Origin: Coraliomargarita sp.
Lineage (GTDB): Bacteria; Verrucomicrobiota; Verrucomicrobiia; Opitutales; Coraliomargaritaceae
Assembly: GCA_965216325.1 (NCBI GenBank)
Contig: OZ244160.1
Coordinates: 160,001 to 224,000 of the forward strand
Length of the DNA: 64,000 nt
Direction: 5' to 3'
A program made the position numbers and the translations under genes. Under the pieces are notes generated by a model that worked only from the letters and a program-made list of their open reading frames with translations, ran no database searches and was not told the origin of the DNA. The first letter of the stretch is position 1. Every line of letters starts with the position of its first letter. This document shows, piece by piece, positions 1-64,000 of this stretch.

Positions 1-1
1 G

Positions 2-1528
2 TTTGCCGAGTTGCAGTTGAGTGAGCCCGAGCGCGTAGATCAGGGCTGAATTTTCAGGGTCCAGTTGCAGTGCATTTTCGTAGTCATAATAGGCGCCTTC
101 CAGATCGCCTAATTTCCTGAGCAGTGAACCGCGCAGTCCGCGTGTCTCGATCTGGCGCGGGTTGATCGCCAGCGATTCGTTAAACGCACTGAGTGCGAGT
201 GCGGTTTGGCCTTCGGCTTGATGGGCACGCCCGAGCATTGCCCAGACTTCGGCGTTGGGTGCGATTTGGTTGATGGCGTAGGCTTCGAGTAGTGGGATCG
301 CTCGGGGCATCTCATTGGCTTTGAGTAGGATGCGACAGGCAGCGATTGCTTCCTCGCTGTCTTCGGGCTTAAAGCCGTGGTCGAGGGCACGCAGCACTTC
401 CGCGATCGCCTGTTCGTCGCGCTTGAGCTTGTCGTGGCAGAGTCCATGGTAAAAGAGCAGTGAGCTGTGCAGGGCAGTTTGTTCCTCCGGCACGAGTTCC
501 AAGGCTTCTTCAAATTTGGCGCGTGCGGTGCCGGCCCGTCCTTTTGCCAGAGCCGCGCGTCCTTCTAGATAGAGTGCGATGTCGGCGAGTTCGGGCTGTG
601 CCGCGATGGGGTCGATGATCTTCTCTAATGAATCCCACTGCTCGGTGCTGGCATAGATCGAGGCGAGCGTGATTAAAACTTCGAGATTCTCCGGTTGTTG
701 GCCGTTCAGACTGCGTAACTCTTCAATCGCTTCGTCACTATCACCGATCTGGGTGAGGAAGCGAGCCCGCACCAAGCGCAGTTGGGTCAGGCGTTGGAAG
801 TTGGCTTCGCCGGTTTGCCCTTGGTGCACGGCAATCGCCTCGTCAATGGCTTGAAGTGCCTCGTTGTTTTCGCGCTTTTCGGCCGCGAGGTGGGCTTTTT
901 CCAGATAGGCCTCACTGGCGAGGTGTAGGCTTAGGCCTGGGGCATCGGGGTTGGCGAGGTAATTATTGTTAAAGGCTTCAGCGGCGGCATCCCAATCGCC
1001 GTCGGCCATTCGCAGCAGACCGAGTAATTTATTCGCGGTGCGGGTGTCTTTACTCTGTGGCGCTGACTGGGCGATGACTTGTTCGATCAAGCCGACGGCT
1101 TCTTCGTGCTGTTCGAGGTTCACGAGCACCAGCGCCTTCAGCAGTAGAGTTTGCGCATCGTCGGGTGCCAGTTCGAGCGCCTGATCGGCGAGTTGTAGGG
1201 CGGTTGCCCCATCGCCCTGATCGAGCTTAATGCGGCTTTTTAATTTTAACGCGGGTAGATAGTCCGGGGCGATGCGGAGGATCTGGTTGGCGCCGTTTTC
1301 GGCTCCGCGTAAGTCGCCAATCAGGTAATTCCCCTCGGCCAGCCCGTAGTAGAGCTTGGCGCGCGACAGTGTGGGGTCCTGCTTGTCTGCAGCAGCTAGT
1401 GGGCTTAGCAGTGCGAGGCCGCTTAATAGGGCGATTGAGAGGCGACGTTTGGATGCTTCGCCAGCGAGCGGTATACCGCGCGCGCGCAAGTGGGGAAGGG
1501 TGATAGGACTGAAAAAGCGCCTGAGCAT
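2..1528 (-). CDS. Tetratricopeptide-repeat (TPR) protein, probably exported; runs off the left edge
   Basis: Not in the ORF track because the stop lies outside the window. Manual translation from ATG at 1528 gives MLRRFFSP...[18 protein letters not shown]...[16 protein letters not shown]; the same frame at position 2 reads [12 protein letters not shown]. These are repeated TPR-like helices. Confidence 0.8.
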
Positions 1529-1585
1529 CGTGCATCATTGAAGGAGTTTTCGCTGGGTAGCAAGCAGCAGAGTTCCGGATACACA

Positions 1586-1619
1586 GCGGCCCGTTCAAAG
1601 TGACTTCGAACGGGCCGTT
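1586..1619 (-). terminator. GC-rich hairpin downstream of the acetyltransferase gene
   Basis: cggcccgttc-N-gaacgggccg inverted repeat with a weak U tract. Confidence 0.4.
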
Positions 1620-1793
1620 ATGGTTATAGAGTGGTGAAGCGAGGTTGCTTCGCTGGCTCGAATGAGCAGCTAGTGGTAGGCTATGCCGTGAACCCTGCAG
1701 TGTAGGGCAGCTTTGAAAAGCGAATAGCGCAGCCTTTGGAGCGTTATTAGAATCCGTGAGCTTTGCTCGATCCTAGAAACAGTAATGCTTGTG

Positions 1794-2357
1794 CTAGATT
1801 TCGCGGAGTAGTTTAGCGGGCACGCCGCCGACCACTGTATTGGCCGGAACATCGCGGGTGACGACCGCGCCGGAGCCGACGATGGCATGATCACCGATAG
1901 AGACGCCGGGATTAATGATCGCACCTGCGCCGAGCCAGACGTTGTGGCCAATGGTAATGGGCTTGCCGAATTCGAGGCCTGCGCGACGTTCGGCGGGGTC
2001 TATGGGGTGTCCTGCAGCCAGAATGCTGACGCGTGGCCCGCAGAGACAGTCGTCGCCAATTCGCACTTCGCAGACGTCGAGAATGATCAGGTCGAAATTC
2101 GCGTAGAAGTTTTTACCGAGGTAAATGTTGCTCCCGTAGTCACAGCGGAATCCCGGCTCAATCATCGCTGGGCCCGCTAAGCCGCCGAGTAATTCGGTGA
2201 GGATTGCTTGTTGGTGCTGGCCGCGACTGGCGACATCTTGAGCGTAGCGCTGGCAAAGCTCTTTAGCTCGATGGCGCTCTGCCAGCAGTTGAGGATCGCT
2301 GGCATTGTAATACTCGCCAGCGAGCATCTTTTCTTTTTCGGACCGTTCGGTGCTCAT
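1794..2357 (-). CDS. maa: Sugar O-acetyltransferase (maltose/galactoside acetyltransferase family)
   Basis: EKEKMLAGEYY N-terminus, F.CDYG.NI motif, hexapeptide repeats and VVGGVPAK C-terminus. Confidence 0.85.
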   Translation of the reverse strand: MSTERSEKEKMLAGEYYNASDPQLLAERHRAKELCQRYAQDVASRGQHQQAILTELLGGLAGPAMIEPGFRCDYGSNIYLGKNFYANFDLIILDVCEVRIGDDCLCGPRVSILAAGHPIDPAERRAGLEFGKPITIGHNVWLGAGAIINPGVSIGDHAIVGSGAVVTRDVPANTVVGGVPAKLLREI

Positions 2358-2424
2358 TGTGTTGTCGTGCTCCTGTCCGTTACGAAAGTCTGACCTCTGT
2401 CTTCTGGCCTCCGACTTCTGCCCC

Positions 2425-4149
<1,725 letters not shown>

Positions 4150-4160
4150 TGGGTTTGGAG

Positions 4161-4242
4161 AATCTTAATCGTAATCTTACTCTTAATCCTAATCAATCAA
4201 TGTGCCGTAGATTAAGATTATGATTAGGAGTAAGATTAAGAT
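4161..4242. repeat. Inverted arms built of hexamer repeats (aatctt/actctt/aatcct), family F1
   Basis: gtaatcttactcttaatcctaatc ... agattaagattatgattaggagtaagattaaga; the same arms recur at 25168-25245 and in degenerate form at 59520-59584. Confidence 0.85.
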
Positions 4243-4308
4243 GCTGAGTGTTCCGCGTTTTATTGACGCTCATTGCGGATCGGGCAACTCAGAATCTCGG
4301 GCAGATGT

Positions 4309-4692
4309 CTACTCCCAGTAATCGTCGCCGTAATCGAAGAAGATTTCCTCACCGGGCTCGATGGTGCGCAGGGCTTCGAAACGTGCGGTTTTCCAGCGGC
4401 TGGAGACCACCAGAAAGGCATTCGGCTCGTCGCTGTGATTGATGAAGCGTGTATAGTTGGAGCCTTCGCCCTCGCCGTCGATGATGTGCGTTTTGCAAAC
4501 CCAGAGCACATAGGCGTTAAAGGGGCGGTCTTCGCGGTAGAATTCCTCCTCGTCGATGATCTTGCCCGTGTAATAGCCGATCGTGTCTTCCTCTGTAATC
4601 CGCACCTTGGCAAACAAGCCACGGCCTGCTCCCTCGATGGAGGAGGTTTTCACTTCGAAGGCGTCTTCAGTCCATTTCTTCGGTTTTGGCAT
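4309..4692 (-). CDS. SET-domain protein (putative protein-lysine methyltransferase)
   Basis: G.GRGLFA, RFINHS..PN and GEEIFFDYG are canonical SET motifs. Confidence 0.92.
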   Translation of the reverse strand: MPKPKKWTEDAFEVKTSSIEGAGRGLFAKVRITEEDTIGYYTGKIIDEEEFYREDRPFNAYVLWVCKTHIIDGEGEGSNYTRFINHSDEPNAFLVVSSRWKTARFEALRTIEPGEEIFFDYGDDYWE

Positions 4693-4747
4693 CGCGGCTC
4701 GGATTGTAGGATTGCAGTGCTAATGCGGATAATTAGAAAGCCAACAA

Positions 4748-5770
4748 ATGAACGGGGGATTGCAAAAGTTTATTCAGGCTTTGTTGGGGCTTGGAATCGT
4801 TGCTTCGGCACAGGCGTTTGACGCGACCGTTGCCCATGATGCTGGCACGGTGACCATTTCGTGGCCGTCGATTGCCGGTAAGCAGTATCAAGTCTATGCC
4901 AACGATCAATTGCCAGTCGGCACTAGCAATCCAGTTGGCACATGGCTGGTCGGTGACGACAGCGCACTTGAGCGCGATGACAGCATCACTGGGAATGCCA
5001 AGCAGTTTTACTCGGTTGTCCAGCGTGACGATTTTGAGATTGATGTCGCTGGTGCAGGCTATGGCACAGCTGGAAATAACTGGACCTATTCTATTCTTGA
5101 TGAGCGTCGCACCGGCAGCCCCACGAGCACGCCTACCGTCACCAACTACACCGCAACTTACACGGTCCAGCCCGGTTTGCTGACGCTTGATTCGGCAGAT
5201 GCTGGTGTCACGGCGAACTGGGACGGCGCTCAGGTGGTGTTGGTGAGTGCGACGAGCATCGATAATCCTACATGGTCACAGCAGGTGTATCTGAGTTCTG
5301 ACTTTAGCAACGGCGTTTATCAAGTTGGTGGGGTGCGCTCCGCGACGGAGCAGGATTTTCCGGGAGTGTTTACCAACACGGGTGCTGCGCCATTGTTGTT
5401 GGCCAATTTCACGCCCGGCGCGGTTGTCCAAGCGAATTATACCAACACGAACTACGGTGCGGTTACGAATACCATTCAGCACGATATCGTTCAATATACA
5501 TTACCTGGTGCAAGTGAGCCCTCTGATGCGATTCGTGTGACTTCAGTGTCTGGGGCGGAGACGTTTGTCCAACGAGATTTCGGTATAATTTTTGGAGGGG
5601 TGATAGACGTTGAAGTTTCGATTAGCTCTACAGTAATTGATACCTATGTTGACGAGGTAGGTCTGGTAGAGAAAATCATTGATGTAGATGTTACAGATAT
5701 CAGTGGTCTGGGTGCTGCTCCAGAATTCATCGACGTCACGATCCAGTTGCAAAGCTACAACGTGAACTAA
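4748..5770 (+). CDS. Secreted hypothetical beta-rich protein
   Basis: Signal peptide ending ASAQA; Thr/Val/Asp-rich 340-aa ORF. Confidence 0.75.
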   Translation: MNGGLQKFIQALLGLGIVASAQAFDATVAHDAGTVTISWPSIAGKQYQVYANDQLPVGTSNPVGTWLVGDDSALERDDSITGNAKQFYSVVQRDDFEIDVAGAGYGTAGNNWTYSILDERRTGSPTSTPTVTNYTATYTVQPGLLTLDSADAGVTANWDGAQVVLVSATSIDNPTWSQQVYLSSDFSNGVYQVGGVRSATEQDFPGVFTNTGAAPLLLANFTPGAVVQANYTNTNYGAVTNTIQHDIVQYTLPGASEPSDAIRVTSVSGAETFVQRDFGIIFGGVIDVEVSISSTVIDTYVDEVGLVEKIIDVDVTDISGLGAAPEFIDVTIQLQSYNVN

Positions 5771-5838
5771 TGGGAAGGGCACATTATCCTTAACGTGCCG
5801 CAGTTCTCTGGGGCGGTTCTCAATAGGGATATCGAAGC

Positions 5839-8382
5839 CTAGCGCTCCAAGGTCCCCCGGGTAACGCCCAGCTGATTAATCAGTTTGAGCTCTTTCCAGA
5901 GTTGTTCGGCGCTAAGCTCTCCTGCGAGCAGTGCTTCGTAATGCTGCATCGTGCGGCGCACTTCGTCGCCGCTTTCATTGAGGAATTCGATACGATAGGC
6001 GGCCGCGCCATTGGCGGTCATCTCATCGACAAACTCAGCGCCGGTTTGTGCCCGGGCGTTGAACAAGGTGTTGCGGCAACCCGCGTCCGGCTTGAGCGGA
6101 TGGAGTGCACCGACGCGGTCTTTGAGTTGCACCTGATGTGTGTCGCAGGGGCGTCCACAGTCACGGAAGTCCTTACCCTCGGACAGAAAGGCGCAGAAGA
6201 CACAGTGCTCCATGTGAAACATCGGCATGTGCTGGTGGAGCGTGATCTCGAACCAGCCCGGTTGTGCACCGCGCAGCAATGCGTCGAGCTGTTGGGTGTT
6301 GAGGTCATACGACGCAGTCAGTCGCTCAAGCTTCCAGCGCTCGATGAAGTATTCGGCCGTCAGGTGGTTGGCGACGTTGAGCGAGAAATCACCACGCAGG
6401 CGTTGGCCTTCGAGTGAACGCAGGTTCTCATGGTTGCGGACGAGGAATCCATCGGCGCCGCATTTGAGTAGCTGCTTGGTCAGAAAGTCTTCGCCGCTCT
6501 TAAACATTCGGGGTGGCGCCACCCAAAGTGTGCGCTTGCGCCCGTCGCGGTCTTCGGCGGCACGGGTGCGTTGCACGGCCTCCGCATACTTGCGTGGATC
6601 CTCCAACTCGATGTAGAGCTCGGAGTAGGGCAGTTCCAGCGCGACGTCGAACTGCTCCCAGTTTCTGACGTAGGGGATTAGATACGGCGTGGAGGGCAAT
6701 GCTCCGTCATTGCCACTTGCGATCTGGCTTGGCAACGACGGAGCGTTGCCCTCCAACTTCCATCTGAGGGGCTGCGCGCGCAAGGCAGTCAATTGGTCCA
6801 CGGCATCGCGGCGCAGATTATTTAGCACCGACGCAGGCACCATACAGCCGTCGCCCAGCTGGTTGTCCAGTGCCTCTAGGAAATAACCCGTGCTGCCAAG
6901 GCGCCCGAGTTGTTTCTTCAGCGTGGCTTCGTCGGTGGCTTTGTTGCGTGCCGCTTCGATTGGTTGAGTGGACTCCACTTGCACCACACGGCCTTCTTCG
7001 TCCTGTAGTGAAAGAGTCAATACGCTGCCGACTTGTCCTTGAGCGGTTGCGCGGATTGGACGCTTGTAGTTCGGCTGCTCCACCTCGTAGCTCTGGCGCA
7101 GCGCTTTGTCCAATGCAGGGTCGGAGGTTTTATACAGCACGTTGCCAGGCTGCACACGCTTCCAGTCGATCGAGCCTTTCAAAAAGCGAATAAAGGAGCC
7201 GTTCTTGCCTGTATCCACGGTGGTGATGCGCCCGCCTTCTTCATGGTCGTCGGGGCGGCCGCGGTCGAAGACCACGCCGTCGCCGGCTTTCAGGGGCACG
7301 TCGGTTTGGAGCCAGACGCCGTCGCGTTCCAGCCGCTCGACTTCGCCGATGCGCAGGCCGCGCTTTTTACCAAAGCGCGCATGCACGAGCTTTTGATTGT
7401 CGATGCCTTCCAGCCAGCCTGTGGAGAGGCCGCGTGAGAAAGTCATCTCGAGGGCGTAGTTGCCTTCTTTCTTGTCGTAATCGGTGGGGCCGCCTCCGTG
7501 GCGCCGGTGCCATGCGGCGTCGAGTGCTTTACGATACACGCTGGTAACGGCGGCGACATATTCCGGCGACTTGAGGCGGCCTTCGACTTTGAGGCTGGCA
7601 ACGCCGGCGTCGATGATGCCGTCCATTGCCTCGAGCCCGGAAAGGTCCTGGGGACTGAGCAAATAGCGTTGGCTGCCGAGCTCTACTTTCGCGCCGTCGC
7701 TATACAGCTCGTAAGGCAGACGGCAGGCCTGCGCGCATTCGCCACGATTGGCGGAGCGGCCGCCGAGCGATTCACTGGTCAAACATTGACCGGAGTAGGC
7801 CACGCAGAGCGCCCCGTGCACGAAGATCTCAATCGGCATGTCGAGGCCATTGGCCAAGGTTTTCTCTTTGATCGCGCCGACTTCTTTAAGTGAGCACTCG
7901 CGGGCCAGCACCACCACACTGGAGCCAAGCTCCTCGGCGAAGTGCACGCCGGCTTCGCTCGTGACGCTCATCTGAGTGGAGGCGTGGATCGGAAAGTCGG
8001 GTGAGAGTTTGCGAATTAGGCGGCAGATGCCCACGTCTTGCACGATCGCAGCGTCGACGCCGGAGCTGATGATCGAGCGCAGAAAGCTTTCCGCGTCTTC
8101 GAGCTCGTTGGAAAAGACCAGTGTGTTGAAGGTCACATAACCGCGCACGCCACGACTGTGTAGGTAAGCCATGAGTTCCGGCAGATCGGCTTCGGTGAAG
8201 TTCTTGCCGCGCATGCGGGCATTGAAGCGATCGAGGCCGAAGAAAATCGCGTCGGCACCATTCTCGACGGCGGCACGTGCGCACTCCCAATCTCCTGCCG
8301 GAGCAAGGAGCTCAGGTTTGATGTGGGTGGCATGCGACAGGTCGCTGTCGACGCCGAGACGTTTTGGAATGAGTTTTGGCAT
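5839..8382 (-). CDS. Peptidase U32 family protein with DUF3656 (RlhA-like rRNA hydroxylase architecture)
   Basis: PELLAPAG, HASTQM, EIFVHGALCVAYSGQC, NRGECAQACR and LKVEGRLK motifs. Start placed at MPKLIP (8382) because a TTGCAT-N18-TAAGGT promoter-like motif lies at about 8400-8429. Confidence 0.9.
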   Translation of the reverse strand: MPKLIPKRLGVDSDLSHATHIKPELLAPAGDWECARAAVENGADAIFFGLDRFNARMRGKNFTEADLPELMAYLHSRGVRGYVTFNTLVFSNELEDAESFLRSIISSGVDAAIVQDVGICRLIRKLSPDFPIHASTQMSVTSEAGVHFAEELGSSVVVLARECSLKEVGAIKEKTLANGLDMPIEIFVHGALCVAYSGQCLTSESLGGRSANRGECAQACRLPYELYSDGAKVELGSQRYLLSPQDLSGLEAMDGIIDAGVASLKVEGRLKSPEYVAAVTSVYRKALDAAWHRRHGGGPTDYDKKEGNYALEMTFSRGLSTGWLEGIDNQKLVHARFGKKRGLRIGEVERLERDGVWLQTDVPLKAGDGVVFDRGRPDDHEEGGRITTVDTGKNGSFIRFLKGSIDWKRVQPGNVLYKTSDPALDKALRQSYEVEQPNYKRPIRATAQGQVGSVLTLSLQDEEGRVVQVESTQPIEAARNKATDEATLKKQLGRLGSTGYFLEALDNQLGDGCMVPASVLNNLRRDAVDQLTALRAQPLRWKLEGNAPSLPSQIASGNDGALPSTPYLIPYVRNWEQFDVALELPYSELYIELEDPRKYAEAVQRTRAAEDRDGRKRTLWVAPPRMFKSGEDFLTKQLLKCGADGFLVRNHENLRSLEGQRLRGDFSLNVANHLTAEYFIERWKLERLTASYDLNTQQLDALLRGAQPGWFEITLHQHMPMFHMEHCVFCAFLSEGKDFRDCGRPCDTHQVQLKDRVGALHPLKPDAGCRNTLFNARAQTGAEFVDEMTANGAAAYRIEFLNESGDEVRRTMQHYEALLAGELSAEQLWKELKLINQLGVTRGTLER
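6690..6755. repeat. GGAG-type REP doublet inserted in-frame in the U32 gene
   Basis: tggagggcaatgctccgtcattgcca-N14-tggcaacgacggagcgttgccctcca (66 bp), translated as LEGNAPSLPSQIASGNDGALPS. Confidence 0.9.
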
Positions 8383-8515
8383 TTCGAGAGAAAGGGGAGA
8401 CCTTAGCACTACGATTTCGTGGAATGCAATGGCGATGCGAATGGTGTGCGCAGCTTCAGCAAGCACTTTCAGCGGCGTTGCGTTTGCTCGGTGGAGCGCT
8501 TGCTGAAGCGGCGCG

Positions 8516-9589
8516 CTACGCTGAGCGGTCCAATAACTCTTTGACCCATCTGCGGTGCGGACCGGAGAGCGTGATCTTTTCGAGGTCTGTCATGGCGGTC
8601 CATTTGTGCTCAGACGTAATGCCAGCTAAAGCCGGGACCCCAACCCCCTCATAAATGCGCTCTTTGATGCGTTTGTTGGTGATGCCGCGTGACTTGGTGA
8701 GTAGCAACTTGCCCAGCTTGAGTTGCTTGGAGGGCAATGCTCCGTCATTGCCATGTTTTGCTTTGTCTTCTGTGAGACCAAAGGTCTCAACGCGTGGTAG
8801 CTCATACTGGCCAGCCAGCTGTTTGGCGTCGTTGGGAATCCGGTGGAGCAGGACCTTGTCGTCGGCGACGATCCAGAGGCGGTCGACCTCGACGCGTTGG
8901 GTCGCTGCGCGTTCGATTTTGGGCAATTGCTCGGGGCTGCCCTGCGCGGCTCCGGCGCAAAAGCTCACCACCGGACAGACGGTGCACATCGGCTTGTGTT
9001 TCTGGCAGACGGTTGCACCCAGTTCCATCATTGCCTGATTGTGGTCGCCCGGCTTGTCGGTATTGAGGGCCTTGTCGGCTAGCGGGGTGAAGGCTTTGAC
9101 TGCCTCGCCGTTGTTTTTGAAGGCACGCTCGTCATGGGTGAGCCGAGCGAGAATGCGGACCACATTGCCATCCACAACAGCAGCTGGGTAGCCCTGCGCA
9201 ATCGAGCTGATGGCGGCCGAGGTGTAGGGGCCGATGCCGGGCAGGAGCTGCCATTCCTCGCGAGTCGTCGGCTTGGGTTCCATGGCGACGTAGGTCTTGG
9301 CTAGCTTGTGCAAATTGCGCGCGCGGCTGTAATACCCCAGGCCTTCCCAGTGCTTGAGCACATCGTCGCTGTCTGCGGCGGCCAGTGCTTCAAAATCGGG
9401 AAAGCGCTCCATCCAACGCTCAAAGTAGGGCAGCATCGTTTTGATCTGTGTCTGCTGAGCCATCAACTCCGACACGACCGTGCGATACACGCTGGGCTCG
9501 GTGCGCCAAGGGAGCGGCCGCTGGGCCTGTGCATACCAGTCGACCAGTGCAGCTTGGAATTTCGGAAGATCTGTTAGAGGGGAGGGCAT
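8516..9589 (-). CDS. mutY: A/G-specific adenine DNA glycosylase
   Basis: LPWR, VSELMAQQTQ, WEGLGYYSRARNL, HhH LPGIGPYT, VDGNVVR and the 4Fe-4S motif C.K.KP.C..CP...C. Confidence 0.95.
   Translation of the reverse strand: MPSPLTDLPKFQAALVDWYAQAQRPLPWRTEPSVYRTVVSELMAQQTQIKTMLPYFERWMERFPDFEALAAADSDDVLKHWEGLGYYSRARNLHKLAKTYVAMEPKPTTREEWQLLPGIGPYTSAAISSIAQGYPAAVVDGNVVRILARLTHDERAFKNNGEAVKAFTPLADKALNTDKPGDHNQAMMELGATVCQKHKPMCTVCPVVSFCAGAAQGSPEQLPKIERAATQRVEVDRLWIVADDKVLLHRIPNDAKQLAGQYELPRVETFGLTEDKAKHGNDGALPSKQLKLGKLLLTKSRGITNKRIKERIYEGVGVPALAGITSEHKWTAMTDLEKITLSGPHRRWVKELLDRSA
8728..8753. repeat. Single GGAG-type REP inside mutY
   Basis: tggagggcaatgctccgtcattgcca, identical to 6690-6715; reads HGNDGALPS in MutY. 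Confidence 0.85.
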
Positions 9590-9664
9590 CGTTCAGAGAT
9601 CAGAAGACAGAGGTCGGAAGTCGGAGGTAATGCAAGCGTGCACTACTTTCGAACGGATTATATT

Positions 9665-9753
9665 GGTAGCGCAGGCGCGTCTCGCGGCGCATATAAGAGA
9701 TACAATGCGATGAGGCATGGCGTAGTGCGCACCGGGGACGGTGCTGCGCTACC
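9665..9753. repeat. GTAG-type REP doublet (ggtagcgca...gcgctacc)
   Basis: Inverted ends; homologous to 14711-14793. Confidence 0.7.
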
Positions 9754-9817
9754 TTACTCCGATTGGACTGAAGGTCGAACCTAGTGTGAAGCGCGATAAA
9801 TTCGTTTAGTTATCAAA

Positions 9818-9888
9818 TGGATGGCAACGCTCCGTCGTTGCCATCTAAAGTGACTTTAAAGGTGGCAACGACGGAGCGTTGCCCTCCA
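9818..9888. repeat. GGAG-type REP doublet (intergenic)
   Basis: tggatggcaacgctccgtcgttgcca ... tggcaacgacggagcgttgccctcca. Confidence 0.9.
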
Positions 9889-9912
9889 TTTTTGCTCTGC
9901 AAACTGCAATTC

Positions 9913-10764
9913 TTAATCCAAGCGATTCACTTCGACGCGGATGCTCAAGGTGCTGCGGCTGCCGCCGAAGTAGGAGCCGATGACGGGGGCGACGTCGCGG
10001 TAGTCGCGCCCGAAGGCCAGCACGATGTAGGTGTCGTCGACCACCTTGCGGTTGGTCGGATCGAGCCCGACCCAGCCGGCCGCGCCGGCATAGACTTCCA
10101 CCCAGGCGTGGGAGGCTTCGGAGCCGCGTAGCGAGCGATCTCTGGTGCTATCGAAGAAGTAGCCACTGACATAGCGGGCCGGGATGCCGATCGAGCGGCA
10201 ATAGGCCGTCATGGCATGTGCGAAGTCTTGGCAAACACCCGCCCGGCCTTGGATCACCTCGTTGGCATGGGTCGAGACGTTGGTCGCTTCGGAGGAGTAG
10301 GTGAAGTTGGTGTAGATGTGGTCCATAATCGCATAGCTGGTCTGGAACACATCTTGTGAATCGCCACGAATATCGACCGCTTCACGCCAGGTGGCGGGCG
10401 TGGTGTCGACGTAGGCGCTGCGTTGCAAAAAAGTGTGGCACTCCTCGATTTGATTGCAGCGGTGGAGGTCTTGGTGGAGAAAGCCGTAGGGAAGGTTATC
10501 CAGCTCAAAGAGCTTGGATGTCTTCACTTTAAAGCGGCTCTCGATCACCAGCCGATCGTGTGGCTGTGGGATCGTAAAGTGATGCACCCGATTGAAGTTC
10601 AGATCGTTGTAGCGCGAGAGTTTGGTCGCGGGCAGGACGCTGATGAAGTTCGACTCGACCTCTTGGTTTCGAGTGATCTTTGGGGTCAGTCGCAGTTCGT
10701 TGTTATTGTTCGTAACTGCATCGCCGTAGGCATACTCGGTGCGATGGTAAACTTGTAGCCGCAT
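9913..10764 (-). CDS. Transglutaminase-like protein with bacterial N-terminal domain
   Basis: H.T.Y.Y...V N-terminus; catalytic GVCQDFAH, SHAWVEVY and DPTN; GRDY.DV.P. Confidence 0.92.
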   Translation of the reverse strand: MRLQVYHRTEYAYGDAVTNNNNELRLTPKITRNQEVESNFISVLPATKLSRYNDLNFNRVHHFTIPQPHDRLVIESRFKVKTSKLFELDNLPYGFLHQDLHRCNQIEECHTFLQRSAYVDTTPATWREAVDIRGDSQDVFQTSYAIMDHIYTNFTYSSEATNVSTHANEVIQGRAGVCQDFAHAMTAYCRSIGIPARYVSGYFFDSTRDRSLRGSEASHAWVEVYAGAAGWVGLDPTNRKVVDDTYIVLAFGRDYRDVAPVIGSYFGGSRSTLSIRVEVNRLD

Positions 10765-10771
10765 GGGTTAC

Positions 10772-11737
10772 CTACTGCTGTTGTTGCTGGAACTGCCAGT
10801 GCATGTTCGTGTGTTGACTGAGGGTTCGAATTTCAAGTGGCAGTAGGATGTAGGTTTCGAAAACTTGTTGGCCGATGTCGTTGAATTGCTGTTGGAGGGA
10901 GTCGATGTAGGTATGATAGCCTGCTTGCAAGACATTCACAATGCTGGAGAAATTCAGCTGTGCGAGTGCGCTGCCGGCGAGGCGTTCGGCTTCATTACTG
11001 AAGCTGCCGACCGGGCTGCCGGAAACGGCGTGGAGTTGCTGGTCGAGTTGCTGGATGCAGAAGCGCACCGAACGTGGGAATGAGGCGGAGAACAGCAGGA
11101 AGCTCATCGCATTGTCGAGCGTGATGCCGCTGCGGTGTTCGGCTTGGAAGGCGTTGAAGGCCGAGCAGGACTTGAGTGCGGACGCGAGTTTGCTGCGGTT
11201 GGGCTCGCCCTGATAGGCGAGCATGTCGAGCACGCGAGTGGTCTTGTCGGCGCGTTCCAAATACTTGCCGATCTGCATGAAGTGCCAGCCTTCGTCGTGC
11301 AGCACGGTGGCGTTGATCAGGCCTGAGAGCAGCATGCAATACTCGATGGTGCGGCGGTGGAAGACTTCGGGCTGGTTTTCCCACAGTTGCACCGCGTCGT
11401 CCGAACGAATGAAGAGGTGGAAGCGATTGAGCTCGCGCCAGATTTCTTCGGAGATTTGGTCGCGCACCATGCGCGCGTTTTCGCGGGCCTGCGCTACGCA
11501 TTGTCGAATCGAGTCCGGATTCTTCTCGGAGAAGGTGGTGAACCAGCCGACGTCCTCTTCGCCCGAGGCTTGATAGGCGGCTTCCATGCTGGTGGCGTAG
11601 AGGAGTGGCCGCCAGACGTCACCCGCATTGCCATCGAGCGAGTCGTAGCGGTTGACTTCGACGAGACGGGCGAGGTTTTCAGCGCGTTCGAGGTAGCGGC
11701 TGAGCCAATAGAGACTGTTTGCGACACGGGAAAGCAT
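10772..11737 (-). CDS. Alpha-E domain protein (DUF403)
   Basis: MLSRVANSLYWLSRYLERAEN, ARENAR..R..IS.E.W, G.YLERAD and FPRSVRFC motifs. Confidence 0.92.
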   Translation of the reverse strand: MLSRVANSLYWLSRYLERAENLARLVEVNRYDSLDGNAGDVWRPLLYATSMEAAYQASGEEDVGWFTTFSEKNPDSIRQCVAQARENARMVRDQISEEIWRELNRFHLFIRSDDAVQLWENQPEVFHRRTIEYCMLLSGLINATVLHDEGWHFMQIGKYLERADKTTRVLDMLAYQGEPNRSKLASALKSCSAFNAFQAEHRSGITLDNAMSFLLFSASFPRSVRFCIQQLDQQLHAVSGSPVGSFSNEAERLAGSALAQLNFSSIVNVLQAGYHTYIDSLQQQFNDIGQQVFETYILLPLEIRTLSQHTNMHWQFQQQQQ

Positions 11738-11755
11738 AGTAGAGGGAAAACGGAG

Positions 11756-13189
11756 TTATTGGTGGAGGACCCAGGTGTCTTTACTGCCGCCGCCCTGGGA
11801 GGAATTGACGACGAGCGAGCCCTTGTTGAGTGCCACGCGGGTAAGGCCGCCGGGGATGATCTCGATCTGATCGCCGTAGAGCACGAAGGGACGCAGGTCG
11901 ATGTGGCGGCCTTCGATGCCCAGTTCGTTGCAGATGGTGGGGTGGCGGGAGAGGGAAATGACGGGTTGCGCGATGAAGTTGCGCGGTTCGGCTTGGATCA
12001 TTGCGGCGAACTTGGCGCGCTCTTCCTTGGTCGAGCTTGGCCCCATCAGCATACCGTAGCCGCCGGATTCATTGGCCGATTTGACGACCAACTCCTCGAG
12101 ATGGTTCAGAATGTAGGCGCGGTCTTTGTCGCGCCAAGCGAGATAAGTCGGCACGCTATCCAGAATCGGCTCTTGATCGAGATAATAGCGAATCATGTCC
12201 GGCACGTAGGCGTAGGTGACTTTGTCGTCGGCCACACCCGTGCCGACCGCATTGGCAAGAGCCACATTACCCTTCAGGTAGGCATCCATCAGCCCGGGCA
12301 CACCGAGCATCGAGTCTTTGCGGAAGACCAGTGGGTCCAGAAAGTCGTCGTCAAGTCGGCGGTAGACGACATCCACTTGCACCAGCCCCTTCGTCGTGCG
12401 CATGAACACATAGCCATCGAGCACAATCAGGTCGCGCCCCTCAACGATTTCGATGCCCATCTTGCGGGCCAGAAAGGTGTGCTCGAAGTAGGCGCTGTTA
12501 TAGACGCCGGGAGTCAAGAGCACACACACGGGGGCTTGGCCCTGGCGCGGTGAAAGGTGCTGGAGCGTCTTGAGTAGTAGGTCCGGATAGTTGTCGACCG
12601 GGCGCACGCCGTATTTGCTGTAGAGGCTCGGAAAGGCGCGCTTCATCGCCTCGCGGTTTTCCAAGAGGTAGGAAACGCCGGATGGACAGCGGGCATTATC
12701 CTCGAGGACGAGGTAGTTGCCTGCATCATCGCGGATCAGATCCGTGCCACATATCTGGATGTAAATATCTTTGGAGATTTTGAGCCCTTCCATCTCCGGG
12801 CGGTAGTGGGCTGCGCTTTTGACGACGTCTTCAGGAATGATGCCATCTTTGATGATCTGCCCCTCATGGTAGATGTCGTTCAGGAACAAATTTAGGGCAA
12901 TAATGCGCTGCGTCAGGCCTTGCTCGACTTGCTGCCACTCAGCATCCGGGATGATGCGTGGAATCAGGTCGAAGGGGAAAATCCGCTCGGTGCCCTTGTT
13001 GTCACCGTAGACGGTAAAAGTGATCCCTTCTTCCAGAAAGGCGTTGTCGACTAGACGCTGCTTATCGGTGAGCGCATCGCTGTCGTAGCTCGAAAAGCGC
13101 TCCAGTAGCAGGTCATAGTGTTGGAACGTTCCACTGGGAGACTGGAACATTTCATCGAAAAAGGGGCCCTTTTCGTAGCAGCTAAACAT
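11756..13189 (-). CDS. Circularly permuted type 2 ATP-grasp protein (DUF404/407)
   Basis: [40 protein letters not shown] and [13 protein letters not shown]. Confidence 0.93.
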
Positions 13190-13200
13190 GACAGAGCGTT

Positions 13201-13217
13201 AGCACAAGGCATGCCAA
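13201..13217 (-). promoter_or_regulatory. Putative sigma-54 (-24/-12) promoter of the ATP-grasp operon
   Basis: Minus strand reads TTGGCATGCCTTGTGCT, giving GG-N10-GC spacing. Confidence 0.6.
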
Positions 13218-13227
13218 GGTGTGATTT

Positions 13228-13331
13228 CAGAAGACAGAGGTCGGAGGGCAGAGGACAGAGGATAGAGTGAAGTAAGCGCCGGAACTCACCTTAGTATTGC
13301 TTCTGACTCCTGACTTCTGTCTCCTGACTTC
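13228..13331. repeat. Inverted arms of heptamer repeats (cagaggt/cggaggg ... ctcctga/cttctgt), family F2
   Basis: Paired arms here; single arms at 2389-2421, 9594-9628 and about 14843-14873. Confidence 0.7.
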
Positions 13332-13342
13332 TTTAAAAATCC

Positions 13343-14332
13343 ATGCCTAAGAAACGTAGCAAACAGTCCGAAGACGACGGCCCGAAGGTCAAAACCATCT
13401 ATACCATTAAGCTCGACGACGAGCAGATGGATAAATTGGCGGACTATTTGGAGGAGGGGCATCAGGGGCCATGGTTCCACTATGACGTGGCGTATTCGCT
13501 GTTCGCCTTTAAGGGCGAGAAAGTCAACGTGGTGGGCTATCAGAGTGGCAAGCTGGTGATTTCAGGCAAAAAGACCGAGGACTTTGTTCGCGATATTTTA
13601 GAGGTCGAGATCACCGGCGAGGCGAAGCTCGGCTATGACGAGGTGCACAATCCGGAGTGGTTTGAGCTCCACGCAGGCATGGACGAAAGCGGCAAGGGCG
13701 ACCTGTTTGGCCCGCTGGTGACTGCTTGTGTGATCGCCGATGGCGACATGGTGCGCAAGTGGATGGAACTGGGCGTGGCCGACAGTAAAAAGCTGACCGA
13801 TAACAGCATTCTAAAGCTCGAAAAAGAGATTCGCAAAACCAAGGGCGTGGTGATTAAGACCGCTTTTGCGCGGATGCCGAAGTATAATGAGCTCTACAAC
13901 AAATTTGACCGCAACCTGAACAAGCTGCTGGCGTGGTATCACAGTAAGTCGTTGATCGGTGCGCTGGAGGAGCGCAAGGCGCCTTGGGGACTCTTGGACC
14001 AGTTTACCAAGGAAAAACTGGTCGATGCCTACGTCAAAGATCGCAAAGACTTTAAATTGGTCAGTCGCACCAAGGCGGAGTCCGATCCCGTGGTGGCGGC
14101 TGCTTCGATTGTGGCACGGGCCGTGTATGTGCGCGAAATGAAGCGTCTTTCCGAAGAGGCGGGCGAACCCCTGACCAAGGGCGCCAGCGGCAAGGTGCTG
14201 GCTCAGGCCAAGAAAATCGTCGACGAGCAGGGCGCGGACGCGCTCAAAGGCTTCGCCAAAATGCATTTCAAGACCGCCTACGAGGCGCAGGGCCTTGAGC
14301 CCCCCGCGAAGCCGAGCTGGTATAAAAGGTAG
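13343..14332 (+). CDS. rnhC: Ribonuclease HIII
   Basis: N-terminal TBP-like YQSGKLVISGK, then G.DESGKGD.FGPLV, V.DSKKL, LDQF, KAE...VAAASI.AR and AK.HFKT. Confidence 0.92.
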   Translation: MPKKRSKQSEDDGPKVKTIYTIKLDDEQMDKLADYLEEGHQGPWFHYDVAYSLFAFKGEKVNVVGYQSGKLVISGKKTEDFVRDILEVEITGEAKLGYDEVHNPEWFELHAGMDESGKGDLFGPLVTACVIADGDMVRKWMELGVADSKKLTDNSILKLEKEIRKTKGVVIKTAFARMPKYNELYNKFDRNLNKLLAWYHSKSLIGALEERKAPWGLLDQFTKEKLVDAYVKDRKDFKLVSRTKAESDPVVAAASIVARAVYVREMKRLSEEAGEPLTKGASGKVLAQAKKIVDEQGADALKGFAKMHFKTAYEAQGLEPPAKPSWYKR

Positions 14333-14875
14333 GGGCGTGCCTTGGCGCGCCCGCAGCAGCCAGAGTTGGAGGGCAACGCTCCGTCGTTGCCATTCAGTGT
14401 TGTCTGTCTTCTACTCAGGCGTGGTGGCAATGGCGGACTCCGTGTCTCCGTGGTCGTCCATTCAGTGGGTGGCTCTGTGGTGGTTACCACCCGCTTCGCT
14501 GGAGACACGAAGGCACAGAGAACTGTCGGAGCTGTAAATGAGGTGAAGGGTTCGTGGAGGGCAACGCTCCGTCGTTGCCGTTCAGTGTGGCCAGTCTTCT
14601 ACTCCGGCGTGGTGGCAATGGCGGAGCATTGCCCTCCAGGGGAAACCGCTCAAGGACGCTGAATTCCGCTAAAACGTAGGGCGAAGCACGCACTCCTCGA
14701 GCCAGCTTGGGGTAGCGCAGCCGCGTCTCGCGGCGCACCACGTCGTCTTAAGTTCGCCTTATCGTATGCGGAGCGTGACGCTCCCGCGCTACCTCGGCAT
14801 TAAGTGTATTTTAGCGTTCTTCAGCAGTCATCTTCCGTCCGCCCGATCTCCGATTTCGGTCCTCCGGCCTCCGAG
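14329..14875. repeat. Cluster of at least five different palindromic repeat families
   Basis: GTAGGGGC REP at 14329-14353; GGAG REP doublets at 14367-14437 (right arm broken) and 14555-14638; ctccgtgtctccgtgg/ggagacacgaaggcacagag arms at 14438-14520; ggtagcgc..gcgctacc at 14711-14793; F2 heptamers near 14843-14873. Confidence 0.8.
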
Positions 14876-15149
14876 TTGAGTGCGATTTCAAGCCCTTCAG
14901 CAGTCAAAATCACTGATTATTGGACTTTTCACCTTGGGCAAGCTGCGCAACCGTTGAATTCGTCACCGAATTGCGTCCTCAAGCATTTTGTATAGCTTAA
15001 GCACTCATTCATCATTGTAAAACGGAGGTGAAATCACCCCTAAACGTGTTGTTAGCGGTATCAAAACGGCTAATAACACTTGCCAAGCCCAAATTACTAG
15101 TTTTCAACTGAAACTTCCCAAACTCGAATTCGATTCTCTACTCACTAAT

Positions 15150-16148
15150 ATGAAGCATCTCAAAAAATCTACTTTTCTGCTGGCGAGCGCTGCCCTGAGC
15201 CTCGCAGCAACCAGCCAAGCCGCTGAGGTTAGCACTGATCCGGTTGGCTATGTCTCGACTTCACTAAATTCGGGATACACCCCGGTTGGCATCACTTTTG
15301 TCAAACCTGCAGAATTTTCTGGAACAGGGGCATCTGCCACCGCAACCACCATTGAACTTTCTTCAGCCCCATCGCTGGATCTTGATAATAATACATATTA
15401 TGTTGAGATAACTAGTGGAGATAATGTTGGTGATCGTATCGACATTGCTTCTGTTGCGGGTTCTACAGTAACTTTTGATTTCTCTGTCTCCTACAACACA
15501 TTGGATAGTGTAGCTGGCTTGGCTGATGGCACTGCTCTTCTTATTCGTCCCCACTACACTGTTGGTGACTTCAGTGCTTTAATCGCTGATAGTATTAATT
15601 CGGATGATGCATTTACGCCTGCGGGCTCTGATCAAATCCTCATTTTTGATGGTTCATTCAAAACTCATATATATTACAGCGGGGCTTGGTATGAGAATTT
15701 TGGTAGCTTCGAGCTGGCCACTGACAAAGTCCTAGCTCCGGGATTCGGTTTTTTCTATCATCGTAACCCAAGTGCTGGAACTCCAAGCACAATAGATGTT
15801 ACCTTTACTGGTTCTGTTCGCATGAACAATTTTGTGCAGCGTTTGCGTCCAGGCTACCAATTTGTTGCTAGTGGATATCCGATCGATGCATCCCCTTCTG
15901 ATTATAGTTACGATGAGAATCTAGAGGCTTCACCTAATTTTGTCGCAAGCGAGTCTGACTTGATCCTGACCTGGGATAATGGATTTAAGACTCACTTGCT
16001 GTATGACGACGGTAATACGAAGTCTTGGTATCAGAACTTTGGATCCTTTGACCAGGTTGACGATGACAATCTTCTTACTTCGTCGAATGCGATGTTCGTC
16101 TTCATCAAGACGAATGGGCAAGTTTTTGAGATTGTTCGCCCATTTTAA
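15150..16148 (+). CDS. Secreted protein, TIGR02597-like (verrucomicrobial, found beside PEP-CTERM genes)
   Basis: Signal peptide followed by the STDPVGY motif, YYVEI.SG, L.IRPH.T and a C-terminal RPF; two internal repeats (SDQILIFDG.FKTH / SDLILTWD.GFKTH, WY.NFGSF). Confidence 0.7.
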   Translation: MKHLKKSTFLLASAALSLAATSQAAEVSTDPVGYVSTSLNSGYTPVGITFVKPAEFSGTGASATATTIELSSAPSLDLDNNTYYVEITSGDNVGDRIDIASVAGSTVTFDFSVSYNTLDSVAGLADGTALLIRPHYTVGDFSALIADSINSDDAFTPAGSDQILIFDGSFKTHIYYSGAWYENFGSFELATDKVLAPGFGFFYHRNPSAGTPSTIDVTFTGSVRMNNFVQRLRPGYQFVASGYPIDASPSDYSYDENLEASPNFVASESDLILTWDNGFKTHLLYDDGNTKSWYQNFGSFDQVDDDNLLTSSNAMFVFIKTNGQVFEIVRPF

Positions 16149-16184
16149 TTCCGACAGCTTTTTATTACTACAAACTAGAAATCT

Positions 16185-16778
16185 ATGAACAAAAGAATCG
16201 TTTCAATTTTTGCTGCACTAGTGTGTGGATCCACGCTTTCTGCATCTTTGATCAATTTTCAGTCTGGTTCTCTTACCTCCTTTTTGCAAGCCGATGGTGC
16301 GACCAATCTTGATGGCACGTATACATTTGCATTGGGCACCTTCAGCGAAGCTGCTCTAGCGGGTAGCTCGGACTCTTGGTTCGCTGCTTTTGATGATCAG
16401 ATGGTGGGGACAAATGATTGGCTTACTTCTGGTCCTGCTCCGGTGATCAATACCTTTCAAGGCGACCAATTGATGGTTGATGGCAGTGAGACTAGCAGTG
16501 CTGCTTACATTTTTGGATATAATACGGATCAATCTGAAATTATCATCTTCAGGAATGCTTCATGGGTGTTCCCAACGTTCGATGATCTGGATGTTAGTGC
16601 AGATATTTTCTCGCTTCAAGACGCTAACACAGAAGTTGTCACATCCGCTGGCTCTTGGGTGACATTCAATAATAATCTTCAGATGATTACAGCATCTGCA
16701 GTTCCAGAGCCATCCACCTACGCAGCACTCTCTGGTTTGCTTGCGCTAGGCTACGTGATGGTTCGCCGTCGTAAGTAA
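16185..16778 (+). CDS. PEP-CTERM sorting-signal protein
   Basis: Signal peptide; C-terminal VPEPSTYAALSGLLALGYVMVRRRK. Confidence 0.93.
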   Translation: MNKRIVSIFAALVCGSTLSASLINFQSGSLTSFLQADGATNLDGTYTFALGTFSEAALAGSSDSWFAAFDDQMVGTNDWLTSGPAPVINTFQGDQLMVDGSETSSAAYIFGYNTDQSEIIIFRNASWVFPTFDDLDVSADIFSLQDANTEVVTSAGSWVTFNNNLQMITASAVPEPSTYAALSGLLALGYVMVRRRK

Positions 16779-16801
16779 GCGATTTCGCAATTTAACTTTG
16801 C

Positions 16802-16833
16802 AGCCTCGGTTCGTTTCGGACCGAGGCTTTTTT
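16802..16833 (+). terminator. Rho-independent terminator
   Basis: agcctcggt-N9-accgaggct followed by a T tract. Confidence 0.85.
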
Positions 16834-16907
16834 GTGTCTGGAGCGGGACGCTAGGGTAGGACAGTTTTGCAGGTGCTTTGGGTCTCCTTCGCGAAACTTT
16901 GCAGGCA

Positions 16908-17340
16908 AGTAATAATTAGGGACAGGCTAAATAAAATTGACCTCAATCTGAATTCTGAGCAGTGTTTATCCCATAGCAATGCGCCAACGACGTCTAAAAG
17001 TAGGAGGCAGGGAAGCGATCTATCACTGTATGACTCGGACAGTGAATGGTGAGTTGCTGTTTGAGGATCGTGAGAAGGAGATGCTGCGTAAGATGATGCA
17101 TCAGGTCGCAGACTTTTGTGGAGTTCAGGTGCTCACGTTTTGCATTATGTCGAACCACTTTCACGTGCTGGTTAAGGTGCCCGATGCGCCACAAGTTTCT
17201 GATCAAGAGCTGATGCGGCGTTACAAAGTGCTGTATCCGAAGCCAACGAAATATCAGGCCGAATCTGCGAAGCAGATGGAGTTGCTTCTTTTAGCTGGGG
17301 GTGATGATGCAGAGGTAATTCGATCCAAACTATTGGCTCG
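16908..17340 (+). pseudogene. Truncated 5' copy 1 (433 bp) of the Y1/HUH transposase element
   Basis: Near-identical to 17471-17903 (differences at 17126 and 17170); ends at CTCG. Confidence 0.9.
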
Positions 17341-17470
17341 AGTAATAATTAGGGACAGGCTAAATAAAATTGACCTCAATCTGAATTCTGAGCAGTGTCT
17401 ATCCCATAGCAATGCGCCAACGACGTCTAAAAGTAGGAGGCAGGGAAGCGATCTATCACTGTATGACTCG
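17341..17470 (+). pseudogene. Truncated 5' copy 2 (130 bp) of the Y1/HUH transposase element
   Basis: Near-identical to 17471-17600 (one difference at 17399); ends at CTCG. Confidence 0.9.
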
Positions 17471-17541
17471 AGTAATAATTAGGGACAGGCTAAATAAAAT
17501 TGACCTCAATCTGAATTCTGAGCAGTGTTTATCCCATAGCA

Positions 17542-18522
17542 ATGCGCCAACGACGTCTAAAAGTAGGAGGCAGGGAAGCGATCTATCACTGTATGACTCG
17601 GACAGTGAATGGTGAGTTGCTGTTTGAGGATCGTGAGAAGGAGATGCTGCGTAAGATGATGCATCAGGTCGCAGACTTTTGTGGAGTTGAGGTGCTCACG
17701 TTTTGCATTATGTCGAACCACTTTCACGTGCTAGTTAAGGTGCCCGATGCGCCACAAGTTTCTGATCAAGAGCTGATGCGGCGTTACAAAGTGCTGTATC
17801 CGAAGCCAACGAAATATCAGGCCGAATCTGCGAAGCAGATGGAGTTGCTTCTTTTAGCTGGGGGTGATGATGCAGAGGTAATTCGATCCAAACTATTGGC
17901 TCGTATGGCAGATGTTTCTGAGTTTATGAAAGCGCTCAAACAGCGCTTTTCGGTCTGGTATAACCGCAGCCATCGCCGCTACGGGACGCTTTGGGCAGAG
18001 CGCTTTAAGTCGGTGCTGGTTGAGGGCGCGGGCAATGCCCTGCAAACCATTGCTGCCTATATCGATTTGAATTCAGTGCGGGCAGGTTTAGTTGATGATC
18101 CGAAGGACTACCGCTTCTGTGGCTATGCTGAAGCGGTGGCAGGAGTCGCCAGTGCGTGCAATGGACTTAAGCGTATATGGGCCGACCACGGCCGAGACTA
18201 TCTCCACGCACATCGAACGCTTTTATTTGGTAAGGGGGCTAGTCCGTGGACGCATCACGGAAAAGTCATCAATCGGCAGAAAGCCCTCAAGGTATTGGAG
18301 CGAGAGGACGGCGAACTTTCCAAGGCGGCGATACTGCGTTGTCGAATTCGCTACTTCTCAGATGGCGCAATTCTTGGCAGTGCCGAATATGTGCGTGGCT
18401 TCTCGGGTGCATGGCAACTTGAACGTGGGCGCAAGCATCCTCCTAAAGTTAATCAACTGCGCGGTGCTGCTTGGGGCGATCTATCAGTCATTCAAGGACT
18501 GCGGAAGCAGGTGTTTGGTTAG
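17542..18522 (+). mobile_element. Y1/HUH transposase (IS200-like / RAYT-related, long form)
   Basis: YHCMTR, FCIMSNHFHVL (HUH), YN..H.R.GTLW..RFKS, and YIDLN.VRAGLV..P.DY..C.Y with the catalytic Tyr. Confidence 0.88.
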
Positions 18523-18574
18523 CGCGTTGTTTTAGGATCGTCCTCGATCATCCTGGTCTTGTAGGCTCACGCTT

Positions 18575-19105
18575 ATGAAATTTAGCCAACTGCCCCGTCT
18601 TGTCTTTGCCTGTTCACTCGCGTTAGCTGCGCTTCAGTTCAGTGGCTGTCTTCAGTCCTGTCAGAATATGAGTTATGATGACCGTATGATTGTTGGTGAA
18701 AGTGCGTTCATCCACATTGAGGAAATTGATCATGCTCTGGAAGCGCGCATTGATACGGGGGCGCGCACGACGTCGATTCACGCGCTTGATATGAAGATTG
18801 AGAACGATGCCGGTGATTATAAGGAGAATGTCGGCAAGCAGATCAGCTACACGATTGTAGATGCGGATGGAAAGCGTTTCCCGATGACCGGTGTGATCGG
18901 TGGCTACACGGTGGTGCGTAACGCGCAAGGCACCGAGACTCGCTATCATGTGCCCATGACTTTGACCTGGCAGGGCGTGAGTAAGCCAATCGAAGTGAAC
19001 CTTCGCGACCGCTCGGCGATGACTTACAAGCTGTTGATTGGTCGCGACTGGTTGGCGGACGATTTCCTGGTCAATGTCGACATTGCCGAAGAGCAACCGG
19101 AATAA
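18575..19105 (+). CDS. Retropepsin-like 'putative ATP-dependent zinc protease' (RimB-like), probable lipoprotein
   Basis: ARIDTGARTTSIHA and V.L.DRS.M.Y.LLIGR motifs; signal ending FSGC. Confidence 0.82.
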   Translation: MKFSQLPRLVFACSLALAALQFSGCLQSCQNMSYDDRMIVGESAFIHIEEIDHALEARIDTGARTTSIHALDMKIENDAGDYKENVGKQISYTIVDADGKRFPMTGVIGGYTVVRNAQGTETRYHVPMTLTWQGVSKPIEVNLRDRSAMTYKLLIGRDWLADDFLVNVDIAEEQPE

Positions 19106-19108
19106 AAT

Positions 19109-19191
19109 TGGAGGGCAACGCTCCGTCGTTGCCGTTCAGTGTTGTCAGTGTTCTGTTCTGGCGTGGTGGCAATGACGGAGCATTGCCCTCC
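19109..19191. repeat. GGAG-type REP doublet (REPIN) 5' of the RAYT gene
   Basis: tggagggcaacgctccgtcgttgcc-N34-ggcaatgacggagcattgccctcc. Confidence 0.92.
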
Positions 19192-19244
19192 GGCTCGCCG
19201 CGAGGTGAAATGGAATAACATAGGAGCATTGCTCACCAAATGAT

Positions 19245-19718
19245 ATGGAATATGAGGACCGAAAGCATCCGGCTAGGCATCCAGTGATCCGGAATGGAAA
19301 TCGCTCAGAGATTTTATTTGTCACGGTCTGCGCCCATCAAAGGAAGCGCATTCTAGCCACACCGCTGGTGCATGACTTACTGGTTGCTGCTTGGGAGAGC
19401 GCGGATCATTGGTTGGTCGGCAGGTATGTCATTTTGCCTGATCACATTCATTTGTTTTGCGCGCCTGCTCAGGTCGATTATTTGTCGGTTCAGCGTTGGA
19501 TTGCTTTCTGGAAGTCGTCCGTTTCAAAGGCGTGGCCGAACCAGGATGCCAAGCCAATTTGGCAAATTGATGGTTGGGATCGTCAGCTGCGCAAAGGAGA
19601 TAGCTACAGTCAGAAATGGGCCTATGTGAGGAACAATCCAGTGCGCCATGGGCTAGTGGATGATCCGGAGGATTGGCCGTATCAAGGAGAGTTGAATCAA
19701 TTTTTGTGGCATGATTAA
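19245..19718 (+). mobile_element. REP-associated tyrosine transposase (RAYT, TnpA-REP-like)
   Basis: FVTVC..R...L, YVILPDHIHL (HUH), IWQ..GWDR.LR and YVRNNPVRHGLV..PEDWPY; flanked on both sides by REP doublets. Confidence 0.92.
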
Positions 19719-20587
19719 TGGAGGGCAACGCTCCGCCGTTGCCGTGCAGTGTTGTCAGTCTTCTGTTCAGGCGTGGTGGCAATGGCGGAGCATTGCCCTC
19801 CAGCTAGCAGTGGCGTGTTGTGTGTGATTGGAGGGCAACGCTCCGCCGTTGCCGTGCAGTGTTGTCGGCCTTCTGCTCAGGCGTGGTGGCAATGACGGAG
19901 CATTGCCCTCCAGCTAGCAGTGGCGTGTTGTGTATGATTGGAGGGCAACGCTCCGCCGTTGCCGTGCAGTGTTGTCGGTCTTCTGCTCAGGCGTGGTGGC
20001 AATGGCGGAGCATTGCCCTCCAGCTAGCAGTGGCGTGTTGTGTATGATTGGAGTGCAACGCTCCGCCGTTGCCGTGCAGTGTTGTCAGTCTTCTGTTCAG
20101 GCGTGGTGGCAATGGCGGAGCATTGCCCTCCAGCTAGCAGTGGCGTGTTGTGTGTGATTGGAGGGCAACGCTCCGCCGTTGCCGTGCAGTGTTGTCGGCC
20201 TTCTGCTCAGGCGTGGTGGCAATGACGGAGCATTGCCCTCCAGCTAGCAGTGGCGTGTTGTGTATGATTGGAGGGCAACGCTCCGCCGTTGCCGTGCAGT
20301 GTTGTCAGTCTTCTGTTCAGGCGTGGTGGCAATGGCGGAGCATTGCCCTCCAGCTAGCAGTGGCGTGTTGTGTATGATTGGAGTGCAACGCTCCGCCGTT
20401 GCCGTGCAGTGTTGTCGGCCTTCTGCTCAGGCGTGGTGGCAATGACGGAGCATTGCCCTCCAGCTTGCAGTGGCGTGTTGTGTGTGATTGGAGTGCAACG
20501 CTCCGCCGTTGCCGTGCAGTGTTGTCAGTTTTCTGTTCAGGCGTGGTGGCAATGACGGAGCATTGCCCTTCAGCTTGCAGTGACGTG
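19719..20587. repeat. Tandem array of eight 110-bp REPIN units
   Basis: Units start at 19720, 19830, 19940, 20050, 20160, 20270, 20380 and 20490. Each is an inverted REP pair plus a linker, and a degenerate REP follows near 20594-20618. Confidence 0.95.
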
Positions 20588-20671
20588 AAGTTGAATGACG
20601 TGGGGCCTTTGCCCTCCAGTTTCGTGGAATGCACACTTGTCATTCGGCGAGGCTTGGCGCTTCATAGCCCT

Positions 20672-21598
20672 ATGTCTGAAGACTCTAAAATCCGTTGCGG
20701 TGTCGTGGGCACCGGTTACTTGGGCCAGCACCATGCGCGTATCTACGCAGCATTGGATCAGTGTGAGCTCGTAGGTATTGTTGAAGCCGACGATGCGCGT
20801 GCAGCTGAAATGTGTGCCCAGCATAATTGTGACCGCTTCGATTCTTTGGAGGCGCTTGCAGCTGCCTGTGATGCGGTGAGTGTGGTGGTGCCGACAGATA
20901 AGCACTGCGAAGTGGCCGTGCCGCTGCTTGAAGGAGGCTGCCACCTTTTGATTGAGAAGCCCTTGTGCACGAGTCTAGAGGAGGCGGAGAAAATCCTCTC
21001 TGCAGCCAAGGCGGCAGGCCGTATTGTTCAGGTGGGCCATATCGAGCATTACAATCCGGTGATGGGATATTTGGAAAACGCGGTGACCGCGCCACAGTTT
21101 ATCACCGCAGATCGTCTCGCGCCGTTTAATCCGCGTGGCACCGAAGTGGGGGTGGTGTTGGATCTGATGATTCACGACCTTGGAGTGATTCTCGCACTGG
21201 TGCGCTCTCCGGTCGTATCGGTCGAGGCGGTGGGAGTGAATGTGTTGTCCAATAGTGAAGACATCGCCAATGCGCGGATCACTTTCGAAAATGGCTGTGT
21301 TGCGAACATCAACACCAGCCGTGTGAGCATGAAGAAGGTGCGTGAGATTCGTGTCTTCCAGCCAGCAAATTATCTCTCGCTTGATTTCATGAATCAGAGT
21401 GGTCACTTCCTGCGTAAGGAAGGCCCGGAGTTGGTGCGTGAGGAAATTCCGATTGAGAAGGATGAGCCGCTCAAGCTGGAACTCGCGTCCTTTGCTGAGG
21501 TGGTCCAGGAAGCCGGTCAGCCGAAGGTCGGTGCGGAGCTCGGTAAGTCTGCGCTGGAACTGGCGATCCAGATCACCGAACTGATCCATAAGGCTTGA
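20672..21598 (+). CDS. Gfo/Idh/MocA family oxidoreductase (GnnA-like, UDP-GlcNAc 3-dehydrogenase candidate)
   Basis: G.VG.G.LG..H, LIEKP, QVGHIE.YNP and DLMIHD motifs; located near lpxB; true start taken as MSEDSK. Confidence 0.82.
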   Translation: MSEDSKIRCGVVGTGYLGQHHARIYAALDQCELVGIVEADDARAAEMCAQHNCDRFDSLEALAAACDAVSVVVPTDKHCEVAVPLLEGGCHLLIEKPLCTSLEEAEKILSAAKAAGRIVQVGHIEHYNPVMGYLENAVTAPQFITADRLAPFNPRGTEVGVVLDLMIHDLGVILALVRSPVVSVEAVGVNVLSNSEDIANARITFENGCVANINTSRVSMKKVREIRVFQPANYLSLDFMNQSGHFLRKEGPELVREEIPIEKDEPLKLELASFAEVVQEAGQPKVGAELGKSALELAIQITELIHKA

Positions 21599-21599
21599 G

Positions 21600-21693
21600 G
21601 AACATCGAACACTGAACGTCGAACATCCAACTTCGAATTTTGCTTAGACCTTTCGTTCAGCATTGGACGTTCAATGTTCGATGTTGGGCGTTC
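21600..21693. repeat. Inverted arms of heptamer repeats (aacatcg/aacgtcg ... ttcgatg), family F3
   Basis: gaacatcgaacactgaacgtcgaacatccaac ... ttggacgttcaatgttcgatgttgggcgttc. Confidence 0.75.
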
Positions 21694-21696
21694 ATT

Positions 21697-22440
21697 ATGA
21701 TCTCTGTTGTTTCAGCTGAAGTGGCAATCGTAGCGCATCGTGGGGCTTCCGCCTATGCGCCGGAGAACACGCTTTCTGCTTTTGAGCTCGCGTGGGAAAT
21801 GGATGCCGATGCGATTGAGGGCGATTTTCGTCTAACTGCTGACGGTCAGATAGTCTGCATTCATGATGCGGATACGAAGCGCGTGAGCGATCAGGTGCTT
21901 GAGGTCGAGTCGACTGACTATATGACTTTGAAGGCATTGAATGTCGGTGGTGCGACACCGGCACATATTCCATTGTTGAGTGAAGTGTTGGATACCGTGC
22001 CCGCAGGAAAGCGCATCGTCATTGAAGTGAAGTCCCACGCGGAGATTGTGCCGCATCTTGTGTGTGAACTGGAGGCGCATCCGTTGCCGGCAGAGTCGTT
22101 CTTTGTGATCTCCTTTGATACAGCAGTTTTGTCGGCCCTGAAGGAGCAGGCGCCTCAGTTGGAGACGGGGTTATTGATTAATTTTAAGCGTTCCGGCTTG
22201 AAGTTAACGCCGAGCTCAAGCGAGGTGTTTGAGCTGGCCGAGCAATGCAACGTAGATGCGATTAGCGTGAAGGCGCACCCGATGCTTTCGAAGCGGTTTT
22301 GTGCTGAAGTTCGTGAGCGTGGCTATGGCTTCCATGTGTGGACGGTCGATGAACCGCGGTGGGCGGCCGAAATGGTCAAGTGCGGTGCGCAGAGCATCAC
22401 GACCAATAAGCCGGATCTAATGCGTGCGAAGCTGAAGTGA
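21697..22440 (+). CDS. Glycerophosphodiester phosphodiesterase
   Basis: AHRGAS..APENT..AF, IE.D..LT.DG...C.HD, IEVK, SFD, VWTVD and ITTN.P. Confidence 0.92.
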   Translation: MISVVSAEVAIVAHRGASAYAPENTLSAFELAWEMDADAIEGDFRLTADGQIVCIHDADTKRVSDQVLEVESTDYMTLKALNVGGATPAHIPLLSEVLDTVPAGKRIVIEVKSHAEIVPHLVCELEAHPLPAESFFVISFDTAVLSALKEQAPQLETGLLINFKRSGLKLTPSSSEVFELAEQCNVDAISVKAHPMLSKRFCAEVRERGYGFHVWTVDEPRWAAEMVKCGAQSITTNKPDLMRAKLK

Positions 22441-22445
22441 TCTTT

Positions 22446-22587
22446 GAACCGTTAATTTACGTTAATTGACGTGAATGATCATGGTTTGAATTGCTGAGGA
22501 CGCTGCTCTCCGATTGTGGACTATCTGGATGCTATTCTCTAAATCCTGTGCTTCCCATTAACGTAAATTAACGTAAATTAACGGTTC
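22446..22587. repeat. Inverted arms of 10-bp repeats (gaaccgttaatttacgttaattgacg ... ttaacgtaaattaacggttc), family F4
   Basis: Same arm family at 29177-29522 and 53626-53775. Confidence 0.85.
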
Positions 22588-22597
22588 GAATTTTCAT

Positions 22598-23776
22598 ATG
22601 TCTGATCAATTACCAGCACCTGCAGATTTCCCAGCGCCACTTGATGGTCAGCCGGACCTACTGATTATTGCCGGCGAACATTCTGGTGATGAGCACGCCG
22701 CGCAGGTGCTGGCCGATCTGCGGGCGAGGCAGCCGGACTTGAAGGTGGCCTGTCTTGGTGGCGTTGAGCTGCAGGCGGCGGGTGCGCAATTGCTCTATGA
22801 CCTGACGGCTGTTTCGATTGTTGGCTTTGTGGAGGTGCTCAAGCACTACAACTTTTTCAAGAGTCTGTTTGATCGCACCTTGAATTGGATCGAGCAGTAT
22901 CGCCCGAAGCATATCTGTTTCGTTGACTACCCAGGTTTTAATCTGCGCTTGGCGGAGCAGCTCTGTGAGCGTGGTTTGAGTAAAAAAGGCGGCGGTGATA
23001 TTGGTGTGAGCTATTACATTGGTCCGCAGGTTTGGGCATGGAAGGCGAAGCGTCGTTTCAAGATGGAGCGCGTGCTCGATCGCTTGGGTGTCATTTTCCC
23101 TTTTGAGGTGGAGTGTTTTGCGGATACTTCGCTGCCAGTTGAGTTTGTAGGGCATCCTTTTGTTCGACCGGAGCATGAGTTGCCCTTTGTGCAGGACGCG
23201 GATGCTCCGGTGCTGTTGTTGCCGGGGAGTCGCTCTGCGGCGGTTGGTCGTATTTTTCCAGTCTTGTTGAATGGCTTTCAGCAAGCGTTGGCGACGAAGG
23301 CGGATTTGAGGGCACGCGTGGTGTATCCGAGTGAGGCGATCTTCACGCAGCTGAAGTTCATTCTAGCCAGCTATCCTAATTTGCAGGCGAAGATAGAGTT
23401 TGTGCCGAATACGCAGAAGGCGCTGCCGGCGAGTGCGGTGCTGATGAGTTCCGGCACGATGTCACTTGCGGTTGCGATGTCGGCAATTCCCGGTGCGATT
23501 GCCTACCGATTGAACACGCTGAGCTATTGGCTGGGTAAGCTGTTGGTGAAGGTGCCTTACATCGGGATCTCCAACCTGCTGCTCAAGCGCGGGCTACACC
23601 CTGAGTTTATTCAGGGGGCCGCGAGTGCAAAGCAACTGGCTGCGGAGATTGTGCGTGCCACCGAGCCGACAGCGGCGGTGGAAGCCGCTGAGGGCGCGAA
23701 GGAACTCAGAGAATTGCTCAATCCTGCGAGTGACGCCACGGCCGCTGCTTGGCTGGCGCGTGGGATGGAAGGGTAG
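22598..23776 (+). CDS. lpxB: Lipid-A-disaccharide synthase
   Basis: IIAGE.SGD, DYPGFNLRLA, P.VWAW, IFPFE, FVGHP, LLPGSR and SGT motifs. Confidence 0.93.
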   Translation: MSDQLPAPADFPAPLDGQPDLLIIAGEHSGDEHAAQVLADLRARQPDLKVACLGGVELQAAGAQLLYDLTAVSIVGFVEVLKHYNFFKSLFDRTLNWIEQYRPKHICFVDYPGFNLRLAEQLCERGLSKKGGGDIGVSYYIGPQVWAWKAKRRFKMERVLDRLGVIFPFEVECFADTSLPVEFVGHPFVRPEHELPFVQDADAPVLLLPGSRSAAVGRIFPVLLNGFQQALATKADLRARVVYPSEAIFTQLKFILASYPNLQAKIEFVPNTQKALPASAVLMSSGTMSLAVAMSAIPGAIAYRLNTLSYWLGKLLVKVPYIGISNLLLKRGLHPEFIQGAASAKQLAAEIVRATEPTAAVEAAEGAKELRELLNPASDATAAAWLARGMEG

Positions 23777-23845
23777 TGGAGGGCAACACTCCGTCGTTGT
23801 CGTCTCAGTTCATGCGTGGTGGCAATGACGGAGCATTGCCCTCCA
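23777..23845. repeat. GGAG-type REP doublet immediately after the lpxB stop
   Basis: tggagggcaacactccgtcgttgtcg ... tggcaatgacggagcattgccctcca. Confidence 0.85.
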
Positions 23846-23862
23846 GCTTTGTTTACGTCTAT

Positions 23863-23972
23863 GACACCCCTCCCATCCGACAAGCGGATGACCTCCCCTT
23901 GGCAGGGGAGGAGCTTTATCAACTCCCCTCCTTGTTGAGGAGGGGTGACCGGCTTGACCGGTCGGGGTGGTT
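23863..23972. repeat. cacccctcc...ggaggggtg type multi-hairpin palindromic element
   Basis: cacccctccc, ctcccct/aggggag, cccctcc/gaggagggg and ggggtgg nested inverted repeats between convergent genes. Confidence 0.6.
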
Positions 23973-23989
23973 CGTTTAGTAAGAGAGCA

Positions 23990-25048
23990 CTAATTGCCGC
24001 GGCGTTGCTGGACTGCCTGAGCGAGTGCCTCGAGGATTTCGGCAGTCTCTTCGATATTGATGCAGGCATCCGTAATACTTTGGCCGTAGACGTTGTCGCC
24101 GTTTGGATTGTATTTCTGGTTTCCTTCGACGAGGTGGCTTTCGAGCATGACGCCTGCAATGCCGGTTTGACCGGCAGCAATTTGATCGGCGAGTGCCTGA
24201 GCGACGATGCCTTGGCGCTTGTGGTCCTTGTTGCTGTTGGCGTGGCTGCAGTCGACGACGACGTATGGAGGCAGGTTAACCTGCTGCAGGTCTTCGAGGA
24301 CTGGCTCGATGTCTTTCGCTTCGTAGTTGGTGCCGGTGCGGCTGCCACCACGCAGGATGACGTGTGCGTCCTGATTGCCCGTGGTTTGGAAGATTGCAGT
24401 GACGCCTTGTTTGGTGACGGATGGGAACCAGTGCGACTCGCGTGAGGAGCGCACGGCGTCGATTGCCATTTGCACGTTACCGCCGGTGCCGTTTTTGAAG
24501 CCGACCGGCATTGACAGGCCGGACGCGAGCTCGCGGTGCACTTGGCTTTCCGTGGTGCGGGCACCAATCGCTGACCAGGAAATTGCATCGGCGATGAACT
24601 GTGGGAAAATGGTGTCGAGGAATTCAGCTCCGGTTGGCAGGCCCATTTCGCAGATGTCGGCGAGGAGCTTACGGCCAATGCGCAGGCCGGTGTTGATCTC
24701 GAAGCTGCCGTCGAGATGTGGGTCATTCAGTAAGCCCTTCCAGCCAACCACGGTGCGTGGCTTTTCGAAGTAGACGCGCATGATAATTTGCAGGTCGGCT
24801 GCGTATTTCTCTGCCAGTGGCTTCAGTCGCTCGGCGTAGTCGATTGCTGCCTTCGGATCATGAATCGAGCAGGGGCCGACAACGACCATGAGGCGGTCAT
24901 CTTCACCGCGCATGATTGCGGCGCTGTCGGAGCGGCCTTTGTCCACTACGCTGACTGCATACTCCGAGAGGGGGATCTCTTCGATCAGAATGGCGGGAGG
25001 GAGGAGCGGACGCTTGTCGGCAATGCGTGTGTTATCGTGTGCGGTCAT
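23990..25048 (-). CDS. aroG: 3-deoxy-7-phosphoheptulonate (DAHP) synthase, class I alpha
   Basis: VVGPCSIHD, RVYFEKPRT.VGWKG, IGARTTESQ.HR, VDCSHANS and GQSITDAC (the aroF/G/H paralogue cannot be resolved). Confidence 0.92.
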   Translation of the reverse strand: MTAHDNTRIADKRPLLPPAILIEEIPLSEYAVSVVDKGRSDSAAIMRGEDDRLMVVVGPCSIHDPKAAIDYAERLKPLAEKYAADLQIIMRVYFEKPRTVVGWKGLLNDPHLDGSFEINTGLRIGRKLLADICEMGLPTGAEFLDTIFPQFIADAISWSAIGARTTESQVHRELASGLSMPVGFKNGTGGNVQMAIDAVRSSRESHWFPSVTKQGVTAIFQTTGNQDAHVILRGGSRTGTNYEAKDIEPVLEDLQQVNLPPYVVVDCSHANSNKDHKRQGIVAQALADQIAAGQTGIAGVMLESHLVEGNQKYNPNGDNVYGQSITDACINIEETAEILEALAQAVQQRRGN

Positions 25049-25167
25049 GTGTATGAAGTTGTTGGTTGAAAGTTGTTAGTTGTTAGGGGCGGGCAGGGGC
25101 TGGTGACGTTTAGTCTTAATGGTCCGATCGTGAAGCGTCGGTCTTGTCGTCGCTTCGCTCCTCGGAA

Positions 25168-25245
25168 GTAATCTTACTCTTAATCCTAATCCCTTCTGTT
25201 ATGATGTCGGGAGATTAAGATTATGATTAGGAGTAAGATTAAGAG
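25168..25245. repeat. Family F1 hexamer inverted arms
   Basis: Arms identical to those at 4171-4241 with a different loop. Confidence 0.85.
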
Positions 25246-25263
25246 TTCCCTGCTGGCGAATAG

Positions 25264-25298
25264 AAAAAAGCCCTTCCGGATTGTTCCGGAAGGGCTTT
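25264..25298 (-). terminator. Rho-independent terminator of ppdK
   Basis: aaagcccttccgga-ttgt-tccggaagggcttt with an A6 run (U tract on the minus strand). Confidence 0.88.
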
Positions 25299-25321
25299 GT
25301 TAAATCAGGAAGCTTTAAGGC

Positions 25322-28075
<2,754 letters not shown>

Positions 28076-28276
28076 AAGAAACGATCATTTTGTGGATCGA
28101 GTTGAGTTCCGAATGCGCCCAGTAATGAACGCCTTCGGCGTGAGAAAGCATGCAGCAAATGAATTTCGCGAAAGCTGTCAACGTATTAGATTTGCTGATT
28201 CTGAGTTCGGGCCAGGATCTGATTTTGCGTATTTGAGTTGCGCTTTATGCGAGTGAATCGCTAGTTGAACAGGCGA

Positions 28277-29176
28277 ATGAGCAAAGACGAACAGCCATAC
28301 GACGATAAGCCGCAAGACGACCCTTACACTGACGAGCATCAGGATGTCTTCGGTGATGATTACTCGGAGGGGTATGATGACTATGCGTATGATGAACCCG
28401 ACGCCGATGAGGAAGCTGAAGGAGGGATGTCGTTTTTGGAGCACCTCGAGGAATTTCGCTGGACGGTCGCGCGTAGTTTGTTGGCCTTCGTCATCGGGGT
28501 TGTGGTCGTGGTCATCTTCCACAAGCAGATCGCGGTGTTTATGCAGATGCCGCTGCACAAAGCCTATGGGTCTGCCGAGGTGGCTCGTGAGAATCTGATC
28601 ACCTATAAAGCGATGGGGGTGATCTCGGTCTTTTTTCAGGTGGCGTTGTTGGGGGGCTTTACCTTGTCGATGCCCTTTGTGCTTTATTTCTTGGGGCGCT
28701 TTGTGGCGCCGGGGCTCAACGAGAAGGAGCGCAAAGTGCTCGCCCCGTCCTGCCTCGCTGCTTTTATCCTGTTTTTGGTGGGGGTCGCGTTTGCCTTTTA
28801 TATTATTTTGCCGCTGGCTCTGGCGTTTACCGTGAAGCTCAATCAGCACATGGGCTTCGATATTTTTTGGGCGGCCTCGGACTATTATAATATGGTGGTG
28901 TGGTTCTCGCTGTCGATTGGGGCGTTTTTTCAGTTCCCATTGATTGTGGTGCTGCTGGTCTTTATCGGAGTGCTGGAAACTCAGACGCTCAAGACAGCAC
29001 GACGCTTGGTTTTTGTCAGTCTGATGGTCTTCTCCGCTTTGGTTTCGCCCGGGGGTGATCCGATTTCGCTCAGTGTCACGACCGGCTTCATGTATGGTCT
29101 GTATGAGTTGGCGATCGCCATTGGTGCGCGCATCGAGCGCAAGCGCCAGGCTGAGATTGATGCCGCGCTGGAGTAG
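28277..29176 (+). CDS. tatC: Twin-arginine translocase subunit TatC with acidic N-terminal extension
   Basis: [16 protein letters not shown]...E and FQFP motifs; six TM segments; LYEL. Confidence 0.92.
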
Positions 29177-29522
29177 GAACCGTTAATTTACGTCAATTAA
29201 CGTTAATTATTGTGTCGTATTGTAGCGGGTGCTGTCTCCATGCGCGTGCGTTTTGGAGAACTTAGGGTTCTTTTCAGGAAGGATGCGAAGATGAAAGAAG
29301 CATGGCTTGAGCGAGTTCGAAGGCGTCTTCTCTTTTGGGGCGCCCGGTCTCAAGTACTTGGGCTCCTAGCTGCTTTATTAATCGGTAGCGCGATTGACTT
29401 AGGCTTTTCAGGCGATTTCATCGGATACGCCTTTGGGGGGATTCTCAGTGTGGGCGGAACCTTTGGGCTCTCGTGAGTAGAATGAAAACTGATTCACGTT
29501 AATTGACGTCAATGGGCGGTCC
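29177..29522. repeat. Family F4 inverted arms enclosing about 280 bp of cargo
   Basis: gaaccgttaatttacgtcaattaacgttaat ... attcacgttaattgacgtcaatgggcggtcc. Confidence 0.75.
29291..29476 (+). CDS. Possible small membrane protein (61 aa) inside the F4 arms
   Basis: MKEAWLERVRRRLLFWG...: basic N-terminus and two hydrophobic stretches; purine-rich upstream sequence (ggaagga). Confidence 0.35.
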   Translation: MKEAWLERVRRRLLFWGARSQVLGLLAALLIGSAIDLGFSGDFIGYAFGGILSVGGTFGLS

Positions 29523-29536
29523 AGTGGTCGATCTAC

Positions 29537-29569
29537 AAAAAAAACCGCGTCCTATTGGAACGCGGCTTT
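29537..29569 (-). terminator. Rho-independent terminator
   Basis: A8 run followed by the ccgcgt-N9-acgcgg hairpin. Confidence 0.7.
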
Positions 29570-29588
29570 GAATTCAAAATGCTTGGTG

Positions 29589-29837
29589 TTACTTGGCGGC
29601 TTGCTTCTGCTTGCGCTGATCGGCTAGCACGATCAGGAACATGTTGATCGCGAACCAGAAAGTGGTGGCGATTGGCACGGCTGCGAAGCAGGCTTGAGCT
29701 TGAGCCCAGAATGGGTCCGGCGAGAAAGTAAATGGCACCAATGCAATGGACATGTAAATAAACACGCCGAGCGTCAGAATCACGCCGAGCGCGATCTGTC
29801 CTTTGGATAGTAGTTTTTGGTAGGCTGCATTTTCCAT
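29589..29837 (-). CDS. Small two-TM membrane protein
   Basis: MENAAYQKLL...; two hydrophobic helices, a basic C-terminus and its own terminator. Confidence 0.7.
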   Translation of the reverse strand: MENAAYQKLLSKGQIALGVILTLGVFIYMSIALVPFTFSPDPFWAQAQACFAAVPIATTFWFAINMFLIVLADQRKQKQAAK

Positions 29838-29969
29838 GGTGCGTAGGAGCAAATCTGCCTGATGCGGGCTGTCAAAGCGAAACTTGCCTCTTTTTTCGAT
29901 CGGCTTCTCTATCTGTGACTTGTGTGGGCTGTGTGCCTGCGAAATTTATCGCTTGAATTCGGCGCGGCA

Positions 29970-30001
<32 letters not shown>

Positions 30002-30014
30002 CCCGCTTTACTTC

Positions 30015-30512
30015 ATGAGCGCATTATTCATTAGTCTTTTAACTCTCGTTCTTATTCTTATTTCCGCATTCATCGTGCTGATCGTGCTGATGCAGCGCAC
30101 CAGCCAGAGTGGAGGTATGGGTGCCGCACTCGGAGGCGGTGCTGCGGAATCCGCATTTGGTTCCGACACAACCAATGTGCTGACTAAGGCAACCATCTAC
30201 GGAATTATCGCTTTCTTCGTCGTTGCGCTGGGGCTTTACCTGATCTACCAAGCGAATGCGGATGACGCACCCGTTGCAGACAAAGCGCCAGTCATTAAGG
30301 CGGATGTTGAAGAGGTTGCTGAAACCGTGACGACCGTTGAGGGTGACTCGGCAGCAGGTATTACAGTTTCTGAAATTGATGCTGGAACCGTCGAGCCGGT
30401 TGTGGAGTCTGTAGTGGAGGAAGTTGAGGCAACTGTGAATGAGGCCGCCGAAGCAGCACCTGCTGTTCAGGTTGAGGCACCTGCAGTTGAGCCGACTCCT
30501 GCTGCTCAATAA
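30015..30512 (+). CDS. secG: Preprotein translocase subunit SecG with acidic C-terminal tail
   Basis: LIVLMQR...GGMG.A.GGG...AFG....NVLTK.T. Confidence 0.9.
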
Positions 30513-31418
30513 ATGCTACGCTCCGTATTTCAAAAAACATTCTTTCTTCAAAGGTCCGCTGTTCTCGGTTTTGCCGCAGCTGGCCTTTTTTGTGCCTGCG
30601 TTCCGGGCATTGCTCAAACCGCGCCGAGGGACAATATTGATACCCGTTACGAAGAGATTGATCTCGAAGAGGGGCGTAAGCGTTTGGAGAGCTTTCGTGC
30701 TCAGCGTTTGGATGGTGATTACTGCTTCCGCTTTCAGCTGGAGCATATGCCCCGCCGTGGGAAAACCACTCGTTACAATGGCACGATTTGGGGCACTTGG
30801 AATGAGCAGGGGCCTTTGACGCGGGTTCAGTTGGAACCGGGGGGGAGTGCTCATGCCAGTGGAGCTGGGTTGATTGATCTGATTTTGCAGAGTGGGCCGG
30901 AGCCGAAGGTTTGGAAGTGGATAGCTCCAAAGGCTAAGTTTGAGCAAATCGGAGGTGCTGCCTTGTATCAACCGGTTCTCGATGGCGTGACTTATTCGCC
31001 GTTCGATTTGCAAATGCCGTTTTTGTATTGGGAGCAATTTGAATACGCAGGAACTGCGCGTGTGAGTTCGCGAATCGTTCAGCAATTCCTGATGCTACCG
31101 CCCGAAGGTCAGTATGCGGACGTGGGCATAGGTGGTGTGCGTATTGGTCTGGATGATACGTATGATGCACTCTTTCGTGTTGAAGTTTTAGATGCTGAAT
31201 TGCAGCAGCGCTCACGCTTTACTGTGGAGGCGTGGAAGAAGCTTCAAGGGCAGTATATTGTTAAGAAAATTAGACTTACAGATGATGAGACAAAGGATGC
31301 CACGCGTTTTCGTGTGCGCGCTGCCAGTGTTGGTTTGATCCTGCCGGATGGATGGTTTGATCCTTTGTTGAATGAAGCAAAACCAACGATTCCGGAGGCA
31401 ATGTTTGAAGACGTTTAG
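30513..31418 (+). CDS. Outer-membrane lipoprotein-sorting (LolA-like) family protein
   Basis: Signal peptide, YSPFDLQMPFLYW and W.K..G.Y..K.I motifs. Confidence 0.6.
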   Translation: MLRSVFQKTFFLQRSAVLGFAAAGLFCACVPGIAQTAPRDNIDTRYEEIDLEEGRKRLESFRAQRLDGDYCFRFQLEHMPRRGKTTRYNGTIWGTWNEQGPLTRVQLEPGGSAHASGAGLIDLILQSGPEPKVWKWIAPKAKFEQIGGAALYQPVLDGVTYSPFDLQMPFLYWEQFEYAGTARVSSRIVQQFLMLPPEGQYADVGIGGVRIGLDDTYDALFRVEVLDAELQQRSRFTVEAWKKLQGQYIVKKIRLTDDETKDATRFRVRAASVGLILPDGWFDPLLNEAKPTIPEAMFEDV

Positions 31419-31535
31419 GTTTGTAAGTGTCATCAGGGGTTAGGTCGTTTTCAGTGTGACTCTTGTGTAAATCTTTTGTATTGACTTTGTTACTACATTT
31501 GGCAGTCCTGTTGGTGAACACTAACCAAACTGTCT

Positions 31536-32342
<807 letters not shown>

Positions 32343-32368
32343 GCTGCCGGGAAAGCCCTTCTTAGGCT

Positions 32369-32414
<46 letters not shown>

Positions 32415-32463
32415 AGGTTTACGTCCATTGACGTAGCCTGAGGAGCGCTTTTTTTATACCATC

Positions 32464-33651
32464 ATGCCAAACCAACCAACACTATCCACATGGGCCAGCA
32501 ACATCGCGCCGTCGCCGACGCTGGCTGTCGATGCAAAAGCTAAAGAGCTGAAAGCTGCGGGCGAAGACGTCTGCGGTTTCGGTGCCGGTGAACCGGATTT
32601 CGATACTCCGGAGTTCATCAAAGAGGCCTGTGCGAAGGCTCTGGCTGAGGGTAAGACCAAATATGCGCCTGCTCCGGGCATTCCTGAGCTGCGCTCGGCG
32701 CTTGCTGAGAAATACCGCAATGACAATGGTGTCGACGGTGTGGAAGCCTCGCAGATCGTGGTTAGCCCGGGCGGAAAGTATTCGTGCTACCTCGCAATCA
32801 TGGCGGTGGTTAGTCCAGGAGACGAGGTGATCATCCCCGCCCCATACTGGGTCAGCTACCCAGAGATGGTGAAGCTCGCGGGTGGCACGCCGAAGAGTAT
32901 TTTTGCCGGCGCGGATGCCGGATTTAAAATTACACCGGAGCAGTTGAAAGAGGCGATTACGCCGAAGACGCGCATGGTCATTATCAACAGCCCGTCCAAC
33001 CCGACCGGTGCGATCTACACACGTCCTGAGCTTGAAGCACTCACACAAGTCGCGGTTGACGCAGGAATCTATATCATGTCTGACGAGATCTATGAGTATC
33101 TCCTTTATGATGGTGTGGAGCACGTCAGCCCTGCGTCCTTCTCTAAGGAAGCAGCGGAGCATGTGATCACGGTGGCTGGCTTCAGCAAGACCTTCTCCAT
33201 GACTGGTTGGCGCCTCGGCACACTGATGGCACCGCCTGCCGTTGCCAAGGCAGTAGCCAGCATTCAAAGCCAGACTAGCTCCAATGCGACCACCTTTGCG
33301 CAGTATGGTGCATTGGCTGCGATGGAGAATTGGGACAAAGCCATGAGCGCCGTGAACGAAATGCTCACCGTCTTTGACCGTCGCCGTCTGCGCCTGCTCG
33401 AAGGCCTTACTGCGATCGACGGCGTCCAGTGCCCACGTGCACAGGGTGCGTTCTACTTGTTTCCGAACATCGAATCCTTCGGTCTTAGCGCAAATGACTT
33501 TGCCGGCAAGATCCTCGAAGAAGAGAAGGTCGCGCTGGTCCCGGGCGAAGGTTTCGGTGCGCCAGGCTACGTGCGTCTGAGTTACGCGATTTCCGATGAA
33601 GTGATCGAGAAGGGCCTCGAGCGTCTCGTGCGCTTCTGTGCAAAACTTTAA
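32464..33651 (+). CDS. PLP-dependent aminotransferase class I/II (aspartate aminotransferase-like)
   Basis: [40 protein letters not shown] and GAFY.F. Confidence 0.93.
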
Positions 33652-33655
33652 TTAA

Positions 33656-35944
<2,289 letters not shown>

Positions 35945-35966
35945 GGTTTCTCTAACTTCATTAAGC

Positions 35967-35998
35967 AAAAGCCCCGGTCATCCGACCGGGGCTTTTTT
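35967..35998 (+). terminator. Rho-independent terminator
   Basis: aaaagccccggtc-atcc-gaccggggctttttt. Confidence 0.9.
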
Positions 35999-36131
35999 AT
36001 GCTCCACGACTACGCGGAAGAAAATCGTATCCATTGACGCGCTGGCGGTTGCGGTGCCCGTAGTAGTTGAATTAACGGTAACTGGTGAGGCGTGGAGCCG
36101 CTGTGCAGAGAAGGCAGTGAAAAACTGATTA

Positions 36132-37712
36132 GCCCGTATATTGCATGAATGGGTTTGTCTTGGTCAGGTTGATCTTTTTTCGCTCAGTTGGTGTAAAGGG
36201 ACTACTGAATCGCAGGCAAAAAGCGTTAGCTTTTATCTGTAAGCATAGCTTAGCTCTATCCCTGCGTATATTTGGCTTCCTCTGGAGTTGAGCCGCAGGG
36301 TGAAGCGCGAAGGTGGATTTTAAGTGGGATGTAGTTTGGCCGCACATGCGGCAAAGGCCTGTTGATCGGGACATGCGACGCTGAGCCGGAACAGCCAGCG
36401 GCTGCGTTTTCGTTCAATCAGGCAAGCGATCTTCACGAGTTTGATCCGTATGCTGTGCACGGTGGCGCGTTCCAATTTGGTGCCTGCCAATCCGATACGG
36501 CGAATTGTGTCCATGAGCACGTAAGCGAGTGAAGACAGGAGCACCCGCCACTGGTTCGCCCACCAGTTTGAAGCACTGGTGCGGTCACTGAAGAGCATCA
36601 TTTGTTCTTTGATTTTATTCTCCATTTCGCCCCGCTCGCAGTAGTGCGCGTATACCTGCTCGGGCGCTTCGCTCACATTGGTAATCACAAAGCGAGGGTT
36701 CGCACCGAGCTTGGTGTGTTCGGCCTTATGGATGATCCGGCGACTGCGTTTCCATTTACCGGCCGCGTAAGTAAACTGCCCAAAGCGCTTTTGCTTTTCA
36801 TCGGTCTGCTCAAAGTCTTCGGCAACTTGCTGTTGTAACTTGGCTCCAGCTCGCTGCAGACGTGGATTACGTGCGATCCCGACGACATAATCGACTTGGT
36901 TACGTTCACACCAACCCAATACTCGGTGGCGACAAAAACCACTGTCGGCGCGAAAGACGATCTTCACCTGCGGCCACCGCTGACGGATATAAGTAGTCAG
37001 CAACTTGAGAATCGCACCGGCATGCTTGGCCGCATCGATATTGCTCGGGCGCAGGTAAGCGACGAGCAACTGCGAACCGCAAAACACATAAAGTGGAAAG
37101 AAGCAGTAGTTACCATAGTAGCCGTGAAAGAAACGTCCCTCTTGCATGCCATGGACCGGATCATCAGTCGCATCAAAATCCAAAACAATGCGCTCAGGAG
37201 CCTGCTGGAAGGAATCAAGGAACTGATCGACGAACAACTTGTTCAAGGCTACCGCACCACTGCGATCCTGAGCGTTCTCAAAGCGGCACAATGTCGATCC
37301 GCTGCCAAGGCTCTTGTCGCCCCCGGCAAGCATCTGCCAGAGGGGATCATCCCGAAACTCGTCAAAATCGTTCAAGTCCTCATAGCCACTGGCCAAACCA
37401 TAGACGCGCTGGCGTAGCAATTGCTCAGCGCTGTGCTTAATCTTACCCGGCTGGCGATCATCGACCAAACGCTTCGATGCAGCCTTGGTCAGACCTAAGC
37501 GACGATCCGCTTCGCGTAATAACAGCAAGCCCCCATCACTACTCAATCTAACTGCGTCAAAACGAGCACTCACCCGCTTGCTTTTATGACTTGTGAAACG
37601 ATACGTGCTCTGTTGTTTTTCTGACATCGAAGGGTTTTGGGTTCTTTTTCGCAACTAACTGCATAGCAGTTGCTTGAAACCCTTCGATACTTTATTCGCG
37701 CAATATGCGGGC
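36132..37712 (-). mobile_element. IS1380-family insertion sequence
   Basis: Terminal IRs gcccgtatattgcatgaat and attcgcgcaatatgcgggc (3 mismatches), flanked by TA(G) on both sides. Confidence 0.88.
36320..37627 (-). CDS. IS1380-family DDE transposase
   Basis: LSSDGGLLLL, GYEDLND, LDFDATDDP.HG.QE, RADSGF and Y..RGE.EN.IKE. Confidence 0.93.
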   Translation of the reverse strand: MSEKQQSTYRFTSHKSKRVSARFDAVRLSSDGGLLLLREADRRLGLTKAASKRLVDDRQPGKIKHSAEQLLRQRVYGLASGYEDLNDFDEFRDDPLWQMLAGGDKSLGSGSTLCRFENAQDRSGAVALNKLFVDQFLDSFQQAPERIVLDFDATDDPVHGMQEGRFFHGYYGNYCFFPLYVFCGSQLLVAYLRPSNIDAAKHAGAILKLLTTYIRQRWPQVKIVFRADSGFCRHRVLGWCERNQVDYVVGIARNPRLQRAGAKLQQQVAEDFEQTDEKQKRFGQFTYAAGKWKRSRRIIHKAEHTKLGANPRFVITNVSEAPEQVYAHYCERGEMENKIKEQMMLFSDRTSASNWWANQWRVLLSSLAYVLMDTIRRIGLAGTKLERATVHSIRIKLVKIACLIERKRSRWLFRLSVACPDQQAFAACAAKLHPT

Positions 37713-38844
37713 TAGTCTGCTTGCTGTTGTAGTTCAGGCGAAGAGCACTAGCTCATTCATCCCCGGGGCCATCTGGCCAGATGATCAAGGGGTGCACATC
37801 AACGCCCATGGCGGTGGTGTGCTGTTTCATGGGGACCGCTATTACTGGTTTGGTGAGCATAAGGTCGCAGGTGCTGCGGGAAACCGTGCGCAAGTCGGTG
37901 TTCACGTCTATTCGTCTACAGATCTCTACAACTGGAAAGATGAGGGGGTTGCCCTGCAGGTGTCGGACGATGCGGACAGTGACATTGTAAAGGGCTGTAT
38001 TATAGAGCGCCCGAAGGTTATCTATAATGCGAAGACGGATAAGTTCGTCATGTGGTTTCATTTGGAACTCAAAGGGCAGGGCTATGATGCCGCTCGTTCC
38101 GGTATTGCTATTTCGGATACAGTCACAGGGCCCTATACCTTTGTTCGAAGCTTGCGCCCGAATGCCGGACAGTGGCCCATTAATGTAACGGAGGCTCAAA
38201 AAGATTCTGCGTCGATCGAGCGCACGAAGCAGGAGCAGGAAGACTTTAGTGGCGGTCCGACAGCAAAACATGCCAAGTTTAATATCCTCGGTTCGCACTT
38301 TGAAGGCGGACAAATGGCGCGTGATATGAACCTGTTTGTTGATGACGACGGCAAGGCCTACCACATCTACTCTTCGGAGCATAACTCAACACTGCATATT
38401 TCGCTGTTGTCCGATGATTATTTGAGTCACGTCGGCACCTATACGCGCAACTTCCCGTTCCGTTGGATGGAAGCGCCTGCGCTGTTCAAGCGTAAGGGCA
38501 AATACTATCTGATCGCTTCAGGCTGCACTGGCTGGGATCCGAATGCGGCACGCTCTGCCGTTGCCGATTCGATTCTCGGTGAATGGACCGAGTTGAAGAA
38601 CCCCTGTGTGGGCATCAATCCAGAGAATCAGCTTGGTCCGGAGAAAACCTTCGGCGGGCAGAGCACATGCGTGTTCCCGGTTCAGGGTAAGGCGGACGCG
38701 TATATCGCGATGTTTGATATTTGGCGTCCACAGGATGCGATTGATGGCCGTTATGTGTGGCTGCCGATTGAATTTGACGACCAAGGCTTCACGATCGAGT
38801 GGGCTGATGAATGGGATCTGAGCTTCTTTGACTCGAAGGATTAA
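37705..38844 (+). CDS. Glycoside hydrolase family 43 protein (5' end interrupted by IS1380)
   Basis: INAHGGG, YYWFGE, IERPKV.YN, RDM.LFVDDDG, EAPA.FK, SGCTGW.PN and RYVWLP. Confidence 0.88.
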   Translation: MRASLLAVVVQAKSTSSFIPGAIWPDDQGVHINAHGGGVLFHGDRYYWFGEHKVAGAAGNRAQVGVHVYSSTDLYNWKDEGVALQVSDDADSDIVKGCIIERPKVIYNAKTDKFVMWFHLELKGQGYDAARSGIAISDTVTGPYTFVRSLRPNAGQWPINVTEAQKDSASIERTKQEQEDFSGGPTAKHAKFNILGSHFEGGQMARDMNLFVDDDGKAYHIYSSEHNSTLHISLLSDDYLSHVGTYTRNFPFRWMEAPALFKRKGKYYLIASGCTGWDPNAARSAVADSILGEWTELKNPCVGINPENQLGPEKTFGGQSTCVFPVQGKADAYIAMFDIWRPQDAIDGRYVWLPIEFDDQGFTIEWADEWDLSFFDSKD

Positions 38845-39041
38845 TGCCATTTCATCTTCAACCCCGTCTCTCTGTATCCGCAGGAGGCTGGGTTGGATGC
38901 TTTCGGTGGCCGATGTCTGCCGACACGAGAAAGCCGCAAGCCTTAAAGGCTGCGGCCTCATGTAGGGATGCTGTGCTGGGGGCTGCCTAATAACGCATTG
39001 AAGAAGGTTTGGCCCAGTTGGTGCGAACCATCGATTGAGCA

Positions 39042-39105
39042 GGACAGGAATGTCCTGCCTCCTGAATCAAGTGCCTCTTTTCCAGGAGGACGGACATTCT
39101 TGTCC
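39042..39105. repeat. REP-like doublet (ggacaggaatgtcc...ggacattcttgtcc)
   Basis: Inverted pair of internally palindromic motifs between convergent genes. Confidence 0.65.
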
Positions 39106-39115
39106 GTCTTAAAGC

Positions 39116-40180
39116 TCATACCTTATTCAAAGAGGTATAAGTCGCAGGGGAAATACAGGATTGACGCTCTACCAGCTCAGCATTGATGAGCTGAGTGGCG
39201 CCAGCTGGAGTGCTTGGCGCCTCTTCCAGGCTTTTGATCAACATTTCGGCGGCAGCGACACCGATCTCATAGGGGCGTTGGTCAAAGCTACTGAGTTGAG
39301 GTCGTAAAACACGGCTAATTTCCTGATTGCCACATCCGAGTACGGAGAGGTCGTCTGGAATTTTGAGATTGTTTTGTTCTGCGGCTTGATAGCTCAGCTC
39401 CGCCAGATCGTCGTTGGTGGCGAATAGGGCGCTTGGTCGGTCCTTGCCCGAGAGGGCTTTGCTTAGTGCTTGAATGCTCAGTTCGGGTTGATGCACGGAG
39501 GGAAGTTCTATGCGTTGCACAGTGGCGCCTTGGCCGAATTCCTGAATCGCCTGAATAAATCCTTCTTCGCGTAGTTGCCAGACACTCACATTTTGAGCAA
39601 CGCAGGTCACTGCCAGCTTCCGATGTCCGAGTGCGAGTAGGTGCTTGGCGGCCGCTTGTCCGATGCGACGGTCATCGGTGCCAGAAAATGAACAGTCGAA
39701 TTTGCTTAAACGACGGTCTACGGTGACAATGGGAATGCCCATATTCAGGCTTTCTTTGAAATAGTGCTCGTCCGCTTGGTCAAAGGTTGGGCGTGTGATG
39801 ATCCCATCGACTCGTAGTGCGATCAAGCGATTGATTTTGTCATGCTCTTCAGTGTGTTCATTGCTCGAGATGTAGCGACTTGGCCAGCTGAGCAGCATGT
39901 TGTAATCGTGCTTATCGAGGGTGTCGTGAATGCCCTGTACCATCGGCTCGTAATAGCCCATAGCAGGAACCATGACTCCAATAATACGGCTCTTGCCGGT
40001 CTGCATGCCGCGCGCCTGAAGGTTGGGGCGGTAGCCCATTTGCTCCGCGATTTGTTTGATTCGTATGCGATTTTCTTCCGACATCCGTCCTTTGCCGCTG
40101 AGGGCGTTGGATACAGACATGGTGGTGACTCCTGCTTTTTCGGCGATCGCTCGTAGACTGACTTGGGATTTGGGTTTCAC
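39116..40180 (-). CDS. LacI family transcriptional regulator
   Basis: L..IA..AGV...SVS.AL, MGY.PN and IP.DLSV.G motifs; ELVERQS. Confidence 0.93.
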   Translation of the reverse strand: MKPKSQVSLRAIAEKAGVTTMSVSNALSGKGRMSEENRIRIKQIAEQMGYRPNLQARGMQTGKSRIIGVMVPAMGYYEPMVQGIHDTLDKHDYNMLLSWPSRYISSNEHTEEHDKINRLIALRVDGIITRPTFDQADEHYFKESLNMGIPIVTVDRRLSKFDCSFSGTDDRRIGQAAAKHLLALGHRKLAVTCVAQNVSVWQLREEGFIQAIQEFGQGATVQRIELPSVHQPELSIQALSKALSGKDRPSALFATNDDLAELSYQAAEQNNLKIPDDLSVLGCGNQEISRVLRPQLSSFDQRPYEIGVAAAEMLIKSLEEAPSTPAGATQLINAELVERQSCISPATYTSLNKV

Positions 40181-40370
40181 TTTTGGCTAACGAATTGTAG
40201 CATATAGATCTAATTTATGTTTCGTACCGTTAGTAGGATTTAAATTAATGAGCTGGGAGTAAAGTGCTTATTTGAGCTTCCTGATTCGCAGTCCCGTGAA
40301 TACGGGATAAAGCTCTGGAGATACTATATTAGTGTTATCTTTACCTGTTCGATCTGGGTGTATACTTTGT

Positions 40371-40406
40371 CCCCAATCCTTAGAGTGGCCACTCTAAGGA
40401 TTGGGG
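40371..40406. repeat. Perfect 36-bp palindrome with no loop
   Basis: ccccaatccttagagtgg|ccactctaaggattgggg. Confidence 0.9.
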
Positions 40407-40542
40407 CATGGAATTGTCGTTCGGCTGGATTTTGGGCACATGCTTTCATGTGAGAGCACTGATCCGTTTGGCTAAACCGCGGTAGGCTGTGATGTGTGGA
40501 GCCACTAAACCGGTTCCGGGTTTGTCTTGAGTTTTGAGACGG

Positions 40543-40811
40543 GCGACATGACCGGTCCGCAGGAACCGGACCACCGCAGGTGAGAGGTCCCGCTCGGTGT
40601 CATCTTGTGGGCTGAAATTAGAAACAAAAAAGCCCGCGTGCTGCGGGCAAAAATGGCGGGATAGACGGGACTCGTTCCGAGTGCTTCGCTTACGAAGCGC
40701 GACATGACCGGTCCGCAGGAACCGGACCACCGAAGGTAAGAGGTCCCGCTCGGTGTCATCTTGTGGGCTGAAATCAGACACAAAAAAGCCCGCGTGCTGC
40801 GGGCAAAAAAA
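40543..40811 (-). repeat. tRNA-Asp-linked 158-bp repeat units (terminator, structured cargo and tRNA 3' fragment)
   Basis: 21-nt tRNA 3' end repeated at 40654-40674; terminator gcccgc.gc.gcgggc and cargo repeated twice. Confidence 0.9.
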
Positions 40812-40891
<80 letters not shown>

Positions 40892-40908
40892 CGTTGATGA
40901 AGTCGCGG

Positions 40909-40936
40909 AAGCTAGGTTTCGGGAGTGCCAAGTCAA
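40909..40936 (-). promoter_or_regulatory. Sigma-70-type promoter of tRNA-Asp
   Basis: TTGACT-N16-TAGCTT, conserved at the same offset in front of the second tRNA. Confidence 0.65.
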
Positions 40937-41105
40937 GCAGTAAGCTAAAAACCTGCGATTTCTGTGTGTAATTTACAGCTGCGGGTAAAACAAAGTAGAA
41001 GCGGCATCCTGCCCTACGAGGGGCTCAGGGCCTTGAGCTTGCCGAAACGGCCACCTTCAATTAGGTCTAGTGGGAAGCGGCTGGAAGCGCGCTTCTGCCA
41101 TAGGC

Positions 41106-41302
41106 ATCAGACACAAAAAAGCCCGCGTGCTGCGGGCAAAAAAATGGCGGGATAGACGGGACTCGTTCCGAGCGCTTCGCTTACGAAGCGCGACATGACC
41201 GGTCCGCAGGAACCGGACCACCGAAGGTAAGAGGTCCCGCTCGGTGTCATCTTGTGGGCTGAAATCAGACACAAAAAAGCCCGCGTGCTGCGGGCAAAAA
41301 AA
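41106..41302 (-). repeat. tRNA-Asp-linked 158-bp repeat unit plus a second terminator
   Basis: tRNA 3' fragment at 41145-41165; cargo nearly identical to 40675-40811. Confidence 0.9.
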
Positions 41303-41380
<78 letters not shown>

Positions 41381-41399
41381 TCCGTTGGTGAAGTCGCAG

Positions 41400-41427
41400 A
41401 AGCTAGGTTTTAGAGGTCTTAAGTCAA
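41400..41427 (-). promoter_or_regulatory. Sigma-70-type promoter of tRNA-Asp
   Basis: TTGACT-N16-TAGCTT. Confidence 0.65.
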
Positions 41428-41479
41428 GTGATGTTTTTTATTTTTTTATCTTTTTTCTGATTTCGATCTTTAGGAGCCC

Positions 41480-42610
41480 TTATCCCTCTGACTGAGCGAT
41501 GCTTAGCTCTTCAGCGAATTCGGCTATAATTCGTTCCCAGCCCAAGCCTTCAGCTGTTTGTCGTGCGGCTGAAGCGATTGAAGGCCATTTCCCCGGGGTA
41601 TCGAGTGCGTGATCAAGTTGTGTGAGGTAGTCTTTCTGAACATCGAATTGAGCAATGAAACCATTCTTGCCACTCTCAATGTAGCGACCGGGGGCGGCGT
41701 AGTCGTAGGCGACGGTAACCAAGCCGGATGCCATGGCTTCAGTGACTACGTTACCAAAGGTCTCGGTGATACTGGGGAAGATGAATAGGTCGCCGGACGC
41801 GTAATGGCGGGCGAGATCTTCACCTTTCTGCATTCCTGAAAAAATAAAGTCCGGGTGTTGCTTCTCGATCTTGGTCCGTTCGGGCCCGTCGCCGACGAAG
41901 ACGCAGGCGGCATTGGGATAGCGCTGTTTGATGCGCTCAAAAGCGTTTACGGTCAGTGGGATATTTTTCTCCGCTGCGATGCGGCTGACAAATATGGCGA
42001 CGATTCCGTTTTCCGGGTCCACACCCCAGCGCTGGCGCAGCTCCGCGCAGCGTTTGCTGGGACTAAACAACTCGGTATCCACCCCGCGCCCGAGTAGTCG
42101 TGTGCCTTGCACGCCCATCGCCTCAAGCTGAGCGATCACATCTTTTGACGGTGCAAAGGTGCGGCGCGTGCGGTTGTGAGTCTTACGCAGGAAGCCGCCA
42201 ACGAGTCGTTCCAGAATCGGCAGCTTGTAGTGCTTCATGTATTCGTGGAAGTTGGTGTGGAATCCACTGGTAACCGGGATGTTCAATTTCTCTGCTGCGC
42301 CGATTGCGGATTGTCCCAAAGGGCCTTCGGTGGCTACGTAGATAATGTCTGGGCGGTCCTGTTTCCAGTGCTTCTGGAGAGTCTTGCGACAGGGGAGGCC
42401 GAAGCGCAGGCCGTCGTAGCCAGGAAGCGGCAGGCCCGGAACGATGAGTTCGTTGGCATAGGTCGCATTCTGAGCTTCGGAGCTTTGGCGCGGGCGCACG
42501 ATCGCCACGGAGTGCCCTTGCTGACGAAGCCCGCTTGCGATGCGGCTAAGTGTCATGGCGACACCATTGACCTCGGGAGGATAGGTTTCGGTGACGATGC
42601 AAAGCTTCAT
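41480..42610 (-). CDS. Glycosyltransferase family 4 (GT-B)
   Basis: MKLCIVTETYPPEVNGVA, ATEGPLG, FHTNF, GRGVDT.LF.P and ETFGNVV.EAMASG. Confidence 0.92.
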   Translation of the reverse strand: MKLCIVTETYPPEVNGVAMTLSRIASGLRQQGHSVAIVRPRQSSEAQNATYANELIVPGLPLPGYDGLRFGLPCRKTLQKHWKQDRPDIIYVATEGPLGQSAIGAAEKLNIPVTSGFHTNFHEYMKHYKLPILERLVGGFLRKTHNRTRRTFAPSKDVIAQLEAMGVQGTRLLGRGVDTELFSPSKRCAELRQRWGVDPENGIVAIFVSRIAAEKNIPLTVNAFERIKQRYPNAACVFVGDGPERTKIEKQHPDFIFSGMQKGEDLARHYASGDLFIFPSITETFGNVVTEAMASGLVTVAYDYAAPGRYIESGKNGFIAQFDVQKDYLTQLDHALDTPGKWPSIASAARQTAEGLGWERIIAEFAEELSIAQSEG

Positions 42611-42701
42611 CTTAGTGGTTGCTCCTGTATTGCCATGTGCGTGCTGCCCGTCAAATTCTTCGACCGCTTCTAAAGAGACAAGCTGAGAATTTGAACAACA
42701 G

Positions 42702-43589
42702 GTGACAAAACAGTTACATATCATCACCGGTCCGACTGCTGTCGGCAAGACCGAGTATGCCTTGAGCTATGCCGAGCAGCACAATGCGGAGATCGTGTCG
42801 TGTGACGCTTCGCTCTTTTACCGGGGCATGGATATTGGTACGGCAAAGCCGACTCCTGAGGAATTGGCACGTGTCCCGCACCATTTGATAGATATCTGTG
42901 AGGTCGATCAGCCCTTTGATATTGTGGCTTTTGATGCCGCGGCCCATGCGGCGATTGAGGATATTTGTTCGAGGGGCAAATCAGTTGTGGTGACCGGGGG
43001 GAGCGGTTTCTATTTGAAAAGCTTTCTGGCCCCCGTGATCGATACCGTTGTGGTTGCGGATTCCATTCGTGAGGAAGTCGTCGGCCTGTATGAGTCGGAG
43101 GGGCTGGGTGCGCTCCTCGCGGCCTTGAATGAAGTCAGTCCAGATGGTCTCGGAAATTTGGATACAAAGAATCCGCGTCGGGTGTTACGTGCCTTGGAGC
43201 GCTGCATGGCGTCGGGCAAGAGCTTGCCTCAGTTACAGGCTGAGTTTGCCGCGCGACCCGAGCCCTATGCGGATTGCGAAAAGCGCTTGGTTCTACTGTC
43301 TCGCGAGCCTGAACAACTGAAACAACGTGTCGCCTTGCGAGCGGAACAAATGGTTGAAGCGGGATTGATCGAGGAGGTCGCTGCATTGCGAGACGCAGGC
43401 ATCGAACGCAATCCGAGTGCGGCTGCTGCGATCGGTTATCGGGAGACTCTGGCGCATTTACGTGGCGAACTGAATCGCGAGGAGTTGCTCGCCGCGATTA
43501 TTCAGAACACTCTGCATTTGGTGAAGAAACAGCGCACTTGGTTTCGCACGCAAATTCGCGAGCCGGACGAGCGTATTGAATTTTCGTAA
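42702..43589 (+). CDS. miaA: tRNA dimethylallyltransferase
   Basis: GPTAVGKT, YRGMDIGTAKP, PHHLID, GGSGFY, AIGY.E and K.QRTWFR. Confidence 0.95.
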   Translation: MTKQLHIITGPTAVGKTEYALSYAEQHNAEIVSCDASLFYRGMDIGTAKPTPEELARVPHHLIDICEVDQPFDIVAFDAAAHAAIEDICSRGKSVVVTGGSGFYLKSFLAPVIDTVVVADSIREEVVGLYESEGLGALLAALNEVSPDGLGNLDTKNPRRVLRALERCMASGKSLPQLQAEFAARPEPYADCEKRLVLLSREPEQLKQRVALRAEQMVEAGLIEEVAALRDAGIERNPSAAAAIGYRETLAHLRGELNREELLAAIIQNTLHLVKKQRTWFRTQIREPDERIEFS

Positions 43590-43657
43590 CTGTAACTTTA
43601 GTTTATGAAAGCTTTGGTTGACAACTGTCTGTGGAATTGTAGAACGTAAGTTCCCAG

Positions 43658-44260
43658 ATGGGCACGAGTCTGAAATACAGAGTTCTTATCCTGAACCGCC
43701 TTTGGCAACCGGTTAACATTGTCGGGGTTCAGCGAGCTTTCAGTCTCTTACTTCAGGACCACGCGCAAGCGATCAATACGCGCGACCAGAGTTTTCTCAT
43801 GATGGATTCCGCCCAGTGGTTGGAGTATTCCGCTACCGAACCGCCTGCGGATGATGAAGCCTATTTGAACACAGTCCGTAGCCGCATTCGTGTGCCGAAG
43901 GTTTTGATCCTGCGTGAATATGATAAGCTTCCGGCTCAAGAGGTGAAGTTTACGCGGGATAATTTATTCGAGCGCGATAACTACCGCTGTCAGTATTGCG
44001 GGAATGCGTTTACCGCTCAGGATTTGAATATGGATCACGTGATTCCGCGTGACCAAGGAGGACGCACTTCTTGGGAGAACATCGTGACGTCCTGTATCAA
44101 GTGTAATACCCGAAAAGCAAACCGCCTACCACATCAGGCGAGCATGCATTTGATTAAGAAGCCTGAGCGTCCACGCTGGAGACCATTTGTGAGTTCGCTA
44201 ATTGGCTCGGAGTGCGACGAAGAGTGGACACACTTCATTCAAGGCGAGAAGGCTGGTTAA
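43658..44260 (+). CDS. HNH endonuclease family protein
   Basis: VL.LN..WQP, RDNY.CQYCG and DHV.PR..GG...WEN.V..C..CN..K.NR.P. Confidence 0.9.
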   Translation: MGTSLKYRVLILNRLWQPVNIVGVQRAFSLLLQDHAQAINTRDQSFLMMDSAQWLEYSATEPPADDEAYLNTVRSRIRVPKVLILREYDKLPAQEVKFTRDNLFERDNYRCQYCGNAFTAQDLNMDHVIPRDQGGRTSWENIVTSCIKCNTRKANRLPHQASMHLIKKPERPRWRPFVSSLIGSECDEEWTHFIQGEKAG

Positions 44261-44261
44261 G

Positions 44262-46985
44262 CTAAAACGGAAGCAGCTTGCGAGGGTCGTAGACGGAGCG
44301 GAATTTTTGTTTTTCGAGGGTGCCAGTCACATGAAACTTCAGCAGAAACGCGAGCGGATTTACGATTTTGCTCAGTTGTTTGAGCGGGTTCCCTGAGCTA
44401 CCCATATTACCGAACAGGCGGACCGTAACATACATGTCGAGAGCCTGATCTTCCATTTGCATCGTCCCGTTCGCTTCAATGCGTGTGCGTTGCCCGTTCA
44501 CTTCGATTCGTGAGAACGCGACTTGTCGATCTGCGAGTTCAAAGTCGGATTCAAGGCTATCAAGACTGAAGGAGGTAAACCCGAGGGAGGTGCCTTGAAG
44601 GATTCTGGAAAGTGGCCCAAGTAGCTGGATCGATCCGAGGTCTTTATCTCGAATGGAGAGGCTCCCATGGCCCGTTGCTGCATATAGATCATGCATTGGG
44701 CCGATTGCATGAATGTTTGCGAAGATACGTCCTTGCTCGCGCAGATCAGGAGTGAGCGATTCGTCCTTTTTGTCCTTAAGGCTCTCTTCGATCGAGTCGA
44801 GTGCGGGTAGGTTTGTGATGGCTCGTTGTTCGTCGGCGTCTCGCAGGTTGAGTTGCACGTTCACGATATTGGATTCGCCTTCTGCGCCGATCACATCAGC
44901 AGCCGCGGTTCCGTGTCCACTGGCATAGCCAAAGAGGACATCTCTCAATTGAGTGATGTTCCCGTCGGCGTAACCAGCCAAATTCAGAAAGTCCAAAGGT
45001 GTGCCATTGTAGACCAACGGCCCATTTGATATGGCATTAAAAATATAGTGACTCTTACCAGTAAATTCGGGGTAGTAATCCTCATCGAAATACACACCTC
45101 GAAGCTGTGCGCTAGGGGTTGCTGAAAAATCGAAGTCGCCTATCGTTCGGTCATACAGCACATTGCCCATCAGATTTTGTAATGCTTCTTCCGTGAGTCG
45201 GGTTGCGACGTCGAAGTGTAGTGCTGTGGGGCCAGGGCAGTCGTCGGGAAGAACTGTGAAGCCAATTGCGCCATCTAGCGAACCGTCACTGCCGTTCGCA
45301 TGGATGATGTGGACCTCAATGTAGCGAGGGGTTCCCCGCACAACAACATGGCCACTTTCGAGCGGAACCTTGCTGTATTCAACATGGTTGAGCAACACAC
45401 TACCATAATAGTCGTTGACGCTGCCTTGTTGAATGTTTGCACGAATAATGAAGTCAGCATCGACCTTACGATCTGCGTGAGAGAAGTCGAACTCGTCAAA
45501 GACGCTTGCCCACCATCTTGGCAGCAGTGGGTTGTAGTCTTGGGGGTTCACAACACCTTTGAGCAATGCATCCAGGGCCCCATCTTCTTTTCGGTAGCGG
45601 ATCGCTGCCTGCAGCGATTGCGATGAGCGTTCGACATTCAATTGGCTCAATATGAATTCGTTTTCGGCGTAGTAGCCACGCGCGCGTATTTGCTCGAAGT
45701 CGATTTCATCGACCGCCACATCGTTAATCAGGCAGTCGAATTCCAAGCGATTCAGTTGCATGCCCGAGTTGAGGGATAGGAAGATGTTGTAGTAGGGGGC
45801 GCTGGAAAACCTTAGATGTGGTAGGCCGGATTTGAGGTCGTCCGAGAGTAACTCATAAATACTGATGCTGCCTCCCGCGTCGAGCCAACCGCTGCGCTCA
45901 TGCAGGTTGAAGATGCCATTGAATTCGACGGCTCCGAGCATGCCTTTGGTTGAACCTGAAAAACCGAGACCTTCGCCCGTTTGATACCATAATTTGAGGT
46001 AGGGCGCTTCCATGCGGATGTCCTCTACGGTTATACTTTCGGCGGATAACTCTAGCTCGGGCCAGCGACTTTCCATGATCTGATCCCAATCGTCTTTGGT
46101 AATGCGCACGCTAATGGGCCCAGTGCTGACGTCGTGATTGTGTGTTTGCAGGCTGCGTGCGCGTATCAGAGTCGGTTGGCTGAACTGCAGCTTGTTGTCT
46201 TCGAAACATGTTGAGAGTGAGATGGTGACTTCTTGGGCACTTGCTTCTTCGTGGTTGACTTCCGGGCATACGAGTTGTGTCTCCAACTCAAGTCGCGAAG
46301 GATCCACGATATTTAAATCGAAGACGAGGGTAGGCGATTTGAAGAACCGATATTCTTCGCGCTTGGTGAGCCCATCCGCAATGAGTTTATAGGCGCTTTC
46401 TAGCCAATCTTGATCTCCACTTGCTGGCGTGCTGTCATCGCTCGCTTGTGTCGCGATACTGAGGGGGCAACGTGCGCTGCCCCGCAGGCGAATGTCATCC
46501 AGAGATGCGCAGAATGATTCGAGCTGCAGTTGATCTTCTTTGATAGTCAGGTCAAAGGCCACTTTTTCGAGGAGCGGGCTGCGTTCCCCATTTGGTGCAT
46601 ACACTGCAGGGATATAAGCTGTGCCTGAAGTTAAGATGAATGTGGAAACGTTGATTGGTGACCGCTTTGTATTGAATAGGTCAAAATAGATGTAGGCGCT
46701 TTCTGCTTCAAAGATCGCTTCTTCATTTTCTGCTGCGAAGATTTCCAGTTCATGGAGTTTGATACGTCCGTTTAGATACAACTCACATTTTTGTGTTTGT
46801 ATGCGGAATCCTGATACATCTACTTTAGAGAGTGTGTCGTTCAGCCAGCTGCTCGGGATCGGGATATAGCCATACGCAAGCAAGCATCCTAAAATGAATG
46901 CTTGAGGGATGAATAATAACAGTAGTAGCCCATCCAGAAGCAACTCGAAGAGCAAGAGTGATTTGGATCGCTTCTGTTTTTCCAT
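44262..46985 (-). CDS. Large membrane-anchored protein with an AsmA-like C-terminal region
   Basis: N-terminal TM segment, long beta-rich body and a C-terminal V.GTL..(P) type motif. Confidence 0.65.
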   Translation of the reverse strand: MEKQKRSKSLLLFELLLDGLLLLLFIPQAFILGCLLAYGYIPIPSSWLNDTLSKVDVSGFRIQTQKCELYLNGRIKLHELEIFAAENEEAIFEAESAYIYFDLFNTKRSPINVSTFILTSGTAYIPAVYAPNGERSPLLEKVAFDLTIKEDQLQLESFCASLDDIRLRGSARCPLSIATQASDDSTPASGDQDWLESAYKLIADGLTKREEYRFFKSPTLVFDLNIVDPSRLELETQLVCPEVNHEEASAQEVTISLSTCFEDNKLQFSQPTLIRARSLQTHNHDVSTGPISVRITKDDWDQIMESRWPELELSAESITVEDIRMEAPYLKLWYQTGEGLGFSGSTKGMLGAVEFNGIFNLHERSGWLDAGGSISIYELLSDDLKSGLPHLRFSSAPYYNIFLSLNSGMQLNRLEFDCLINDVAVDEIDFEQIRARGYYAENEFILSQLNVERSSQSLQAAIRYRKEDGALDALLKGVVNPQDYNPLLPRWWASVFDEFDFSHADRKVDADFIIRANIQQGSVNDYYGSVLLNHVEYSKVPLESGHVVVRGTPRYIEVHIIHANGSDGSLDGAIGFTVLPDDCPGPTALHFDVATRLTEEALQNLMGNVLYDRTIGDFDFSATPSAQLRGVYFDEDYYPEFTGKSHYIFNAISNGPLVYNGTPLDFLNLAGYADGNITQLRDVLFGYASGHGTAAADVIGAEGESNIVNVQLNLRDADEQRAITNLPALDSIEESLKDKKDESLTPDLREQGRIFANIHAIGPMHDLYAATGHGSLSIRDKDLGSIQLLGPLSRILQGTSLGFTSFSLDSLESDFELADRQVAFSRIEVNGQRTRIEANGTMQMEDQALDMYVTVRLFGNMGSSGNPLKQLSKIVNPLAFLLKFHVTGTLEKQKFRSVYDPRKLLPF

Positions 46986-47002
46986 TGTTTGGAGGGTGGG
47001 GG

Positions 47003-49015
47003 CTATTCGGTACCTTCTTCGCTTGTCTCAATATCGGCTTCAGGCGTGCTGACTCCTGTGTCCTGAGGGTCGATCTTCGTCTCGTCCGGACTTTGCAACA
47101 GTGGGTATGGAGATGGGGTTGGGACCGGTTCCCCGAGTGCTTCTTCGGGTAGTTTGAGGTCGCTGGTTAGGTCATGCAGTGCCTCGATGAGTTCTGGGTC
47201 GACATCAAACATTGTGTTGTGTGCTTTAGAGCCTCCAGCTTGAGCGGTGCCTGATAGACGCTCTGTAAAGAGATACTCTCGTGACTCGATTTGTCCGGTC
47301 TCACTGCCATCAGGTAGGGAGATGTCGACGCTTAGGCGGTAAACCCAAGGTAGTTCTGTATTGGCATCCAATGGGTATGCTTCCTCAAAATAATCAGCCC
47401 GATATGCGTCCACGCGGAACTCGCGAATCCATTTTAGCACGATGCCCAGTGCCAGGCGGTCGTCTTCGGGCAGGGCATCAATCAGCTCTTTCCATGAAGC
47501 CCCGGCTTCGGCAGGGTTCAAGTCGAGTAGCATCGTTTCAGTGGTGAGTCGCTCTAAGCGCACTGCTTTAATTTGAGCTGACTTTGGCAGTTGGTCGAGG
47601 ACGCGCTTCCAGTAATGCAACTCATTGAGTGGGAACATGTCGAGTGTCGCACGTCGTTCGACGAGATAGATATAGTCCGAGTTTTTTGTGCGCGCGTATA
47701 GGTTTTCATTGTCATTGTTTGGGTGCGCGAGTTCGAGCACAATAGGGTCTACCCCTTCTCCGAAGCTTAGGGTTACTGTGCGGCGTGGATTATTGAACCC
47801 GAGTTGGCCGATGGTGCTTGGGGTCGGCTCGTCGCTGGCAAAGTCTTTCGCACGAAGGTGATAGAGGTCGGTCACCAGATTATGAATGATGCTGTCTTCG
47901 ACTCGATGTGCTTTAACTTCATTATCACCTTTGGGTTGGATGACTTGCCAGCTACCTGTTTCGAGGCGGTTCAAGCGAACTGTCAGGTCTCCTTCTTTAA
48001 TACGAATCGCGGTCAATTCGTTTGGATCAAAGCTGATGAATGAACGCTCTCTGAGCGAGCTTTGCGCCTCGCGCAGTTGGTCGAAAGAGTCCGCGCTCAC
48101 GGTGAAGACCGTCGGATTGTTCTCGATCTGGGCAAAGTAGGTTGCGCTTTCTTTACTGCTTGGAACACGATTGCCGAGTAGCAAGGTTTGACGACGCTTG
48201 TTACCATGTAGCGTGATGCGCATGGTTGGGCTCTCAAGGCCGAGGATCACTGGATCTTGTGATTCGACAAAACTCTCTACTTTTGCAGAAGTCAGTGTGT
48301 TAATGGTGTTTGAAACGAGTCCAGAGTCTGCTTCGGCTGAGAGGGGAGCTTCAAACAGCCAGCCGTTGTTCGTGCGTTTTAGGTGTAGACTCAAATCACT
48401 GAACTCACCGTCTGAGGATGCATTGATTTGAACACTCAGCGCATCGACTTCGAAGACCGGGATGTCAAAGATCTCTCGGTTTCGAAGGTCGCTGATGTCT
48501 ACGAGCATGCTGTCGATGACTTCGTTTGAAACGACGAAGATTCGCTCCTTGTTGGGACCTAGTATATAAACATTTTTACCGATTTCGGTTCGGTTGCCGA
48601 TTACAAGATCTGTGCGCTCTGTGCCGTGTCCGATCGTCAGCACTGAGGAGGCATCCGATAGTCCATAGTCTTCAAGGCTTTGGCCTGTGCGCTCGATTTC
48701 ATCGACGGAGAAAGTGGCTTGCTCTTCGAGAAACTGCAATTGGTTAAGGATGCGATTGACTGCGAAGTAATTGGCGGACCATTGAATCGGTTCAGAGATC
48801 AACCAGTCTGCCCCTTCACGTATGAGCACTCGTGGTGTTTCCAACTGCGGTCCACTGAGCTCGATGCGGTCTGCCTCGATGATCTCGCGTCCAATCAGAC
48901 TTGCCAAGCGGTTGGAGTCTTCGCTGGAGCGAGTATCTTGATTCTTCAGAAAAAAGATGAGCCCGAAGCTAATTAAGTTCAGGACCAATAGGAATACGGT
49001 AAATTTGAAGCGCAT
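47003..49015 (-). CDS. DUF4340 domain protein
   Basis: N-terminal TM, repeated W.I..P....A and Y/LGL..P motifs; follows a GldG-like gene. Confidence 0.78.
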   Translation of the reverse strand: MRFKFTVFLLVLNLISFGLIFFLKNQDTRSSEDSNRLASLIGREIIEADRIELSGPQLETPRVLIREGADWLISEPIQWSANYFAVNRILNQLQFLEEQATFSVDEIERTGQSLEDYGLSDASSVLTIGHGTERTDLVIGNRTEIGKNVYILGPNKERIFVVSNEVIDSMLVDISDLRNREIFDIPVFEVDALSVQINASSDGEFSDLSLHLKRTNNGWLFEAPLSAEADSGLVSNTINTLTSAKVESFVESQDPVILGLESPTMRITLHGNKRRQTLLLGNRVPSSKESATYFAQIENNPTVFTVSADSFDQLREAQSSLRERSFISFDPNELTAIRIKEGDLTVRLNRLETGSWQVIQPKGDNEVKAHRVEDSIIHNLVTDLYHLRAKDFASDEPTPSTIGQLGFNNPRRTVTLSFGEGVDPIVLELAHPNNDNENLYARTKNSDYIYLVERRATLDMFPLNELHYWKRVLDQLPKSAQIKAVRLERLTTETMLLDLNPAEAGASWKELIDALPEDDRLALGIVLKWIREFRVDAYRADYFEEAYPLDANTELPWVYRLSVDISLPDGSETGQIESREYLFTERLSGTAQAGGSKAHNTMFDVDPELIEALHDLTSDLKLPEEALGEPVPTPSPYPLLQSPDETKIDPQDTGVSTPEADIETSEEGTE

Positions 49016-49021
49016 GGGATG

Positions 49022-50494
49022 TTAGCGGCGGCGAAGTAGGTGGACGGCAAAGCCAAAGAGGGCGGTGATGCCGGGCACGATTGCAAAGTAGAGAATTAAC
49101 CGTTTGAGCTCCTGCTCACTCATGATGATTTGGTAATTCTGGAGTGGGCGGCTCGGAATGTTGAGCATATTATTACGGTCGAGCGCCCAGTTGATCGAAT
49201 TGATGAAGAGACTTTGGTTGCCAAAAGCCTGAAAGCGATTGTTCGCGACAAAGTCCGAATTACCGAACACGATGAGGCGGCCGCCCTGGATCGTGATCCC
49301 TAGTTCGGAGCCTGCGCTGCGGGTCGAGACGGTGGCGATACTGAGTGGCCCTGGTAAGTCGCGGCCGGAGTCATACTTGACCGGATTTTGAGTTCGGTAG
49401 TCACGTTCGCCCCAACTTTGAGCTGAGGTGCCGAGAATCTGCTCTACTTTGAGGCCTTCCATGTTGAGTGAGGCAGGATCCGTGCGAACGGGGCGTGGGA
49501 GCCCGAAGAGTGCATTAATCTGATTGTCGATCAGTAATTGAGTGATCGGGTGTTCTGCAAAACGGCGGATAATCAGGTCGCCACCTTGTGCCTTGAAGTC
49601 GCTGCCGACATCGATGACCGTCATGTCATCGCTGAGCACACCCCAGTCATACAAGAGCTCGTCGAGACCGTGAGCGCGTCCGGGATTGATGAGGACAAGC
49701 ATGCGACCATTCCGCTCGCCCAAATAGCGCCGTAGCTTCTCAACCTCTTCAGGCAAGAGTGCCGCCTGTGGTGACGGAATGATAATCAGGTCGGCATCTT
49801 CCGGAACATTTGGATCGATCGAAAGATCCAGATTCGCGAGCTCGAAATTGCGTTCTTTGAGGAAACTCTCGACCTGAGAGAGGCCAAAGCGTGGATCGAC
49901 GTCATCCAGACGCATTTCACCGTGGCCAAGCAGGAAGTAGATCTTGTCGGTGTCTTCGGCTGAGACGTTGAGGATTGCCGAGGTGATGATGCGTTCGCCA
50001 ATAAATCCGGTGGTTTCGCCATCGGTGACCTCGTAGAGCTTGGCTGGGTTGATCTCCTGAGATTTGTCGCCGCTGGCGACGAGGACGACGTTCTCCTTCG
50101 TCAATTTGTAGCGACTGGCAAGTTGCTGGGCCCGTGCACGTTGCTTGTATATGTCTACAAACTCGACATTGAGCAGGGCAGTGCCGTCCTTGGCGTCTTC
50201 CGCTTCGTATTGGCGCAGTAGTTTTTGTAGATCCTTAAGCACCAGTTCGGTTTCGGGGCTGTCGGGTATTGTGACGACGATATCAACCGGTTCTGCCAGT
50301 TCGCGAATGTAGGCCCGCGTCTCTGCGGCGAGTGTATAAGTGCCTGCCTCGGTTAAGTCGTAGCGCTCAAAGTATTTTGCCGCGAGGAAGTTTAGCGAGA
50401 GGATGAGGCTCAGACTGAGTACAATCTGCGCAATCCGGTTTACGACCCTGAAGCGGCGTGCCAGGCTGAATTCTGCGAAGCGTGAAGTGTCCAT
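49022..50494 (-). CDS. GldG-like ABC transporter auxiliary protein
   Basis: DLT....YTL, E..ITSAI, YFL.GHGE, GNSDF, N..LF.N.INW and a C-terminal TM with RRR. Confidence 0.85.
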   Translation of the reverse strand: MDTSRFAEFSLARRFRVVNRIAQIVLSLSLILSLNFLAAKYFERYDLTEAGTYTLAAETRAYIRELAEPVDIVVTIPDSPETELVLKDLQKLLRQYEAEDAKDGTALLNVEFVDIYKQRARAQQLASRYKLTKENVVLVASGDKSQEINPAKLYEVTDGETTGFIGERIITSAILNVSAEDTDKIYFLLGHGEMRLDDVDPRFGLSQVESFLKERNFELANLDLSIDPNVPEDADLIIIPSPQAALLPEEVEKLRRYLGERNGRMLVLINPGRAHGLDELLYDWGVLSDDMTVIDVGSDFKAQGGDLIIRRFAEHPITQLLIDNQINALFGLPRPVRTDPASLNMEGLKVEQILGTSAQSWGERDYRTQNPVKYDSGRDLPGPLSIATVSTRSAGSELGITIQGGRLIVFGNSDFVANNRFQAFGNQSLFINSINWALDRNNMLNIPSRPLQNYQIIMSEQELKRLILYFAIVPGITALFGFAVHLLRRR

Positions 50495-51258
50495 TATGCT
50501 TTTGCCTCGATGACCAGTGTCGACAGCCCGAGCAAAACGATGCCGGTGCTGGTATAGTAGAAGAATGGACGGGTGTCGATGACGCCGCGCGAGAAGTCTT
50601 CCAAGTGTTCAAAGATTTGCAGGTAATTTGCAACTGAGGTCGTCCAGCTGAGTATGCCAGTTTCCATCGGTTGCACACTGCCGATGAAGTTTCCGCCAAT
50701 GATCGCAATGAACAGGGCGGTGAAGGTCAGCATGCCGGCCACAAGCTGGCTACGGGTGATGGTGCTGGAAAAGATCCCGATTGAGATGAAGAGAATGCCA
50801 CTGAGTGCAATGAAGGAGAGTCCGCCGAGCACCGCTTCCGGTGCGAGCAGTGCGTCGGATCCAGCCACGTGTGGAAAAGCCTTCAGCATGATGAAGGGGA
50901 ACGACAATGTTCCGAACCAAAGACCGACATAGAATAAATATGCACCGGCGAATTTGCTGAGAATAATGCTCACACGGGAAGCGGGTGTGGTCATTAGTGT
51001 ATCCAGGGTTCCGCTACTGCGTTCGCCTGCGATACTCTTCATGGTTAGGAGTGGAACGACGAAGAGGGTGGGCAGCCAGAAGAACTTGAAGAAGGCGACA
51101 GATGGCAAGTCGTCTTGTGGTTCGGCCACAATGATGGTCATGAGACGCCAATACAGCAGTCCCATGATGAAATAGAAAAAGACCCCTGCCAGATAGGTGG
51201 TAGGGCTGATCAAGAGCATTCGCAGCTCGTGCTTCAGAAGTATGAAAAAATGACGCAT
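50494..51258 (-). CDS. GldF-like ABC-2 permease
   Basis: P.LTM.SIA.ER.SGT...L.T.P, I.L.KF and H...FS.G.ID motifs; start taken as MRHFF. Confidence 0.87.
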   Translation of the reverse strand: MRHFFILLKHELRMLLISPTTYLAGVFFYFIMGLLYWRLMTIIVAEPQDDLPSVAFFKFFWLPTLFVVPLLTMKSIAGERSSGTLDTLMTTPASRVSIILSKFAGAYLFYVGLWFGTLSFPFIMLKAFPHVAGSDALLAPEAVLGGLSFIALSGILFISIGIFSSTITRSQLVAGMLTFTALFIAIIGGNFIGSVQPMETGILSWTTSVANYLQIFEHLEDFSRGVIDTRPFFYYTSTGIVLLGLSTLVIEAKA

Positions 51259-51281
51259 GTCGTAAAAATGTCTGTGTCGGT

Positions 51282-52307
51282 CTACTCCGCAGCGACTGGC
51301 TTGGCCTCGCTCTCCTTTTTCTTGCTGCGACTCTTGTCGATGGTTTCTTCCCATGAGCGCTTAGTCGCCGCGAGGAAGATTTTCTCCAGGTTTGGCTGGT
51401 GCGGGGCCAAGCTGAGAAGGGTGCAGTCGTCTTGCTTGGAAAGTGTTGCGATCAATTGAGCGCTGAGGTCTTCTGGACCTTCGGCGGTGATGGTGTAGCG
51501 CTTGCTGTCATCGCTGACCGCTTCTGAATCCAAGACCGTTGCCTGGATGCCTTTGGATTTGAGGGCAGAGAGCATGATGTCTTCTTGGCCGCGCAGTTCG
51601 ATTTCGAAGCGATTGCCCGGCACGAATTCCTGACGTAGTTCGTCGCTGCTGCCGCTGGCGACGATGCGCCCACGATTGATAATGATCACACGGTCGCAGG
51701 AACGCTCGATCTCAGGCAGGATGTGGCTGGAGAGAATCACCGTCATACGGCCACGTAGACTGTCGATCAGACGGCGGATGCCCTGAATCTGATGGGGGTC
51801 CAAGCCGATGGTTGGCTCGTCCATAATGACCACTTCCGGTTGCCCGAGTAGTGCATCGGCGATACCGACGCGCTGGCGGAAGCCCTTGGAAAGTGTGCCA
51901 ATGATCTTGCGACGCGCGGTGCGCGCCAGGTCGCAGGTTTCCATCGCTTCTTCCACGGTTTCGCGGATTTTACGCCCCGGAACTTCTTTGAGACGGGCTC
52001 TGAATCGCAAATACTCGACCACACGCATGTCCTCTGGGAGCGGATTATTCTCCGGCATGTAGCCGATCCGCTTTTTGACCTCGTGTGGATTGTGGGCGAC
52101 GGAAATGCCTCCAACCCAAGCGGATCCAGAAGTTGCGGGCATGATGCCGCTCAAAATTCGCATCGTGGTGCTCTTGCCGGCACCATTGGGCCCGAGGAAG
52201 CCGACGATTTCGCCATGATTCACGGTGAAATTGACATTATGAATGGCCGTGAGCGCCCCGTATTTACGGGTGAGTTTGGCGACACGTATGCTAGGGCTGT
52301 TGTCCAT
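51282..52307 (-). CDS. GldA-like ABC transporter ATP-binding protein
   Basis: GPNGAGKST, LSKGFRQRVG, DEPT.GLDP and SSHIL. Confidence 0.93.
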   Translation of the reverse strand: MDNSPSIRVAKLTRKYGALTAIHNVNFTVNHGEIVGFLGPNGAGKSTTMRILSGIMPATSGSAWVGGISVAHNPHEVKKRIGYMPENNPLPEDMRVVEYLRFRARLKEVPGRKIRETVEEAMETCDLARTARRKIIGTLSKGFRQRVGIADALLGQPEVVIMDEPTIGLDPHQIQGIRRLIDSLRGRMTVILSSHILPEIERSCDRVIIINRGRIVASGSSDELRQEFVPGNRFEIELRGQEDIMLSALKSKGIQATVLDSEAVSDDSKRYTITAEGPEDLSAQLIATLSKQDDCTLLSLAPHQPNLEKIFLAATKRSWEETIDKSRSKKKESEAKPVAAE

Positions 52308-52442
52308 TGAGGAGTGATCGAAAGCTAAATAGAACGACTGAAGAAAATTAAACGCATAATCGTGAACAAAAGTCCGAGGTGCAGCAATACCCGAAAAATC
52401 TGCTTTTCAATGGACTGACTTTGTCTGACTTTGGTTCCACAT

Positions 52443-53603
52443 ATGATTACGACGACCGAAGCCCTCGCAGAAGCAGTCCAGCAAGCCCGCGCCGCTGGAG
52501 CTGTGGGTATTGATACCGAATTTATTTGGGATCGCACCTACTACCCAACGCTGGGGGTCGTGCAGATGGGCATGCCTGATGGCCACTGTGAACTGATTGA
52601 CGCCCCGGCGATTGAAGATTGGTCGCCCTTTGCCGAGCTCATGGCGGATCCCGAGACCGTTAAAATTCTGCATGATGCCAAGCAGGACCTGATTATTTTG
52701 CGCCGCGCCTGCGGAGCAGATCCGAAGAATATTTTCGATACTCAGTTGTCTTCCGGCTTCGTCGGGCTCTCTTCAACCGTTTCTTTGCGTGATTTGTTGA
52801 AGACGCTGGTGCGTGTGCGTTTGGCGAAGACCGAGACGCAGTCAGACTGGGTCGCGCGTCCGCTTACCGATGCGCAGATTCAGTATGCGGAGGATGATGT
52901 GCGTCACTCGGTGAAACTGATGGAGAAAATCTATGAGCGTGCCGAGACGCTCGGCCGTCGCTCGTGGATCGAGGATGAAATGTCGTTTTACGACGATGCC
53001 AGCATCTACGCGGAGCGCGATCCTGATGCAGAAATGCCGCGTGTGCGTGGCAGTGGGGCCCTGACGCAACAGCAGCGTAATATTCTGCGTGCGCTTGGCT
53101 CGTGGCGTGAGTTGACTGCGCGCCGTCGCAATTTGCCGCGCAATTTCATTCTGTCCGACGATGCCATTGTATCGCTCACGAAGAAGCTTCCAAAGTCAGC
53201 TGAGGCGATCCAACCAATGAAGGGCTTGACCGAGCGTGCATTGCAGCGCAACCGGGGCAAGATCTGGGCAGCAATCGAGCGTGGTATTGAGGGGGATTTA
53301 CCGCCTTTGGCGAATGGCCGCCTGAACGGAATTCAGCCGGACGACGGTTACGAAGCGCGAGTGGACTTGGCTTTGGCCTATGTGAAAGGCACCTGCCTCG
53401 CCGCAAATATCGACCCTGCACTCATCGGTAACCGTGCGGAAGTCGCCGGGTTGGTGCTCGATGTTGAGCGTGCCGACGGCGAGCGGCACCGCATGCTTCG
53501 CGGCTGGCGTAAGGACTTCTGTGGCGAGACCTTGCTCTCCATGATGCAAGGCAAGTGCAGTGTACGTGTGGATCCCGAAACCGGATTCCCTCAGGGCATT
53601 TAA
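52443..53603 (+). CDS. rnd: Ribonuclease D (DEDD exonuclease plus HRDC)
   Basis: IDTEF...RTYYP.L..VQ, K.LH...QD, FDTQ, SDW..RPL..AQ..YA..D and WRE..AR..N.PR. Confidence 0.9.
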   Translation: MITTTEALAEAVQQARAAGAVGIDTEFIWDRTYYPTLGVVQMGMPDGHCELIDAPAIEDWSPFAELMADPETVKILHDAKQDLIILRRACGADPKNIFDTQLSSGFVGLSSTVSLRDLLKTLVRVRLAKTETQSDWVARPLTDAQIQYAEDDVRHSVKLMEKIYERAETLGRRSWIEDEMSFYDDASIYAERDPDAEMPRVRGSGALTQQQRNILRALGSWRELTARRRNLPRNFILSDDAIVSLTKKLPKSAEAIQPMKGLTERALQRNRGKIWAAIERGIEGDLPPLANGRLNGIQPDDGYEARVDLALAYVKGTCLAANIDPALIGNRAEVAGLVLDVERADGERHRMLRGWRKDFCGETLLSMMQGKCSVRVDPETGFPQGI

Positions 53604-53625
53604 GCTAGTTCCTGAGTTAATTTTT

Positions 53626-53775
53626 AAACCGTGAATGAACGTTAATTAACATTAATCATACGTCCTTCAATGAGACCTCATTATGGCGAGGGCCTCGCAA
53701 AGAATTAAATCTACCTGCAATATTATCAGTAATGCGCACCATAAATTAACGTTCATTGACGTTAATTAACGGTTC
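53626..53775. repeat. Family F4 inverted arms enclosing about 85 bp
   Basis: aaaccgtgaatgaacgttaattaacattaat ... attaacgttcattgacgttaattaacggttc. Confidence 0.8.
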
Positions 53776-53809
53776 CCAATTTTCAATCTAGAATCTTAAG
53801 CTTAGTATC

Positions 53810-54184
53810 ATGGACATCGAGACTTTCCCAAATCCAAATCCAGAGCGTAACTACACCATCCAACACATTCAGGAGGAGTTCACTTCGACCTGCCCGATGA
53901 CGGGGCACCCAGACTACGCGACAGTGGTCTTCAGCTATACGCCAGACGAGATTTGCATCGAGCTCAAGGCGATGAAGCTGTATCTCCACAGCTTCCGCAA
54001 TAAGGGTATTTTCTTCGAAGCGGCGACCAACAAGATCTTCGAAGATCTTTACGAAGTCACGAAACCACGCTGGGCGCGACTCGAAACCATCTGGCGTGGA
54101 CGTGGTGGCATTCGTTCCAACGTGATCGTCGAAGCGCAACAAGACGGTTACGACGGCCCGAAGACGGCTCCGTTTAAGAGCTAG
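53810..54184 (+). CDS. queF: NADPH-dependent 7-cyano-7-deazaguanine reductase (type I QueF)
   Basis: EFTS.CP.TG.PD.A, the QueF motif ELKAMKLY and RGGI. Confidence 0.9.
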   Translation: MDIETFPNPNPERNYTIQHIQEEFTSTCPMTGHPDYATVVFSYTPDEICIELKAMKLYLHSFRNKGIFFEAATNKIFEDLYEVTKPRWARLETIWRGRGGIRSNVIVEAQQDGYDGPKTAPFKS

Positions 54185-54187
54185 AAT

Positions 54188-54264
54188 GGTAGGGAGGTCT
54201 GCCTCAGACCTCCGTTCCATCTCCGTCCTGATTGCGGAGGCATGAGGGCATGTCTCTCCCTACC
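54188..54264. repeat. GTAG-type REP doublet (ggtagggag...ctccctacc) between convergent genes
   Basis: Inverted ends with internal hairpins. Confidence 0.7.
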
Positions 54265-54283
54265 TTTGTAGGATGTTATCCTC

Positions 54284-55609
54284 TTACGGAAACACCCCGC
54301 GCATTTCGTAGACGTTATCGATGTATTCGATAGCAGCAGCGTAGGAAGCGATACGCATATTGCAGCCTAGGCGTTTGGCCGTATCCAGAACGCGTTGGGC
54401 GGAACGATTCATCACTTTGCGCAGCTTTTCGTCGACCAGCTCTTCGTCCCAGGTCTCGGATTGGCGGTTTTGTTTCCACTCGAAATAACTGACTGTCACA
54501 CCACCCGCATTGCAAAGAATCGCTGGCAAGACTTCGACGCCTTTGTCGAGTAGGTGACGTTCAGCACGTGGAGTCGTCGGTGCATTCGCGCCTTCGACTA
54601 GAACCTTGCAGTTCATTTGTTTGGCGTGCTCAAGATCGACCATCTGTTCGAGCGCGGCCGGGATGAAGAGGTCGACTTGCGTGGCATAAAAGGCTGCTTC
54701 ACTGATCGCTTCGGCAGCGGGGTAGCCCTTGACGCCTCCGTTTGCAGCTACGTAGCTGGCGAGTGCTTCAGCATCGATACCGTCTTCACAGTAGATAGCG
54801 CCCGTGTGGTCCATGACCGCACTCAGTTTCGAGCCAAGCTTCTGCAACAGACGCCCTGTCCAAGAGCCGACATTACCATAACCGATCAGGCTGAAGTTGA
54901 GCTGGTCGATTTGCATCCCCATGCCGGGGAGCAGTTCTTCCAAGACGAAGACGAGCCCTTGCCCGGTGGCTTTCTCGCGGCCGGCGGAACCACCGAATTC
55001 GAGTGGTTTGCCGGTAACGACACCACGCGCGGTGACGCGATTGGAGGATTCAGCAAAGTTGATATAAGTGTCGGCCATCCATGCCATGACTTGGGCATTG
55101 GTGCCGACATCGGGTGCCGGAATGTCGTAGTCGGGGCCGATGTTGTCGCCGAGCGCAGCCGTCATCCGACGTGTCACACGCATGAGTTCTTCTTTGCTGA
55201 GTGCGCGTGGATCGATTTTGAGTGCTCCCTTGGCCCCGCCAAAGGGCAAGCGGGCTAGGGCGCACTTCATCGTCATGAGTAGTGCGAGCGTTTTGACCTC
55301 GTCGAGCTTTACCTCGGGGTGGTAGCGAATGCCGCCCTTGTAGGGGCCGAGCACATTGTTGTGCTGCACGCGGTAGCCTTTCACCAACTGCCAGGTACCG
55401 TCGTCCATTTGCACCGGACAGTGCACCATGATCTCATTCTTCGGCTGGGTGAGGATCAGCTTCAGCCGATGCGGGACCTCGAGCAGGTTGGCGGCTTCGA
55501 GGACCGAACCAATCGTTTGAAAATACAAGTTATGCTCGTCGTAGTATTCTTCCAGTTCGTGGAAAATCTCACGGGCGGACTGACAGGCTGGGGTATCGCA
55601 GGATTCCAT
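54284..55609 (-). CDS. gdhA: Glutamate dehydrogenase (Glu/Leu/Phe/Val family)
   Basis: GYRVQH, GP.KGGIRYHP, MT.KCA, GG.KG, DIPAPDVGT, G.GNVG, EGAN.P and NAGGV.VSYFEW.QN. Confidence 0.93.
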   Translation of the reverse strand: MESCDTPACQSAREIFHELEEYYDEHNLYFQTIGSVLEAANLLEVPHRLKLILTQPKNEIMVHCPVQMDDGTWQLVKGYRVQHNNVLGPYKGGIRYHPEVKLDEVKTLALLMTMKCALARLPFGGAKGALKIDPRALSKEELMRVTRRMTAALGDNIGPDYDIPAPDVGTNAQVMAWMADTYINFAESSNRVTARGVVTGKPLEFGGSAGREKATGQGLVFVLEELLPGMGMQIDQLNFSLIGYGNVGSWTGRLLQKLGSKLSAVMDHTGAIYCEDGIDAEALASYVAANGGVKGYPAAEAISEAAFYATQVDLFIPAALEQMVDLEHAKQMNCKVLVEGANAPTTPRAERHLLDKGVEVLPAILCNAGGVTVSYFEWKQNRQSETWDEELVDEKLRKVMNRSAQRVLDTAKRLGCNMRIASYAAAIEYIDNVYEMRGVFP

Positions 55610-55664
55610 GCACTAAGGCTGTCATGGATCGCTCAATTGGCAAGCGGGGATGAATGTCGCTTCG

Positions 55665-55934
55665 TTAAGCCTTCCAATCTTTGGTCTGCTCTTGAAGCAT
55701 GGCGCGGAGGGCGGCTTTTTTCTCGTCGTTCATTTTCGGACGCGAGGCCTCGCAGTCGTGGTCGTGCTCCTTGTAGCAACGGCACATTTCTTGGCTGTCG
55801 ATCACCTGCTTGTTGAATTTACCGCAGAAGAAGCACAGACGAATGTGCAAGCGAAGAAAGAACTTTCGCATGGGCGAAAGGTTCTCGTAATCGGTTTCGA
55901 GGAGTGCTTTGGAGACTTGTTTACAGGTGAACAT
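55665..55934 (-). CDS. Small zinc-finger (zf-HC2-like) anti-sigma factor
   Basis: M.TCKQ.S...L..H...C..C; directly downstream of the ECF sigma gene. Confidence 0.75.
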   Translation of the reverse strand: MFTCKQVSKALLETDYENLSPMRKFFLRLHIRLCFFCGKFNKQVIDSQEMCRCYKEHDHDCEASRPKMNDEKKAALRAMLQEQTKDWKA

Positions 55935-55944
55935 TTTTAGAGGG

Positions 55945-56043
55945 GTTAGGGGGCAGAATTTAGGAGCTAGAAGCTATTCATGCTTATTTTGTATGACTGC
56001 ATTTAAGAAAAATCTAACTTCTAACTACTCCCTTCTAACTTCT
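55945..56043. repeat. Heptamer inverted arms (ttaggagctagaagcta ... tctaacttctaactact), family F5
   Basis: Low-complexity arms sitting between the sigma and anti-sigma genes. Confidence 0.5.
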
Positions 56044-56051
56044 TGAAATAT

Positions 56052-56645
56052 TTAATCGGCTTCGGGTCCGGTCCAATTCGCTTCAAGCGCAGTCTTCAGT
56101 TGAGCGCGAGCGCGGTGTAACAAAACCCACAGATAGTTCGGTGTGATGTCCATGACCTTACAAACTTCTTCAGTTGTGTGGTCTTCCAGCACTTTTAAGA
56201 TAAATGCTTGCCGTGCAGGGTCTTTGACATCGTTGATGCAGGTTTCAAAGACTTTCCAGAACTCGGTGTTGTCGTAGGATTTGCGCGGATTGAACTGCCA
56301 CGGGTCGGGATTGGTCGTGGTAATTCCGCTGTATTTGAACCAGAAGCTCTCCATCATCGCTTCGTCTTCGCTGTCGATGTTGACTTTGCTCTCTTTGACG
56401 GATTTACGGATCTGGTCGACGATCTTGTTGCGCATGATGCCGCGCAGCCAGAATTTGATGTCGCGGCTGCCATCGAAGCGGTCGAGTGCTTTGATGCCGG
56501 CCATAAAAGTGTCCTGCACGCAGTCCTGAGCAGCTTCTGGATTGCGGAGGCGAGACATCGCGAAGCCAAAGAGATAATCACCATACAGGTCGACCCACTG
56601 TTCGGGCGGGGTGATTGGGACTTTTGGTTGCGACTCGTTAGGCAT
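56052..56645 (-). CDS. ECF sigma-70 factor
   Basis: YL..FA..RL....A.D.VQDTF, WL.GI.RNKI.D, and region 4 EVC..M.IT.N.LWV.LHRAR. Confidence 0.92.
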   Translation of the reverse strand: MPNESQPKVPITPPEQWVDLYGDYLFGFAMSRLRNPEAAQDCVQDTFMAGIKALDRFDGSRDIKFWLRGIMRNKIVDQIRKSVKESKVNIDSEDEAMMESFWFKYSGITTTNPDPWQFNPRKSYDNTEFWKVFETCINDVKDPARQAFILKVLEDHTTEEVCKVMDITPNYLWVLLHRARAQLKTALEANWTGPEAD

Positions 56646-56749
56646 CTATCGGTGACATTACTTGTCTATGATATGGGGTCAATAGGCGTTACTTATATTG
56701 GATCAATTTCGTTCGTGCATTTCACAGAAATCAGCATTCACTGCCTGCC

Positions 56750-57193
56750 ATGGACGAAATTTTACGCACGATCCCGCACCGCCCGCCGTTCCTCTTTGTC
56801 GACGAAATTGTCGAAGTTCGTGAGGATGGCGCTACATGTAAGCGCACCATTCGCATGGAAGAGCCTCAGTTTGAAGGCCACTATCCGGGCAACCCAATTA
56901 TGCCGGGTGTGTTGCTCTGCGAAGCTTGTTTCCAAGCCGGCGCGATTTACCTCGCCAAGCAGATCGAGAAGGAAGGACGCTCGCTCAAGGATGTGACTCC
57001 CGTGTTGTCCCGTATTTCAGACGCGCGTTTCAAGCAAATGGTCAAGCCGGGCGATGAGGTAACCATCGAGGTCACGATGAAAGAGACCGTCAGCAAGTTC
57101 TTCTTCATGAAGGGCAAGGTGCTCAAGAATGGTAAGCCTGCGCTGACCATTGAGTTCGCACTCGCAATGCTGGAACCGGAGGCGGGCAAGTGA
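56750..57193 (+). CDS. fabZ: 3-hydroxyacyl-ACP dehydratase (FabZ family)
   Basis: IPHR.PFLFVD, F.GHYPG.PIMPGVL..EA..Q and ARFK..V.PGD. Confidence 0.88.
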   Translation: MDEILRTIPHRPPFLFVDEIVEVREDGATCKRTIRMEEPQFEGHYPGNPIMPGVLLCEACFQAGAIYLAKQIEKEGRSLKDVTPVLSRISDARFKQMVKPGDEVTIEVTMKETVSKFFFMKGKVLKNGKPALTIEFALAMLEPEAGK

Positions 57194-57996
57194 GTTTCCT
57201 CGGCTTTGAAGGCAAGCGCTACCTCGTAATGGGAGTGGCGAATCGTAAGAGTGTCGCGTGGGCGATCACGAAGTCGCTTGAAGAACTAGGTGCGGACGTA
57301 ATTCACAGCGTGCGTTCCGAAGCGCGCTTGGAGAGCTTGCAGAAGCTGCTCGGTGAGCGTAAGGCCTATCTCTGTGATGTGGAGTTTTCCGAGCAAATCA
57401 CTGCGCTGGCTGAGCAAGTCGCGGCCGACTATGGTCAGATCGACGGTATTGTGCACTCAATCGCGTTTGCGAATTACTCGGAGGGCTTTAAGCCCTTCCA
57501 CGAAACGGTGAAGAAGGACTTCTTGCAGGCGACTTCGATTTCTGCCTTCTCGCTGGTTGAAGTGGCGAATGCGTTTAAGCCGATTCTAAGCGAGGATGCT
57601 TCCGTGGTTTCGATTGGTATTTCGTCGACCGATGTGACTGCTGAGAATTACGGCTATATGGCACCGATCAAATCGGCGCTGGAAACCTGCTCTTACAACT
57701 TGGCCAAGTCCTTTGGCGCAGACACGCGTGTGCGTTTCAATACCGTGAATGCCGGGCCGCTCAAGACCAGTGCATCCGCGGGCATCCCCGGCTACTTGGA
57801 GAGCTATCTCTACGCGGAGAAGCTGACCTTCCGTAAGCAGAACCTGACCACGCAGGAAGTGGCGAATACCGCAGTCTTCTTGCTGAGTCCTGCATCGAGC
57901 GGGATTAACGGTCAAGGCATCGTCGTGAACGCCGGTATGGACCGAAATTACTTCGATAAGGAAGTGGTGCGTTTGGCGATGCGTCCGGAGAAGTAG
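57190..57996 (+). CDS. fabI: Enoyl-ACP reductase (FabI-like)
   Basis: MGVAN..S.AW.I, CDV, VHSIAFA, ISAFSL, NY..M...K..LE and AGP.KT.AS.GI. Confidence 0.88.
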   Translation: MSFLGFEGKRYLVMGVANRKSVAWAITKSLEELGADVIHSVRSEARLESLQKLLGERKAYLCDVEFSEQITALAEQVAADYGQIDGIVHSIAFANYSEGFKPFHETVKKDFLQATSISAFSLVEVANAFKPILSEDASVVSIGISSTDVTAENYGYMAPIKSALETCSYNLAKSFGADTRVRFNTVNAGPLKTSASAGIPGYLESYLYAEKLTFRKQNLTTQEVANTAVFLLSPASSGINGQGIVVNAGMDRNYFDKEVVRLAMRPEK

Positions 57997-58054
57997 GGGC
58001 GCGACTTGACGCGCCCGCATCGGTTCGACGGGCGTGCGAAACGCTCGCCCCTAC
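57993..58054. repeat. GTAGGGGC-type REP doublet overlapping both convergent stop codons
   Basis: gtaggggcgcgacttgacgcgccc ... gggcgtgcgaaacgctcgcccctac. Confidence 0.8.
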
Positions 58055-58422
58055 ACAGGCTTCACCACTGTCAGTAGCATCTTGAAGTTTTCAGGTGCGT
58101 CGACGGCGTGCGGAATGTTGGCGGGTAGGACGATTGTCTGGCCTGCTGGAACCGTATGCGCTTGGCCATCTACAGTGAGGCTGCCTGTGCCATCCAGCAC
58201 TTGGACCATCGCGTCACCGGTTGAGCTGTGGGTGCTCAGGCCTTCACCTTTGGCAAATGCGAATACAGTCAGATTCAGATACTTGTTCTGCGCGAGTGTG
58301 CGGCTGATCACTTGGCCGTCCTGATACTCGACCAGAGCGCAGAGCTCCAAGGCTTCGGCCTTGGGCATGTTTTTGATCATCGGCTTTGCCGCTGGTGTGA
58401 GTGTTAAGTTTTGAAGGTCCAT
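58051..58422 (-). CDS. Cupin domain protein
   Basis: V.YQ.GQV.SRTL, T.FAF.KGE.LS.H and PA..PHAV.A.E.FKMLL. Confidence 0.9.
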   Translation of the reverse strand: MDLQNLTLTPAAKPMIKNMPKAEALELCALVEYQDGQVISRTLAQNKYLNLTVFAFAKGEGLSTHSSTGDAMVQVLDGTGSLTVDGQAHTVPAGQTIVLPANIPHAVDAPENFKMLLTVVKPV

Positions 58423-58441
58423 GATGAACTTAAAGGTAAAG

Positions 58442-58550
58442 GCTACGAAAGGAGCGAGCGCTGCAGGCTCATTGAGCTACCAATCTCAATCAGCCATCCT
58501 CATAGAACACACTAACAGGAGCCTACTAGCAGCTGCTGTCCTTTCGTAGC
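58442..58550. repeat. Intergenic inverted-repeat element
   Basis: gctacgaaagga ... tcctttcgtagc, 12-bp perfect arms with inner aggctc/gagcct. Confidence 0.55.
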
Positions 58551-58564
58551 TAAATGATGGAGCT

Positions 58565-58816
58565 CTAGTGATTGCAGCGTTTGCTGGTATCAAACACAAA
58601 GGCTTCGGGGGTGCCGGCAAATTTACCTTTGGCCCAGAGAGTCTCGATCAGCTGCGCGGCTGTCATACCACCGCCGGAGCAGATGTAGAAGCGGGCGTCG
58701 GTGCCGAACTTTTCGTTGATCGTAGCTTCAAGACTCGCGTCGCTATATTGGATGCCTGAAGCAATCATCATTTCGAGGACTTCGTGGCCGTGGTGTTCGA
58801 TATTTTTTACGTTCAT
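58565..58816 (-). CDS. YecH family putative metal-binding protein
   Basis: HGHEVLEMM, FG..ARF..CS...M.A..LI..L..KGKF and a C-terminal C.H. Confidence 0.85.
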   Translation of the reverse strand: MNVKNIEHHGHEVLEMMIASGIQYSDASLEATINEKFGTDARFYICSGGGMTAAQLIETLWAKGKFAGTPEAFVFDTSKRCNH

Positions 58817-58818
58817 AA

Positions 58819-59121
58819 TTAAGAGCTGAATTGTTGTTTAATGCGAGTGAGTCGGATGCAGGCTCCGTCGCTGATTAGTGTGTCCCACCATTCGTCGCCA
58901 TCATAGGTATAGCGAATTTGCAGGCCGCGAATTTGTTCGCTGATTAAAAGGTGTTGTCCCTCGGTCAGGCTGATCGTCTTCGGCGCGGTATAACCTGGTC
59001 CTGCCTTCGGGATGACCGCAAGTATTTCGGTGCAGGCTTCAAGGTCGGTGAAGAGTGCGTGGAAGGTTTCCGGATCGAGCTCGGTTTGCGTGAGCTCAGG
59101 AAGTTGGAGTTCGGTAGGCAT
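58819..59121 (-). CDS. Hypothetical protein in the nap-associated operon
   Basis: Tightly coupled ORF containing LQIRY.Y.G.EWWDTL. Confidence 0.7.
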   Translation of the reverse strand: MPTELQLPELTQTELDPETFHALFTDLEACTEILAVIPKAGPGYTAPKTISLTEGQHLLISEQIRGLQIRYTYDGDEWWDTLISDGACIRLTRIKQQFSS

Positions 59122-59126
59122 GTTGA

Positions 59127-59438
59127 TTAGGGTAATACTGCCTTTAACGGATGGAGGAGTATTGCGTTGGTGGGTGCGGGACAGAGTTCATGGCAGATGC
59201 CGCAGCCAGTGCAGCGGTCTGCGACGATGCGTGGGATGCCACGTTCCATTACGATGGCGTCTGATTCCGGACAGCGTTCTTTGCAGGTGGAGCAAAAGCT
59301 ATTCTGGTAGGCGAGGCAGTGACGTCCTTGGATGATTGCGACCTTCGGGCTCGATTCGACTACAGGCGCTTCAGCCACGGTCTCTGAGGAGCGTGGAATA
59401 AAACGGCTAAAGAAGTCGCGTCTGGATAAAGTGGCCAT
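59127..59438 (-). CDS. Small 2x[4Fe-4S] ferredoxin (NapF-like or NapG-half-like)
   Basis: SRRDFF N-terminus, CLAY...C..C...CP and CTGCGIC...CP. Confidence 0.82.
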   Translation of the reverse strand: MATLSRRDFFSRFIPRSSETVAEAPVVESSPKVAIIQGRHCLAYQNSFCSTCKERCPESDAIVMERGIPRIVADRCTGCGICHELCPAPTNAILLHPLKAVLP

Positions 59439-59471
59439 GCTGGAGTGAGGGGGAAAGTGAGAGTGTTTCGG

Positions 59472-59520
<49 letters not shown>

Positions 59521-59588
59521 TCGTCTTACTCTTAATCCTACTCTATCAACTGAAGGGATTCGGATTACGATTAACAGTAGGATTCAGG

Positions 59589-60392
59589 TTATTGGGTATT
59601 TAGTAGTTCCTCGGTGAACGGGAATGGAGATTCGGCGAAGTTGCTTTTATCGATCTGTCCGCTAGGGACGTGACATTGGGTGCAGCTTTGACGTTCTGGG
59701 TGGCTGGTGCGGATTGGGCTGGTGCCGAGTTCGCCGTGACAGCTCATGCAGTTTTGACGCATGTGCAGGGTGTGCGGGATGGTCATCGGGGCGTCGTCGT
59801 AGGCTTGATCCTTCACTGCGGGTGCTTGGTTCCCCGTGAACTGATTGCCGGTATGAAGATCGAAGTCGGAGGTGTTCCAGCGGCTGCCGTGGCCTTCGGC
59901 TGAGACGTGGCATTGGGTGCAACTGGTATAGGCGGGGTGTGAGATCGCGGGGGCGACCACGTCGTCGATTCGGGTGGCTTGTGCGTGGCACTGTAAACAG
60001 GTGGCGGCGTTGTCTTGAGCGATTGGGTGGGGCACGATCGGCGGTGCGCCATCGTAAGCTCGGCGTGATTCACGTTTCTCGCGTAGTTGATCGGTGGATA
60101 CAAACAGTGGGTGTGTTTGCAGGTTTTCGACTGGGTTGCTGCGCAGGCTGCTGAGATGACTTTTGAAATTCGAGTTCGGTCCAAAGCCGGCCTTGGCAAT
60201 TTGGCTGTAGTCGACTGCAGCTTGAACGCTGGAGTGTTGTTCGTCCTCGTGATCGTGATGGGTGCTTTGCTCGGCTAGGGTTGTTTCTCGCACGGTTTGC
60301 CGCAGGCCCATGAAGAAGCCGCTCACCGAGGCGGTGAATACGACTGCGACTAAGATCGTAGTCGCTTTGACTGATTTGGATTTGCCGGGCAT
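59589..60392 (-). CDS. napB: Nitrate reductase cytochrome c subunit, tandem-duplicated with four CXXCH motifs
   Basis: RAYDGAPP.VPH..CLQCH..H...CTQCH, then AY..AP..IPH..CMSCH..HP....CTQCH; follows napA. Confidence 0.85.
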   Translation of the reverse strand: MPGKSKSVKATTILVAVVFTASVSGFFMGLRQTVRETTLAEQSTHHDHEDEQHSSVQAAVDYSQIAKAGFGPNSNFKSHLSSLRSNPVENLQTHPLFVSTDQLREKRESRRAYDGAPPIVPHPIAQDNAATCLQCHAQATRIDDVVAPAISHPAYTSCTQCHVSAEGHGSRWNTSDFDLHTGNQFTGNQAPAVKDQAYDDAPMTIPHTLHMRQNCMSCHGELGTSPIRTSHPERQSCTQCHVPSGQIDKSNFAESPFPFTEELLNTQ

Positions 60393-60395
60393 GGC

Positions 60396-62828
<2,433 letters not shown>

Positions 62829-62830
62829 GG

Positions 62831-63115
62831 TTACTGGCAGGGTGCAGGTTGGGGTTCTTGGGTTGAAAATTCCTCAGTAGAGCAGAAGACGACATCGACG
62901 TAGACCACGCCGGGCAGTGATTCGATCCAACGGTGGATGGGGCGGGCGTCGGTGCCTTCGATCGCAATCGGCAAGTAGGAGCCGATGAGTTGCTCCGCAG
63001 TGATCGCTTCGTGCTCGGCGATGGTGGTTGCTGTGGATGCAGCGAGTTCGGCGTCATCGGACAGGGTGATGACCAGGCTGCTGAGAGCGGTATGCCATGG
63101 GCGTTGTTTGCTCAT
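62831..63115 (-). CDS. napD: NapD-like chaperone
   Basis: SSLVI.L...IE.LPGV..V.VV pattern; immediately upstream of napA. Confidence 0.6.
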   Translation of the reverse strand: MSKQRPWHTALSSLVITLSDDAELAASTATTIAEHEAITAEQLIGSYLPIAIEGTDARPIHRWIESLPGVVYVDVVFCSTEEFSTQEPQPAPCQ

Positions 63116-63138
63116 TCTTGCTGCAAGCTAGCGGGTCG

Positions 63139-63188
63139 AAATTGCTTTATCAAGAATTAAATACCTTTTATTCTTGATAAAGCAATTT
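63139..63188. promoter_or_regulatory. Perfect 19-bp inverted repeat in the divergent nap/cytochrome promoter region (operator candidate)
   Basis: aaattgctttatcaagaat-N12-attcttgataaagcaattt. Confidence 0.65.
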
Positions 63189-63211
63189 GAAGGCTGCATA
63201 ACGAGGTGCAG

Positions 63212-63853
63212 ATGAAAACCTCGACCCTCATCGGAGCTGCTGCCTTTACCCTTGGAATTCTGATTCTTGCTGCCGGCTTTGTGATTTATAAACGCTCGTT
63301 TGAAGATTTCGAGCACGGTGGACATGCGAGCTCAGAGGTCGCCCTTCAAGTGGAGCATCTCTATGGGGTTGAGATTGAAGGGCAGCCGAGGACGCCGAGC
63401 GTCTTAACGGATGTGCTCTCGCATCGCGGTGAGGTGGGTGAGGTTGCGTGTGCGAGCTGTCATACGACACGGAGTCCCAATGTGGGGAATCATCAGGGGG
63501 ATGATTTGGATACTTTTCACCAAGGGCTCGTAGTGAAGCACGGTGATTTGAGCTGCTTGAGTTGTCACAATGATGCCAACTACGATACTTTGAAGTTGGC
63601 GGATGGCACGGCAGTTGGATTTGAAAATACGATGCAACTCTGTGCGCAGTGCCATGGGCCGCAGTCACGTGACTATCAGAACGGCTCGCACGGAGGGATG
63701 AACGGTTATTGGGATTTGTCCCGAGGGCCACGCACGCGTAACGCCTGCACCGTATGCCATGATGCGCACGCGCCGGCGTATCCACAGTTGATGCCGGTCT
63801 TTGCGCCGACCGACATCGTTCCGCCTAAAGACGATCACCACGCTGCCCACTAA
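63212..63853 (+). CDS. Membrane-anchored tetraheme cytochrome c
   Basis: N-terminal TM; CASCH, CLSCH, CAQCH and CTVCH. Confidence 0.88.
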   Translation: MKTSTLIGAAAFTLGILILAAGFVIYKRSFEDFEHGGHASSEVALQVEHLYGVEIEGQPRTPSVLTDVLSHRGEVGEVACASCHTTRSPNVGNHQGDDLDTFHQGLVVKHGDLSCLSCHNDANYDTLKLADGTAVGFENTMQLCAQCHGPQSRDYQNGSHGGMNGYWDLSRGPRTRNACTVCHDAHAPAYPQLMPVFAPTDIVPPKDDHHAAH

Positions 63854-63859
63854 CTAACC

Positions 63860-64000
63860 ATGCCTGAACAATCTCAGTCCGAAGCCACGAAAGGGATCAG
63901 TCGCCGAACGGTGCTCAAGGGAGTCGGTGCCACGCTGGGAGCGGCTGCCTTCGCCAAAGCGATTGCTCCGCTCACCAATTGGGCGGCCGAGCAGTCGATC
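63860..64000 (+). CDS. Tat-exported redox protein, N-terminus only (NrfC-like 4Fe-4S protein suspected)
   Basis: MPEQSQSEATKGISRRTVLKGVGATLGAAAFAKA...: twin-arginine signal; truncated by the window edge. Confidence 0.7.
   Translation, partial: MPEQSQSEATKGISRRTVLKGVGATLGAAAFAKAIAPLTNWAAEQSI

Follow-up and report, generated by a model that had tools for sequence, protein, structure and literature searches.

Head-to-tail partial re-copies from one fixed left end at genes for a long HUH/Y1 enzyme in Coraliomargarita and related Opitutales

A 64,000-nt stretch of a Coraliomargarita genome (contig OZ244160.1; here called the window) contains an intact gene for a long HUH/Y1 enzyme that is preceded by two truncated copies of its own front end, with all three copies beginning at the same nucleotide. 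The locus raises the question of what process would re-copy the front of a gene unit from one precise point and end the copy at variable ones. The first-pass annotation of this DNA proposed that the enzyme uses one fixed end together with any downstream CTCG as a surrogate second end, allowing it to excise and re-insert segments of variable length and to capture adjacent genes.

The repeated left end in the window

The window has three occurrences of the 20-mer AGTAATAATTAGGGACAGGC and no others, at 16908, 17341 and 17471, and none of 100 shuffles contained a match. The full unit lies on the + strand at 17471..18525 and consists of a 71-nt leader (17471-17541), which places its left terminus 71 nt before the start codon, followed by the coding sequence (17542-18522). 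Truncated copy 1 (16908..17340, + strand) corresponds to unit nucleotides 1-433 and spans the leader and codons 1-121; it retains the HUH motif, lacks the catalytic Tyr, and terminates in GGCTCG. Truncated copy 2 (17341..17470, + strand) corresponds to nucleotides 1-130, spans the leader and codons 1-20, and terminates in GACTCG. Comparison of the repeats thus bore out the shared start and the copy lengths of 433 and 130 nt that the annotation had given. Copy 1 differs from the full copy at 17126 (C/G) and 17170 (G/A), and copy 2 carries a private C at 17399, where both other copies have T. Copy 1 also reads into copy 2 through a predicted chimeric ORF of 167 aa (16979..17482, + strand), made up of enzyme residues 1-121 and then the leader of copy 2, in which HUH is present and the catalytic Tyr absent.

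Junction 1 (17337..17346) and junction 2 (17467..17476), both on the + strand, read CTCG/AGTAAT, where the slash marks the joint; as described earlier, neither a target duplication nor a downstream remainder of the broken copies was seen at this locus. The outer flank of copy 1 reads GGCA/AGTAAT. Junction 1 has 0 nt of microhomology with this flank, and at junction 2 the last 4 nt (5 of the last 6) are the same as the sequence 5' of junction 1. Counted from the start of the full unit, CTCG is found only at offsets 127-130, 430-433, 932-935 (18402) and 1073-1076 (18543), so that the first two are indeed the only ones in the first 433 nt. Directly 5' of copy 1 is a strain-variable stretch (16836..16907) with motif-like debris, TAGGGTAGGACAG and GCAGGCA. 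In a related metagenome strain (X5), which has a single copy at this locus, 21 other letters replace the stretch (joint 16835 to 17476); it may represent the trace of an older event of the same kind.

Repeats of 130-433 nt can be mis-assembled; we looked for support in contigs, rather than raw reads, from two of the isolate's own sequencing runs (X1 and X2). Run X2 yielded 56-nt contigs across junction 1 (17311-17366, depth 383) and junction 2 (17441-17496, depth 388), compared to depths of 392 for the flank, 991 for the 130-nt unit, 671 for the segment 17571-17903, and 376 downstream. The depths over the repeat thus stand at about 3:2:1 with the junction contigs at single-copy depth, indicating that the repeat is not an assembly echo. 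Run X1 spans junction 2 only. The three SNPs, which had been offered as the argument against an echo, are present in the assembly as described but are weakly backed by the contigs: X1 carries the copy-1 allele C at 17689, and the two-copy contig of X2 has no variant. The genome is a closed 3.06-Mb contig, and the same architecture is found in independent assemblies. We consider the probability that the repeat is an artefact to be negligible.

Class of the enzyme and ends of the unit

The gene at 17542..18522 (+ strand) encodes an enzyme of 326 aa, with the HUH motif at H60-F61-H62 and, 113 residues from H60, a catalytic-type Tyr at Y173 within AAYIDLN. An insertion of about 55 aa lies between the two, with helices 75-119 of the structure model placed between strand 60-67 and helix 125-144; the C-terminal region is conserved, and the conserved stretch LRCRVRYFTDGAILGS is present. 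Pfam Y1_Tnp matched at 1e-15 (58.3 bits against a cut-off of 23 bits), and N59-H60-F61-H62 and Y173-I-D-L-N were invariant in 27 of 27 aligned relatives. A sequence search of the PDB with the enzyme found nothing below E 0.7, and a fold search was therefore needed. The model (pLDDT 86.1) adopts a Y1 fold and gave 17 PDB matches at E<=0.001; the 16 among the matches listed are all Y1 transposases or the RAYT, the best being 4er8_A (E. coli RAYT), followed by ISDra2 and IS608 TnpA. By its motif, single Tyr and fold the enzyme belongs to the HUH/Y1 superfamily, in agreement with the earlier call of an intact long HUH/Y1 ORF. The genome has four copies of the gene, with 74-76% nucleotide identity to the window copy, and the window feature belongs to a mobile gene unit present in multiple copies. 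A tblastn search of a plasmid collection found only two distant matches (28-30% identity).

Several established classes were considered for this unit and rejected. RAYT genes are single-copy and sit among repeats of their own REP family; a RAYT/REPtron assignment is disfavored by the NCBIfam REP_Tyr_transpos score (65.8 bits, below the 80-bit cut-off, with the match split in two stretches), by the four genomic copies, and by the lack of REP hairpins at the ends. A true RAYT (89.1 bits, above the same cut-off) does occur 0.7 kb downstream at 19245-19718, where it adjoins a 110-bp REP-like array; this is a different repeat family from the unit of the long enzyme. Assignment as an IS200/IS605 insertion sequence was rejected for lack of subterminal hairpins and of a constant tetra- or pentanucleotide at the left end. 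Single-stranded folds at both ends and on both strands were no stabler than shuffles (z = +1.25, +1.81, -0.44 and -1.20); the left-end flanks in this genome are GGCA, ATCC, GCGA and CATG, and those of relatives are diverse. Known Y1 enzymes are guided by hairpins, and the lack of a guiding hairpin at either end means that site recognition by this enzyme is not explained by the known Y1 mode. A TIRYT/TIRtron identity was dismissed after terminal inverted repeats on both gene sides were not found at 66 full-length loci with flanks. An IS91/Helitron type was likewise set aside, with fold matches to Y1 only and no helicase domain found; the product pattern, judged from sequence, appears to fit the behavior of IS91 and Helitrons in having one fixed end and one loose end.

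What the unit does possess is a sharply placed left end. Re-copies begin at one fixed point, approximately 11 nt 5' of a core, GGGACAGGC, that is part of the conserved motif GGGACAGGC-TAAAT...TTGAC. On the + strand of the window the core lies at 16919..16927 in copy 1 (11 nt after the unit start), at 17352..17360 in copy 2, and at 17482..17490 in the full unit, where it is followed by TAAATAAAA and then by TTGAC (17500-17504), which looks like a -35 box. Of 66 full-length loci, 39 have GGGACAG in the 250 nt upstream, mostly 53 to 65 nt before the start codon, and seven have CTGTCCC upstream; in the 300 nt downstream, GGGACAG was found at two loci and CTGTCCC at one. The exact 26-nt leader of the window element had no match in metagenome contigs, and a looser pattern was found at 56 loci. 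Near-identical elements at different flanks (L063/L065, L187 vs L146/L155/L164, and L184/L151) lose homology 11 nt 5' of GGG. Their homology therefore starts where the re-copies start, which identifies this point as the element terminus. The right boundary falls within a few nucleotides of the stop codon; similarity among the paralogues extends from the leader to the stop codon only, with no conserved sequence after it. All four copies and all motif-only sites lie on the + strand where that strand is G-rich, but we do not count this orientation as evidence on replication, given few independent insertions and an ordinary gene-strand bias.

Recurrence of the re-copies and the nature of their junctions

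Head-to-tail, 3'-truncated re-copies from the left end, which we refer to as stutter, are present at all four paralogues of this genome and at some motif-only sites. Outside the window the paralogues have re-copies of 104 nt (genome position 28017), 17 and 66 nt (605.8 kb), and 13 nt (588.7 kb), and motif-only sites at 440-469 kb carry stutter that includes a 225-nt tandem. A sister species with the same synteny has two full tandem units of 1052 nt with an equivalent start point. Across loci, lengths range from 9 nt up to the whole unit. An automated scan of 99 non-redundant related Opitutales loci returned 24, in which the master copy begins 58-82 nt before the start codon; leaving out one that was a run of N, at least 23 of 99 loci carry head-to-tail re-copies. 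This frequency is rough, since short-read MAGs supplied many of the loci and contigs assembled from short reads are often broken at long tandem copies; of 20 gene fragments retrieved, 17 lie against the end of a contig. N-only and C-only fragments in relatives were therefore not accepted as solo truncated copies. Reading by eye added further loci. In an independent set of metagenome loci, the 9-mer that directly precedes the core recurred within 150 nt upstream at 13 of 48 loci, compared to 0-4 of 48 for control positions. At one locus the number of units is polymorphic within a population, L155 having one 21-nt unit more than L164. Most clean two-copy tandem duplications in this genome also trace to start sites: of the four head-to-tail ones of at least 50 nt, three begin at unit start sites, and a fifth duplication, the 225-nt tandem at 464611, has its start at a motif-only site. 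These data confirm the earlier reading that the start is fixed and the second end varies, a pattern that recurs at independent loci in many genomes. Left-end stutter is a family trait and not a local oddity, and the 433- and 130-nt pieces in the window repeat the front end of the unit head to tail, with its 3' part missing.

Such pieces could in principle be left by mobility of whole copies, through nested insertions at positions 433 and 130 with deletion of the remainders; alternatively, a triplicated 433-nt unit could have undergone a CTCG-to-CTCG deletion, which by reasoning would yield junction 2. The family is mobile, and two of the paralogues have a truncated gene immediately upstream, a sulfatase in one case and an IS3 orfA in the other. 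At locus L028 a truncated copy is followed by a diverged second one. However, the remainders (131 onward and 434 onward) are absent downstream, the next gene in both the window and the sister species being a syntenic Zn-protease-like gene. Nested insertion would also require at least two precise extra deletions per locus at dozens of loci, and it leaves the units of 9-20 nt unexplained. We regard this origin as highly improbable.

The ends of the re-copies bear directly on the proposed role of CTCG. Among 36 junctions scored from relatives, the last base was G in 17, A in 12, T in 4 and C in 3, with no common tetramer. The commonest end lies inside the core (GGGACA, GGGACAG or CAGG) and is not TCG, and the other paralogues of this genome end in GACG, GACA, TGCT and AAAG. 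The tetramers upstream of unit starts in the genome and in relatives were largely random, the outer flank of the window unit being GGCA; random tetramers are what the annotation had named as counting against its proposal. We therefore rejected CTCG as a family-wide cut rule and found no support for it as the surrogate end that defines a re-copy. For the second CTCG, the probability of a local chance match is 0.017, which is unremarkable given 36 scored junctions, and it fits 4-nt microhomology with junction 1. Nor do the re-copies show capture of adjacent genes: the longest one, the 1052-nt unit of the sister species, stops 2-5 nt after the stop codon.

A relaxed form of the CTCG proposal would have a second top-strand cut at CTCG or TCG, with positions 1 to n forming a single-stranded circle that is re-inserted at the left-end nick or elsewhere. 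It accounts for both truncated window copies ending at the only two CTCG sites in the first 433 nt of the unit and for gene-less short left-end modules at ectopic sites, as if segments land elsewhere, and it has a precedent in Helraiser (PMC4778049). In a manual, post hoc tally, TCG precedes 5 of about 27 AGT-type unit starts (window junctions 1 and 2, L187, L184 and L109) and is the trinucleotide found in 3 of 9 outer flanks, which hints at some specificity on the 3'-OH side. The diversity of the 36 ends, and the microhomology that explains the one coincidence, nevertheless make a second cut at these sequences unlikely.

Microhomology of at least 2 nt was enriched (15 of the 36 junctions, compared to 6.0 expected) and was absent at 16, including the 433-nt junction of the window. 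This mix fits ends sealed by an enzyme or ligase with the help of short pairing. The enrichment could also be produced without Y1 catalysis, if a protein bound tightly to the core stalls replication or repair synthesis and the nascent strand switches template by microhomology, leaving duplications anchored close to the footprint. The core does lie at a fixed, promoter-like position, so that the actor could be another protein, and runs of identical short units (a 12-mer repeated four times at L099 and TAC seven times at L112) resemble slippage. On the other hand, a roadblock would be expected to fix where synthesis stops, not a start that lies 11 nt further upstream and takes in the entire core. 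Stalling also does not explain the junctions without microhomology, or why the fixed point is the transposition boundary at different flanks, and we judge it to be decidedly unlikely.

A proposed nick-and-extend mechanism and its relation to known systems

In the scheme that we favor, the enzyme would cut one strand, the top one, at the left end; a polymerase would lengthen the 3' end so freed, and the 5' end that the enzyme holds would then be joined back. Our confidence in this scheme is evenly balanced. The enzyme would bind the core, nick at the left terminus, and stay on the 5' end of the unit; HUH enzymes remain attached to the 5' end after nicking. A host polymerase would extend the flank 3'-OH, displacing the strand ahead and copying positions 1 to n once more, and rejoining would give the flank, then positions 1 to n, then the full unit. 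Most attempts would stop in or just past the core, yielding units of 15-19 nt, with few extensions reaching tens to hundreds of nucleotides and only rarely the whole unit; complete runs in which the 5' end is passed to another 3' end would amount to transposition. In the window, the first event would have n=433 and the second, after a nick beside the full copy, n=130, its CTCG end probably chosen by pairing where the previous CTCG 3' end had paired. A 433-nt copy made at the outer flank after a 130-nt one would read positions 1 to 130 followed by 1 to 303; the observed order of 433, 130 and full copies is thus not the product of outer-flank events.

Some observations sit less comfortably with the nick-and-extend mechanism. 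Neither end has a hairpin such as guides known Y1 enzymes, and the promoter-like position of the core would also suit another protein as the actor. Junction 1 has no microhomology with its flank, and the TCG found before some starts is not predicted in the simple form of the scheme. Motif-only sites stutter without an adjacent Y1 gene, and action in trans must therefore be assumed. At L028 the truncated copy and the copy following it have different leaders, which fits action in trans or an old event better than a fresh re-copy in cis.

We know of no cis-acting site for the long Y1 enzymes (TIRYT and subclasses 2.1 and 2.3). A literature search, which did not extend to the supplements of PMC3733652 and PMC6006769, found no description of left-end partial re-copies for Y1 genes. 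From the sequence, stutter provides a conserved recognition motif, a candidate nick site placed to the nucleotide and a candidate strand, making a direct biochemical test straightforward. If the mechanism is correct, it would add a new mode of moving and duplicating DNA to those of the Y1 enzymes, and start sites would locally generate duplications of promoters and 5' gene portions as well as length differences between strains. Should the long Y1 branch act from one end only, stutter would be its natural footprint and would map the nick position exactly in dozens of elements, with no experiment needed.

Of the described groups, the enzyme resembles TnpA_Y1 subclass 2.3, as judged by the table row and text of its description (PMC6006769). 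That description gives a median length of 325 aa and a median HuH-Y spacing of 110, compared to 326 aa and 113 here, and an insertion of about 55 aa between beta3 and alphaC, where the window enzyme also has its insertion. It further gives a specific C-terminal domain and multi-copy genes, with no REP-like sequences beside subclass 2.1 and 2.3 genes (Quentin et al. 2018; PMC6006769); in the window family, too, a long C-terminal region is conserved, a genome carries several diverged copies, and REP-like hairpins are lacking. The motifs and hosts differ, being NHYH and YVDLNP in Chromatiales or Alteromonadales for subclass 2.3 (PMC6006769) and NHFH and YIDLN[PS] in Opitutales (Verrucomicrobiota) here. 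The same table row and text report no cis site, ends or activity for subclass 2.3 (PMC6006769), and the upstream core motif and stutter are additions to the published picture.

TIRtrons (Di Nocera et al. 2013; PMC3733652) have terminal inverted repeats on both gene sides with the motif GGGGWSAS. They share with the window family a long RAYT-like Y1 enzyme without REPs, and their motif agrees with the core AGGGACAG at 7 of 8 positions, the first G being A or T here. In contrast, the motif of the window family is upstream only, with an inverted core within 300 nt downstream at 1 of 66 loci. The IS200/IS605 and RAYT systems share the HUH and single-Tyr Y1 fold and the lack of a target-site duplication, but the window enzyme is more than twice the size and its unit lacks subterminal hairpins and a defined right-end structure; unlike IS200/IS605, it has no constant tetra- or pentanucleotide 5' of its left end.

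IS91 and ISCR elements are rolling-circle, one-ended HUH transposons. By its pattern of products the window family appears to resemble these and Helitrons, in which one end is required and fixed and the other is loose, giving truncated and read-through products and some junction overlaps of 1-2 nt; for Helraiser, only the left end is required, and truncations and read-through products occur (PMC4778049). The enzymes differ, those of IS91 and Helitrons being of the Y2 Rep type, with a helicase in Helitrons, whereas that of the window has the Y1 fold. The products differ as well, the IS91/Helitron hallmark being a variable 3' end at new sites, whereas here partial copies are stacked 5' of a resident element. 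Aberrant termination and illegitimate recombination at the nick site were reportedly observed for rolling-circle replicons (pC194, M13) by Michel and Ehrlich in 1986. In those events, too, the HUH nick sets one breakpoint and the second one varies, falling in some cases at short look-alikes of the sequence that precedes the nick on its 5' side; the outcome there is plasmid deletion, and here it is chromosomal tandem re-copying beside a Y1 gene. We suggest, tentatively and as a possibility short of an even chance, that a whole long Y1 branch (subclass 2.3/2.1 type) acts in a one-ended manner, with a hairpin-less core, a nick one helical turn upstream, and variable-length copy-out from a fixed origin, which would place a Helitron/IS91-like rolling-circle mode inside the Y1/RAYT clade.

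The repeat at the window locus

The window contains three copies of the 20-mer AGTAATAATTAGGGACAGGC, at 16908, 17341 and 17471, compared with 0 matches in shuffled windows. Each copy marks the start of a unit that, when complete, consists of a 71-nt leader and the gene for a 326-aa HUH/Y1 enzyme. Copy 1 starts at 16908 and extends for 433 nt, copy 2 starts at 17341 and extends for 130 nt, and copy 3 starts at 17471 and continues into an intact ORF of 326 codons (17542-18522). We use the term stutter for such head-to-tail partial re-copies of the left end of the unit, found 5' of an intact master copy. The ends of copies 1 and 2 (junctions 1 and 2) both read CTCG/AGTAAT, and the outer flank reads GGCA/AGTAAT. 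The first-pass annotation had described the three copies, their lengths, three SNPs and four CTCG positions, and this description matches nucleotide by nucleotide.

The junctions are genuine, each being spanned by a 56-nt contig from sequencing run X2 of the isolate itself, with assembled contigs serving as the read evidence. Contig depth in this run was 392 over the flank and 383 and 388 for the two 56-nt contigs; the 130-nt unit reached 991, positions 131-433 had 671, and the DNA downstream had 376, a ratio of about 3:2:1. The spanning contigs and the depth ratio therefore indicate that the structure is not an echo of assembly, and we consider an assembly artefact next to impossible. The SNPs between copies, previously raised against such an echo, are present in the assembly but have weak backing from the isolate contigs. 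At the same locus in a related strain (metagenomic contig X5), the gene occurs once and without stutter, a different 21-nt stretch taking the place of 16836-17475.

The window belongs to a closed 3.06-Mb genome, the cumulative GC skew of which goes up from 0 to about 1.1 Mb, down to about 1.8 Mb, and up to the end; its two arms therefore differ greatly in length (about 2.4 Mb versus 0.7 Mb). Upstream of the repeat (15150-16778) are genes for two secreted proteins, of 332 aa and 197 aa, the shorter of which has a PEP-CTERM anchor; an intrinsic-terminator-like hairpin (about 16803-16838) follows both genes, just 5' of the strain-variable stretch. Located 0.7 kb downstream of the stutter locus is a gene for a true RAYT of 157 aa, which scores 89.1 bits against NCBIfam REP_Tyr_transpos (cut-off, 80 bits) and beside which a 110-bp unit is repeated in tandem at least 8 times. 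Within every unit, two 25-nt REP-like arms (TGGAGGGCAACGCTCCGCCGTTGCC) are arranged as an inverted pair, and similar copies are dispersed genome-wide. The RAYT gene and array (19245-19718 and 19609-20587; also 14366-14639 and 19107-19198) form a REPtron distinct from the stuttering element and have a repeat family of their own.

Stutter in paralogues and relatives

The main result of our analysis is that the stutter is a family trait. A genome search for the repeat start identified the same kind of stutter at three further paralogues, these having 74-76% DNA identity to the window copy, with similarity confined to the leader through the stop codon. In each paralogue, the re-copies (104 nt; 17 nt plus 66 nt; 13 nt) have a constant first nucleotide, which lies some 11 nt 5' of GGGACAGGC. 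Approximately ten motif-only, gene-less modules at 440-469 kb, (A)GTGTTTTTAGGGACAGGCTATAA(T/A)AA, all on the + strand, stutter likewise. These modules (L005 and L006; genome 440590-440690, 463150-463215, 464600-465110 and 468250-468630) are situated among PEP-CTERM protein genes and have their own head-to-tail truncated units of 9, 17 and 18 nt, as well as a 225-nt tandem beginning at the module. In appearance, the modules could be short left-end segments that landed elsewhere, or a promoter module hit by the same process. Three of the four clean two-copy head-to-tail duplications of at least 50 nt in the genome begin at these start sites, and a motif-only site is where a fifth such duplication starts.

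The family is mobile, because truncated genes, a sulfatase and an IS3 orfA, directly abut two of the paralogues upstream (L003, genome 27800-29200; L002, genome 605450-606920), with no remainder of either gene downstream. These insertions seem to have been accompanied by loss of the DNA expected to follow. The truncated sulfatase ends ...LYEGGIR, and the IS3-family orfA has another copy at 388.5 kb. The third paralogue (L004, at 588.7 kb; genome 588519-590231) has on either side a directly repeated segment, 96.6% identical, that corresponds to the final 208-223 bp of a glmS-like gene; an additional 185 nt separates the stop codon of the element from the intact gene. Here it looks as if insertion was coupled to target re-copying, perhaps with the donor 3' flank carried over.

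In the sister species G002 (L008, contig C115), the gene is found in the same synteny, between a PEP-CTERM gene and a Zn-protease-like gene, and forms two complete tandem 1052-nt units joined 2-5 nt past the stop codon (TAGA-GGC-ATTAATTA, 3 nt being compatible with both sides). Of 41 related genomes searched, 22 carry the gene, frequently as numerous copies; a wider scan yielded 563 relatives, the best 80 of which were nearly all labelled Opitutales-type MAGs. An automated scan of 99 non-redundant loci detected, at 24 loci, head-to-tail re-copies with a master copy starting 58-82 nt before the start codon, or at 23 once one run of N was removed; the segmentation script mis-registered a few arrays by 1-4 nt. 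Further cases were recognized by eye, including sub-families in which the core, a conserved motif about 11 nt 3' of the unit start, takes other forms such as TTACTACCAGGC and TTAACCAGGC. An independent set of 56 metagenomic loci included 48 that were usable; at 13 of these, the 9-mer immediately 5' of the core recurs within 150 nt upstream, compared to 0-4 of 48 for control positions. Most related loci come from short-read MAGs, and 17 of 20 fetched gene fragments were at contig ends. Long tandem copies break short-read assemblies, so that long re-copies are probably more frequent than these counts suggest.

A near-palindromic core, AGGG(T/C)CTGTCCCT, replaces AGGGACAGGC at about -54 in L033, L057, L077, L089, L094, L098 and L109. 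The stutter start keeps the same side at these loci (unit of 108 nt in L057, 35 nt in L109), and a core of this form may be bound by a dimer. Extreme short stutters at the same pre-gene position in L112, L099 and L061 take the form of (TAC)x7 before CCAGGCAATAAAAT, four repeats of the 12-mer GTCGAGATTAGG, and an array of several GAGTATAGCAG... units. One metagenomic locus was found in three states, with L155 equivalent to L164 plus one 21-nt unit; these states and the stutter-free X5 strain therefore indicate that stuttering is a recent process, still under way within populations. In the main-text literature searched, we found no description of left-end stutter.

The enzyme and its family

The 326-aa protein matches Pfam Y1_Tnp (1e-15), and its match to the NCBIfam RAYT model, at 65.8 bits, is under the 80-bit cut-off and split in two pieces. 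Alignment of 27 relatives reveals no variation in the HUH motif (N59-H60-F61-H62) or the tyrosine motif (A172-Y173-I-D-L-N). The closest fold to an AlphaFold model of the enzyme (pLDDT 86, pTM 0.87) is that of E. coli RAYT (4er8_A, E 5e-6), followed by the ISDra2 and IS608 transposases. The enzyme thus has a predicted Y1 fold and fits the description of TnpA_Y1 subclass 2.3 (PMC6006769) in the 113 residues between HUH and Tyr, an insertion some 55 residues long that follows the HUH strand, its total length, and its multi-copy occurrence without REP hairpins. In the available sections of that paper, Quentin et al. (2018) assigned neither a DNA site nor an activity to this subclass.

Identity as an IS200/IS605 element is ruled out by the hairpin-less ends and inconstant flank, and identity as a REPtron by the sub-threshold RAYT score and a gene that is multi-copy without REPs. 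A TIRtron is ruled out as well, an inverted repeat being found downstream of the gene in just 1 of 66 loci; the TIR motif GGGGWSAS of TIRYT/TIRtrons (Di Nocera et al. 2013, PMC3733652) is similar to the core.

Ends of the re-copies and a model for their formation

When near-identical elements in different flanks are compared (L063/L065; L187 versus L146/L155/L164; L184/L151), homology is lost 11 nt 5' of GGG, and the fixed stutter start is thus the left terminus of the element. CTCG had been proposed to determine the second end, a proposal that fails on the 36 scored junctions, which have no common tetramer; the base immediately before the junction is most often G (17) or A (12), less often T (4) or C (3). 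The commonest units, of 15-19 nt, end inside or just past the core (GGGACA/, GGGACAG/, CAGG/), the longer and rarer ones being 26, 35, 40, 57, 59, 66, 70, 104, 108, 130, 225, 433 and 1052 nt. Microhomology is zero at 16 of the 36 junctions, at least 2 nt at 15 (6.0 expected), and at least 3 nt at 9 (2.1 expected), four of these nine being repeats of identical short units. Junction 1 in the window has no microhomology with its flank. Junction 2 has CTCG in common with junction 1, and 5 of the last 6 nt (local chance probability 0.017), a coincidence that is unremarkable among 36 junctions. Apart from the CTCG of junction 1, positions 1-433 contain a single CTCG, the one used at junction 2, and short pairing at a nick would select it. 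In a manual, post hoc tally, 5 of about 27 AGT-type unit starts are preceded by TCG, so a relaxed 3'-OH-side preference may still operate; the original proposal of a second cut and a mini-circle, relaxed in this manner, strikes us as rather unlikely.

We propose instead, with belief and doubt in about equal measure, that the re-copies arise by extension from a nick at the left terminus, and we infer the nick, its strand and the rejoining. Four features point to a strand-specific nick at this terminus that keeps the enzyme on the 5' end of the element and frees the 3'-OH of the flank: a constant start that matches the transposition boundary, variable ends, head-to-tail re-copies 5' of the intact copy, and the absence of both a target duplication and a remainder. 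Nested insertions followed by deletions could also be considered for such structures and are very improbable. Under the nick-and-extension model, extension of the freed 3'-OH would re-copy positions 1 to n, and rejoining would yield the flank followed by positions 1 to n and then the full copy. For the order 433-130-full to arise, the second event must have taken place at the nick next to the full copy. The hot spot for ends at the core would reflect a polymerase running into bound protein. That the protein is instead a non-catalytic roadblock, with template switching generating the re-copies, is unlikely.

Extension from a left-terminus nick would be similar in its behavior to aberrant termination at rolling-circle plasmid origins. 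It would also resemble Helitron and IS91 elements in that one end alone is required. For Helraiser, the published account (PMC4778049) describes truncations and read-through products when the 3' hairpin is weak.
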